64,000 nt of DNA from Camelus dromedarius (lineage: Eukaryota), in the NCBI RefSeq assembly GCF_036321535.1, contig NC_087444.1, positions 37,014,001 to 37,078,000 on the forward strand, given 5' to 3'. Shown in pieces: positions 1-64,000 of the stretch (the stretch's first letter is position 1; the number at the start of each line of letters is the position of its first letter). Below the pieces are notes generated by a model. The model ran no database searches, had not been told where the DNA came from, and saw only the letters and a program-made list of their open reading frames with translations. Both the position numbers and the translations under genes were made by a program.

Positions 1-553
1 AAGTGCCAGGAGAAAGAGGTCAGATAGCAAGTTGGCAGATGTGCCCCGCCAGCAGCATTGCTGGGGCTTTCTCCTGATTCCCATCATGGGGCCTTTAAAG
101 GAATGTTACCATGGAGAGTGCCATGGGGTCACTTGTGTCTTAGAACTCTATCTTCAGTGCAGCGTGGACTGGAGAGGGCAAGTCGGAGCGTAGGGAGACA
201 GCCCACTAGGAGGTGAATGACAGCTGAGCTGCTCTGAAAGGGGAGCAGTGATGGCTCTTTAATTTTGACTTTGATTATAACTGAGGTTGAACAGTTTTCT
301 CATTAGCCTACCATTTATATTTCCCTCTTTTGTTTGTGTTCTTTGTCCATTTAACTATTGGGGTCTTAGTATTTTTCTTATCCATTTGTATGAACTTTTT
401 ATACATTAAAGAGATTAATTTCTTTTACCTATTTATTGAAATACAGTCCCAGTATGTTTGTCTTTTAATTTGATTTGTAGCTATCTGTTTGTTTATGAGA
501 TTCAGAGGTTAAATTGCTAGATTGTTGATTCTGAACATCCTTTTCTTTCTTAT

Positions 554-701
554 TTCTTCCATTGCTTTTTTTTTTTTTTTGGTAGGGGGTAAATAATTAG
601 ATTTATTTATTTAATGGAGGTGCTGGGGTTGAACCCAGGACATCATGCTAGGCATGTGATCTACCACTGAGCTATCCCCTCTGGTTCTTCCACTGCTTTT
701 T
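554..701 (-). mobile_element. tRNA-derived SINE with target-site duplication
   Basis: The minus strand reads gatagctcagtggtag (A box) ... gggttcaacccca (B box), followed by an AT-rich tail and poly-A (T run 566-580 on plus). The TSD is ttcttcca(t/c)tgcttttt at 554-570 and 685-701. Confidence 0.85.
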
Positions 702-734
702 AACTTAGAGATCCCTTGTCTCTTCAGAGATCTG

Positions 735-741
735 ATATGTG

Positions 742-777
<36 letters not shown>

Positions 778-785
778 CACACACA
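735..785. repeat. (TA)n/(CA)n microsatellite
   Basis: tatatatatatatatatatatgtatatatatatatacacacac. Confidence 0.95.
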
Positions 786-1079
786 TGCATATTTTCCTTT
801 TTTAATTAGAATTTATTTCTTTGAGCAGTTTTAGGTTCACAGCAAAATTATTTCTTCTGTTTTTTGGTTTAAATTTTTATATTAATTTTTTATTGGTGAA
901 ATTTATTTTGATATATGCTCTAAGGTAAAAAGCTAAACTGTTTAGTTTTCAAATAGCCCAAGTGCCATTTATGTATAATCTTCCCTTTCCCTTCTGAGTT
1001 GGAAGTCTCCTCATATATTAAGTGTGTGTATGTGTATAAGTAGGGCCTTTTGTCAAGTTATGTATCCAGTGTCATTGAG

Positions 1080-1800
1080 CTTTGTGTCTAAAGGAATTTG
1101 ATTTGGCTTGTTGAAAATATGAAGTATGAGACATCTAAATGGCGAGTCCAGTTGGTAGTTGGATTTCTGGGAGAGGAATTCAAGAGAAAGGTTTGGGTAA
1201 TAAATATAGATGTGACTGTCATTAAAGAATAGGTGGAAGTTGAAGGCATGGATCTAAGTCACTTCCCCATGGAGGCCATGAAGAGCCGTGAAGAGCTGGC
1301 CACAGAGAATGCCCCAGGGAGGACACCAGTCCAAAGATGTGGAAAGGAGGAGGGGCCTACAGAGGGGGCTGAGGAGATCCTAGAAGGAAGAGAGCACAAA
1401 AGTCAACGGTGAAGAGCATTTCAAGTATTGAGTGGATGTCAACAGTGTCAAATCCCACAAAGAATCCAGAAAATAACAGATAGTGTCCATGGTGTTTGAC
1501 ATCCAGGGAGGTCACCAACAGCTTCAGCAACATTTAGTATCTGGGCAGAAAAAGCCAGCTGGGCTGAGGAGTGAATGAGAAGAAATTCAGTGTAGAGAGG
1601 GACTTCATTTGCAAGAAATTTCCCCATGGAAGAAAGGAAATAAATAGAATGTAATGAGAGGTTGAGGTGGGACTGATAAAAGGATTTTCACTGGGAGAGG
1701 TCTCTACTGTGTTTATGTGCTGAAGGAGTCACTAGACGATGGGTGAATATAGGGAGGAGAGAGGTCAGGAATGGTGGACACCTGAGGTGGCCGCAGAGAC
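1080..1800. mobile_element. Degenerate ancient LINE (L2-like) fragments; boundaries approximate
   Basis: Purine-rich decayed motifs such as gagacatctaaatgg...agttgg and aaatatagat...gtcatt resemble L2 by recall. No alignment was run. Confidence 0.45.
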
Positions 1801-3055
1801 AAGCTTCAGCGTTCAAAGCTCAGTCTTGGGTAAGATGGAGAGGATGTCACCTCTTAGGAATCAGAGGGGTAGGGTTGGCCATGTGAAGCCATTTGCTGAG
1901 GAAGTTCCTTAAAGGCTAGAGGGCTTTTTGCTTGTTGAATTTTGAGGCCAAATTATCTTAGGGGAGTAAGTAGAGAGGTAGAGGCCAGGGCCTCAGCAGA
2001 GAGGCTTGGAATATTCACACTGCAGAAGAAAGACAGAAAGTTACCAGAGACACACAAAGAGGCCTCACTCGCTCATGGTGACGCTGCCTGTCTGTGCCCA
2101 GCACTGTGCTGGGCCCTGGGGGTGCAAGGCTGGGGTGGACACAGCACTCAGAAGTTGGTAGTGAGAGGGAGACAGCACAAGTCAAAAGGAGGGGCTAGGG
2201 TGCTGCACTCAAACTCTTATGAGGCACACCAGGGATGCAGAGAAGATTCAGACAGGACTTCATGGAGAAGGGGATGCCTGGGCTGAATCTCAAGCAGGGA
2301 ATAAATATTTGCTAAACAGACAAATAGGAGTAGGTGAGGGGTCAGGACCCAGCCCCCAAGAAAAACAGGATAAAACAGCTGAATCGAGGCACTGGAGCAT
2401 GAGACAATGGTCAGAAGTTGGCATTCCCAGAGATGGCGTGGGGAGCAGGTGTGCGAGAGCTGGGACTGAAGAAGTAGGCAGGGGTCTGACATAGAAGGGC
2501 TTGAGTGCTAGCCAGGAAGCTCAGTCTCTATCCTGTGCAGTGCAAACCAACAAAGGCCCTGAAAAGCATGGTCAGTTTGCCTCTGGTGAGGATCACCCTG
2601 GTGACAATACCAAGGATAAGACTGGAGCCAGAGAGACTGGAGGCCAGGACCCTGATCAGGAGGAAACTGCTGTAATATATTTCTGACAGATAATAAAGGC
2701 AGGACTAAGGCAGAATAGTGAGGGGGGAGCAGAGAGACATATTACAATGTATCGAGGAGAAGGAATGGAAGGGACTTTGGTCACTGCAGATGTGAGGGAG
2801 GAGGAGTCTAGGATAACTTGCAGATTTCTGACTAAGTGATTTGGTAGAGGGCACGGAGAGTTTAGGAGAAGGGCCCGAGTCCAGAGATAAGACAGTGAAT
2901 TCAGATCTGGGCATGCTGCATCCTTGTATTTAGAGAGAGGTCAACCAGGGCCTGTTTCCCAGGGCCCACGACTAAGGAAGAAGATGTGGACCACAAATAA
3001 ATTAGTTAGGATGGGATGAAATGCAGTCTGCCAGGGTGTACGTGGAGGTAAACTC

Positions 3056-3106
3056 TGTGTGTGTCTGTGTGTGTGTGTGTCTGTGTGTGTGTGTCTGTGT
3101 GTGTGT
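3056..3106. repeat. Interrupted (TG)n microsatellite
   Basis: tgtgtgtgtctgtgtgtgtgtgtgtctgtgtgtgtgtgtctgtgtgtgtgtg. Confidence 0.95.
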
Positions 3107-6100
3107 GGTGGAGTGGAACAAACCATGGAGAATTCACTGGTCTATGGACTGGGCTATTCTTTGGTGACCATGAAAGAGGCTGATGGGGAACAGGCTAGAA
3201 GATAGGAGAGCCAAGAGGGCAGCATCTCAGAACCCCCGGTGGGAGACAGCATCAGGGGGAGACTGATGGCATGGCAGAGAGGACACTTGTGGAAGGTCTG
3301 CAGAGGAGACCCCAGATGTTGATGATCTTGCCAGAGGGGAGCTGTTGCTGAGAATGAGTGATTCTGTTGGGGACAGTGGTGAAACGGTAAGTGGGCAAAG
3401 CCATGGTAAATAAGTGGCCACAGTGGGTGTGGGCACCTGAATGCTTCCAAGAAGTGAGACAGTAGATGGGAGGGTGTGAGAGGTGAGAAGAGTGGGTGCA
3501 GGATCAAGGGGGGCTTTTTGTTAAGACTAGGGTGTTCATGGACTCTGAGGAAGTTGCCATGGAAAGGCAGAGACTGAAGGGTTCTCAAAGGAGAAGGTGG
3601 GGAACAGGCTCAGCAGGCCAGGAGAAGGGGGTCACCTTGAACCCAAGAGCAGGGGACAGAAGAAGGTTAGGATGGGTCCCGTCAGGGGTGGGCCGGAGTA
3701 TATGAACAGGGAAAGGGGAGGGTCTTCCCCCTCTAAAAACTTTGGTTGCTTTTTGAAACTGAACAGGTAATCTCTGAGAAGGCTGGAGTTGGGGAGGGGG
3801 TTGCTGCAGTAGCATCAGGGGCTGAGAAGATGGTGGGCTGAAGAGAAGTCTTAGGGGAACGAGAAGAGTGCAGGGAGGTGGCGAGGAGGCGGGAGGGGGG
3901 AGGCCAGTGCTGACAGTGCAGGAAGAGGGGAGACCACGGCCTCCTGGGGCAGAATCCTGTATCCCCAGCACACACCCAGAGGAGGCAATGGTCTCATCAT
4001 CTCTGGCTGGGCAGGGAGCAAGGAGAAAGGGCATAGCAGCATGACAGGGGCAGGACCACGAGGGCCCTGAGGAGAGGTGATGAGGAGAGAGGCCTCCTGG
4101 AGTCCAGCAAAGAAGGAAAGGGTGGAAGAAGCAAAGTGGCCAGTCAGGCTCTGGGGATTCAGGTGAGATTGGAATAGGAGTAAGGGAGTGAGGAAAAGGA
4201 GGAGGCAGGGCCAGAGTTTGGGATTGTAGAGTCTACCATTTTAACACTGGGGCTGCCCCAGCTAAATATGAGCTCCAGACAGAACATTGACAAGGACCTA
4301 TTTATTGCCTCTGCAAAACTCAGCCCTGAGGCTGGGAGCTCTGGGAATCCAGGCCAAAGACATCTGGGCATCTAGGGACCTGCTGACATCACACTACCAC
4401 CATGTCCCAGAGAGCAATCTGCAGAACCCTATGTGGGCAGGTTGATAAGGAGGTCATGCCCCGGTGAGTAGTTGCTACAGAAGATTCTGGCTCACCAAGG
4501 CCAAGCTGGGGCCTGTGGCTCACCAGGCCAGGCTAGGATGCTGGACTCAGTGAATTCTTATTCTCTCTGACCTGCCCCCACTTAATTTCAATTTTTCTCA
4601 AATAAGAAGGTAGACAAAGGTGGCACCCTGACATACACCCGGGCTCTGTCCATTCTTGGGGGCGCCCTGCTTGCCTGCCATTGGACTGGTTACTGCAGAG
4701 AATTCAGGATGACTCAGTTCCTGCCCTCTTCTGACTTCTACCTGAGGTGTCTATAAAGCCTCTGGAAATGACCCCTGAGGTCTGATTCTTCTATATACTG
4801 CCAGGGTTTATATTTTCTCAAAGGCCTTCTGGAAAACATGCGTGTTAACTTTAGATACCTGTGCCAGCAGACAGGAGGGCCATATCTCTATCAGATGGCT
4901 TTCCAAGCCTGCACACAGGCCTATAGTTTCAGCTCTGGACTTTGGGAGGTATGACATTAGAGTCCTGGCCTCTCATAGTCAAGGGACATGTGTTGCTTTT
5001 AGCAGACTTCGGGCATTTTCCAAATGATTTCCCATTTACTCTTAAGGTGTCATCATTGGGAAAGGAGGAGACCAGGGGGCTAGTTGGATCCTGTGTGGAT
5101 GGTGTTAGTTGGCCCCTGTGTGGAAGCTGGAGCAGGTACCCAGGCCTCCCTTGAGCCTCTAGAAGCATCTTCCTGGGGGCTGGGAAGAAGAACTTGTCTA
5201 CAGTGGAACCAAAGACCAGAACCCAGAAGCCTGCTGCTTCTGCCAGCTGCTCTGTCCCCACAGATGATAAATATCCCTAACAGGCTGCTCCTGGGCTCCT
5301 GTATTTGAGTCCAGGGTAAACCACCTGAGTGATGGCTTAGAGGCTGCCTCCTCCCCATCAAGGAAAACGGTGGGGAGCAGGGAGGTGGTCTCAAATCTCA
5401 CCCTCACTCATAGCTAGATGTCCTTTAGGCCAGGCCCTGCCCCTTTCTCAGGTAGCTTTTGTGTCCACCTGCCAGCCCTGTATTTAGACCCTGGGCTGTT
5501 CGTCTGCCTTGTTCCCAGGAAGGCAGTTGGAGAGGGGAGAACATTCCTGGCAGCGGAGACTCAGGAAGACAGGGAAAGAAGGAAGACTGAAGGCTGCTGG
5601 AGCGGGGCCTGTGGGGGTGGCATGTGACTGGTGGGGGCAGTGCTGCCTTGGCAACCAGCACTGCTCTGCACTCCCCAGCCATAGTTCACTTGTTCGTCAG
5701 ATTGGCTCATCTGTCATGCAGGGCTTTGAAATGGCTGAAAGCATGCTTTACCTTTCCTTTCTAAAACCTTTCCTCCCTGATTTTTTCAGTACCCTCCCCA
5801 CCCTCACACCCTGGGATCTTCCCCAGTTCTCCTTCAATCAGAGACAGACCCAGGTGCTCAAGAGTCCTCACTACCCCACGTCTCCCAGTGTCCACGATGG
5901 AGTCTGTGGGAGTGCACCTCTCATCCATAATGACCATGAGGTCTGAAATGGGAACCGGGTTTGACCCCCTGATCCCCGTGAAATTGGCCAGGAGCCCTCT
6001 CTTACCACATGCTCCTTCCCGTCATGACAGCTGTAAGCAGCTGCTTCTCTCTCTGGAGAAGCCAGGCTAGGTTCTCCCCACCTGGAAATGAGTTCCACGT

Positions 6101-7500
6101 GTCTTCTTGGGAGGATTCTGTTGATAAGTATCTTGCGGGAGTGCAAACCAGGCATCGTTTCTGCCTTTCTGGTGGTTCCCTTTTGATGATATTCTGTGGG
6201 GAACAAGCAGGGAATGTCAGCTTGTCCTTGTGGTTACTCACAAGACAGGTTTTTTGGGGAGTTTGCTTGTGAAAACAAGAGCTTTTGCGTACCACTTGCC
6301 TGCAACCTGGGCATCTGACAGGGGTAGAGAGACAGGGCCAGGATTTTAGAAGCCAAGCCCTCTTCTCCCTTCCCCCACAGACCTGTTCCACCCTTTCCTC
6401 TACCTACTCTCCTTTGCCTCCCTCTGGCACAAAATCAGGGAAGGTTCTAGGAGAACATCTCCCTCACTGGGGGTTCCCCAAACTCCTACACAAGCCAGCT
6501 TATTCCCACAGTGGCTTAGCCCTGAGTTTGCCTATCGGCCCCACCCCATGCTGACTGTGTGCTCCCCACACTCACTCCCCTGTTGCTCTAAGGCAGGGCC
6601 AGCTCAACTTCCTCCCTGCCTCTGAGATTTATTCTGAGCTCCTGCTCACAGAAAGTGGATGCTTCTCTCTCTTTACCTGGACAGATAAGACAGACCCTCC
6701 AGAGATGAGCCGCAGGGAACACAAACACATCTTTAACTCCAGAGCCCGCAGGGCCCACACACGTGAGCGCGCGTGCACCCACGCATGCGCACATCTCGCA
6801 CGCACGTGCACGCGCATATTTTCAGTTACACACAAAACCCGTTTTTGCAAACATTCATGTGGCTGAGACACTGAGGCCACCAGGGGACCTAGGCCTCACT
6901 GCCTGCCCCAGATCTCTAGCACCTTGGCCACGGAGGATTCTGGTGACACCTGTGTTGCTTCTTCCAGCCTTCAGCTGTTCTGAGGGCTATTTATATGTTC
7001 TCGAGAAAGTAGGGGAGGCTAGTTGCTTGGCTAATGCCAAGCTGAGGCCCTGGATTGGGAGCTGAGTCCACGGGTCTCAGGGCCACCTTCTGAAAGTCGC
7101 AAAGCTTGGGGTCCAGCACACTTCGTCCTCCTGCTCCCTGGGGGCTTCGCTGGGTCTCCTCCAGGCCACCCTCCAGCCCTCCTATACCCAGCAAGAATGC
7201 CAAGTCCCCGCTCTGACCCAGCCCCTCCCTCGGCAGGCATTCAGTCCCATCCATCACTAACCTTCCTGCCCTCCCCTCATAGTCATCCCTTTTGAGCCCC
7301 AGTGTGACCTCGTCCCACCTCCCACTTCCATCAGCACGTTCTCAACCACACAAGACACCACACACCACAGTGGGTCCCTATTGTAGAAGGGCCCTTCTCT
7401 GACCTGCCCTCAAACTCTAGCCAGCAAATGGCCACCAGACCTAATGCCCAGCACACTCTGAGGCCAAAGGGCTAACCCCAGGCCCAATGCTGCTTCTTAG

Positions 7501-10500
7501 ACCAACGTGTGGTACAACATCCCTGTGTCCTCTGCCTCCCTTCCGGCCATCAAGAGCCTGGGTCTCAGGGGCATCTCCTGCATCAGCCTGACCATCCTGG
7601 ATGGCTCGCCGGCTTCACACCGGGTGCTGAAGTCTGTTGCCTACCACATGGGCCCACACCTGCAGAGTTTGTGCCTCAGTGGGGGCAGCCCCACAGAGGC
7701 CCCCTTTGTGGCCCTGATCCTGGGCTGCCCGGCCCTGCGTATCCTTGACCTCAGTGGCTGCAACAGTCTCTTCACATCGAGCATGCTGCTAGCTCAGCCT
7801 GAGACAGCACAGAGGGTCCAGCAGGCACTGAGTGGCCTCTGTGAGTTCAACCTGGCTAGCCTGCAGGACCTGGCTGATCTCAGCTTCAACCGTCTCAGTA
7901 GCTGTGCCCCCAGCCTGGAGCGCCTCTCTTTGGCCTACTGCCACCTCACCTTCGAGCAAGGCCCAGCCAGGGGCTCCATCGGCCCCCAGGACTCCTCCCC
8001 CTCCCAACTCTCCTTTCACAACCGGCTGCGATTTGTGAAGGAGCGGGCTGGTAGGCTGTGCGCCCTGGACCTGAGTGGCACTGGCTTGCCACCCGAGGCC
8101 CTGCAGGCCCTGGGCCAGGTGGCCGGGCTGCAGCTGCAGGAGCTGAGCTTGCACAGCTGCCAGGACCTCTCCACAGAGGCTGTGGCCGCTCTTTGCTACC
8201 AGCAACCAGGCCTTACCTCCTTGGACCTCAGTGGCTGCTCAGAACTGTCTGATGGGGTGCTCTTGGCTGTGAGCTGAGGCCTGCAGCACCTGCAGCACCT
8301 GAGCCTGAGGAAACTGCAGCGGCTCACAGATGCAGGATGCTCAGCCCTAGGGGGCCTGCGGGAGCTGCAGAGCCTCAACATGGCCGAGCGCTGCCAGGTG
8401 AGAGGGCGGGAACTGGCCCAGGCGCTGGGCTTGGTGCAAGGAGCTCCACCCCCATTGGCCTCCCTCAGCCTGGCCTACTGCTCCTCACTCAAGGTGAGCA
8501 TCCCATCCCCTTCGTTCCTTCCCCACCAGGGCTAAGGGCTGGGGTGACTGGGATTGTGGCATCAGGGAGGTGCCCAGTGTTCATGTCCAAGTGGTAGTAG
8601 TAGAACTGAACTGGGGACATAGTCTGGAAGGGGAAAGGAGCCTAGACAGTGCTGCCGCCAACACTCCTCCCTGCAGCCCCGACGGTGGGTCCAGGTAGAG
8701 GGAGGTCCAAGAGATCAGGGTGGTCCAGCCCCCAAGGTGGCACACACCTCACAAGCCAAGTGCTTAGTGACCACTGCAGTCTTTGGAGGAGCTCTGGGGG
8801 CAGGTGTTCTGGAAGCCGGGAAGGCTGGTAGAAGGGGTGACAGAACCCAGTCCTGCGGGGAAGGGGCACTGAGGTTCCACCGAAGTGGTTGCTCTGGCAG
8901 GGTCCGAGGGAGGGAATGTGATGTGGGAGCAGAAGGGTCATTTCTTGGCTGAAGCCAGTTTCTTCAGTAGGACTCAGCCCTGCCCCTCTGGGTGGTGTCC
9001 CTGTCTTGGCAATGTCAGTCTCTCCCTCGTTAGCTGATTATTCCTTCAGTCTAGCACTGTGCCCAGGGCATTCCTAACCTGAAAACCATCTCAGCCTTTT
9101 TCCCCACAGGCGCCTCTCTTCCTCTGCCCTATTCCATCTTCACTGCTTCACTGCTGTGTGTCTCTTAGCTGCTCTCTCTGGGGCCCCACATTCTCATGTC
9201 TCTGCATCTCTCTACAAACCAGCTTCCTCTATTCTGCACTTAATTCCTGCTCCCCCTACCTAACCCCAGCTGCTCCTGGCAGGTGGCAGCCCTACCTGGT
9301 CTGTGACCTCACAGTTCTAGCAGGAGCATGTCTGACTGGCTCAGCTAGGATCAGATGTCTGCCACTGGTGCTGGGAGCATAGGCAAGGGGAATACCACAG
9401 GAATTTTCACCTGCATCCTTCCTGCCCCAGCCAATTTGTCCTTCTCCTGGTGTTGCATCTCTAGAACCCACCTCATCCATCTACACTGACTTTCACCAGC
9501 ACCAGAACATTGTTGCTTCCTTCGAAGGACCCTGTGGTAGCTCCCTATTGTCTGTGGGGCTGGAACCCTGGGCAGAACCCTCCTAGTGATCCCTGCCAAG
9601 CCTGGTGACACAGGCACACCTCTCCACTGCCCTCTCCCTTTTCTACTTCCCTCCTAGGACGCCTCAGTGTTCTCCCTGATCCCCGTGCTGAGCCCAAGCC
9701 TTAGGGTGCTAGACTTATCCTCCTGTGTGGCCCTCACCAACCAAACCATGCAAGCCATCTGCACCTATCTTACCCACCTCTCAGTCCTGCGTCTGGCCTG
9801 GTGCAAGGAGCTCCATGACTGGGGGCTTCTGGGGCTGAGGGAACTAAGTGAGGAGGCTTTGAAAGAGCCCAGGTGAGGGACCCTGGATGTCAGGGTGGGT
9901 GGGGCGTTCTCTGCCCTCCTACCCCTCCTAAGTCTCTCTCTGGGAACATTTGAGGGTCAAACTCAGGAGGAACCTGAGGCAGGGGCTTCTTCCCACAGCC
10001 ACACCGAGAGCTGGAGCATCAGGCCTCCAGCCCCAAGAACCCTTCTCCCCAGCCACAGGACCCCTCCCTGCTCACGTGGCAGGCCCTGCGGGAGTTGGAC
10101 CTCACAGCCTGCAGCAAGCTGACTGATGCCAGTTTGACCAAGGTGTGGGGCTGGGGGCTGGAGCCAGGGGCCTGGGCCAACCCACTTTTTGTTTGGAAAA
10201 ACTTCCTTTCTTATGGGCTTCTGCTGCTTTGGCCATTCCTCTGGCTGGGGGCAGAGGAAGTTGGAAGGGCCCTAGACCTGGGCTCCAGTGCACATTACCC
10301 TCCACCCCACCCCCATCCTTACAGGTGCTCCAGTTCCCCCAGCTGAGGCAGTTGTCACTGAGCCTGTTGCCCGCACTTACAGGCAAGGGCTTGGTGGCTG
10401 TGGCCAGGGGTTGTCCCAGCCTGGAGTGCTTGGCGCTGAGTCACTGCAGCCTCCTCAATGACAAGGGCTGGGCCCAGGCAGCCAGCTCCTGGCCAAGGCT

Positions 10501-10796
10501 GCAGCATCTCAACCTGTCCAGCTGCAGTCGGCTTACAGAGCAGTGAGTGTGTCCAGTGTTGCCACAGTGCAGGGGTTTGGCTGGGGCCCATGCTGAGTTG
10601 GGCACTCATCTAGTGGCCTCCCTGCAGAACACTGGAAACCACTGGGCAGGCGTGCAAGCAGCTCCAGACGTTAGATGTGGCCATGTGTCCTGGCATCGGC
10701 ATGGCTTCTGTCAGGTGCTTCCAAGCCCAACTGCCCCAGGTGACCTGTGTGCAGTCCCGCTTCGTGGGGGGTGCTGACCTGACCCTAACGCTCTGA
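7501..10796 (+). pseudogene. LRRC29: Leucine-rich repeat protein 29 (FBXL9), apparently disrupted. Exons 7501-8493, 9658-9872, 9999-10142, 10325-10542, 10628-10796 (TGA). The N-terminal F-box exon was not identified and probably lies upstream of the window.
   Basis: Cys-containing LRRs (LRILDLSGC, LQELSLHSC, LTSLDLSGC) and the C-terminus QSRFVGGADLTLTL* match LRRC29. All introns are GT-AG. There is an in-frame TGA at 8275-8277 with the LRR frame continuing behind it, and exon 9658-9872 is 215 nt between two phase-0 junctions. Confidence 0.85.
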
Positions 10797-11244
10797 GGCC
10801 AGGTCAGTAACCAGCCCTGCAGCTCAGCCTCCGTCACCTCCAGAGTCCTCAGCCCTGGCCTCTTGACCTAGAGTTTGACTCAGTGCCTTCTGTCTCCTTC
10901 TGCTACATGCCCCAGAGCCCCTTCCCCTTTTCTAGGACTAGGGGTGGGACTAATCCAGGGCAGCCCAAGGGGCTTCCTGCCCTACTCTGCCCCACAGCCC
11001 AGCAGGAACCTTTTCCAGCTACATGTCATGGTCACAGACCCCTGGAAATGGCAGCTCCTGCTCTCCTGTCCAGGGCTGGGTTCAGAGGCCAGGGTTACAG
11101 GTGGGCTGGGGAGGAGCAGACCTTCTGCCTCTTGCCCTGTCCACTTCTCACTCTAAGGCCTGTGCCCACCTTGTTCCCTACAGGAGCTCTCCCAGCCCGC
11201 TGCCAGCACTGAGCTTTAGCAGTCTTTGTTGTATGCCCAACAAG

Positions 11245-11250
11245 ATTAAA
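11245..11250 (+). terminator. Candidate LRRC29 poly(A) signal (ATTAAA); a second candidate AATAAA lies at 11889-11894
   Basis: Hexamers lie about 450 and 1100 nt after the LRRC29 stop. Confidence 0.45.
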
Positions 11251-12500
11251 AAATTCCAGATCTTACCTCCTTGTTTGAAGTTCTCAGACTCTAGGGTCCC
11301 TCCCCTCCCCACCTCAGTTGAAACAGCCCAGCCCAGCCCACAGACAATGTGTAGGAAACACCAGAGGGACAGACAACTTCCTCTTACCCCTGGCCCAAAG
11401 CCCTGCAGGTGCCCCCAGTGGGTCTTAGCTTCTTCCCCAGAGACTCCAGAGGCCTTTCCCCGGCATGAGCCCCAGGACATGGCCTGTAGCAAAGGCACAT
11501 CTGTGTGCACTTGTCCCAGCCAGACCCCAAGAGCATGGTGACTAAGGATGCCTGAGTCAGTGAGGCTGTCCTCTGGAAAAGAACAAGAAAGAGGCCAGCA
11601 TCTCTGGGTAGAAAGAGTCATTAGAGGACATCTAGTCCATTCTCCTGAACAGTGCTGGTGACTTCTCAAACAGCTCTGAGAAACAGTCTGTCTTCCATGC
11701 ATCCACCCATGCTTTGTTCATCTATCAGTTCACTAGTTCTAGGACAGCTAACTGGGCTGCCTGAGTACCTGCAGGCACTGTGCTTTATGTGGGGAGTCAG
11801 AGCTGCTGAAGCTCTCCCAGCCCTAAGGCCAGTTGGGGAAGCATATCAGCCAACAGGCAGGGCCAGTGCAGTGTGTAGGGTGTGCACAAATAAAGAAACA
11901 AGCTCCTGGGACTAGGAACCCAGGGGAGCAATGAACTTAGCTTAGGAGGTCAAGGAAGACTCAGGTGAGTTTAAAAAGTGGAGGAAAGGAAGGGGACAAT
12001 GAAGCAGAAGGGACCAGGGAGGTGCGTGTGGACAGGCCAGAGCTGGCACTGGGGGTAGGGGTGGTCCCACCCTCTTGCGAGGGAGCATGCCAGCTTGGAC
12101 CAAGCACTGAGAACCCTGCAAGCCACAGGCACTCTGTCGGAAGGGCTAAACCACAACATGTCTGCAACCCATCTCAACTCTGTTTAATTATGGTACCATG
12201 ACCATTATCCCAAGGACAATAGAGAGACACTGGCAGCCCCAGACCCACTTTGGCTGGTGCCACCAGACTGCAGGGCTAGCACTGAGGAAAGCTGAGGACT
12301 CATCTTGGGGAAGGGTAAGAGGGCCAGCCTGTCCCCACTCTTTCAGAACACCCGCCCCTCAACTGTAGCTGCCCAGGTTTGTGGCCCTAAGCTGCGGCCC
12401 TGGTCTGATGCCCCCATCTTCTATGCCAGCTATATTTGAAGGCAAGTGTGGCCTGCAGGGTTCAGAGCTGGCTTGACACATATCCAACAGCCAAGCAGGC

Positions 12501-12506
12501 TTTATT
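12501..12506 (-). terminator. ELMO3 poly(A) signal AATAAA
   Basis: tttatt on the plus strand, about 100 nt past the ELMO3 stop. Confidence 0.7.
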
Positions 12507-12608
12507 TCTGCTGCAGCATCTGCTGGTCAGGGTGTCTGTGCTTCTCCACCCACCACCCTTTGTGGCTACCACAGTAGCAACAGCTGTGGCCCTTGAACAG
12601 CTTCACTG

Positions 12609-15600
12609 TCAGGGTTCAGCAATGCTGCAGTCATAGCAGAAGTTGAAGTTGGTGGGGGGTGGGGGGATGGGGGGTGGCTGCTCAGGGATGGGCACGTTCT
12701 CCAGTTCCAACAACCGCAGCTTGGTTTCCATGGTCAGCAGCTGTTCCAGGTCCAGCCGTGTCTGCTCACTGCCCATGGGACTGCCCAGCAGGGCACTCAG
12801 CCCATCTGTCCACAGGTGGAACTGGGGATGGGGCCAGCTCCATGAGGGCCTACCCGTCTCTTCCCCTGCCCATCTGCCCAACTCTGCTCAACCTGCCCAG
12901 ACACTCACCTCCCGTTTGGATGGGGCAATGAAGTTGAGGTAGGCCTCCTCCTCCCCGTGGTCATAGCTGATTGAGAAAGCTAACTCACAAAAGTCCTAAG
13001 GAAGCAAGGAAGGCAGAAGCACTGAGCAGGGGGCAGGCGGGAAGGAGCCCCTGGCCCCCACTGCACTCACCTTGTTCTGCTTCCCTGAGCCCTTCTCCCG
13101 GACATGGGGGCAGTCCTTGCCTGTCAGTAGTGCCCTGATGTCGGCCACGGGGACTGCAGGAAGATGGTTGGGCTGACCACTGGAACCCCAGGCGGTCCCG
13201 GAACATGGGGTGGTCTGGGGAAAGCAGGTGTCTGACCCCCAACCTGCCCTCCTTACGCTGCTCAGGCAGGCTCTCCGGGACCGGGGGGCCGGAACCCTCC
13301 TCCACATCCCCATACTGCAGCACCTTGTGGTTGGGGGACAGGCAGCAGAACCACAGCTTGTCTGTGGGCAGAAAGGGGCAGAGGTAAGGAGTGATGAGAG
13401 GGACACTCCCTGACCCCAACCCAGCCTCCCTCTACCCCCCCTGCCCACGTAATGACCCTGGCGCCGCCGGCTGCTGATCTTGCGGAAGAGTGTCCCCTCG
13501 CAGAGGCGGAGCAAACGCTGCTGGCGGATCAGGCCCATGAGCTCTGGCTTCAGCTTCTCCCGCAGCTCCCTGGGTGAGAGGAGGGGGCTCACTGACCAGG
13601 ACTGACCTGGGCAAGGCCCATGGGGCAGCAGGGAAGGCGGGGGCAAGGATTGGGACCCATCCCCACCAACTCACAGAATGGGAGGGGCCAGTGTGCCTTC
13701 CTGATGCAGCCGCTCGGTCTGCCGCAACCGCAGCACCTCCCCATAGGTGAGCGTGTTCACCTTGGTTCGGAAGAGCTCTAGGGAGCTGGGCTTCAGGGCC
13801 AGCGTGCGGGCCAGCTGCTCCCGCACCACTTGCATGACCTGGGGCCACCCCAAGCTCAGCTCAAGGCCTGAGCTCTGGGCCTCGACCCAGAACAGCCCCC
13901 TGCCCTGGCCTAGGGCTCTCTGCTCCCATCCTACGCACCTTGTCAAAGTCCTCCTGAGTGGCCCGCATCTCCTTCCAGGTCTTATTCAGCAGCTGGATGC
14001 TCACACAGAAGAGCTCATGGAAGCTCTGGTCTTGACTGAAGAACATGGGTGAAAAGTCCTGGGCTGTTTCGGAGCCTGGAGTGGGGGGGCAGGAGGGGCT
14101 CAGGGAGAAAGTGTGTGCAGCCCCTGGCCCTCTCTGCCCTTCCGTCCCCCGTTCCTAGACACGCTGTGCCCTGAGCACCACTCACAGGGCTCTCCGACAC
14201 GGAGCAGCTCACACAGCAGCACAGTCAGCTGGATGCTGCTCCGGGCAAAGGGGCACTCATGCTTGTCCTCACGGCTGCTGTTCTCCAACACAAACTGGGT
14301 GATGGGAACACAGAATTGGGTGAGGAATCATGACAGCCCATGGAGATCCTGCTTAGGTGGCTTCCTGCTATATCCCACCCCGCCCAGTCACTGACCCGGC
14401 TGTAGGCACTGGGTGCATGTCTGGAAAAGTAGAGCATGTTGTCCAGGGCCAGCAGGCCAGGGGGCACGCGCTCCAGGTCCTGCGCAGGGTTGCTGTTCTA
14501 GGGGAAGGGGGACAAGCCACTCAGGAAGGGCTCCCAGCCCTCTGGAATAACAGCAGTCTCAGGCTGAGGTGGGGGTGTGGAGCTTTGTAGGGGTCACTCA
14601 CAGAGAAGCCCAGTTTGCGGAACTCGCGGGCACAGAGGGAACGACGACGGTCAGCACTCAGCCCAGCACCCAGGGGCTCCCCCTCTGGCTCAAAAGCAGC
14701 CTGGCGCAGGGCTTGTAGCTGCTCCCGCTGCTCCTGGGGTCATTGTTGGAGGGGTGTCAAGACTGAAGAGTCAAAGCCAAGCTCCAGCCATCCCCAGCCT
14801 TGTGCATCCCAGAGGTTTGTGCTACCTGGCTGTAGGGGTCCAGTGGCGTGCGCATGCGTGGTTCCAGCAGCCCAAGTGTAAGGGCCTGCAGTACGTACAA
14901 GTGGTGAGCCATCTCGTCGCCCAGTGGCGCTGCACTGTGGATGATGTTCTAGAGAACAGGCAGTCCGTGGATGTGAGTGTGGGCTCAGGAGGAGAGGAGT
15001 TGGGAGGGGTCTGCCTGGTCTGGTCCTTCCTACCTTGTAGATGAACTGGCGAAGGTTTCTCTGCCACAGGTAGTCAAGCATGTGCTGAGGTGGGTGGGAA
15101 GGGGGACTTAGGTGATTTAGCCCCACCATGAGCATGCACCCTGTACGCCTAGGGTGGAGCACAGCACCCACCAGTTCCTGCCCCCCATCCAGCCACTGGA
15201 TGGACACCTACCTTACGTTCAGCAGGGCTGGCTCCCTGCAGCAAAGCTGTCAGCAGTGCCATGGCCTTGGTTTGCAGCTGCTGGTTCATCCTGGGGCAAG
15301 AAGAGGGCTCAACCAGCCATCTGGGGTCCAGCCACACTCCCCTCATCTGAATCCCAACCCAGACACTTACACCTGTAGGTGCACCAGCAGCCTATCCAAT
15401 GGCACCTCGCTCTTGACCAGCTGGCCCAGGGCAGGGCTGCTCAAGGTCACACTCTCCAGCAACCCCAGGGCCAAGGGCTGCACAGATGCATCCATCAGGT
15501 TCATGTTCACGTAGCACACCACCTGTAAGAGAAGCAGGAGTTGTCACCACCTCATCACCATGGAAGGTTAGACCCTGACACCACCCCTCTGCCCCTAGAA

Positions 15601-16835
15601 ACTCCTACCCACCTTCCTAACAAAGGGGATGCTGAGCGTCTCCCAGGACACCACGCCATGCTCCATGAGCTCCAAAAAGGCTCTCAGTGCAAGGGCCAGC
15701 ACCTCCCCTAGGCTGGAGGGACATGTGAGGCTGAGCAGGGCTACACCAGGACCCCCAGCCCCATCATGTCCACCACCCACCACAGCCCTGTGCTCACTCG
15801 TCCCCATCCTCAATGATGGTGCCTAGTCTCTGAAGCCCATCACGGCTGATAACCTCCTGGGCAAAGGTCATGTCTGGGGCCAACAGGACGAGGTGCCGCA
15901 GGGCTTCCCGGCGCCCTTCACGACTCTCGCTCTGCAGCCCACCCAACAGCCGCTCAGCCTCAAGGTCCTGGCAGGATTGGGAGCAAGAGCAGAGGTGAGG
16001 AGGTAAGGAGTGGGGACTGGAAATGTGTCCACTAGGTGGGGCACTGCTGGCCTGGAGCTGGGGCTGGGGCCTCCAGACCTGGGGCAGAGGCGCAGGTGGG
16101 CAGAAAAGAGGAGAGGGGAAGGGAGTGAGGGCAGGGTCGGTGGGGGGAGCATTACTGGAGCAGTGCTGAGGCACAAGATGCTGCCATTCTTGATCTCCAT
16201 GCGGTTCTGGAAAAGGTGGCCAAAAATGGAGAGAAGTCAGGAAGAGCTCTGAGGATTGGTTAATTGGGTTGTCAACCAGGGAAGATTTGGGAGTCAGTAA
16301 AAGAAAGATCAGGTTCCAGACAGTGGGATGATGAGTCTGAGGAGTCAGGGCCAGGTGGGTTAGAAGGGGTCATACGGTGGAATATGGGGCCAAGGAGGAG
16401 AGGGGACTCACATTCTCAGTGATGTATCTCCTATGCCCATCAGCAAACTGGAGGGCATAGCGCTCAGAGTGAAGCAGGCTCCACCTGTGGGCAGCAGAGA
16501 CTCAGTGAGCTGGTTGGGGGGGGATCTTCTCCCTCCTGCCCCCATTCCACCCACCACCCCCACCCCCGCGCCTGGGAGGCCACACTCACGCGTCGCACAC
16601 CTCCTTCAGCACAGCAGCCAGGGGTTTTGCCTGCAAGTGGAGCGGTCACTCAACAGGGAGGGAGTGGGGAGGAGCCTGGGGGAGGGGGAGGGTGGTCTGT
16701 TGGAGGGGAAAGGGGCGACCCGGAGGTGGGTGGTAGGGTGAATGGAGGCCAGGTGACCTGGTCCAGCTGGATGAGCTGCGGGATGGCGTCACGCATCTGG
16801 ACGGCGATCTTCACCACATTCCGCGGGGGCGCCAT
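12609..16835 (-). CDS. ELMO3: Engulfment and cell motility protein 3, 720 aa, 20 coding exons: 16835-16758, 16630-16590, 16484-16412, 16206-16156, 15967-15798, 15712-15613, 15522-15371, 15290-15212, 15084-15034, 14948-14826, 14733-14602, 14497-14396, 14294-14186, 14075-13939, 13838-13675, 13569-13457, 13361-13257, 13153-13071, 12995-12909, 12821-12609
   Basis: It starts [26 protein letters not shown], contains ELMO-domain and PH segments ([18 protein letters not shown]), and ends [18 protein letters not shown]. The exons sum to 2163 nt in frame. Confidence 0.97.
14077..14151 (+). ncRNA. MIR328: pre-miR-328 hairpin (5p 14083-14105; 3p 14124-14145)
   Basis: The 3p arm CTGGCCCTCTCTGCCCTTCCGT is the known miR-328-3p sequence. 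The 5p arm GGGGGGGCAGGAGGGGCTCAGGG pairs with it. The hairpin lies antisense in the 110-nt ELMO3 intron 14076-14185. Confidence 0.97.
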
Positions 16836-17268
16836 GCCAATCAGAGAGGTGAGGGCCTCTGTACTCCAGACGTGCAACTTCCCGCGGAGGGCACGCCTGG
16901 TCTGAGGCCCCTGAAGACGAAGGTGTTCCTCTGTCCGAGGTTTGGTTCCTGTGGCCCGCGCTCAAAGCCCAGGTTCCCACTCCTGACAAGGCGCCGCGGC
17001 CTTCCCAAGGGAGCCGGAGCAGAGGCTAGTTCCGGGTTGGAGTCCGGGGTAGGAGGGTAGGGTTGGACGGCGCCTGCCCTGCCCCGCCCCGCAGAGGCGG
17101 CCCTGCCCCGCCCCAAGGTGCGGCAGGTGGTGGTGGGGAGGGCGGGCTGTCAGCATCGCCACACCTCCTTTCCCAGAAAGGTGACCCTCCCAATCCCACC
17201 ACCAATCCAGCAGAGTCCCAGGGAGGGGCCCTGAAAGAACCAGATCACAGATAGCCTTAGGCATGGTC

Positions 17269-17274
17269 TTTATT
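17269..17274 (-). terminator. E2F4 poly(A) signal AATAAA
   Basis: tttatt about 800 nt beyond the E2F4 stop, at the edge of an N-run. Confidence 0.6.
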
Positions 17275-17406
17275 NNNNNNNNNNNNNNNNNNNNNNNNNN
17301 NNNNNNNNNNNNNNNNNNNNNNNNNNNNNNNNNNNNNNNNNNNNNNNNNNNNNNNNNNNNNNNNNNNNNNNNNNNNNNNNNNNNNNNNNNNNNNNNNNNN
17401 NNNNNN
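17275..17406. other. N-run (132 nt). The other N-runs are at 22752-22963, 23678-23817, 45137-45268 and ~63421-63637.
   Basis: Directly visible in the sequence. Confidence 1.
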
Positions 17407-18070
17407 AATAAACAAGAGGGGGGCTATGAGGCAGAGGGAGGTTGGGTCAATCCTCAGGGACTCACCCGCCCAGATTCCTAGCTAGAGATCTCTGTCCCTT
17501 CCTGTTAGCATCCCCACTACCACCACCTACAGGTTCTCAGGGCCAAGAGGCCAGCAGAAGTGGGGTACACAAGAGGTCCAGAAGGAGCTGTAGGATAGGG
17601 AGTGGAAGGAAGTAAAGGAGACTAGAGGTGGTGCTGGTAAGTACCCATCCCTGCCCCATGCTTCCTTCTAGAAGACGGAGGGGCTGACAGATACAGGGCA
17701 GTGGGATTGGACAAACTGCCCTGTAAGGATGATGGCGGGTCCTTGGTTCTGTGCCACTGGGTGGCAGCTGAGCCTGAATTCTGGGAGGGCCCAGGGAGGG
17801 TACCCTGTGGGGGAAGGCCCCCCAAAAGGAGAGGTGAACACTTTGGCTCCACAGTGAAGGGAGCTAAGCCCCTTTTCCCTGCTCTCTCAGCACAGTACAG
17901 GTGTTGGTGCAGGAGTGGGACTTGTGGCCAAAACTGTGCAGTGAGGGAAGGTTGGGAAAGCCAGGAGTTTGCAGCTCTCAAGCTGTGTACGGGTGGGTGG
18001 GGGGAAGTCCCCAGGCAGCCCCCAGGTCAGACAGTCTGTGTCTCAGCCACAAAGGGCATGCCCCTGTCAG

Positions 18071-21000
18071 TCAGAGATTGAGAACAGGCACGTCAAAGAG
18101 GTCACAGACACCTTCACTCTCGTCCAGGTTGTAGATGTAATCGTGGTCTCCGGGGGGTGGAGAAAGGCGGAGGAGGGGTGCAAACACTGCAGAGAGCAAC
18201 CGGCTGAGTCCTCAGGGCCAAGACCCCTCCCAGTAGCCACCCAAACCCTGCCCACACTCACCCCCCACCTTTCTGGGCCACTTACCTTCTGAGGACATTA
18301 GCTCCTCCAATAGCTCTGAGCTCATGCACTCTAGGGATGGAGGGAGAGCTCAGTTACATTCTGGCTCCCACCTCTCCACCCACCAAAGCCCATGAAGGGG
18401 ACCACACCCACCCACCCATCAAGAACTTTGCCCTTTGCCCAGGGATCAAACACAATCATATGGTTCTCAGAAGGGCAAGAAAACAGCCCCAAGACCCAGT
18501 GAACTGTGCCCCTCACCCCAGCCCCAGAAAGGAACACCGCCTTACCTCGCGCGGGGTCAAAGATTTCTGACAGCTCCTTGGGGAGTTCCAGAACTGAAAA
18601 ACAAGAAAGACATGCTCAAGGGCACAGATGTCCAGCCTAGTCCCACTCTAGCCCCTGCTTTCTCAGATCCTGTATCACCCACCCAGGGGCTCCACACAGC
18701 TGAGACGTAGGCCCTGCCCTAGGTCAAGATGACACTGTCTCTCAGGCTCCCCTACTAGACCTGAATTTCTCAGTGCCAAGCCCAGGGTCCCAAAGGCCTG
18801 CAGTAGGTAATTGGTACAGCCCTTCTAACTCAGAGGTTCTGAAGAAGGGAAGCAAACCCACTCTCTTTCTGGGCTCATCATGCATATCATCTGATGGCAA
18901 ACACCCTGTCCATCCCTGCCCTTGCTAAGCACCTACTTGGTGCCATGCTCACATACCACACCCCAGGCCAGGTCACCTGACAGAGGAGACAGACTCTTAA
19001 ATAGGGGTTAGTGCTACAGGGTGATGACACTGCTACAAAGGTCTGACTGGGAAGACACACATGGGAAACAGGAAAATGAAGCTGGAAAGGAGAGAGCTGG
19101 GTCACAAGGTATTTCATATTCCAGGTTTAAGAGTTCTGATTTTATCCAGGAGGCCTTAGGGAGCTGTTAAAGATACTTTTTTTTTTTTTTTAAAAAGCAG
19201 TTCATTTATTTATTTAATTGGGTTTTTTTGGGGGGGTAATTAGGTTTATTTATTTATTTTTTAATGGAAGTACTGGGGATTGAACCCAGGACCTTGTGCA
19301 TGCTAGGCATGCACTGTATCACTGAGCTATACCCTCCTCAAAGATACTTTTGAAAACAGAAAACTGTCACAGTCAGGCTGCATTTCAGACTTGTCAGTTG
19401 GGGTAAAGAAGATGTGGACGTGTGGGAATGAAGTGCCTATTGGATGTGCAGAGGAACGCATGTGGACAAAAGAGGTAAAGTTCAGGCAAAAGACCTAGGC
19501 AAGACAGTGACTGGGAATACATCTACCCAGAACTGGGGGCTCCACAGGTGTGAAATGGGCCAGAGACTTGAAAAGCCAGATTTAAATGAACACCAGGGAG
19601 AGATCAGAAGGAGAAGTCATTAAGAGAGAAGAGCCAAGTGCTGGCATCACTAATGCCAAAGGAGAAAAAGAGCATCCACATGGAGCAAAACAGCACCAGA
19701 GCAAATCAGCCTAGAAACCCGCTGGAGCTGGCCATCAGGGCTGGGCAGCTTACTGAGAGCACTGGCGTGGCGTGGTGGGGGGTTGTGGGCTGTGTGTGTG
19801 CGTTATGGGGGGCGGGGGGGGGGGCCCCGACTGCTGCAACCTGAAGGCTGACTAGGGAACCGAGATACAGAGTAGAATGGAGATGACTTTTTCTAGGAGT
19901 CCAGACAGAGAGGATACAGGGAAGGTGAGGGAGGGGAACACAAGGGACGAAGTGTCATTCAGTGAGGAGAGACTAAGTGGTTCTTGTGAGCGGAGAAGAA
20001 TGAGTCCTTAAAAAAGCAAACACTCAAAACACAAGATAGAGAAGAGACACCAGGCAAATGACATCACCTCTAAGACACTGCCCACCTTTGGAGCCTGAGG
20101 ACCATAGCACAGCCCCTTCCCCAGGACAGTGCTCACACCTTCCTGAGACAGGTCCACGGGGTAGAACACAGGGCTTGAGGAAGGGCTAGGCAGTTCTGTG
20201 TCAACTCAGGAAGTGGGTAAAGGGGCACAAGCACCAAGCCAGAGGCCAGGCTCCTCCCCCTGGCTGGCAGAGCTCTGGTGCCAAGGCAGAGGTGGATAGC
20301 AGGGAGCTGGCTCTTGGGATGGCCAGCTTTGGCTGAGGAGACAGAACTGGGTTTGAGGCCCAAGTCTGTTTCTGACCAAGGACTGTCTGAGGCTAGGCTC
20401 TCCCTGTTCCCAAGAGGACAAGCACTCACCGCCTGTGGGGTCTGCCTTGATGGGCTCAAAGGAGGTAGAAGGGTTGGGTCCAGATGAACTGCTATTGCTG
20501 CTGCTGCTGCTGCTGCTATCCAACAGGGCAGAGGACTGCAGAGGCCGGGTGTCCAGTGCTGTCAGGCCCAGTGGGAGTGTGCTGAGCTCACCACTGTCCT
20601 TGCTATCAGTTCCAGGGCCGCCACTCACTGCAACCACATCCCCCAAACCCAGTCACATGGGGCAGGAAGTAGGACATTAAAGCTGGCCATGCTAGAACCC
20701 ACAGCGAGAATGCGACAGTCCTGGTTCCTAGGCCCAAGGAGAGTTAGGCACTGCCAATCACTCACAAAGTGGTACCATGAAAATTAGTCACTGAAGGGGC
20801 ATGAGGCCTGCAGGAGGGAGAATCATGGACACACCTGCTGTGACCACACATCAAGAGGGGCTGCCAGGGCCAGTGGGATACTGGCAGATCTGGGGGAAAA
20901 GTGCCACCACTAATGCCCTTTCACATAGTCAAAGCTCTGTTAAAAAGGGCTCATTCATTGCACTAGCAAGGAGAGGACAGCTGGGGGCCAGGAAAAGGAC

Positions 21001-23729
21001 AAACCCCACAAGGTCTCTTCCATCACACAGAGGTATTGCCTCTTGGGCCCCAGAAATCACCCCATTACTAGCTTCCCGTTGTGCCTCACCTGTGATCTCA
21101 GCTGCTGGACTGGCCACCCCCTGAGCTTCGGTGCTGCCAGGGACAGGGGTAGGGGTGGTCACCTGGGGACTGCTTGGGCGTGAGGCATCCTGGGGTTGAG
21201 CCAGGGCAGGCTCGGGCAGAGGCGGAGGGGTAGAGACAGCAGGTGGGCTCTGGAGCAGATCTTCGGGTGGTGGCACAGGCACTGCCACAGGCGGCGAGCT
21301 CCATGCCTCCTTGTTCACCAACAGTACCTCAATGGGGCCACTTACACTCTTCAGGTGAATCTGGTACTTCTTCTGCCCATTGAGTCCCTGGAGGTAGAGG
21401 TTGAGGATGGAGGAGAGATGGAACTGGAAACAGGATTGGCCCTTGCCTGACCCTGGGCCAGGGCCACAGTGTCCTCTCCCACCCCAGGCTGCCCGTTCTC
21501 CTAGATAACCCCAAACCCCAGGCCTCCCCCTACCTGCCCCACCCGGGACTTATCAGGCTCCACAGCCAGCACCCGCCCTCAATCAACCCTGCCTGCCTGG
21601 GCTGAGCACCCACCTCTGGGATGGGCACCTCCAGGCTGGTGCCTGATGGGGCCCGGATGGCCAGAAGGGTGTCTCCTAGGATGACAAGGAGAATGGGTCA
21701 AGGCCCATGGGCTCAATCTGAGCTGGGAATGGGGGTATCTATCCCTTGGAGCAAGGAAGGAGTTCATGGTCTCCGAGGGGCTGGACAGGAGGCTTCATTC
21801 ATCCCTTATGGTGGCTCAGCGGCTAAGGCAGAGAACTAAAGCTTTTCTCCTCCTAAGAGCCCAGGGGCCTGTAACTAGAAAATCTGGGTTCAGACAAATG
21901 AAGCAGAAGATTGCTGGCCATGGACATCTCCCTGATTGAAGGGGCTGCTCCCTAGACATAGATATTCTGGCCAAAGCCAATGTCCCTTCCCCAGAACCAG
22001 TCTGGGAAGTGCAAGATGGAGAAGGAACAGTTCCCATAACTACAATGCAACTAAACTAACTATAGATTGGAAGTTGGCATCATTGCCCCCTGCACACCAG
22101 CATTCACACACACTTTCTCCCTTGTATGATTCTGTTACATCTGAAAACTCATACCTAGGGGACAGTGCAGATAGGGGCTGACCCAGGGATCCAGCCCAGG
22201 ATTCCCATATCCTCTCAGTATGGTTAGCCTCCACAGGGTCCAGTGACCCTCGAACCCAGGACTTACCCTGTCTGGATCTTCTTTGGGTAGGCCCCAGGAA
22301 CCCTCTTAAGAGAAGGAAATCTCCTTGGGCACTGAGCTCATTGTTCAGGGCTGTGGCTCAGCCCAACCCCACCCCCATCTCCCCCTACCCAGGCTCTGCT
22401 CACCAGCAAAGCATCTGCAGATGTCCTCATGAGTCACGTAGGCCAAGGTGTGGGGGTTAAGGAGAACAGCTGATGCCCTGCCTACAGTGACAGATAGCAG
22501 ACCACAGAGAGGACCCAGATCTTTAGCACAGCTCTGACATACATGCCCTCAGAAAAAGTCCTGAGGCCTGGGGTCTACATGGGGAGGTATCACAGGCCAA
22601 AACTGATGGGAGGGGAGAGGCTCTGAGAAGGGAGCCCAAGGCTGGGACCTGGCCAGGACATACAATACCATCCTCCCAAGAGGGACAGGGCCTAGGGGAC
22701 CACAGAGCAAACCCAGCTGGACTAAAGAGCCCCTCATCCACTCCCCCGGAGNNNNNNNNNNNNNNNNNNNNNNNNNNNNNNNNNNNNNNNNNNNNNNNNN
22801 NNNNNNNNNNNNNNNNNNNNNNNNNNNNNNNNNNNNNNNNNNNNNNNNNNNNNNNNNNNNNNNNNNNNNNNNNNNNNNNNNNNNNNNNNNNNNNNNNNNN
22901 NNNNNNNNNNNNNNNNNNNNNNNNNNNNNNNNNNNNNNNNNNNNNNNNNNNNNNNNNNNNNNNCTGCCAAGAATCCTGGGGCCCATGGCCCCTGCTCACT
23001 CCTGCACCCCCCACCCCTGACACTTCTGGTAGGCGATCCCATTGCCCTCCCAGGTGCCCACACTCACTTCCACTGGATGCTATTCTTGGATTTTTTCTCG
23101 ATCAGCCCAATACCTTCCAGCACGTTAGTAATGTCATAAATCCGCCGCTTCTGGCGCACAGCTAGGGTGTCAGCTGCCTGGCAGGCAGAACAGAGTGGGA
23201 AATGCTCAGCCTTACTCTCAGGTGAGACTTGGTCTGGAGTAGTCTGGAAAAGGGGTGGCCTGGATCCCAACCCTCCTCCCAGGCACTACAGCAGCTCAGA
23301 AGCGCGAGGTAGGAAGAGGCCTGGTGCAGCCTGAGCTGCTGTTCTGATGCCCTTCTCCCCACACCTGCCAGGAAGGGCCACGAGGACCAGCACCTGCAGC
23401 CCCAAGCCTGGCACACAGCTGATGCCCAATGGCCTCGGCTGAATGAATGAAACAGCTCCCAGCCTCCCTCCTGTGAGAAAGCACATGGATGGCAGTCTGC
23501 TCTCTGAGGGCTCAGTTGGGCCCCCCCGGGATTCCCGCTACCGGCTCAGGCCTGGTCCACCATCCCCTCTGCCGCCCCTTAGCCCGGGCCGCACCAGCTT
23601 GAGGTCAAGCACGCCGTCCTTGGCCTCCTGCAGAAGCGACACGAACTTGGTGGTGAGAAGTCCCAAGCTCTTCTCGTNNNNNNNNNNNNNNNNNNNNNNN
23701 NNNNNNNNNNNNNNNNNNNNNNNNNNNNN
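18071..23729 (-). CDS. E2F4: Transcription factor E2F4. Exons: ~23729 (ATG inferred inside the N-run)-23595, 23177-23068, exon 3 hidden in N-run 22752-22963, 22447-22404, 21675-21614, 21387-21090, 20627-20430, 18593-18546, 18330-18286, 18186-18071
   Basis: Contains [27 protein letters not shown], the DNA-binding motif [18 protein letters not shown], a poly-Ser tract, and the pocket-protein-binding C-terminus [23 protein letters not shown]. Confidence 0.95.
19169..19351 (-). mobile_element. tRNA-derived SINE in an E2F4 intron, with a perfect 12-bp TSD
   Basis: Same family as 554-701 (gtatagctcagtg...gggttcaatcccca on the minus strand). The TSD aaagatactttt is at 19169-19180 and 19340-19351. 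Confidence 0.9.
20497..20517 (-). repeat. E2F4: Coding (AGC)7 repeat, E2F4 poly-serine tract
   Basis: gct x7 on the plus strand, translating [16 protein letters not shown]. Confidence 0.95.
22448..22463 (-). other. E2F4: U12-type branch site and AC terminus of an E2F4 AT-AC intron
   Basis: The minus strand reads TCCTTAAC-ccccacAC|c ttg gcc tac. There is no AG at the boundary of the [14 protein letters not shown] exon. Confidence 0.85.
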
Positions 23730-23817
23730 NNNNNNNNNNNNNNNNNNNNNNNNNNNNNNNNNNNNNNNNNNNNNNNNNNNNNNNNNNNNNNNNNNNNNNN
23801 NNNNNNNNNNNNNNNNN

Positions 23818-23850
23818 GGCGCCAGCGTCGCTGCTTCCGCTTCCGCCCCA
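23818..23850 (-). promoter_or_regulatory. E2F4 proximal promoter with tandem ETS (GABP-type) motifs and a GC box
   Basis: GGGCGGAAGCGGAAG on the minus strand (ETS pair at 23834-23845), next to the N-run that hides the start codon. Confidence 0.6.
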
Positions 23851-24469
23851 CGCCCTCCCAGGGAATCTGGCAAAATTCCTCTCTGCAGACATGGCCGGAA
23901 AACTTCGGGGACCATCGACAAGTATCAAACCGCCGAAGAGGACGAAAATAACCCCTGGATCCCGAGAGGCAGGACTTGTTGAGGAAGGACGTAGAGAAAG
24001 TAGTTGGGCAACCCCAGCAGTAGAGAAGTGGGAGCCATGGGAACCTTCCTAACTGGTCAGCCTGCTTCAATTCCACTAACTGCCCCAGCCCCCATCTCAG
24101 AAGAGACCATGCTGCATGATGAACCCAATGTGTTTCCCCAAACCTGCTTCTAAAGGCTGCCCCACTGTCTTGAGATCACCCACCCTATTCCTGTCCCTCA
24201 CTCCTTGCCAAACAGCAAAAACTAACTACATCTGTCTTATCCACTTGTCTCCATCCCCACTCTTCTTCCCCGATCCCCACACTCATCTTTCTCTTGTCTC
24301 CACACTGCAGTGCTCAGAGGCCAAGGAATTATAACCACTTTTCAACCAACGCAAACACGTTTACCTATGTGTAAGTATATGTAAAGCACTTAGAGCACTT
24401 CTGGCGTGTGGAAGGATTCTGTGTTCACTAGTATCATTTTTTTAACATTGTCGGTTTTTATTATTGTTT

Positions 24470-24830
24470 ATTTTAGGTCAAGTTCTTTGGGAAACAGACT
24501 TTGAGAAAGCCATCTGCCTACAGGAAGTTTACTGATGAGTCACACTTGTAAGGGAGTAAGACAAGGAGAATTAGGCAGAGGAGAGAATTTAACTGTGATG
24601 CAGTTATAATTGAGGCCTCAGCCCATCCTACTAGGGGCTGTGAAGCTGGGGGACTCTTCCAAGGCATTCCAAGGCAAGGGTACCTGGCCTTTATACCCTA
24701 ACATGGAACAAAAGACTTGGCTATGAGACCTCAGCAACCTACGTTTCTGGCAGCTAAGGAAATGAGTGTCTTTGTCCTGAAGGGTGGATTTGGGTGGTAG
24801 CCAGTGTCTGCCGCAGTATTACTACCTAGT
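24470..24830. mobile_element. MaLR (MLT1-like) solo LTR remnant; boundaries approximate
   Basis: Motifs gggaaacagactttgaga...ggaagtttact...ttaggcagagg...aactgtgatgcagtt...gaggcctcagcc resemble MLT1 consensus by recall. Confidence 0.5.
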
Positions 24831-25777
24831 AGTCCCTTCCATGGCCCCCTTTATCTCAAGATAAACATAGCTTTCATAGCCATTCCACCACTCTCCTCCA
24901 TCACCCACCACACACAGCCTGTGGTCTCTTGCTCCTCTGCAGAAGCACACACCCACCTCTAAAGGACCCTTCAACAGTTTCCACACCGTGATGTTGTCTG
25001 CACCCATATTTGCACACCTTGCTCTCCACCCAGTTGGAGCTGCTTAGTTCATGTTTGTGCCCAGAGCACTAAGCAGTCCTGGAATAGGCTGGTCAAGACT
25101 CAATGACCACAGGGAGTATACACCTCCTTCCCTGAAGGAAGTGGCGCCCAGCCCTCCCCACCCTGTCCCACGGTGCAGATGCTCTTTCCTGTTGGGAATA
25201 AAGTACTAGAGACTCAGCTTCCTTCCTTTCTACGTGTGGCCTTGGGGAGGGCGGGTCTTGGAGGGAGGAGAGAGCTCCTGGGCAGGGAGGTGGGACAGTG
25301 GCTTCTTTGGGGAGAGGAATTCTCCTGCTGCACACCGAGGTGTGGGCCTCATGAGCCAGTGGAGGGAGTACCCAGCTCTGCCGAGAGGGAGAAGGGGAGA
25401 GAGCCATCCTCAAGGCCAAGGCCATTTGTGAAAGAGGGAGAACTGGACACTCCTGGTCAAGCCTGGTGAGTTCCGTATCAAACTGTCCTCTGCAATTCAG
25501 AGCGGGAGCAGTGTCCAGTGGAGTCCCATGCTTACCCTGCCTCACTTGGCATCTGAGGGGCAAAACTGAGAAACCCAGGAGGCAAAGGCTTCCCAGGTGC
25601 CTCCCCATCATCCCCGCCTCCCTCTCATTTCCTGAAGAGGCTGGGCAAGAACCTTCCTCCTCCTTCTCCAAAGGGCCTAGATGGAGGCTGCAGCTTAGAG
25701 GAGCACCCACTCTGCCTGCTCTAACTTAGACCTTCGATCCCACTCCTACCTCTGCTCCAGCTCCTCCAGGGCCTGCC

Positions 25778-28700
25778 ATGGACTCAGCAGCCAAGGACAA
25801 AATGCAGCCCACAATTCCTCCCGGTATGAGCCCTTCTGGCTAGGCTGATGGGGGGATGGCGGCAAGAAAGATGGGAATGGTGGGGTTGGGTCCTCCCTGC
25901 CTCTGGCTGGGGCTCTAGAGGGCAGGGAGACAAGGGGACTGCCCTGGGGTACAAGCTGAGGAGTAGGAAGGGGAGCAGATTTGGCAGCTGCTTCCTGCAG
26001 GCCATGCCTAACTGATGCAGCTGCCCAGGCTCTTCCTGCCCAGGGCCTGAGTGGCCGGAGCAGGAGAGGGCGGAGCAGCTGGCCCGGGGTGCAGCGCTCA
26101 AGTGGGCCTCTGGTATCTTCTACCGGCCAGAGCAGCTGGCCAGGCTGGGGCAGTACCGCAGCCGCGAGGTGCAGCGTACCTGTTCCCTGGAAGCACGCAT
26201 CAAGGTGGGCATCAGGCAGGAGGCAGGCATGCTGGGGGTGGGCTGCAGGCCTGGCCAGGCCTCACTACCTGCCTCCCTCCCACAGTCGGTGGTGCAGTCA
26301 TACCTGGAGGGCGTGAAGACCGGTGTGCGGCAGCTGGCCTGGGCCCTGGAGGCCATGCAGGGAGCCCGTGAGGCTCTGAGCCAGGCCCATGGGTTGCTCC
26401 GGGGTATGGCTGAAGCTGCACAGACCCTAGAACCCGTGCGGGAGCAGGTTGTGCAGCACAAGCAACTGTGGGCTTTGTCTCAGCTGCTGCCTCGGCTGCG
26501 AGCCGGTAAGTTTGCAGCAGTCCTGGGCCTCAGCCCTCCAACAGCTAGTCACCAAACACCATCACTGATCGAGGGGCTGGGGCACCAGTGGGAGACTGCA
26601 TGGAGGGACACACCAGGGACCTTCCAGAGAGTAACTTGGGCTTCAAATGGCATATGAAGCAGGGTACATATTAGTTCATTCTGGGGTTCCTAAGCAAGGG
26701 ATGTCTGAATCAGAACTGACACCCAGTCAAGTGGCTCTGGCCACTCTGATTGTTAATTTATTGAAATAGTTCTCTAACAGAGTGAATGAATAGCTACTGG
26801 CATGCCCCTCCCCCACCCTGCCCCAGTTCTTCCCTGACTTCCCTCCAGGATCCCTGACTTCCTCATGTTCCTTCAGCTCAAGGGTTTACACCTGGCCCAC
26901 CATGGCGGCCCTTCCTTTCAGGTCCTTTCAGATTGGCCAATGCTCTACTGTATTGTTTACTAAGTATTTTATACATCACTCCAGCCCCAGGGTCTTAGCT
27001 TCCACTGCTGTGCCTACTGCATATGTGGGAAGGCTGAGACCCAGAGCTGTCTCTTCTCCTCCCTGCTTAGTGCCAGCTGCAGTGGCCCACACACAGACCC
27101 TGATTGATGCCCAGCGGCTCTTGGAGGCATATGTGAGCCTTCGGGAGCTAGAACAGCTGCAAGAGGAGACGTGGGCACCTCTGGGGGGCCTGGAGTTGCC
27201 AGTCTTTGAGGGACTGGGTCCTCTGGCTGAGGCTCTGGGCCAGGCTGTGGAGGCAGCTGCAGGGGCTGCAGGGCGGCTGGCACGGGAGGACCCAGCCCTG
27301 CTGGTGGCTGCTGTGCGTGTGGCAGAGGTGGATGCTGGGCGCACAACTTCTCTGGAGCAGGCCCCTCGGGACTGGCGGCAGCGCTGTTTGCGGGCACTAC
27401 AGGAGGGCCTAGAGCGGATCCACTTTGGGACACTGCCACAGCCTGGACCAGGGGCACTAGCAGAGTGGCTGGAGGCTCTGAGGGTGGCTTTACCAGCTGA
27501 GTTGGCCACAGCTGAGGCACTAGTAGCACCCTGCTGCCCACCACACTACAAGGTAGTCCAGCTGTGGGCCCACACCCTGCACAGCAGCCTGCGCCGCTGC
27601 CTGCAGCAACTTCTGGAAAGGCCTGAGCTGGGAGCTGCTGATACCTTCACCTTGCTGCAATGGGCACTGCATGTATACCTGGGGTCGGTGTCCCTGGGCC
27701 AACGGGAAGTGGGTGGATCAGAGGTGGGGGGCTCAGTGTAACACTGGGGCACCCATCTCCAGGCCAGAAATGATGGGGAGCCTGGAGTTAGGGCCTGAGG
27801 CTGATGTGTCCCATCTGGAGCCCCTCCTGACCCTGGAGAATGTCGAGCAGCTAGAGGCAACATTTGTGGCCAAAGTCCAGGTAAGTAGTTAGGGCCTGGG
27901 TCCAGAGAAGTTCTGCCACCAGCTGTGGGGTTTTATCTGCATGTCTACCTGTCTCTAGCTGTGTCAGTGCCCTGCTACATCCTGCTGCTCCTTGCTCCTT
28001 TCCCCAGGCAAGTGTGACCCAGTGGCTTCAGAAGGTACTGGATGGGGAGGCAGCTGAGTGGGGCAGAGAGCAGGAGCCCGACACAGACCCATCTGGCTTC
28101 TACCACTCACCAATGCCGGCCATCGTGCTGCAGGTGGGTGAAAAGTGGTGAGGCAGGTGGGCAGACCTCATGCGGAAATAGAAAGAGAGCAGGACTAGGA
28201 TTCTGCTGATGGCTGCCTATCCCTGACTGTAGATCCTGGAAGAGAACATTCGTGTGGCCAGCATGGTCAGTGAGTCACTGCAGCAGCGGGTGCATGACAT
28301 GGCGCTGTCAGAACTGAGCGCATTCCTGAGGAGGTCTGCGAAGGCAATGACCCACTCCCAACCCCTGACCCTGCTCCTGGGGCAGCCTAACGGGGCTCTG
28401 AATGAATAAGGGACACTAGCGGAAAGGGGCTCCTTCATACAGGGCCTTGGGTATCTTGGAGATGGAGCTGGTGTACCAAGGACTGGGGATGTGCAAGAGT
28501 GACCACAGGTACAGGAGCCACTTCTGTCCTTTGCAGCTTCAGTGATGCTCTGATCCGATTTTCCCGAGACCACCTCAGGGGGGAAGCAATGGTCCCTCAT
28601 TATGTGCCCTACCTACTGGCCACCCTCAACCACCAATCAGCACTCAGGTACCAGGAAGCCCCCATGTAACCCCACCTTCAGTAACTCATTATTGAATACC

Positions 28701-30490
28701 TATTAGGTATGGACCCAGCCTGCACTACGCCATTAGGAATTTTGGACTCACATAGCCCTGGGGTTCTAATCCTAGTTCTACTAATTACTAGCTGTGTGAC
28801 CTTGAGCCAGTTACCTAATCTCTCTGAACCTTGCTTTTCTCACCAGTAGTATATAGGTAATAATAGGTGTTCTGAGAATCACATGTGATAACGGATATGA
28901 AGAACCTCCAACAGTACCTAGCACATAGTGTCAATTATTCATTCAATTAACAAATGTTTATCAAGACCCTACTCTGTGCCAAGTAATATCTGGGGTTACA
29001 GCTGTAAACAAAACAAAAATACTCCCTTCTTCTTGGGTCTTATGTTCTTTGGGGTGGGGGCATAATACGATGAATAAGTTAATTACGATTTTGACTCCCT
29101 CCTGAGTGGGATTAACTCTCTCCTCTTACCTAAACAGACACCAGAAGACATGACTTGCTCAAGGTCACATCGCAAATTAGCGGCAGGTCCAGCTGGGCTG
29201 TGTCCCATCTAGCTTGCTGAGCCCACCACTCCCAGCCTCAGTCCACGCCCCAGGCCTTTACAAGTGCAGGGAGCCGCCCTTCTTGACCCTCACGCCACAC
29301 ACTGGCGCCACTAGGTGGCGCCCAGGTGGCTAGACAACGGAGGGCCACGCGGGCCTTGGCCTTGGTCCTGAAGCCTACTTTTGGTCCGTCTAGCTCCTCC
29401 TTGTCCGTCCTGCAGCCCGACTGGGTGGCTCCAGGGGCCTTGGCTCCGGTGGAGGCAGCGCTGGACGAGTTGCAGAGGAGGATCTGCCGCCTGGTGTTGG
29501 AGGCGCTGCTGTTGGAACTACAGGTGAGGCTTCAGGTGGAGGTGGGGGTGCGAGTAGGAGATACAGTGTATTATGAGGAGTCTCCCCGGGGAATGCCGGG
29601 TCTGAGTCGTCTCTCCAGCCGCGTCTCTGACCCCTGCTCCCAGCCCCTGTTCGCGGCTCTGCCCTCGCGTCAGTGGCTATCGAGCCCGGAGCTGCTGGAA
29701 GGGGTGTGTGAGCGGACGGCACGCTTCTGCCAGGACTTCCGACACGTGCGGAATCCCGCAGTCCAGGTGCTTTGGGGCGAAAGGCTGGGGAGAGGGGAAA
29801 GCACGCATGGGAAAGGTGTCCAGGACCCATTTGATCGTGCTCCCTGCAGCTGCTGCTGGCGGAGGCGGAGCGTACCGTGGTGCTGCAGTACCTACGTGCG
29901 CTAATGCAAGGCCGTCTAGTGTGCCGAGGGGCTGACGAGCGGACCCAGGCAGCCGAGCGCCTGCGGCAAGATGCCGCCCAGCTTCGGGAGCTTTTCCTCG
30001 GTTTGGTGAGAACTCGTTGGGCTAGAAGATGGGCGGGAGTCTCAGTGGTTGGGTAGGGGCCAAAGGCTGGCGCGAGATCTACCCCTATGTGCTCAGGGTC
30101 TGGAGGAGAGCGTTCAGTGCGCGCCGGTGCTGCTGGCCCTGAGGGAGCTGCTGAACCTCCGCGACCCCACGCTGCTTGGCCTTGAGGTGGCGGGCCTGCG
30201 GCAACAATTTCCCGACGTGAGGTGCGAAGACGGGCCGGGAAGGGAGGAGGGACCTGGGAGAGGCTGGCTGGGGCTGACTCACCTCACCTCGTACCTGTAG
30301 CGAGGAGCACGTCTCTGCCCTCTTGGACCTGCGCGGGGACGTGTCCCGAGAGCAGCGCCTGGCCGCACTCAGCTCCCTGCAGGTCGGCCCGCAGCCCTCG
30401 CCTCCCACTGGTCGCCGCGCACTCTTCAGTCTTGTGCCAACACCTGCGCCCCCGCCCTCCTCCTGCCTCCCCTCAGGGTCCTGTGCTTGA
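25778..30490 (+). CDS. EXOC3L1: Exocyst complex component 3-like 1, 739 aa, 13 coding exons: 25778-25823, 26044-26204, 26286-26505, 27071-27683, 27763-27880, 28008-28133, 28233-28333, 28537-28647, 29394-29523, 29644-29766, 29850-30005, 30097-30221, 30301-30490
   Basis: It starts MDSAAKDKMQP and contains EQLARGAALKWASGIFYRPEQLARLGQYR and Sec6-like segments. The exons sum to 2220 nt in frame. AATAAA is at 30508-30513. Confidence 0.96.
28740..28930 (+). mobile_element. MIR SINE fragment
   Basis: MIR core ggttctaatcctagttct...tagctgtgtgaccttgagccagttacctaatctctctgaacc. Confidence 0.7.
29308..29321 (+). promoter_or_regulatory. CTCF consensus motif in an EXOC3L1 intron
   Basis: CCACTAGGTGGCGC matches CCASYAGRKGGCRS at all 14 positions. 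Confidence 0.65.
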
Positions 30491-30699
30491 CTCCTAATTG
30501 CCCGCAGAATAAAGCCACGATCCCCGTACACCTGAATTGTGTGTGTTGGAGAAGGCGGAAATGAAATGAATGTGCCCGCGAAGTCAGGGTGTCCACAAGC
30601 AGTGACACACCTAAGGTATCTTGGCTCCGGTCCTAATATACCGCTGCGCCCCTGCATCAGCCCTTTGTGTGGGCAGCGTACCCAAGTACTTGGGCTTCC

Positions 30700-31400
30700 G
30701 CCGCTGTATGCGGACTACATCCCCATGTATGCGCGCAGGGGCGGTGAGCTCCGGTCTCCACCGCCCCTAGTCCCACCGCGGAATAGCACCTGAACATTGG
30801 AAATCCACCCAGCCCTTGTGGAGGAGGCGGGCTTAAGAAAACGGCCCACCAAGGGGCGTGACCTGGTGGTGGACACCTCCCCCTCTGCTCTGCCCGGCCC
30901 CACCCCGAACCGTGTTCTTTGGCGCGTGCGGAGATTGACGCGAATCCGCAAGCCTTCCTGTGAGCGTGCGCGCGCCCGAGTGCGTGCGTCACCGCGTTGG
31001 CTCCCGCGGGCTGGGCGGCCAGCGATCGATATTGTGGAGCGAGAACTACAGCGGCGAGAAGAGGAGCGAACAGGTGGGGGCGCGGCGCGCGGATGGAATC
31101 CCCTCACCCCCTAGAGGCCAAGAAGGCATTCGACGCGACCCCTCCTCATCTACCAGGGAACCCCAGGCTCCATTGTCTTCTGGCCCCGCCCTCCATTGGG
31201 CACGCCCTTTGCCCCATCCCCCGCCACTTATTGGCTGCAGGTCACGCCCCTCCTCGATCTCCCCGTCCCCATTGGCTCCTCTTCCACGTTATCCTCTCCC
31301 GGAGTTTCTCATTGGCGCAGGTCACACCCTCTTATTTGTCACCAGACTCCGCCTTCAATCTGGGCTCCTCCCACAGCCATCTTTCATTCATTCTGCGTCT
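30700..31400 (+). promoter_or_regulatory. CpG island and probable MATCAP1 promoter/first-exon region
   Basis: Dense CpG, GC boxes, a candidate donor aacag|gtgggg near 31073, and four ATTGG boxes at 31195-31315. Confidence 0.65.
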
Positions 31401-31949
31401 AGGCCTGGGTGCTTGGGTCATGGAGGTGAATCAGACCCGTCACTGCCCTCAAGAAATTCAGGGGATGTTGGGGGACATGGACCTAGGTTCCGACAGTGAC
31501 AGCCTAGGGTGGTAAAGAAGCCGCCTAGGCACTGGGAGCCTCTAAGACGCTGGGAAGGCTTCCCGGAGGAGGTGAGGCCTAAACCCAGCCCTGAAGAATG
31601 GTTAGGAGTTTGCTGTAGGGAGACATTGGGAGGGCATTTTTGGCAGAAGGACCTGAGACATGAAAGAAACAGACATATTCTGGTAATTGCAAAGAGGTAG
31701 GTCAAATGAAAGAAGTGGAGATGAAGGGGATTGAAAAAAACAGAGGCCTAGAGACCAGTAAGGAATCCAGAGAAGTGTATAGTTGAGGGGAGGGAAGCCT
31801 GAGGCCTGAAATCTTTTCAAGCAGCTTATCAATAGGCAGAGTGCAGGGAGGTGGGGAAGAGGGGGAGGGGATCAGATCTAGATGGGGAAGAAAAGTGCAG
31901 GGAAGGAATGATTCCATTTCTGACAAAGAAAAGGGCTCTTGGGTTCTTT

Positions 31950-33050
31950 CGTTTACTGAGCAACTGCTCTGGGTCAGGTACTGTTCTGGAGACACAGCTG
32001 TGAACACTTAAAAGGGGAAAACATAACTAATCTTCGCATATACTATACTTCAGACAGTGATTACTGCTTCAGAGGACAGTAGTGTGGGGAAAGGGAGGTT
32101 GTGGTGGAGAGGGGAAGGGAGGTTTCCTATTTTATAAAGGGTGTATTAGGCAGGCTTTTCTAATAACATATTTGTACAGAAATCTGAGGAAAGTGAGAGA
32201 GTGACCCTTGCAGTTATATGGGGGGAAAACATTCCAGACAGGGGACATGTTCAGTTTGAAATGCCTGTATACATTCAAGTAAAGATGTTGAATTGAGAAC
32301 TGGCAATGCTGAAGTTTTTGGAAGAAATCTGGGCTCACATATTTAAAACCATGAGGGTAGATGAGATCACCTAGGGAGTGTGCATAAATGGAGAAGAGGA
32401 GAGAAGTTTCCAGGTTCAGGGCATTACAGTGTTAAGAGGTCAGGAAGATAGGGATGACCAGAAAGGAATACCAAGAACAAACAGCCAGTGAGGTGGGAGG
32501 ACTGTGTTCCGGTGTATTTGGGAACCAAGTGGAGAACGTGGTCAAACCAAAATGAAGTGATTAACTTTGTCAGTTTCTACTAATTAAGATGAAGACCATT
32601 GGTGACCTTGGTCAGATCAGTTTTGATGGAGACTGCGGGGGGAGCCTAATTGGAGAGAAATTTAAGCAAGAACAGCAAGGAAGAAATTGGGAACCAAGTA
32701 TAGATGACTCGAGGTGGTGTGCTGCCCTGAGGAACAGTGGAGCTGGAAGAGTGTGGTGTCAAGTGAGGGTTTTGTTTTTTAAGATGAAAAAATAACAGCA
32801 TGTGTTTATCTTTTTTTTTTTTTTTGTAATGGAGGTCTTGGGGATTGAACCCAGGACCTTGTGCACACTAAGCATGTGCTCTATCACTTAGCTATACCCA
32901 GCTACCACCACCCCCAGCTTGTGTTTATGCTGATGGGAAGAATTCAGTAGAAAGGAAGAGATTGATGATGTAGGAGATGAAGGAGAGAGGAGAAATGCTG
33001 GAATTGCGTCCCTGAGCAGGCAGGAGAGCTTGGAGGCTGGAGCCTTCAGT
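31950..33050. mobile_element. Degenerate L2-like region interrupted by a SINE; boundaries approximate
   Basis: tttactgagcaac...tactgttctggagacacagctgtgaac and gtagatgagatcacctaggg resemble L2 3' sequence by recall. Confidence 0.55.
32796..32928 (-). mobile_element. tRNA-derived SINE with TSD
   Basis: Poly-T followed by ggggattgaacccaggacc...gctatacc. The TSD cagc(a/t)tgtgtttat is at 32796-32809 and 32915-32928. Confidence 0.85.
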
Positions 33051-33843
33051 CAGTTTCTGGGGAGAGACTGGATTGGACTGAGCCATAGTTCAGATTCAGG
33101 GGTGAGTGTCCTGACAGTGGCCTTGGATGACCACTAGGAAGATGTCTCTGATAGGGGACATACCAAGGACTGCCTTGGATTTGCTGAATTTTCCCTCTGT
33201 ACACCAAAAGCTGATTCTAATTTGGATTTGAACAGATGGCCCAGAGAAGAGAGAGCATTCCAGGTGGAGGGACTGACATAAGCAAGGGACATGCAGGCAT
33301 TCAAACTGAGGCCCAATGGGCTGAAGGAGATGGGTGGAGCTAGGTGGGAGGGGCGGGGTGAGACTGAGAAAATGCCATAGGTAGAAGGCAGGTATAAGGT
33401 AGTGAGATCCCCTCATCCGTCATCCTAGCAGCTGAGGCTACATTGTACCAGCTTCCAGTCAGGGTGGGTGCTGAGCACAGGGATTAAATCATGAGTAGGT
33501 GCTTATGCCTTGCTCACGGGAGCTCACAGGCTAAGGGGATTTGAGTAACCACCATCCTGGTAGGTGTATAAGACTCTTCCTCCAGCTTTGCCCCAGTCCA
33601 GCTTGCTTGGATGAGCCTGCTGGAGGGGTAGACAGTGGGATGGAGGTAAGAGGGCAGGTGAAGAAGACCTGGCATCAGGTTCTGGGCCCATCAAGTGCCT
33701 GGCAAAGACAGTGTGGCGCACAGGGCCTGCTGGTCCTCATGCCACACTCACTCATGTTGGCCTCCATATGCCTTTCTGTGTCCCCAGAAGTCAACAGTGT
33801 GGGGAATTGGAGTGATCTGGCTGGATGTGACCCCCAGAACAGA

Positions 33844-36800
33844 ATGGTGCTGGACTCAGGGGCTCAGGTGTATGAGCAGACACCCCCCAGCCCACCAGCC
33901 AGTCCCTCATCCTTGGGCCGTAGGCTGAAGCCCTCAGACCGAAATGGAACAGCACTGTACCCCTGGTCTCAGTCTCTGGCCTTGCCCCTGGCTGTGTCTG
34001 TCCCCTCAGCCCTGCGGCCCAGGCCTGAGCTGCAGCCCTTCTCAAAGCTGCACTTGGGCCACCAAGGCCACATGCGTCGCAGTGAGAGCACCTACACCAT
34101 AAACAGTGCTGGTCGGCAGGGGAGCGGCACCCAGGGCCGGGCCACACCTGGACGAGGCCGGAGCCCAGGTGGGGGCACCCTGCGGTCTGCGGCCTCCCTG
34201 CCTCACATTGCTAAGACTCGAAAGGATGCAGGCCGTGGTGCCAGCAAAAGCCCCTGCATGTTGGTGGCTCTGCGGCCAACCAACATGGACTATGAGCGGG
34301 ACAAGTTCTTCCAGTCCCAGTACACCTACAATCCACAGTTCGAGTACCAGGAGCCCATGCCTACGGCTGTGCTGGAGAAGTACTGTGAGGCCTCTGGACA
34401 GTTCATCCATCAGGTCAGTCCAGATTGCCCACCTCACCCTGGCTCTGACCATCTGAGAGACCTGGCCTTACCCACTACTGTGGCCCTTTGTGCAGGCAGT
34501 TGGCATCATTGAGGCTGTCCTGGAGAAGTTTGGCACCTATGAACACTTTGAGGCTGCAACTGGGGGCCAGCTGCTGACCAAGTGCCAGATCTGGTCCATT
34601 GTGCGCAAATACATGCAGAAGGAGGGCTGTGTCGGGGAGGTGAGCTTGCCCTGCCTGTGAGGCCCCTTTTCCACATGCCCCAAACCAGGCTGCCAAGTTG
34701 GCAGTGCCAGGCCCACCTCCACGCTGTTGGAGCTAGTGACCACAGGCAAGCCCATGTCCCTGTCCCTGTCCCTGCCCCAGGAAGGTGGGAGCTGCCACTG
34801 AGCAGAGGTGGGAAAGGGTGGGTGTCCTGGCCAAGTGTCCAACCTGGCTTCCCTGTGACATCAGTGGGTCTACCTGCACACTGGCCCCAGGGCTGGTGTC
34901 CATGGCTCAGGGCACTGCCGCTTACAGGTTGTGGTGCAGCTGAGTGAGGACCTGCTGTCCCAGGCAGTGATGATGGTGGAGAACAGCCGACCAACATTGG
35001 CCATCAACCTGACTGGAGCCCGCCAGTATTGGTTGGAGGGCATGCTACGGCACGAGATAGGTCAGGGTGTGGGTAGGTGGGTGGGTGGGTCTGTAGGGGT
35101 GAGATGGGGTTGGGACATGGGGGGCAGTGAGGGGCTCCAGTAACCCCACCCCTTTTCTTTTTCCCCCTTCCCTCCGGAGGACAGGCCCCTTCCCTTCGTG
35201 AGCAGCTACTTCTTCCCTCTGGCTCACAGAGGTACATGCCTGCCCACTCTCTGGGCTCACTCTCATCTCTTGTTCCTTTTGGGTATCTTTTCTTCCCTCT
35301 ACTTCCTCTTTGATTTTCCTTGACAGGGGGGCAAGACTGCTGAGGCCCAGAGAGGCCAGAGGGAGGACCCTAAGTGTCCCACTAGCCCAGCCAACATGCA
35401 GGCCTTCCAGGGTGGGTGGAAGTTCAGATCCTGGGAATGGAATTGGCTGAAGACACACTGAGCTGGGTTTAGGAGGGGATAGTCCAGGCTGGAAAGGAGA
35501 GCTTGGGACACTACTATTATTTTTTGCCTGGCCCTCCTCATCAGGAATCCTGTTGCTCTGGGCAAAAGGTGGTTTTTGCTGGGGACATCAGCAGAATATG
35601 GGCATTGCGCCAGATGTGGGGCCAGGGAGGTATATGAGTTCCTGCTCCTTTCTAGGGGTTGGGGGGCAGTGTGAGTTTGGGAGATGTGTGTGTGTGTGTG
35701 TGTGTAGCCCTGGACAGGTTGGGGAGGATTCTTGCATGCGAGATTCTGAATCCTTGCATGCGAGTTCACCTGAGGAGGGTCTTCATGCTGCCTAGGGTTG
35801 GGTGAGTATGAGTTTGGGGTCGAGGGAACTTGCGTGAGAACCTGAGTTTAGGGGCATGAGGATAAGTGAGTCATCAGCTACAGGTCCAGCTGGGCATAGC
35901 AGGGCCCAGGCCAGGCAGATGGGTCCCCTGGATGCCTGGCCAAGCGCAGCCTCCTACTCCCCTCAGGTACCCACTACCTTCGGGGTGTGAACAACGCGCG
36001 GCAGCCGTGGCACAGCGCTGAGGGCCGGTTGCAGTACGGGTTGCGGCCAGCAAACCCCACCGAGGAGGGCCTGGCCAGCCTACACAGCGTGCTGTTCCGC
36101 AAGCAGCCCTTCCTGTGGCGCGCAGCGTTGCTCTACTACACCATCCACCGCGCTGCGCGCATGTCCTTCCGTCAGCTCTTCCAGGACCTGGCGCGCTACG
36201 TGCAGGACGCGGATGTGCGCTGGGAGTACTGCGTGCGCGCCAAGCGTGGCCAGACAGACACTTCGCTGCCGGGTGGGCGCCCACGCTGGGGGAGTGTCCT
36301 GATCTAGGGGGCAGGGGGTTAGGGTGGGGCTTCGGCCTAGGGCTTACCACCCTCTGGTATCCACAGGCTGCTTCAGCAAGGACCAGGTGTACCTAGACGG
36401 CATCGTGCGCATTCTGCGGCATCGCCAGACCATCGATTTCCCGCTACTGACCTCGCTGGGCAAGGTGAGGGGCCACGGGCCTTCAGAAGTCACAGCCAGT
36501 TCTCCCCATCACTTCACTATTCCCTGAGCCTCTCATTGGGTGCCAGGCCTCTCTGGGGGAGTGTGGGTGGAGGTGAGCACAGGAGATGAAATGACAGTCT
36601 GGCAGCCAATAGTAGAGACCCAGCCCACAGGTGTGTGTGTGTAGACACTGCATCTCAAAACAGGTGAGCCTTCCAGGCTAAGGGAACAGTCAGGAAGGCC
36701 TGGCCAAGGAGACTGGAGAAATGGCCAGGGACCAAGTCCCTGGCACTGGGTATCTGTGCCAGACTGAGGAAGGTGTACTTCATCCAAAGCAGTGAGGAAT

Positions 36801-37621
36801 CTGAGAGCTTTAAGCAGAAGAGTAGCACAGATGTTTGCTTTAGAAGGCTCCCTGTGGAAGGGGAGGCCCAGGGAAGGGAGTGCTGGGAGAAGAGGAGGAG
36901 GCCTTTCCAATCACTCTTGCAGAATTGATGGTAGTCTGGCCTAACCTCTCAGAGGCCATGCAGTTGGAGAGGGAGGGGCAAGCTGGAGAGATCTTCAGAG
37001 AGTGGAATCCTTTTTAACTGAGTGGCCACTCTGGGAGAGTGACAGATTCTAAGCCTCCTCCTTGGAATCGACCTAGGGGACTGTGAAGAGGGTGAGGCTG
37101 GCATAAGCTGGGACATAGGAATTCAGCATTGGATATGGGGAGTCTGAGGTGCCTGAGAGATAGCCAAGGGAAGGTGTTTGGAAGGCAGTTGGATACCCAG
37201 GTTTGGCGGTGAGGGGGGAAGCTGGACTAGGGACAGGAGTGGGATTGTAGGGCACAGATAATAAAAGAAGGTATTGAGAGAAAGAGCAGATACCTAGGAC
37301 TGAGTCTCAGGGTACACAATGTTGGGAGTGGATCAGGAGGGCAGAGAGAGGAGTTCCAGGAACACAGGGCTATGGGCTGTTGCAAGAGAGCTGGGAGCAG
37401 CTGCCTGAAAGCATGGACATTCTGCCTACCCCTGAGGCCCAGCTTCCTTCCTGCAGGTGTCCTATGAAGATGTAGACCACCTTCGGCCCCATGGGGTGCT
37501 GGACAATACCCGGGTGCCCCACTTCATGCAGGACTTGGCGCGCTACCGGCAGCAGCTGGAGCACATCATGGCCACCAACCGGCTGGATGAGGCGGAGCTG
37601 GGCCGCCTGCTGCCTGACTGA
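33844..37621 (+). CDS. MATCAP1: Microtubule-associated tyrosine carboxypeptidase 1 (KIAA0895L), 471 aa. Exons 33844-34413, 34496-34639, 34928-35060, 35967-36272, 36367-36464, 37457-37621
   Basis: It starts MVLDSGAQ, carries the metalloprotease motif HEIGTH across the exon 3/4 junction and NPTEEGLA, and ends RLDEAELGRLLPD*. The exons sum to 1416 nt in frame. Confidence 0.96.
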
Positions 37622-39347
37622 TGCTGGTTGAAGGCTATAGGTAGCAGACCTGGACAGAGAGGCCCTGGTCAGAGGGCTCCAGATCAGCCCCCAGAACATG
37701 AAGCTGTCTGCTCTGTGTTTCCAGAGCCTGGGTGTTTCTTGGGGAACAGGGAGGGCAGGAGCATCTCAGGAGGGACAAGTGGCAACATCAGAGAGTTTGT
37801 GTCCTTTGCTGGCCTTACTGGGGCCTGAGGGCCAACAGCAGCATGTCAGGCAAACTAAGTCTGCCCCCCTACCTCCAGCTGTCTGTTGAGCAGAGGGAAA
37901 GCCTGGGGGCAGGAAGGAAGCTGATCATGGATGGGGGTGGGGGTGGTTTGGGAGTAGAAACTTATCCTTGCATGAGATGGCTTTGGGTGTCTGCATACTC
38001 CAGTCATTTCCTCCCCCACCTGGCCCCTTGGTGCTCCTTCAGCTTTCATGCTGTCTACCTCTCACTGGGTCCTGGTGGGGGTCTCCCTTCTCCTGGGGTG
38101 ATTGCCTGAGTGTGAAGTCTTGGCTTTCACACAGACTCAAGGGGCAGGTATCCTGGCAGTAGAGACCCAGCTGGGCTGGGGTATGCTTTCCAGCATTTTG
38201 CCTCTCCCACTGTCATGTATTTATTCCTTGTTTATGTGCTTTATTTCCTGGGGCCGGGAGGCAGCAGTTTCTGAAGGTTTGGTGGAGGGAACAGGGCTCC
38301 TCTGGAAGGCACCAACTGTTCCTAGCTCCACTCTTAGCTCATACACACGTGCACATGTGCACATGTGCACACATACCCACGGGCCTTGTGAGTCGAGCCG
38401 AGAGCCCACTTGGCCCTGCCCTCACCCCCTGAACTGGCCTCGCTGTCCCTATCTTTGCCTACACACTCATAGATGGTGTTTGGCAGAGGCTGGCATAGTC
38501 TGGCAGCAGCCACAATCAAGCCTGAGGGGCAGGCCCCTAGTTGTTCCAAGCCCTGAGCCCTTCCTAGACCAGGAGTGGCATCGAGATGATTGTTGCTTTC
38601 AGTTTCACCTCAGAATCAGCTGTGTGAGGCTGACCCAGTCCCACTCCCACCCTTGGCCTTAGTTTTCCCATCTGAAAACTCGTGAATGCAGCTGAAAAGT
38701 TCTTATTCATTTAGTCAGTGAATATGTATAGAGCACCTTCAATGTGCCAGTTAACTGGCCAGAACACGTACTGAGCTCCCAGTCCTTAGAGAAGCCAATT
38801 AAAACAACAATTACAGTGAAGTGTGTGGGCTCTGTCTACCCAAGATCTCTTCCTCTTTCTCCTTATTTCACTTCCCGAGGCTGTGAGCTCTAGCGCTCCC
38901 TAAGTGGAGAGAAGTCCCCCTTTCCTGGCTCTCTGTGCCAGACCCAGGGGCTTTCACGGACTGGGGCTGGTGACTGCACATGACCTCAAATGGTTCATGA
39001 GAATAAAAGGGCCTTGGAGCAGGGCCCGAGAGTGTGGCCCTTGTCCCACTGGGGACCTGGGTCTGGGATCTCCAGTGGTGCAGCTTGGGCTATTGAGGAT
39101 GGAATGGGGCTGAAGAATGGGCCGTGGGCACATGGCTGCCCAGATCACTGGGACTTAGAGGCACAGATCCACACCCTAGTTCCTGGGCAAAAATCTAGAA
39201 TCACAGAGTCCAGGCTGACCCTCCAGAGTTTATTAACTTTCAGTGGTACTGGGCCAGGTGGAGCCTTGTTGGCACCTGACCCCAACAGGGCAGGATCCCA
39301 GATCCTATCCTGCCAGGGCGTAGAACAGCCTGACAGCGCTATGGCCT

Positions 39348-40212
39348 TCAGGAATCTAGAGACAACGGAAGGGGCGTGATCAGTCAGGTGGAGCCCTGAC
39401 CTTCGCCTCCCAGGCCTCGCCCTCCCGCCAGGTTTGGGTAACCGCACACCTTCAGACTCGTCTCCTGCCTCAAAGTCAGGTTCCGGCTCCAGTTCAGGCT
39501 CTGGTTCTGCCTCTGCCTCTGGCTCCGGATCCATTTGGGGTTCTAACTCTGGCTCAGCCCCTTCAGGGGCCTCAGCTTCTAGCTCCGGCTCGGGTTCCTC
39601 GAGGGTTCCAGAGTGCGCTGCCTCGGAGTCCTCAGGACCCCTGGTCTCATCAGAGTCTGAAGCTCTAGGTAGCCCAGGGCATGCGGTCCCTGAGCCGGCT
39701 GCCTCAGGCGTCCAGTGGCCTGGGCATGGAGGGTCGTAGCTTCGTTCCCGGTAGCCTGCAAAGGTGGGACTGCCTTAGGTTCAATTTACCCCACTGCGTT
39801 TTCCTCTGTACACGTGTGGTTCTTTTCCGCAGACCGCAACTCCGTGCCCCCACGCCCCTCCTCACGCCATGCGTCCTCCTTAGGTCTAGGCCCCGCCCCC
39901 CCCCCCCCCGCGCTCACCGGTGCCCACGTGCTGCCAGTCCCAGGCCGGGTCAGGCGCGCGCGTGGTACGCTGGGCGCAGCTGAGCAGCTCCTGGCAGGCG
40001 GCCTCGCCTTTACTCTGAACCAACAGCAGCAGGCGGCGCACCCTGCGCTCGGCATCAGGCAACGCATCCAAAGCCTCGTACTCGGGCCCGGTGAGAACGC
40101 CGCGTGCCAGAAGCGCATCCAGCAGCAGCCCTGAGTCCGCCTGCAGTGTTTCGACTAAGCGTTTCCGCTCACGGTCGATCGTCTCTGATGGCCTCTCCTG
40201 CGCGTTGCCCAT
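39348..40212 (-). CDS. NOL3: Nucleolar protein 3 / ARC (apoptosis repressor with CARD), 202 aa. Exons 40212-39918, 39755-39450, 39355-39348
   Basis: N-terminal [41 protein letters not shown]-rich tail [13 protein letters not shown], ending DS*. AATAAA (minus strand) is at 39229-39234. Confidence 0.96.
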
Positions 40213-42499
40213 GGTGGGGCCTGCAGGGGAGGTGGGGGTAGATAGGTAGTGGGGGGCCGGAGCTCCCCTGCCCTTGATTTCTTTCCCAGGGCCCCAGTTA
40301 ACACCTGTGGCTGGGGTTTAATTTCACCTCGACCTCGGTGGCCGGCGGCCGGACAGTTCCGCGGCACAGCGAAGGACTCATTCTCCAGCCTCTCTCGCCG
40401 CTTCTGTCTCCTCAGGCTTCTCCTTCGGTCCCTAGGTGTCTGCTGTGGCTCTCTTCTCCTCTACGCTATCCCAGGAACCTCTAACAGCTCTCCTCAAACA
40501 GGACTTCCTCCTGAGCCCCCACCACTTGCAGATTCCGCATGGATTTAGACCTAGTTTATCCCAAACCAACTTCTCTTTCCCAATCTGCTTCCTGAACTTA
40601 ATGAGCAGAAAGACCTACGATTGATCCCGATACACACTCAGCTTGCATTCAAGTCCTTTCCAGGCTATCTGCTGAATATTTCTGTCAACTGCACCACTTA
40701 CTTAGTCTAGCCTTTCACTTCCAGCCTAGACTTTGCAGAGCCCCAAATCCCCCCCAAAGTGCTGAGAGCCTCCCCTGCTCCTCTCACCTGCTAGAGAAGT
40801 CCAGACGCCTTATCCTGACCCTGAGGTCCTTCTGTCTAGAACAGGCCCTGCCCCTGCCCCCCCCCCACCAATACCACCACCATGTTGTAACCCTAACGTG
40901 GTCTCGCAGTTTCACCTGGTTCTCTAATATCTGAGGAGGGATACTTCAGTCTTCGCTCTGACCAAGATCTCCTGACATCACCTGAGACCAGACTATCTCC
41001 TTGCTGCCCTGGGTATGATTCACAGCCTTCATCTTGAAGTACCTAGGGCTCAACTCATGAAAGCTACCAGCAAATGCCAAACTTTCACTGTTTTCCTCCA
41101 TGCACTGTCCCATTTTGAGAGACTGTCTCTACCAAACAGCAGGTGTTAGGCAGAAATTAATCTGCTTTGTTCACTTATTAACAAGGACAATGGCCCACCT
41201 CCTTTTGGGTGGTCTGACCCAGGCAGCAAGGCCCCCGGCATTAAGGGGCAAATAGGTCAGGCCCTGGCCCACACCCTCTCTCAGCCCATCTCCCCTGGCC
41301 TTCCGTTTGTCCATACAGCACCTCCTTCAGGGTCCCTCCTCTACCTCCTTACCTGGCTCTAGGTCTGGGAGAGCGGATTTGGTCCTAGTCCCTATCCTGC
41401 CTCCCAGGTCTCTCTCACTATCTGGTGTTGTGTTATGCCTCTCTGGTCATTGCACTCTTCCTAGCCATTCTGAAATGTCAGCCCTTACCCCAGGCCATGA
41501 GCAGGGACCAGAAATACCCTTTGTCTATCCATCTCCCTTCATGTCCCATCTGTGACAAATGCTGCTCCCCTCCTCTCACTGAGTCTCATCAGCATCTCTC
41601 TCAACCCCACCATGGTCACCTCACCTCCTATCACAGTCTGTCTGAGTACCTCTCACTCCCATCCCACCACCCCCGCAGAATAGTGCCTCTGACAACTCCC
41701 TGGAAGTTGGGCTCTTGTCCCCATTTTACAAACAAGGAGACAGGCTCAGAGAGACTAAGTGACAGAATTGGAATCTGACTTGCTCCAGCCTGAACTACAA
41801 TAGGTCTCCTGCCAAGCAGAATGTCCACCATAACTACCTGTCGCCCGACCCCCACTGGCCATCAGAGAGAATCCAGACTATCTGGCCTGGCAGCTATAGC
41901 GACCTCCCACCCCATGGATGGCCAGGCTTTCCCCTACTTCCCTCCGTCACTCAGTACTGGGAGAACTCGCTAAGCCCCTGGCACTTCCAAACCAGATGCT
42001 GTTGCCTAGGCCTGGAATACCCTTCCCTCCTTCCATGCTGTGGGCCCATCCTCCAAGACTCAGATGTCCCCTCATCCACAACAACGCCTGAGTGTTCCAA
42101 AGGCAGAATGGTTCCTTCTCCTCTGCACCCCAGTGAACAGCATATACCCTCACTGACATCACTGCACTGTATATACATGGACCCTCTGGCCTCTTTACCT
42201 GGGGCTTTCAAAGACGGCCCCTCCAATCACAGGTCCAGGAAGGGAGAGAGGACAGAACCTACTCTCTACAGGTGCAGAAAGGGAAGGGGCAGTTTATATT
42301 GGCCCTTCCTTCTCTCTCACTCCTCCCCCCGTTATTTTCACATTAGCCTCCTCCTCCCGTTATCCAAGTCCTGCCCTTTGTCCTGTTTGGACTGCAGAGA
42401 CCCCAGCTGGTCTGGGTCCTCTGACACTAAATGCTCAGAAATGAATTCCAAATTTATGTCCTTCAATGGTCACAGCTCAGATTCTTCCTGGAGCACCAG

Positions 42500-43260
42500 G
42501 CAGCTCCAGGAGCGAGGTGGAGAGGAAGATCTTGGCCGCCCTTCCTACCTCGCTGCGCGCGTTCTTTTGCTAAGGAGCGAAGGTTGTGGGAAAGTGCCGG
42601 AGCCTTAGAGCTCGTGCGACCCCTTACATCCCCTCCACCCAGACCCAGTGCTAGAGTCCTGCGGAGGGGAGGGTCTCACAGACTTCCTTCGGGCGCGGCT
42701 GGTGGTGGTGGGGCGCGGATTTTGCCTAATGTCAGTTTCTCTTCCCTCCCCCAGCCGCAGGGGTGGGGCTCCCAGTCCGTGTCCTCCCGGCCGCCCCACT
42801 CACGGGTCGATCCTCGAGCCTCGGCGGGGCAGGAGGGGCCAGGAGATGACGAGGCAGAAAGGGCCGGGCAGGGTGGGGATGGGAGCAGCAGCTGCGGTGG
42901 GGCGGGGCGGCCAGTACTGCCGGGAACCGGGAAGGGGTGGGGAAAGGGGGGCGTTCTTCGGACGCGGGGAGGCAGGCCGCAGAGGCCGCGTACCGCCTGG
43001 GCACGTACACGTAGTGGGCTTTCCCTCTCAACCCCGCGCGCGCTGGGTGAGTCAGGGAGAAGACAGTTCAGCTGGCGTCCCCAAATACCCCAGCAATTCC
43101 CAGGCGTTTTACACCTACTCTCTCGTCGACCCCTCTCTGCTTGTCACAGATAAGGCTCAGAGAACGAGACCAGCTTACGCAGGATCACAGAGCGGATGCA
43201 CTGCGGAGCTGGGTGGGACCCTAAAAGCCCCCGCTTCCCGGCGATCTCAGTGACCGCGCG
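42500..43260 (-). promoter_or_regulatory. CpG island between the HSF4 3' end and the NOL3 coding exons; probable NOL3 promoter/non-coding first exon
   Basis: CpG-dense with GC boxes. The NOL3 ATG exon starts at an acceptor (40220), so an upstream exon is required. Confidence 0.55.
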
Positions 43261-43696
43261 CCAGCCCTGCATCCAGACCCGGAGGACAGGGGCCTAAGCA
43301 GGAAAACTAGGGGCAGGCTCCTCAAGCACCTCCACTCTCCAGGGGTTCCTTGATTAAAGATTAAAGTTCTAGGATCTGGATGCTTCTTTGCCTTTTGGTT
43401 TTTGGGTTTTGTTTTTGTGTTTGGCTTTCTGGGTGTTTCCTTAAGCCTTGCTGCAGGTGGACGCTTCTTTGAATGCAAAATCGCCCCCCACCATGACTTC
43501 GGTGCTCTCTGGCCGGTAGAGAAAAGAGACCAGAAACACAGGAAAAAACGCAATTTTATGCAGGTCTCCATATTAGAAAGGGGCCTCCGAGTAGGAGGGC
43601 TTCACTCAGCCTCCACCTGGGGCTCAAGAAAGCGGAGCACAACGTGCTGCTGCCGACCAACCCCTCAGCCAGGCTGTCTTCCAGGTGGTGGGGGTT

Positions 43697-48245
<4,549 letters not shown>

Positions 48246-48857
48246 TCAGCTGCATTAAGCGCTGGAGCCCGGCCGCCGCGGGCTTGTCAAAGCCGCGGAA
48301 AGTGCTGCGTTTGCCGCCCGCCCCGCCCTACTCCGCCTCTGGGCGCCCGGTCAGGTGGGGGCCACGTGCGAACCCGCGGGGCGGGGCTCAGACTGCGGCC
48401 TCGGCATCAGCCGACCGAAAGGGCAGTATGGGAGCGGATGCACGTGGAGGGGTGCGGTGGGGAGGGAGGCATGGGTTCGAGTTCCACGCTTCTCAGACCC
48501 GCTGTTTCCTCTTTGTTCTTCGGGAGAAATTCCCCTGGCGCAGCCTGTGTGGGCTGGGAAAATCCTTTAAAGCGATGGCGTGAGGGCAGTGAAGCCTTGA
48601 ATGGGGGGCAGATAGGAGTGGGGTTGGGGGCGGGGAAAGGAGAAACTGGCATCCTCCCGCCGAGCCCTGGGTTGTTGTCATTCCAAAGATGGGAGTGCCC
48701 CGCCTCTGACCCCCACAGCCGCACCAGTAGAAACAGACATTGAGGTCTGAGACTCTCCCACTTCTGTCCCGACCCCTCCCCTGGCCAATGACGGTTTTCC
48801 GCCCTCCCCCTTGAGATCCGACACCGCCTTTCACAGGACGCTTGAGATTCTGCTTGA

Positions 48858-48863
48858 TTTATT
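48858..48863 (-). terminator. FBXL8 poly(A) signal AATAAA
   Basis: tttatttattt on the plus strand, about 335 nt after the FBXL8 stop. Confidence 0.7.
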
Positions 48864-49197
48864 TATTTCACACTCACCCTTAAGGCACAGCTTGCACCAG
48901 TGCCCTCCCTTCCCCTATGCTGGGGCCGCCGAGCTAGCGCAAACTTTGCAGAGTGGGGTTGGAGGAGGGTGATCCTGGAAGGGTGGGGACAGTAGGTGTC
49001 TGAAGATATTGAGAGCGAGTGGACTCAGGGCGCTCGGAGCTAGTCCCGACGCCATCCCGTAGGCCCCAATCCTCAAGAGGCACAAAAGGCAACAGAGTTC
49101 TAAAGAAGCGGGCTAGCAGCTGGCGCGCCCCTGGGTAAACCCACGGAACATCTCAGAGGCCACATGTCCGCAAGGAGGTGAAAGAGGATTTGTCCCA

Positions 49198-50920
49198 TTA
49201 CGCCACAAGCGTGGGCCGCCAGGGATGTGGCTCCCGCGTTAGTTTCAGCGTGTAGCTGCGCAGGTGTGGGCAGTGCGCGCGGAAGGAGTGCAGCACTGAG
49301 GCTCTAACTACGCAAAAGCAGTGCACTTCGCGCAGCTCCGCGCAGCGCGCCGCCAACTCCTCCAGCGCGGTGTCCAGCTCTGCCGAGGACGTGGCGCGCA
49401 CCTCGAGCGCGCGCAAAGTTGCGGCGTAGTGGTGCGCTGCGAAGCGCACGGGGCCTACGGTGTCCCCAGAGAGGCTGAGGCGCAGCGCAGCCACTGGCAC
49501 GGCAGGCTGCAGAACGCGCGTCACGCTTTCCCCAGGCAGCGCGGGCTCCAGCTCCAGCTCTACGGCCAGTCCAGGGTGGCGGCGGCTCAGCGCCGCCCAG
49601 GCATCATTAGGCAGGGGGGGCGCGCGTGCATCTTCGGGGCACGCGCACCGCAGGGCCAGGAACTCAAAAGGCGAGCGGTCTGGCGCCGCCAGTGCCTCGA
49701 GCGCGGTACGCGACAGGCTGGCCAGGTGCAGGCCGAGGGCGCGCAGGCGCGGGCATGCCTCTAGTAGCTCCAGCACCGAGCCGGGCCCCACGCTGCCCAC
49801 CAGCGTACCGTTATCCAGGAAAAGACTGCGGAGCTCGGGGCAGCCGAGTGCCACCTGCAGCACCAGCGCATCGTCCAGTGTGAAGGGCAATCCCCGCAGG
49901 TCAAGGTGGCGCAGTGCGCCGGCGGCCCCACAGAGGGCGTGCAAGGAGTCCAGGACGTCGCGACCGGAGTCGAAGAGAGGCTTTTCTCCGCGGCACTCCA
50001 GGCACAGGCCTCGCAGCCCAGGGGTACGGCCCGCCAGTGCGGTCAGCAAATCTGTGGCCGCCCGGCGGCTCGGCTCCCTCGACGGCTCAAATTCCAGCCG
50101 TAGATTGTGAATGTGGTCCAGGCAGGCGAACAGATGCGGTGGCAGCATGCCTTCTAGCTCACATTCGCAACTTGGGGATAAAGTGGTAGAGAAAAGGCAT
50201 CAGCCGAGTCCCGACGACCTGGAGAGAAGCCTCTACCCACCCCTCAGCCTGGGTTCCAGCTACCATCCTCACTTCCTGCGCCCTGCCCACACACATTCCT
50301 GTCCTGACCATGCCTGGTCGCTCCAAGTTGATACTAGGAGGGAACTCCCATCCTATTTCTTTAGAAGACTTCAGATGCATCTGCCACTAGTTGAAACCGT
50401 GCCAGGGAGAGCCAATGATATTTTAGGAACTGGGTTTTCCTCACAGTCTTTAAGGAGGCGGCGCGTGGCCTCTGGATGGTAGGTTCACAATCTGGCTGTG
50501 CCACTTCTCAGCTGAGTGAGGAAGTGATTAGATCTTCCGCCTCATTTTCCTATCTGTGCAATGGAGATAATAATACCGTCTATCTATAAGGTTTTCATGA
50601 AGATTAAATAAATTAATATATGTAAGGTACTTAGAACAATGGTTGATACATAGTAGGTGAACAATAAGTGTTAGAAGTGATTATGCTTTTTAATATGGGG
50701 AGAGTCACTGCATCTACCCAATCCGACTCCACTGAGGGAGAAGATAGGAGGGTGAAAAGCTGGTTCACCTGATGTTTGTGTCGTGCCACACAGCGCTGCA
50801 GGTGGCAGCGGCAGCCCAGGCTTTGCAGACCCTCGCGGCATTGGCGCGGCCCCGCAGGGGCAGATGGCGGAAGATAAGCGCCAGCACCTCCTCTGGCAGC
50901 TGTTCTCCAGGCTCCACCAT
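49198..50920 (-). CDS. FBXL8: F-box/LRR protein 8, 374 aa. Coding exons 50920-50769 and 50170-49198; non-coding exon 1 ~52710-52588
   Basis: F-box LPEEVLALIFRHL...VCKAW, junction NIS|CECELEGMLPP, ending EPHPWRPTLVA*. The exons sum to 1125 nt. Confidence 0.95.
50470..50660 (+). mobile_element. MIR SINE fragment in an FBXL8 intron
   Basis: ggttcacaatctggctgtgccactt...ctcattttcctatctgtgcaatggagataataata...gtacttagaaca. Confidence 0.7.
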
Positions 50921-51614
50921 GGCCTGGCAGGGGCTGGGGGCTCCACTGCTCCCACCTGGAGAGAGAGGGACATCCCTGGGCTCAGGAAGGCCAAAATTGA
51001 GCGGAATAACTGGAGACTGTGTAGAAATGCTTGTGGCCAAGGAGCTGCTAAATAATTTGCAGAGCCTAGTGCAAAATGAAAATGCAGGTCTCTTTGTTCA
51101 AAACATTATTAAGGATTCCAAGACAGTGATAGCAGAGCATTTAACCAAGCTATTAAGCCAAGTGTGGGGCCCTGTGCAGCTGCACTGGTCTCAGACCCAC
51201 GAAGTCAGTCCTGGATGCTGAGGATTTCTGATTCTCCTTTAAACTACACTCTCATTTGTTGAACAAATTCACATTTTATGCTATATTAAAAGGAACTCAC
51301 CACGACCTGTGTGCGAAGTTGATAAAGGTGAATACCTGGATTTTGGACGATGCTGTTGGATCTTTTCCCCAGTTACCAAACCTTCCCTGAGGAAATTGGA
51401 GTGCAGCTGCACAAGGCCCTGACTCTAGACAACGACGTCCTCCCCCCAGCTCAGAGGGCCCGTCTCATCTCCTCTTGCCTCCTTCTATGTATGCTCAGAG
51501 CCACATGACGGCCTAGACTAGTCTCACAGGGCTCACTGAACTGTTTCCCTCCGAACTTCGACCCTGAGTACTAGGGAAGGACTGAGCCCAAACATTGCAA
51601 GAGCCATTGAAATG

Positions 51615-51790
51615 ACGGCTTCTCAAAGGGCGCGGGGCATCAGAATCACCCGGACACTTGCTCACAATACAGATTCCACGGCCCCACCGACTAAGTCAGG
51701 CTCTCTGAAAAAAAAAAGTAGGGCTCAGGAATCTGAATTTCAACAAGTAGGGGTGGATTCCACAGGTCCCAAGTTGAGAAACCCCGTCCT
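51615..51790. mobile_element. MER5A-like DNA transposon remnant
   Basis: ttctcaaa...gcatcagaatcacc...cagattcc...ggggctcaggaatctgaatttcaacaag...aagttgagaaacc. Confidence 0.65.
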
Positions 51791-52587
51791 AGCCCAGCCA
51801 GTCACTATTGAGAGTGAAGATAAGAGTTAATAGGGCGGGAGTATTAGGAAAAACATTTAATTGGTCGGGACCACAAGCCAATCAGGAAGCAGGGGTGCGG
51901 GTGGTGCACTGCTGAAACCGCTCCGAGAGGGGAAGTTCCTTCCCTTCCTCCACTTCGCCGGGGAGATGTCCTGGGTGCTTCCTATGAAAGGCCGGCGGGG
52001 CAGAGAAAAGCTTGAAGTTCGGGGGCCTGAGGGACCCTGGGTACAAGTTCTGATCCTGACCCCCGAGTAGCCCAGGCTCCCGTGGGGCGGTTTAGGCTCA
52101 ACTGGAATTGCGCACACCCACCTCAGACTGTGGCCTTTGTTAGAAAGTGTGCGTCCTCTTTGAAGTTGCCAATTTTATTTGAAGGCGTTTGAAGGTTTTC
52201 CTGCACATCGTCTTACACCACTTGCCAGTTTTCTATTTCCCCAGATATTCTAGGCTAACAACCCCTGCTGGAATTTGTGCCTAGTGTCTTCTATGGCTTC
52301 TGACACGCTCAGCCAGGCTTGAGCCTGGGACCCATCCGCATCCCGTTCAGAGCGTCAGGGACTAGTACAGATCAGAGATCTTCGAGCTCGACCACCCAGA
52401 AGGCATCAGAAAAATCTGGTCCCCACGGGGCGCCCCCTTGTTGATCCGTCCGTACTCCGTTCTCCGCTTTAGAAAGAGGAGCACTCCCACCATAGGGCCC
52501 TCCGGTCTCCTAAGAGCCCCAAGTCTTCGAAATCACTTGACGCAGGCAGTTCTTCCTGCCGTCTAACCTCGGGCGCTGGTGTCTTAC

Positions 52588-52807
52588 CTGCTCAGTGGAC
52601 CAGGTGGGCTTTGCTCACAGGCTGGGGACTGGCAGCAGCGGACAGTGGCGGGAAGGAACCGCAGGGAGCCCGTGGGGGCGGGACGCCGGGACGGACGGGG
52701 CGTCTCGGACTGGGGCACCGCCCCTGCGCTTCGCGCACACCCGGAAGCAGCGCGAGTCCAGTACAGCCGGGCGGCCGTGGGAATCCGGGCCGGGCCGGGG
52801 CGGCCAG
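52588..52807. promoter_or_regulatory. Bidirectional CpG promoter shared by FBXL8 (-) and TRADD (+), including both non-coding first exons
   Basis: Minus-strand donor cag|gtaaga at 52588 and plus-strand donor cag|gttagt at 52807. A GC box lies at 52718-52724 and ETS CCGGAAG at 52741-52747. Confidence 0.8.
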
Positions 52808-54699
52808 GTTAGTGCATAGGGTGGGTGGGCTTCTCGGTGCCGGCAGAAGCAGGGGCGGATCCTGGCTCAGGAGCATGGGCGCGGCGCGGTTATCACCCGC
52901 GGCTGCTCGGGCCAGGTGGCAGCTGCGGCCTATTGGGCAGTTTCCGTGAGAAACGGGAGGGAGGGTCCGGACCTTGGCCCCCGCAGCTTCCTTGTCCCAG
53001 CTAGGGGCTTTCAAGGGTCGGCAGTGTCCTGTGGGTGAGAGGGAGGGGAGGGGCTGGTTCTGAACAGATCTGTGGGCCGAAATCTCTTGCCCGCCCCAGC
53101 CAGTCCCAAGTGCGAAACTCCTGCATGAAGGTGGGCTAGTAAGAGGCTGGGGAGCGCCCCTTGAGAGTTTGGGAGCGGCCTGCTGAGCAGGATGCAGGGA
53201 CTCGCAGCCTTTCTGTCCTTGAGGGGTCACGCCCGCAGGCCGTCACTGTCAACCCGGCCGGAGGTGAGGCTACTCGGGGACTATTAAGCTGTGTTAATGG
53301 AGCGCTGAGCTGGCTGGCTCCTGGTGGTAGGGGCATATTTTCTTGAGTCGGTACCCACGTGTCCCTCACAGTCTCATTCCAATTAAGAGTTCCCAGGAAC
53401 TAGCCCAAACCCGCGCTCAGAGAGGCGGACTCCTGGTGGGTGTGGCGCGGGACTTCCCGAGGAGGGGCTTTTGTGAAGGACACGCAGAAAGGAGTTCCCA
53501 AAGGGGTGATGGGAGCCAAGGGCCCTGGCCGCTTTTCAACCCTGTTTTCTGGCCTTCAACCTCCAGCCCGGCAGACCTATTTGACTTCTCTTAATTGTTC
53601 AGTACTAGTGAGTGTGACAGAGCATCCCCCTCCCCCAGGTTTTCAGTGTCCCCTAGGCAGGACCTATTGACAGACTCTGGCTGGGTACTGCCCCTACTTA
53701 CCCATCCCTTGGGGCGGGACCACATCCACCCAGTCAGCACCCTCAAGTTAGGGGGCTAAGAAGATATGATAGAGGATATCTGAAGGCAGGTTCCCACTCC
53801 TCTCACCTTGGGCCACTACCCCAGGACTTAACTGCTTTTCATCCTACTTGTCATCTACCTCGGGTTTTTTGGGGGGGATGGGTTGCTTTTTAAGAAAAAT
53901 ACATTTATTTTGCATTTTTCATACAAAAGAAATGTGTCTATTTTACATAAAGTAGAATATTGCTAAATTCAATGAAAATAAAAATCACCCCAAATCTCAC
54001 CCTCTCCCAACAGAGGTAAACAATGCTAATTTCCTGTTAATTTCCAAACTATTGTTTTGGGTAAACACACAAGTATTAGTATATTTTCTTCCAAAAGTTT
54101 ATGGGGTGGGTTGCTCAAAAGGTATGTCCCCTGTGCTCAGACCCAAGGTAGGGTTATCAGGTATCATTTTTCTTGCCAGGACTGGATGATGCTGGAGGGC
54201 CCCCTGCCTGTTATTGTCCCAGTTTTGGCCCTCAGGTTAGGTTCTGGGGGCAGATCTGAAACACAGCCACTGCTTTGAGCTCAGGGTCCCTACTCCCTCC
54301 CAAACAATATCCAAGGCTGTGGTCCTAGCTCCTCCTGGCATCCCTCCCCTGAACTTCACTGTCCCTCATGTAAATGGATGCCACCTAGGGCCACCTCACT
54401 TTTCCTTCCCAGAGCAACCATCACAGCTGAGACTCAGCACCCCTCCTATCCCACCATATGTAAATGCCAAAAACCAGAGAGTAAAGAAGTGTGACTGATG
54501 GGCAAGAGGTGGGGTCTTGAACCCATTTTTCTAGGAAAAGGATGGGATGTTGCCTCGGGTGAGGTCAGAAGGAAGAGGCAGGGCATCTCCCCCCTTCCCC
54601 ACTGCCTCATGGTCCAGTAACTGGGAGGCCACTGAGCTGAGGGCCAGTCCAGTGGTTCTCTGACAGAGAATTTTGCCCTTGGTCTAAGAGCTAGGATTT

Positions 54700-55170
54700 T
54701 GTCAAAGATAGATGGAAGAGATACTAGCACCAAGAAGCCCTGACTCTGTCTATATAGGCAAGGAGTCTAACAGAACAACCTGAGTTGTGTAAGACAAAAG
54801 CCCAGCTCCAAGGATTTTAGAACAAAAAGAAATAATTTAGCTCACATAACTGAAAAGTCCAGGGTGCAGCTAGAGCCAGGGGGAGAGTGAGGTTAGGAGT
54901 ACACCTCTTCATTTCTTGGCTCTGTAGCCTTCTGTGCCAGTTTCATTCTCAATCAGGCTCTTCCCAAGCAGTAGCAAAGGAGACCTACCCTACCTTCTAG
55001 TTCAGGTTCAAGATAGGGAAGGAAAACTTGTTCATCTTTCCTATTGGTCCAACCAAAGTTGCAGGTTGATTCTGATTGGTCCAACTTGAATCCTACACCC
55101 AACTCTGAACAAATCATTTCAGGAAGGTGAATGGAATATGCAGATTGGCCAGACCTGTTGCACTTGCCTA
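54700..55170. mobile_element. MaLR (MLT1-like) LTR remnant in TRADD intron 1; boundaries approximate
   Basis: tctgattggtccaacttgaatc...ccaactctgaacaaatca...gattggccagacctg resembles MLT1J/K by recall. Confidence 0.5.
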
Positions 55171-55776
55171 GGCCTGGAGCTAGGGAGTGGAGTTAACCCT
55201 TCTAACAGGCATATGCTTGAGAAAACGAGAAGGCCCCAAAAGTCAGTCAGGATTGGGGGAGGGAACCTGGGCAGGCAGAATCTCTAGTATAGTAGGAATA
55301 CAGGTGAGAAAACCTAAGTGGGGGACTGTGGTCCCACAGGGATCCTGGGGGCTCAAATTTAAGCTGAGGGCATACCAGAATACGGGTCAGGTTGTCTATG
55401 GGGCATGGGCACCATCAGGATGAGAATGTTTCCAGGCAGCTTTGATAAGAGAGACACCGTGGCCTGAGGAGGGGGCAGAACTTGTTCGCTTCCACTGAAA
55501 GATTGTCCCTCTCCTCTCCCACCACTGTGACCCTGGGCTATTTCCCTGAAAGTGCAGGGGAGGGATAGTCCTCACCGTAAAACGTGGCTGAGTTGGGCTA
55601 GGTTGATCTGGGCTATGCAGAACCTGAAACACAAGGGACTGCCTGTGGGATGATGAACTTCCCTTCACAAGTGTGCCAGCTGGGTGGGGACAGCTGGGCC
55701 ATGTGGGACTGGATAGTTGCCTCCAGCGCTGGGTTGGGGGTGATCTGGATGCCAATCTTTGTCCCCAGGAAGCAAG

Positions 55777-57832
55777 ATGGCAGCTGGGCCAAATGGGCTC
55801 GAGGAATGGGTGGGCAGCGCATACCTGTTTGTGGAGTCTTCACTGGACAAGGTGGTCTTGTCAGATGCCTACGCTCACCCCCAGCAGAAAGTGGCAGTGT
55901 ACAGAGCTCTGCGGACTGCCCTGGCAGGTGCGTGGGTGGGCAGCACTTGAAGAGGAAGGGGTGGCCTGGGGCCTTTTGTGAGGGGGGCCAGGGACTGAGA
56001 CCCCACCACTTCAACTCTGTGGGCCTGCACTTAACCAGTGCTTTAGGGAAAAGATTTGTTGCAAAAGGGAGGACATAGGCTGGCTGCATAGGCTCTGTCT
56101 TCTCTGTTTACACGTGTGTGCCCTTGAATGTAAACTTGTGTCCCTGTGTCTGTGTACCATCTACCTATGTATGTACTAATGTCCCTCTGCTCCATGCCCC
56201 CTACTCCCCAGATCAGCCCGTTCACTGCTTTCTACTAATCTCACATCTCTCTCCTCTTTTCCTTTCTCACTGCAGCATTCCTTGTCCAAGACCTCTCCCC
56301 AGTACCTACCTTTCAGGTCCCCTTTTCCCATCTCAGGAAGAGGCCACAGAAGGCTGAAGCTGGTGGGGTGGGTCTGGCTCCAGCCTCAGAGCAGAGAGAG
56401 CCCCTCTCCTTCCGGGGCGGGGCTGGGGGAACCAAACTAGGAGGCAGAAGACCTGAGACCTCATGCCCCTCCCATGCCCTAACAGCCACCTACCCAGAGG
56501 TCTTGGCCCCTTAAGGCACACGTCCCTCTCTATGCTGCAAAGTCTCCCCACTTCCCTTTTGCCCACCCTCATTTGGGGCTTCAGGGATGGGGCCTAGGGT
56601 GGCACCCACGCCATCTTAGGGTGCTCCCTGTGATAGGTCCTGGCCTTTATCCTGGGTTGCTGCTGTCTGTATCCCAATTTTGCTTCCCAGCTGGGAGTTC
56701 TGGGGTATACCACGCCCACAGGTCTGGGGATGGGGAGGGCGTCTGACCTCAGGCTTCATTCCTCCTTCAATCTGTTGGAGAATGGTCCCGCGTGGGTACC
56801 GCTGGCACCTGACTGCCCGCCTCCGCAGAGAGTGGCGGGAGCCCAGACGTGCTGCAGCTGCTCAAAATCCACCGCAGCGATCCGCAGCTGATTGTGCAGC
56901 TGCGTTTCTGTGGGCGCCAGCCCTGCGGCCGCTTCCTCCGCGCCTACCGCGAGGGGGCGCTGCGCGCCGCGCTGCAGGGGTGCTTGGCGGCGGCGCTTGC
57001 CCTGCACTCGGTGCCGTTGCAACTGGAGCTGCGCGCCGGCACGGAGCGTCTGGACACCTTGTTGACCGATGAGGAGCGCTGTTTGAACTGCATCTTCGCC
57101 CAGAAGGTGCGGCCGGGCTGAGGCCGGGCTGGGGTAGGGCAGGGATCGGCGGCTAAGACCCCCACCGACGCCGCACTCCCCTCCCTAGCCCGACAGGCTC
57201 CCCGACGAGGAACTCACTGAGTTGGAGGATGCGCTCAGGAATCTGACGTGCGGCTCAGGGGGCCAGGGAGGCGAAACGGAGGGTGCTCCGGGCCCCTCGC
57301 AGTCCCTGGCCCCCTCTCCAACGGAGGAGAAGCCGCTGCCGTCTGGCCAGACTTTTCTGTTCCAGGGTCAGCCCGTAGGTGAGGCGCCCGGAGAGAGGCA
57401 GAGGCAGGGTCGTCGGGAGGATGGAGTTTGGGGAGGGGTGAGGTCTGGAAGGGGTAGTCGTAGGGTGGGGGTAGAATGGGACGGTATCCCGAACTCACTT
57501 CGCTTCCCACTCCCCCTGCAGTGAACCGGCCGCTGAGCCTGCAGGACCAACAGACGTTCGCGCGCTCAGTGGGCCTCAAATGGCGGAAGGTGGGGCGCTC
57601 CCTGCAGCGCGGCTGCCGCGCGCTGCGGGATCCAGCGCTTGACTCACTGGCTTATGAGTACGAGCGCGAAGGGCTATACGAGCAGGCCTTCCAGCTGCTG
57701 CGGCGCTTCGTGCAGGCCGAGGGGCGCCGTGCCACACTGCAGCGCCTGGTGGAGGCGCTCGAGGAGAACGAGCTCACCAGCCTGGCGGAAGACTTGCTGG
57801 GCCTGACGAATCCAGATGGAGGCCTGGCCTAG
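55777..57832 (+). CDS. TRADD: TNFR1-associated death domain protein, 309 aa. Coding exons 55777-55927, 56829-57106, 57189-57378, 57522-57832
   Basis: Contains [32 protein letters not shown] and the death domain [19 protein letters not shown]...[13 protein letters not shown]. The exons sum to 930 nt. AATAAA is at 58326-58331. Confidence 0.97.
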
Positions 57833-60800
57833 GTTGGGTACCAGAGAAAGGGGCGGTGAGCCAGTTGCCCAGCCAAGGTTTGGAGCACTTGGATGACTCC
57901 ATAGGGTCCCTTCTGCTGCTACTGCTGACCGACCTCTGTTCATCCACGGGACTCTGAGACCACAATTACCACCGCACTTAGCAGAGCTGCTGGAGCTGCT
58001 GGAGCCGCTGGGTGGAGTTGACTATCTTTTGCAGGAGTCGGACAAGCACTCACAAGCCTGCTGGGGCGTCACTGGGGGTTCTGCTCTGGAGACTTTGATA
58101 GAGACAAAGTGTATGGGTGACCTGCTGCAGAGGTTGGCCTCACCCGCTCCCACCCCAGAAGAGGGGCTTCCAGTCAGACCTTACCTCTTCACTCATCGAA
58201 CCTTCATTCATTAAGGAACTGCTGTATTCTAGGCATCATCTTGGGTGCTGCAAATACTGTGGTACACGAATTCTGCCCGCGCCCAGCTCACACTCATTGT
58301 GAAACTCCAAATATTAAGCAACAGTAATAAAATACCACCCGTTTTTTAATGTGAAAAATACAAGGAGTTGTGGGAGTGACTAAGCAGGGGCCTAACCCAG
58401 GTTAGGAGTCAGGTTTCCTGGGAGAAAAATAGGTGTGAATGGTGGGTAGGAGGGTTGAGAGAATAGCATGGGCAGCCTCAAATGAGGTCTTAAGAAACAT
58501 GAAAGGGAGGGATGTTAGAAAAACAGATCATCTAGAATGGCTGGATCTAGAGGTGGGTGGATTTGCAGAGAGACCCACTGGTGAGTGAGGGAGGCAGATA
58601 GTGTGGGGCCTGGAAGTCATTTTACAGAGTCTGGATTTTATCTGGGGGCCAGTGAGAAGCCTTTAAAGGGTTTTTGCAGTTAAGGTGGGAGGCTGGTGAG
58701 GAAGCAGAGAGAAAGAGGACAGCAGTCCAGGTTGAGCTGTTGGCAGCAGAGATGGAGGGAAGGGATGAACACTGAGAGCTGTTGAGGAGAAAGGATAACA
58801 GGCCTGGTGACACTGAATAAGGAGGGAGGTGGGAGAGGACCCCAGAGTTTCTGTCTTTGCCAGCTGGATGGAGAGCAGAGCTGCCTGATGAGTTAGGGGC
58901 TCTGGTGGAGGTGCAGTGCTTGCTTTGTTTGGGACAAGTTGGGCATGATGTTCCTATAGAATATCCAGGGAGGGAGTCTGTGCATAGCTGGTTCTATAGT
59001 TTTGAGTTCAGGAAAGGGCCAAAGCTAAGGATTCACAAATGGACAGGTAGGAGTGGGTGAGGTGGCCAGGGGGTAGGTCCTGAAGGACACCAACCAGAAA
59101 AAGAGCAACCCAAAGAGGAAGGAGGAAAACCAGAAGGTTTGGAAGCCAGGGAAATACCCACCTGCTGTATTGGAGGTTGCAAACCTGTCAAGGCTGAGTA
59201 TCCACTGGAGTCAGGGAAAATGTTACTAGGTGGAGGCTGTTTCTGGGACATGGTGGGGACAGCCTGAAGCCAGACCATAAGAGGGATGGGAGGTGAGGCA
59301 GTAGAGAAAGCCAGAGCAGAGGACTCCTGAGAATTCTGTGAACAGGAGAGTGAGGCTCAGGATGCAGGGTTTGTTTTTTAAGGGAGAACACTGGTAGGAA
59401 GTCAGAAGCAGCAGTCATAGCCACTGGAAAGAGGATTGTGCTGGGTAGCAGTGCTGGTTCGTACAGCCTGCCCTCAGAAGCTCCCAGGTGGGGTAGGGGG
59501 TGGAGGTTGTCTACTCCAAGACCCATTGCATGAGCTGGGATCTGGAGGCTCTGAGTTCCAGGAAGTGAAAGGTGGCAGCAGAGCTAGGCAAGGCCTGGGC
59601 CCTCAATCTCCAGAGCACCTCTCTGCCTGCCTGGGTCCAGATCAAACAAACCCTTTGCTTGCTAGCCTACTTCAGGAGTCCCCCAAGCTGAACCAATCCC
59701 TGCCAGCCCTACCGGACCTGCAGGGGGCCCAAGCTTGGTTATTTCTACCTGCAGGAGGCTACGCTGGCCTGGACACTAGGGACCAGGGGACTGTCTCTAG
59801 GGAGACAGACCGAAGTGCTCACTTGTGAAGTTAAAGCAGACAAGGTCATCCCCCTGTCCTGTATCCCAGTGGATGAGGGAGAGAGGCAAGGGAAGACAGA
59901 GGAAAAAGTCCTGGACTGAATTCTGGAAGACCTGAAGCCGTGCTCTTATCTTCTGCCTGTATGATCCTGGGCAAGTCACTTACCTCCCTGAAGGGCAGCA
60001 AACCCATCTGGGCATGATCAATGAGAGCTGCTGACAGGGTTGTGAGAACTGAACGAGCAGTCTTGTTGGTTCTTGTCTGTGTGGTGTGTTTGCCGGCAGG
60101 CATGGCAGAACCAAGAGTAAGGAGGCAGCCATGTATCTGGGGCATTTTTTGGACCCTGTCTTCCAGAACCAGGGCTCCTGGTAAGCCAAGGAGAGGCGCT
60201 TCCTAGGCTGTGTTGGGAGGCGCCAGGTGTTTGCCAAAGTTGCTGGGCTCCAGGGATTTGGGACCCGCCTGCCCTGGTGCTCCTGCCAACCCAGGCCCTG
60301 ACCCACACTGGAGAGGCAGGGATGGGGAAACTAACCCGAGGGGCTAATGCTTCTTCCTGTCTCCTGGAAAGGCAGATTTGGGGAATTTGAGCCTGCACAG
60401 AGACCAGAATCCACCTCTTCCAGCCTTCCCAGAGAGAGCTGCCAGTGAGGATCCCTCTCAGAAATTAGTTCCCACTCGGAGACAGGGCTCACAGCGGCGG
60501 CGCCAGGGCGGAGCTGAGCTCCAGATGTCCGGGCGCGCACAGCTGTTGGGTCACGTGGCAGCGGCCCCGGGCCCCCCCTTCCTGCCAACGTTGCATTTGG
60601 CCCAGGCCCCGTCCATGGCCGCCCTTGGGACCCTACGCTGAGCCCCGGAGGCCCTGGCATGCGGGGCCGCGCCGCTCCCAAAGGTCAAAGGTGTGTCAAG
60701 ATTTCAAGGACGACCGTGGTGGGTAGGGATGGGTAAAATGGATTGGGCCTCAGCGCGGGAAGGGGGTGGGGCCGAGGCTCTGCGTGTCCTTGTCCCGGCC

Positions 60801-61084
60801 TTGGGGCACCGTCCTGAGCCGGAGCTCAGGGGTGGGAGTCAGCTACTAGGAGGAACTTCTTTCCCTTTCAGGGTGCCCATCCCGGTGGGGGGTGGTCAGG
60901 GCCCAAAGTAGGAGGACACTGGAGGGGGATGAACGGCTGGTAGCTGGAGACCCCGGAGTGTGGCCTCCTGCCCCCTCCCCTTGGGGAGGGCTGGGTAGGA
61001 AACCCTGGGGGCTGCTAGGTTCCCAGTCTGATGCCCTGATTGAGTTCTCTCTCCCCAGGGGGCGCGGGCGCCGGCCACGCGGAC

Positions 61085-62293
61085 ATGAGGCGGAGGCTGC
61101 GCCTACGCAGAGAAGCGTCGCTCACGCTGCTTCTCGGCGCCGCCCTCGGCCTCCTCCTCTACGCGCAGCGCGATGGCGCGGCACCGACGACAAGCGCGCC
61201 GCGAGCTCAAGAGGGGGCGGCGCTGGAGCCCACCGCGGGGCTCCGTGTATTCCCGGCACCCGACGCGGGTGCAGCTCCGCCGGCCTACGAAGAGGACACG
61301 CCGCAGCCGCCCACGCCCACGGGACCCTTTGACTTTGGTCGCTATCTGCGCGCCAAGGACCAGCGGCGCTTCCCTCTGCTCATTAACCAGCCGCACAAGT
61401 GCCGAGGAAATGGCGCATCTGCCAGCGGACCTGACCTGCTCATCGCCGTTAAGTCGGTGGCGGCTGACTTCGAGCGGCGCCAAGCCGTGCGCCAGACGTG
61501 GGGTGCTGAGGGTCGCGTGCAGGGGGCGCTTGTGCGCCGGGTGTTCCTGCTGGGCGTGCCCAGGGGCGCAGGCACGGACGGGGCAGACGCGGAGGGGGCG
61601 GGCACGCAAACGCACTGGAGCGCTCTGCTGCGTGCTGAGAGTCGAGCGTACGCAGACATCCTACTCTGGGCTTTCGACGACACTTTTTTCAACTTGACGC
61701 TCAAGGAGATCCACTTCCTGGCCTGGGCCTCCGCCTACTGCCCCGACGTGCGCTTCGTTTTTAAAGGCGACGCCGACGTGTTCGTGCATGTGGGAAACCT
61801 GCTGGAGTTCTTGGCGCCGCGGGACCCGGCGCAGGACCTGCTTGCGGGTGACGTGATCGTGCAGGCGCGGCCAATCCGAGTGCGGGCTAGCAAGTACTAC
61901 ATTCCCGAGGCTGTGTACGGCTTGCCCGCCTACCCGGCCTATGCAGGCGGCGGTGGCTTCGTGCTCTCAGGGGCCACACTGCGCCGCCTGGCTGGCGCCT
62001 GCGCGCAGGTTGAGCTCTTCCCCATCGACGACGTCTTTCTGGGCATGTGTCTACAGCGCCTGCGTCTCACACCTGAGCCGCACCCTGCTTTCCGCACCTT
62101 TGGTATCTCTCGGCCTTCAGCCGCGCCGCACTTACGCACCTTTGACCCCTGCTTTTACCGCGAGCTTCTTGTAGTGCACGGGCTCTCCGCTGCTGACATC
62201 TGGCTTATGTGGCACCTGCTGCACGGACCGCGTGGGCCAGCCTGTGCGCATCCATGGCCTGTCGCTACTGGCCCTTTCCAGTGGGGCCCCTAG
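61085..62293 (+). CDS. B3GNT9: Beta-1,3-N-acetylglucosaminyltransferase 9 (GT31), 402 aa, single coding exon
   Basis: N-terminal TM segment [14 protein letters not shown] and GT31 motifs [45 protein letters not shown]. An acceptor lies at 61058, just before the ATG. Confidence 0.96.
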
Positions 62294-64000
62294 CCACTTA
62301 TCACAGCACCCAGCTCCCCTCATTCAGACCCAGGATGTAGTGGGAGGTGGTTTTAATGGTAGGTTTCCCAGGGCGGATTACTGCGGTGTGTATGGTTCTT
62401 CCGCAGAAAAGGGCGTGAGTTCAGGATCCAGCCCCACTATCACCAGGAGTCTGCCGCCTCAGGGTCTCAGGGATTGAAGATTGAGCTTGGCTCCTGCTGA
62501 CCTACCCTAATGGGAGGTGATCTGGAACCAATCAAATGGTGGCTCTTGAGATGGGCAGGGATGAGGTGGTGTACCATCAGGCTCTTTGCCAAGCAGATAA
62601 ACATGTTTGGTGCTCCTAGTAGGGACGTGTGTGTGGTGGGAGTGGCAGAGGCTCATGGAATCTGACCATACTCCTTGGCTTGGAATTCCTAGGGCAGACA
62701 AATGCAGGTCTTTCTCAAGGATGGCCCCACAGGGAGGGGCGGGGGTAGGGACCTGACCTCAGTCCTTATGGGACTGGCTGGCATTCTCCCACAACTCAAT
62801 CTGAAAGTAGGTGTTTTGCTTCCTACCTGTCCCTTCAAAGTGGATTCTTAATCCTGTCCAGGTCTTTAGTTCTCCTACTGTCTGCTTTCCTGGGGCCAAC
62901 TCCCGAGCCCTGGACTGGATGGAACACCAGGGATGGAGACACACAAGGACTGAGGGCATTGTCCTACCTAAAGTCTTTCACCACCTCCAGCTACCCACTG
63001 AAAAAGAACCTACAACCACAAAACTGAGTCTCCTACTGGAGGCCATGCTGCCCCCTTCAGAGGAGCCAAGGAACCTCTTCTCCTAAGATGACTTCACTAT
63101 TAATTTCCCCATATTCTTCAACCACCCCCTTTCTCATCCCCCACCAAAAAACAATGCCTCCATGCTTATTTTAGTACAAACACCCCAGCAACAGCATATT
63201 GCTGAGGGCATAGGTCTTTATTGGAGGAGGGGTGTGGGCAGGGCATGAGGAAGGTTCCCCCATTCTAGGAGGATGGGAACAGTCCTGGCTGCCCCACAGT
63301 GGGATGTGCAGGGTGTCTCTGGCCAGGCCACAGTCCACATGGGAAGACACTAATCAGTCACAAAGTCATGGGAATGCCACACAAGCCTGGCTATATGCCC
63401 AGGAACCACAAAGGAGCCCGNNNNNNNNNNNNNNNNNNNNNNNNNNNNNNNNNNNNNNNNNNNNNNNNNNNNNNNNNNNNNNNNNNNNNNNNNNNNNNNN
63501 NNNNNNNNNNNNNNNNNNNNNNNNNNNNNNNNNNNNNNNNNNNNNNNNNNNNNNNNNNNNNNNNNNNNNNNNNNNNNNNNNNNNNNNNNNNNNNNNNNNN
63601 NNNNNNNNNNNNNNNNNNNNNNNNNNNNNNNNNNNNNNTTCCTTAGTAAGTCCCATGAAGAGACTGAGCAGCCAGCCCTCCTTGAGCCCCAGAGGCCTTG
63701 AGCCATGAATGGGCCTGGCCAGGAGACACTGCCCTGGCTTGGGACAGCGAAGCCAAGCCCATAGTGCAGGACAGAATGCTGAAACACAACAAAAGGAGGA
63801 AGATGTCTTTGGCTAAAACTTTGGCATTAAATAAAAGAGGCAGACAAGATGGAAACATGCAGCCCCGCCAGCCAGGTTGGGCAGAGTAGGGGCACAGGCA
63901 ACCCTGAAGGCTCGCTCCAAGAGGGGTGGGAACCAGGTCTGGGCACATAACTCAATGGTAGAAAGTTGTTTCAACCACTTGGGAGTGCCTACTGGGCCTA

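What the first reader, a model, noticed from the sequence alone, without database searches (positions are those of the whole stretch)
8275..8277. In-frame nonsense codon in LRRC29/FBXL9: probable lineage-specific gene loss
Seen: ...VLLAVS-TGA-GLQHLQHLSLRKLQRLTDAG..., with the LRR frame continuing 72 codons to a normal donor at 8493. The stop is 216 nt upstream of that junction. Established: stops more than 50-55 nt before a junction usually trigger NMD, and CGA>TGA is the commonest nonsense route (CpG deamination). Inference: the full-length SCF substrate receptor is lost here. Nearby odd residues (LNMAERCQ where Cys/Leu are expected) suggest relaxed selection. Human LRRC29 is, from recall, also annotated as a truncated product, which would imply repeated independent decay of this gene.
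Basis: partly seen in the sequence, partly recalled or inferred. Interest (0 to 1): 0.7.

Follow-up and report, generated by a model that had tools for sequence, protein, structure and literature searches.

The report
Camel LRRC29/FBXL9 gene is broken
Old World camels carry a genuine premature stop codon plus a one-base frameshift in their only copy of LRRC29/FBXL9, a poorly studied F-box protein, so they cannot make the full-length protein; this is an ordinary lineage-specific gene loss in a gene that also looks broken in a cetacean-like contig, pangolins and probably humans.

Summary
TGA at 8275-8277 lies in frame in the 993-nt LRR exon (7501-8493, + strand) of LRRC29/FBXL9.

- **Ancestral state:** five orthologue contigs (Bos, Ursus, a phyllostomid bat, Manis, a cetacean-like contig) have CGG (Arg) there, so the stop took two substitutions, not CGA>TGA alone.
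- **Not an assembly error:** the same stop is in contigs from at least 8 sequencing runs of a relative 0.8% diverged (the Camelus ferus/bactrianus type). Runs under four organism labels hold sequence around it. Two database proteins end at it: C. ferus XP_032342437 and a 209-aa protein identical to the window's own sequence.
- **Second shared lesion:** a 1-bp deletion at the 3' end of the next exon (9658-9872, 215 nt against 216) shifts the frame.
- **What is intact:** the gene is single-copy, the start and F-box exons are intact, and all splice sites are intact.
- **Selection:** dN/dS on the camel lineage is 0.35 against a background of 0.22 (p=0.06-0.09) and is clearly below 1. The loss therefore looks recent, and relaxed selection is not demonstrated.
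- **Independent lesions elsewhere:** a cetacean-like contig, pangolins and human-like ORFs.
- **Not obtained:** no RNA splicing evidence and no New World camelid sequence.

This is an ordinary unitary pseudogene of modest interest. The scan's other notes on this gene lie in this same genome.

The parts
7501..8493 (+). Large LRR-coding exon of LRRC29/FBXL9. It is 993 nt (331 codons) and phase 0 at both ends, with acceptor AG at 7499-7500 and donor GT at 8494-8495.
   Evidence: The length is identical (993/994 aligned nt) in Bos, Ursus, bat and cetacean-like contigs. Pfam LRR hits.
8275..8277 (+). Premature TGA at codon 259 of this exon, about residue 301 of a 621-aa orthologue. The orthologous codon is CGG (Arg).
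   Evidence: Shared with the 0.8%-diverged camel relative. Database proteins P0178 and P0179 end here.
8269..8370 (+). In-frame 102-nt GT...AG stretch that the GenBank C. ferus model EPY84211 treats as an intron to jump the stop (...DGVLLA|SLNMAERC...). It is probably an annotation device, not a real intron.
   Evidence: P0171 sequence read. The 20 nt before the AG are purine- and G-rich, so the polypyrimidine tract is poor (read directly from the sequence).
8380..8382 (+). First ATG after the stop. It could start an F-box-less 214-aa ORF if exon 9658-9872 is skipped (38 + 48 + 128 codons).
   Evidence: Exon arithmetic. Isoforms that skip this exon are annotated in other mammals (P0028, P0059, P0061).
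9658..9872 (+). LRR exon E2, 215 nt in both camels against 216 nt in Bos, Ursus and the bat. One base is missing in the run at 9868-9870 just before the donor (GAGCC-CAG|GT). Spliced to the next exon, this gives a -1 frameshift and early stops.
9999..10142 (+). Exon E3 (144 nt, phase 0/0), with intact AG/GT.
10325..10542 (+). Exon E4 (218 nt), with intact AG/GT (donor GTGAGT at 10543).
10628..10796 (+). Last coding exon E5, ending ...GGADLTLTL, with the normal stop TGA at 10794-10796.

Best explanation
The window comes from an Old World camel (Camelus). It is most likely the dromedary, because the C. ferus proteins match the 0.8%-diverged relative rather than the window. Its single LRRC29/FBXL9 gene is a young unitary pseudogene, or at best a severely truncated gene.

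Shown:
- An ancestral Arg codon CGG became TGA in the middle of the LRR domain.
- One base was lost at the end of the following exon.
- Both changes are shared by the two diverged camel lineages, so they predate their split.

Inferred:
- No F-box + complete LRR substrate receptor can be translated.
- The main mRNA carries a stop 216 nt before the next of four downstream exon junctions, so it should be degraded by nonsense-mediated decay.
- Anything that escapes would give a 300-aa F-box + N-terminal LRR fragment lacking the C-terminal 52% of the protein.
- The inactivation occupied only about 17% (roughly 1-42%) of the camel branch, so it is recent.
For: - **The stop is real and in frame:**
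- **Orthologues have CGG/Arg:** Bos, Ursus, a phyllostomid bat, Manis and a cetacean-like contig all have CGG. Most proteins in alignment A1 have Arg, as does another intact mammal, L022.
- **The stop is shared:** it is present in 8 runs of a 99.1-99.4% identical relative. Runs under organism labels A and B hold 7400-9000, and labels A, C and D hold the 72 nt around the stop.
- **Annotation ends at the stop:** RefSeq C. ferus XP_032342437 (323 aa) and the 209-aa P0179, whose names and accessions are withheld as for a protein the window itself encodes, both end at ...LLAVS.
- **An older model avoids the lesions:** the GenBank C. ferus model EPY84211 skips over the stop and the frameshift site.
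- **Second lesion:** exon E2 is 215 nt in both camels against 216 nt in Bos, Ursus and the bat. The concatenated CDS shifts frame after ...EALKEP.
- **Single copy:** only one LRRC29 locus exists in the 2.3-Gb assembly.
- **Orthologue length fits:** intact orthologues are 621 aa, which equals 8+34+331+72+48+128 codons of the camel exons.
- **Isoforms pass through the codon:** every F-box-bearing isoform seen in other mammals does so, including those using the internal acceptor near 8203.
- **Camel-specific replacements at conserved positions:** C297R, L299Q, L175R, L430W and D471G.
Against: - **No RNA or protein evidence.** The RNA-library contigs that cover the locus are unspliced, and read laying was lost.
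- **Selection signal is weak.** dN/dS on the camel lineage (0.35) is not significantly above background (p=0.06-0.09) and is well below 1 (p about 1e-5). Much of the sequence therefore still looks constrained.
- **The rest of the gene is intact.** All ten splice sites, the start codon and the F-box exon are intact.
- **Only two lesions** were found in 1.74 kb of coding sequence.
- **Truncated or F-box-less products are annotated** and could have some activity.
Confidence: 0.8

Rival explanations
1. The gene is remodelled rather than lost. Camels would still use a shortened product: either the 300-aa F-box + N-terminal LRR fragment, or an F-box-less C-terminal LRR protein of 214 aa. The latter would start at ATG 8380 and skip exon 9658-9872, comparable to the short human product.
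For: - Camel-lineage dN/dS is below 1 both upstream (0.31) and downstream (0.39) of the stop.
- All splice sites, the start codon and the F-box exon are intact.
- Isoforms that skip this exon exist in other mammals.
- Truncated ORFs are in the protein databases.
- The 214-aa ORF is open.
Against: - The low dN/dS is expected anyway, because most of the long camel branch predates the lesions. The two post-split tips show 5 non-synonymous and 4 synonymous differences, which is uninformative.
- An internal AUG about 900 nt into the coding sequence, after many upstream AUGs, is a poor start without its own promoter. No such promoter was shown.
- Half an LRR solenoid is unlikely to keep its substrate specificity (inference).
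Confidence: 0.14
2. The stop is removed by splicing. The in-frame 102-nt GT...AG stretch at 8269-8370 would act as an intron inside the exon (an 'exitron'), as drawn in the C. ferus model EPY84211, restoring a long reading frame.
For: GTGAGC at 8269 resembles a donor, and AG at 8369-8370 closes a stretch that is a multiple of three. The deposited model P0171 uses exactly this jump.
Against: - The same model needs two more ad hoc jumps, one of them over the E2 frameshift. This is typical of a predictor avoiding lesions.
- The GTGAGC is conserved in all species simply because it encodes Val-Ser.
- The acceptor has no pyrimidine tract.
- Removing 34 residues does not fit the roughly 25-residue LRR period (inference).
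- The newer RefSeq model stops at the TGA.
- The E2 frameshift would still break the frame.
Confidence: 0.03
3. The TGA is an assembly or sequencing error, or a rare allele of the sequenced animal.
For: Only contig-level data were available (Logan contigs drop minor variants), and no raw reads were laid.
Against: - The same codon is present in 8 runs of a diverged relative.
- It is present in 14 DNA runs from 6 studies.
- Sequence around it is held by runs of three further organism labels from 8 studies.
- It is reflected in independent C. ferus annotations.
Confidence: 0.02

Closest known systems
Mammalian LRRC29 / FBXL9 (621-aa F-box/LRR-repeat protein, for example Bos javanicus P0099 and Ursus arctos P0110)
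   Same: - Same exon structure and exon lengths.
- 84-88% protein identity.
- F-box exon recognised by Pfam PF00646.
- Cysteine-type LRRs.
- Single locus lying tail-to-tail with a gene that encodes an ELMO-type PH domain.

   Different: The camel copy has TGA in place of Arg codon 259 of the large exon, and a 1-bp deletion in the next exon. The 621-aa frame is therefore broken twice.
Truncated human LRRC29 products (cDNA FLJ57407-derived protein P0038, 180 aa; human-like Logan ORF P0037)
   Same: The reading frame also ends prematurely inside the same large LRR exon. The F-box remains attached to only a few LRRs.
   Different: The position differs: after ...TFELGPA, where chimpanzee P0032 continues with Arg, about 100 codons upstream of the camel stop. 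It is therefore an independent event. I did not inspect human DNA, so the nature of the human lesion is inferred from proteins only.
LRRC29 in a cetacean-like contig (L016/L017) and in pangolins (Manis, L019/L020)
   Same: Independent inactivation of the same gene.
- **Cetacean-like contig:** two lost acceptor AGs, +1 and -2 frameshifts, and dN/dS of 1.05.
- **Pangolin:** two premature stops, plus in-frame 12-nt indels.

   Different: None of these lesions coincides with the camel lesions. The cetacean-like copy is much more decayed, with dN/dS near 1.
Classical unitary pseudogenes dated by shared lesions and dN/dS mixing (the Meredith/Springer-type approach)
   Same: Single-copy gene, inactivating mutations shared across a clade, and an intermediate dN/dS that allows a rough date.
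   Different: No trait is known to link to the loss, because the function of LRRC29 is essentially uncharacterised.

Membership tests
FBXL (F-box/LRR-repeat) family, orthologue of LRRC29/FBXL9 | N-terminal F-box domain | tested here: met
   The camel F-box exon lies 554-453 nt before the window start (L009 1504-1605). It scores 21.9 bits on PF00646 (cut-off 20.5), and the cow orthologue scores 28.6 bits. The exon has intact AG/GT. The ATG exon is intact.
FBXL (F-box/LRR-repeat) family, orthologue of LRRC29/FBXL9 | C-terminal array of leucine-rich repeats | tested here: met
   LRR_4, LRR_1 and LRR_6 score above their cut-offs on 7540-8274, and LRR_6 does so on 9658-9870.
FBXL (F-box/LRR-repeat) family, orthologue of LRRC29/FBXL9 | One-to-one orthology (best reciprocal similarity, exon structure, single locus) | tested here: met
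   The top named hits are LRRC29 proteins at 84-88% identity. All five exons align with the same lengths. The genome holds only one locus.
FBXL (F-box/LRR-repeat) family, orthologue of LRRC29/FBXL9 | Uninterrupted ORF joining the F-box to the full LRR domain, giving a functional SCF substrate receptor | tested here: not met
   TGA at 8275-8277 and a 1-bp deletion in exon 9658-9872 interrupt the ORF.
FBXL (F-box/LRR-repeat) family, orthologue of LRRC29/FBXL9 | Binding to SKP1/CUL1 | not testable with these tools
   No complex prediction was run. It would not bear on the question of the stop codon.
Unitary pseudogene / lineage-specific gene loss | Inactivating mutation verified in independent data and shared by related species | tested here: met
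   Both lesions are present in the window and in contigs of a 0.8%-diverged relative from 8 runs.
Unitary pseudogene / lineage-specific gene loss | No intact paralogue or duplicate that could replace it | tested here: met
   A whole-genome six-frame search with the cow protein found only this locus. The other hits were only 31% identical.
Unitary pseudogene / lineage-specific gene loss | Relaxed selection (dN/dS raised towards 1) on the affected lineage | tested here: inconclusive
   In my own GY94 branch model, camel is 0.35 against a background of 0.22. The likelihood-ratio test gives p=0.06 (all camel branches) to 0.09 (stem only), and camel=1 is rejected at p about 1e-5. The simple non-synonymous:synonymous count is 25:23, against 22:37 for Bos and 25:44 for the bat.
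Unitary pseudogene / lineage-specific gene loss | Loss or decay of the transcript or protein | not testable with these tools
Nonsense-mediated decay target | Stop codon more than 50-55 nt upstream of a downstream exon-exon junction | tested here: met
   The stop ends 216 nt before the 8493 junction, and three further junctions follow. Actual degradation was not observed.

The most novel reading that the evidence does not exclude
LRRC29/FBXL9 is a recurrently dispensable F-box gene. It would have been inactivated independently at least four times in placental mammals: Old World camels, a cetacean-like lineage, pangolins and humans. Each time the lesions differ, although the gene is under clear purifying selection (dN/dS about 0.2) in cattle, bears and bats. 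If so, comparing the losing lineages could point to the unknown substrate or physiological role of this orphan SCF receptor. The camel case, being young, would mark the most recent of these losses.
Probability: 0.6. Interest if true: 0.45.

Novelty: new member of a known kind. Interest (0 to 1): 0.3.

Why it matters
LRRC29/FBXL9 is one of the least understood F-box proteins; I know of no established substrate (from memory).

A natural knockout fixed in camels shows that the full-length protein is dispensable in several large mammals. Independent knockouts in pangolins and in a cetacean-like lineage, and truncation in humans, point the same way. This agrees with a published observation that Lrrc29 was the only F-box orthogroup in Euarchontoglires whose dN/dS was not significantly below 1 (PMC3984280).

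It has practical value for annotation. One deposited camel gene model (EPY84211) hides the lesions behind invented introns. Newer models list truncated 'uncharacterized' proteins.

It is not a surprising kind of event, and no camel trait can yet be tied to it.

Tried and rejected
1. **Raw-read check.** As a result there are no allele depths and no splice junctions.

2. **New World camelids.** I looked for alpaca- or llama-type sequence to date the loss.
   - No ORF at 90-98% identity appeared in three protein searches.
   - The two best non-Camelus candidates were not camelids. P0188's contig gave no DNA and carries an intact 364-aa exon ORF. P0189/L022 is only 77.6% identical to the window and is intact with Arg.
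   - Absence from these searches says nothing about the state of the gene in New World camelids.

3. **Assembly error or rare allele.** Rejected.

4. **Hidden intact duplicate.** Rejected.

5. **Selenocysteine or programmed read-through at TGA.** Rejected by inference. Orthologues have Arg, not Cys or Sec, and a frameshift follows in the next exon.

6. **Different selection upstream and downstream of the stop.** Camel dN/dS is 0.31 upstream and 0.39 downstream. Neither differs significantly from background, so there is too little power.

7. **Literature.** No paper in the library links LRRC29 with camels, pangolins, cetaceans or gene loss. Supplementary gene-loss tables were not searched.
Full report
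**1. The observation**

The window reads ...GTG CTC TTG GCT GTG AGC TGA GGC CTG CAG..., with TGA at 8275-8277.
- The frame is open for 258 codons upstream, back to the acceptor (AG 7499-7500, exon start 7501).
- It stays open for 72 codons downstream, to AAG|GTGAGC at 8493/8494.
- Both flanks are leucine-rich-repeat sequence by Pfam.

**2. What the gene is, and which animal**

A search with the 245 residues upstream of the stop returned mammalian LRRC29/FBXL9 proteins at 80-88% identity. A second search returned the full-length 621-aa orthologues with an F-box from many orders.

The best hit, P0001, is 99% identical. It is a 256-aa ORF from Logan contigs that ends at the same ...LLAVS. Its 90% cluster contains two other relevant proteins:
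- RefSeq XP_032342437 of Camelus ferus, 323 aa, also ending at ...LLAVS.
- A 209-aa protein identical to the window's own sequence, listed with names and accessions withheld.

An older GenBank C. ferus model (EPY84211, P0171) matches the window's exons almost perfectly, but it jumps over the stop and two other stretches.

The C. ferus proteins carry the variants of P0001 (AYHTGPH, LQEMSL), not those of the window. I therefore infer that the window is the sister Old World camel, most likely the dromedary.

**3. Gene model**

tblastn with orthologues, together with a multiple alignment of genomic contigs, gives five exons inside the window, all with AG/GT:

| Exon | Coordinates |
|---|---|
| Large LRR exon | 7501-8493 |
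| E2 | 9658-9872 |
| E3 | 9999-10142 |
| E4 | 10325-10542 |
| E5 | 10628-10796 |

Two further exons lie upstream of the window.
- The F-box exon is 554-453 nt before the window start. It has intact splice sites and is recognised by PF00646.
- The ATG exon (ATGGCGGAGTCGCTGCCCCTGGAG|GT) is about 3.65 kb before the window start and is also intact.
- If unbroken, the exons would add up to 8+34+331+72+48+128 = 621 codons, the length of the orthologues.
- A whole-genome six-frame search finds no second copy.
- A PH_12 domain of the ELMO type lies on the minus strand at about 13.0-13.7 kb. This fits the tail-to-tail ELMO3 neighbour known from other mammals; that neighbourhood is recalled, not tested.

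**4. Is the stop real?**

- Eight contigs from eight sequencing runs are 99.1-99.4% identical to the window over 2-7 kb, introns included. They belong to a close relative, and all carry the TGA.
- Fourteen DNA runs from six studies, under organism labels A and B, hold every sampled 31-mer of 7400-9000.
- A 72-nt query centred on the stop is held by runs under labels A, C and D from eight studies. Only three words were sampled, so this is a weak search.
I could not see allele depths, and I sent nothing from those places to any search afterwards.
- An assembly error or a private allele is effectively excluded. Fixation in all populations is not formally shown.

**5. Ancestral state**

I fetched genomic contigs for intact or broken orthologues and identified them by identity to named proteins.

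| Contig | Closest named protein |
|---|---|
| L012 | Bos, 100% |
| L014 | Ursus, 100% |
| L018 | Glossophaga, 97.6% (a phyllostomid bat) |
| L019 | Manis javanica, 97.4% |
| L016 | Shares derived motifs with Pontoporia and Lagenorhynchus proteins; overall identity only 87-90%, so I call it cetacean-like |

- All five have AGC CGG GGC where the camels have AGC TGA GGC.
- The stop therefore needed two substitutions: either CGG>CGA>TGA or CGG>TGG>TGA. Only one step is a CpG transition.
- The single-step neighbours occur elsewhere: Trp in Pontoporia and Gln in P0024.

**6. A second lesion**

Exon E2 is 215 nt in both camels and 216 nt in Bos, Ursus and the bat. One base is missing just before the donor: GAGCC-CAG|GT against GAGCCTCAG|GT and similar. 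The exons on either side are phase 0, so the spliced frame shifts after ...EALKEP and meets a stop within E3. This is evidently the second lesion alluded to in the scan's note s1-178597. Two shared lesions in two diverged camel lineages place the inactivation before their split.

**7. Selection**

I built a 579-codon alignment of seven sequences. I then fitted a GY94-type branch model of my own (F3x4, fixed tree) by maximum likelihood.

| Lineage | dN/dS | Test |
|---|---|---|
| Background (Bos, Ursus, bat, internal branches) | 0.22 | - |
| Camel stem | 0.345 | p=0.09 against background; p=1.4e-5 against 1 |
| All camel branches | 0.353 (profile interval about 0.23-0.55) | p=0.06 against background |
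| Cetacean-like | 1.05 | p=4e-8 against background |
| Pangolin | 0.365 | p=0.019 against background |

- Treating the camel value as a mixture of 0.22 and 1 puts about 17% (1-42%) of the branch after inactivation.
- With a camelid branch of about 60-65 My (recalled, not computed), this means roughly 10 My, with very wide limits. The loss must also be older than the dromedary-Bactrian split.
- Upstream and downstream of the stop, camel dN/dS is 0.31 and 0.39, with no detectable difference.
- The two camels differ at 5 non-synonymous and 4 synonymous codons.
- Camel-specific replacements do hit conserved LRR positions: C297R and L299Q right after the stop, plus L175R, L430W and D471G.
- The non-synonymous:synonymous count (25:23) is only moderately above Bos (22:37) and the bat (25:44).
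The picture is of a recently broken gene.

**8. Consequences (inferred)**

- Every F-box-bearing isoform I saw in other mammals includes this codon. That covers those using the internal acceptor near 8203 (ALRE|QPGLTSLDL...).
- The canonical mRNA has its stop well beyond the 50-55 nt limit before a junction, so by the established rule it should undergo nonsense-mediated decay.
- Escaping transcripts would give a 300-aa F-box + N-terminal LRR fragment.
- An F-box-less 214-aa ORF from ATG 8380 with E2 skipped is open, but nothing shows that it is used.
- The in-frame GT...AG stretch at 8269-8370 used by EPY84211 has a poor acceptor. It would delete 34 residues and would not cure the E2 frameshift. 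I regard it as an annotation device.

**9. Comparison and novelty**

The same gene is broken independently in three other places.
- **Cetacean-like contig:** lost acceptors of E3 and E5, and +1 and -2 frameshifts.
- **Pangolins:** two stops and two 12-nt in-frame indels, seen in two runs.
- **Human-like ORFs:** they end after ...ELGPA, where chimpanzee has Arg. I saw proteins only and did not inspect human DNA.

A published analysis found Lrrc29 to be the only F-box orthogroup of Euarchontoglires whose dN/dS was not significantly below 1 (PMC3984280). I found no paper describing LRRC29 loss in camels or the other lineages.

The camel lesion is therefore a new, undescribed member of a well-known kind of event. 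The databases reflect it only implicitly.

**10. Verdict**

- The finding is an ordinary, recent, lineage-specific loss of a weakly characterised gene.
- Interest is modest. It rises somewhat if the recurrent-loss pattern holds up in a systematic screen.

Noticed in passing
L016 and L017 (ENA metagenome contigs, identical over the gene); orthologous to window 7501-10796: A cetacean-like LRRC29 copy is heavily decayed. E2 is 217 nt (+1), the E3 acceptor is AA instead of AG, E3 is 142 nt (-2), the E5 acceptor is GG, and terminal-branch dN/dS is 1.05. Named cetacean entries agree: Lagenorhynchus is flagged 'LOW QUALITY PROTEIN' and the Pontoporia translation is frameshifted. The species of the contig is unknown, and its identity to named cetacean proteins is only 87-90%.
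   Followed up: partly
L019 and L020 (Logan contigs, Manis-like); orthologous to window 7501-10796: Pangolin LRRC29 has an independent premature stop 13 codons downstream of the camel one (...SLRIL*). It also has a second stop in E4 (DEG*AQAA), a 12-nt deletion in the large exon and a 12-nt insertion in E2. The M. javanica GenBank protein KAI5943141 ends at the first stop.
   Followed up: partly
Proteins P0037 and P0038 (human-like); aligned to about window 7501-7965: A human cDNA-derived protein (FLJ57407, 180 aa) and a Logan ORF both end after ...HLTFELGPA inside the same exon. Chimpanzee isoform X7 continues there with Arg. This is consistent with a separate human truncation. No human DNA was inspected.
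   Followed up: no
Protein P0171 (GenBank EPY84211, Camelus ferus) against window 7501-10796: This deposited 651-aa 'LRRC29-like' model avoids the stop (jump 8269-8370), the E2 frameshift (jump ...KEP|SPKNP...) and a further 42-codon stretch that shows no lesion in my sequences. It should not be used as evidence of an intact camel protein.
   Followed up: partly
window 12999-13670, minus strand: An open frame here has a PH_12 domain (PF16457, 30.2 bits), as in ELMO proteins. This is consistent with ELMO3 lying tail-to-tail with LRRC29.
   Followed up: partly
window about 10150-10160 (intron after E3): The window lacks an extra GCTGGAGCCTGGGG copy of a short G-rich repeat that the sister camel has. 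Other mammals have a longer, different sequence there. It is an intronic indel of no obvious consequence.
   Followed up: no
window 17275-17406, 22752-22963, 23678-23817, 45137-45268, 63421-63638: Five runs of N (834 bases in all).
   Followed up: no
L001-L008 (contigs apparently from 2025 RNA-seq runs labelled reproductive-system metagenome / organism C): Contigs from RNA libraries cover up to 6.7 kb of the locus colinearly with the genome, including introns and the region beyond the normal stop. They represent unspliced RNA or DNA carry-over and say nothing about splicing.
   Followed up: partly
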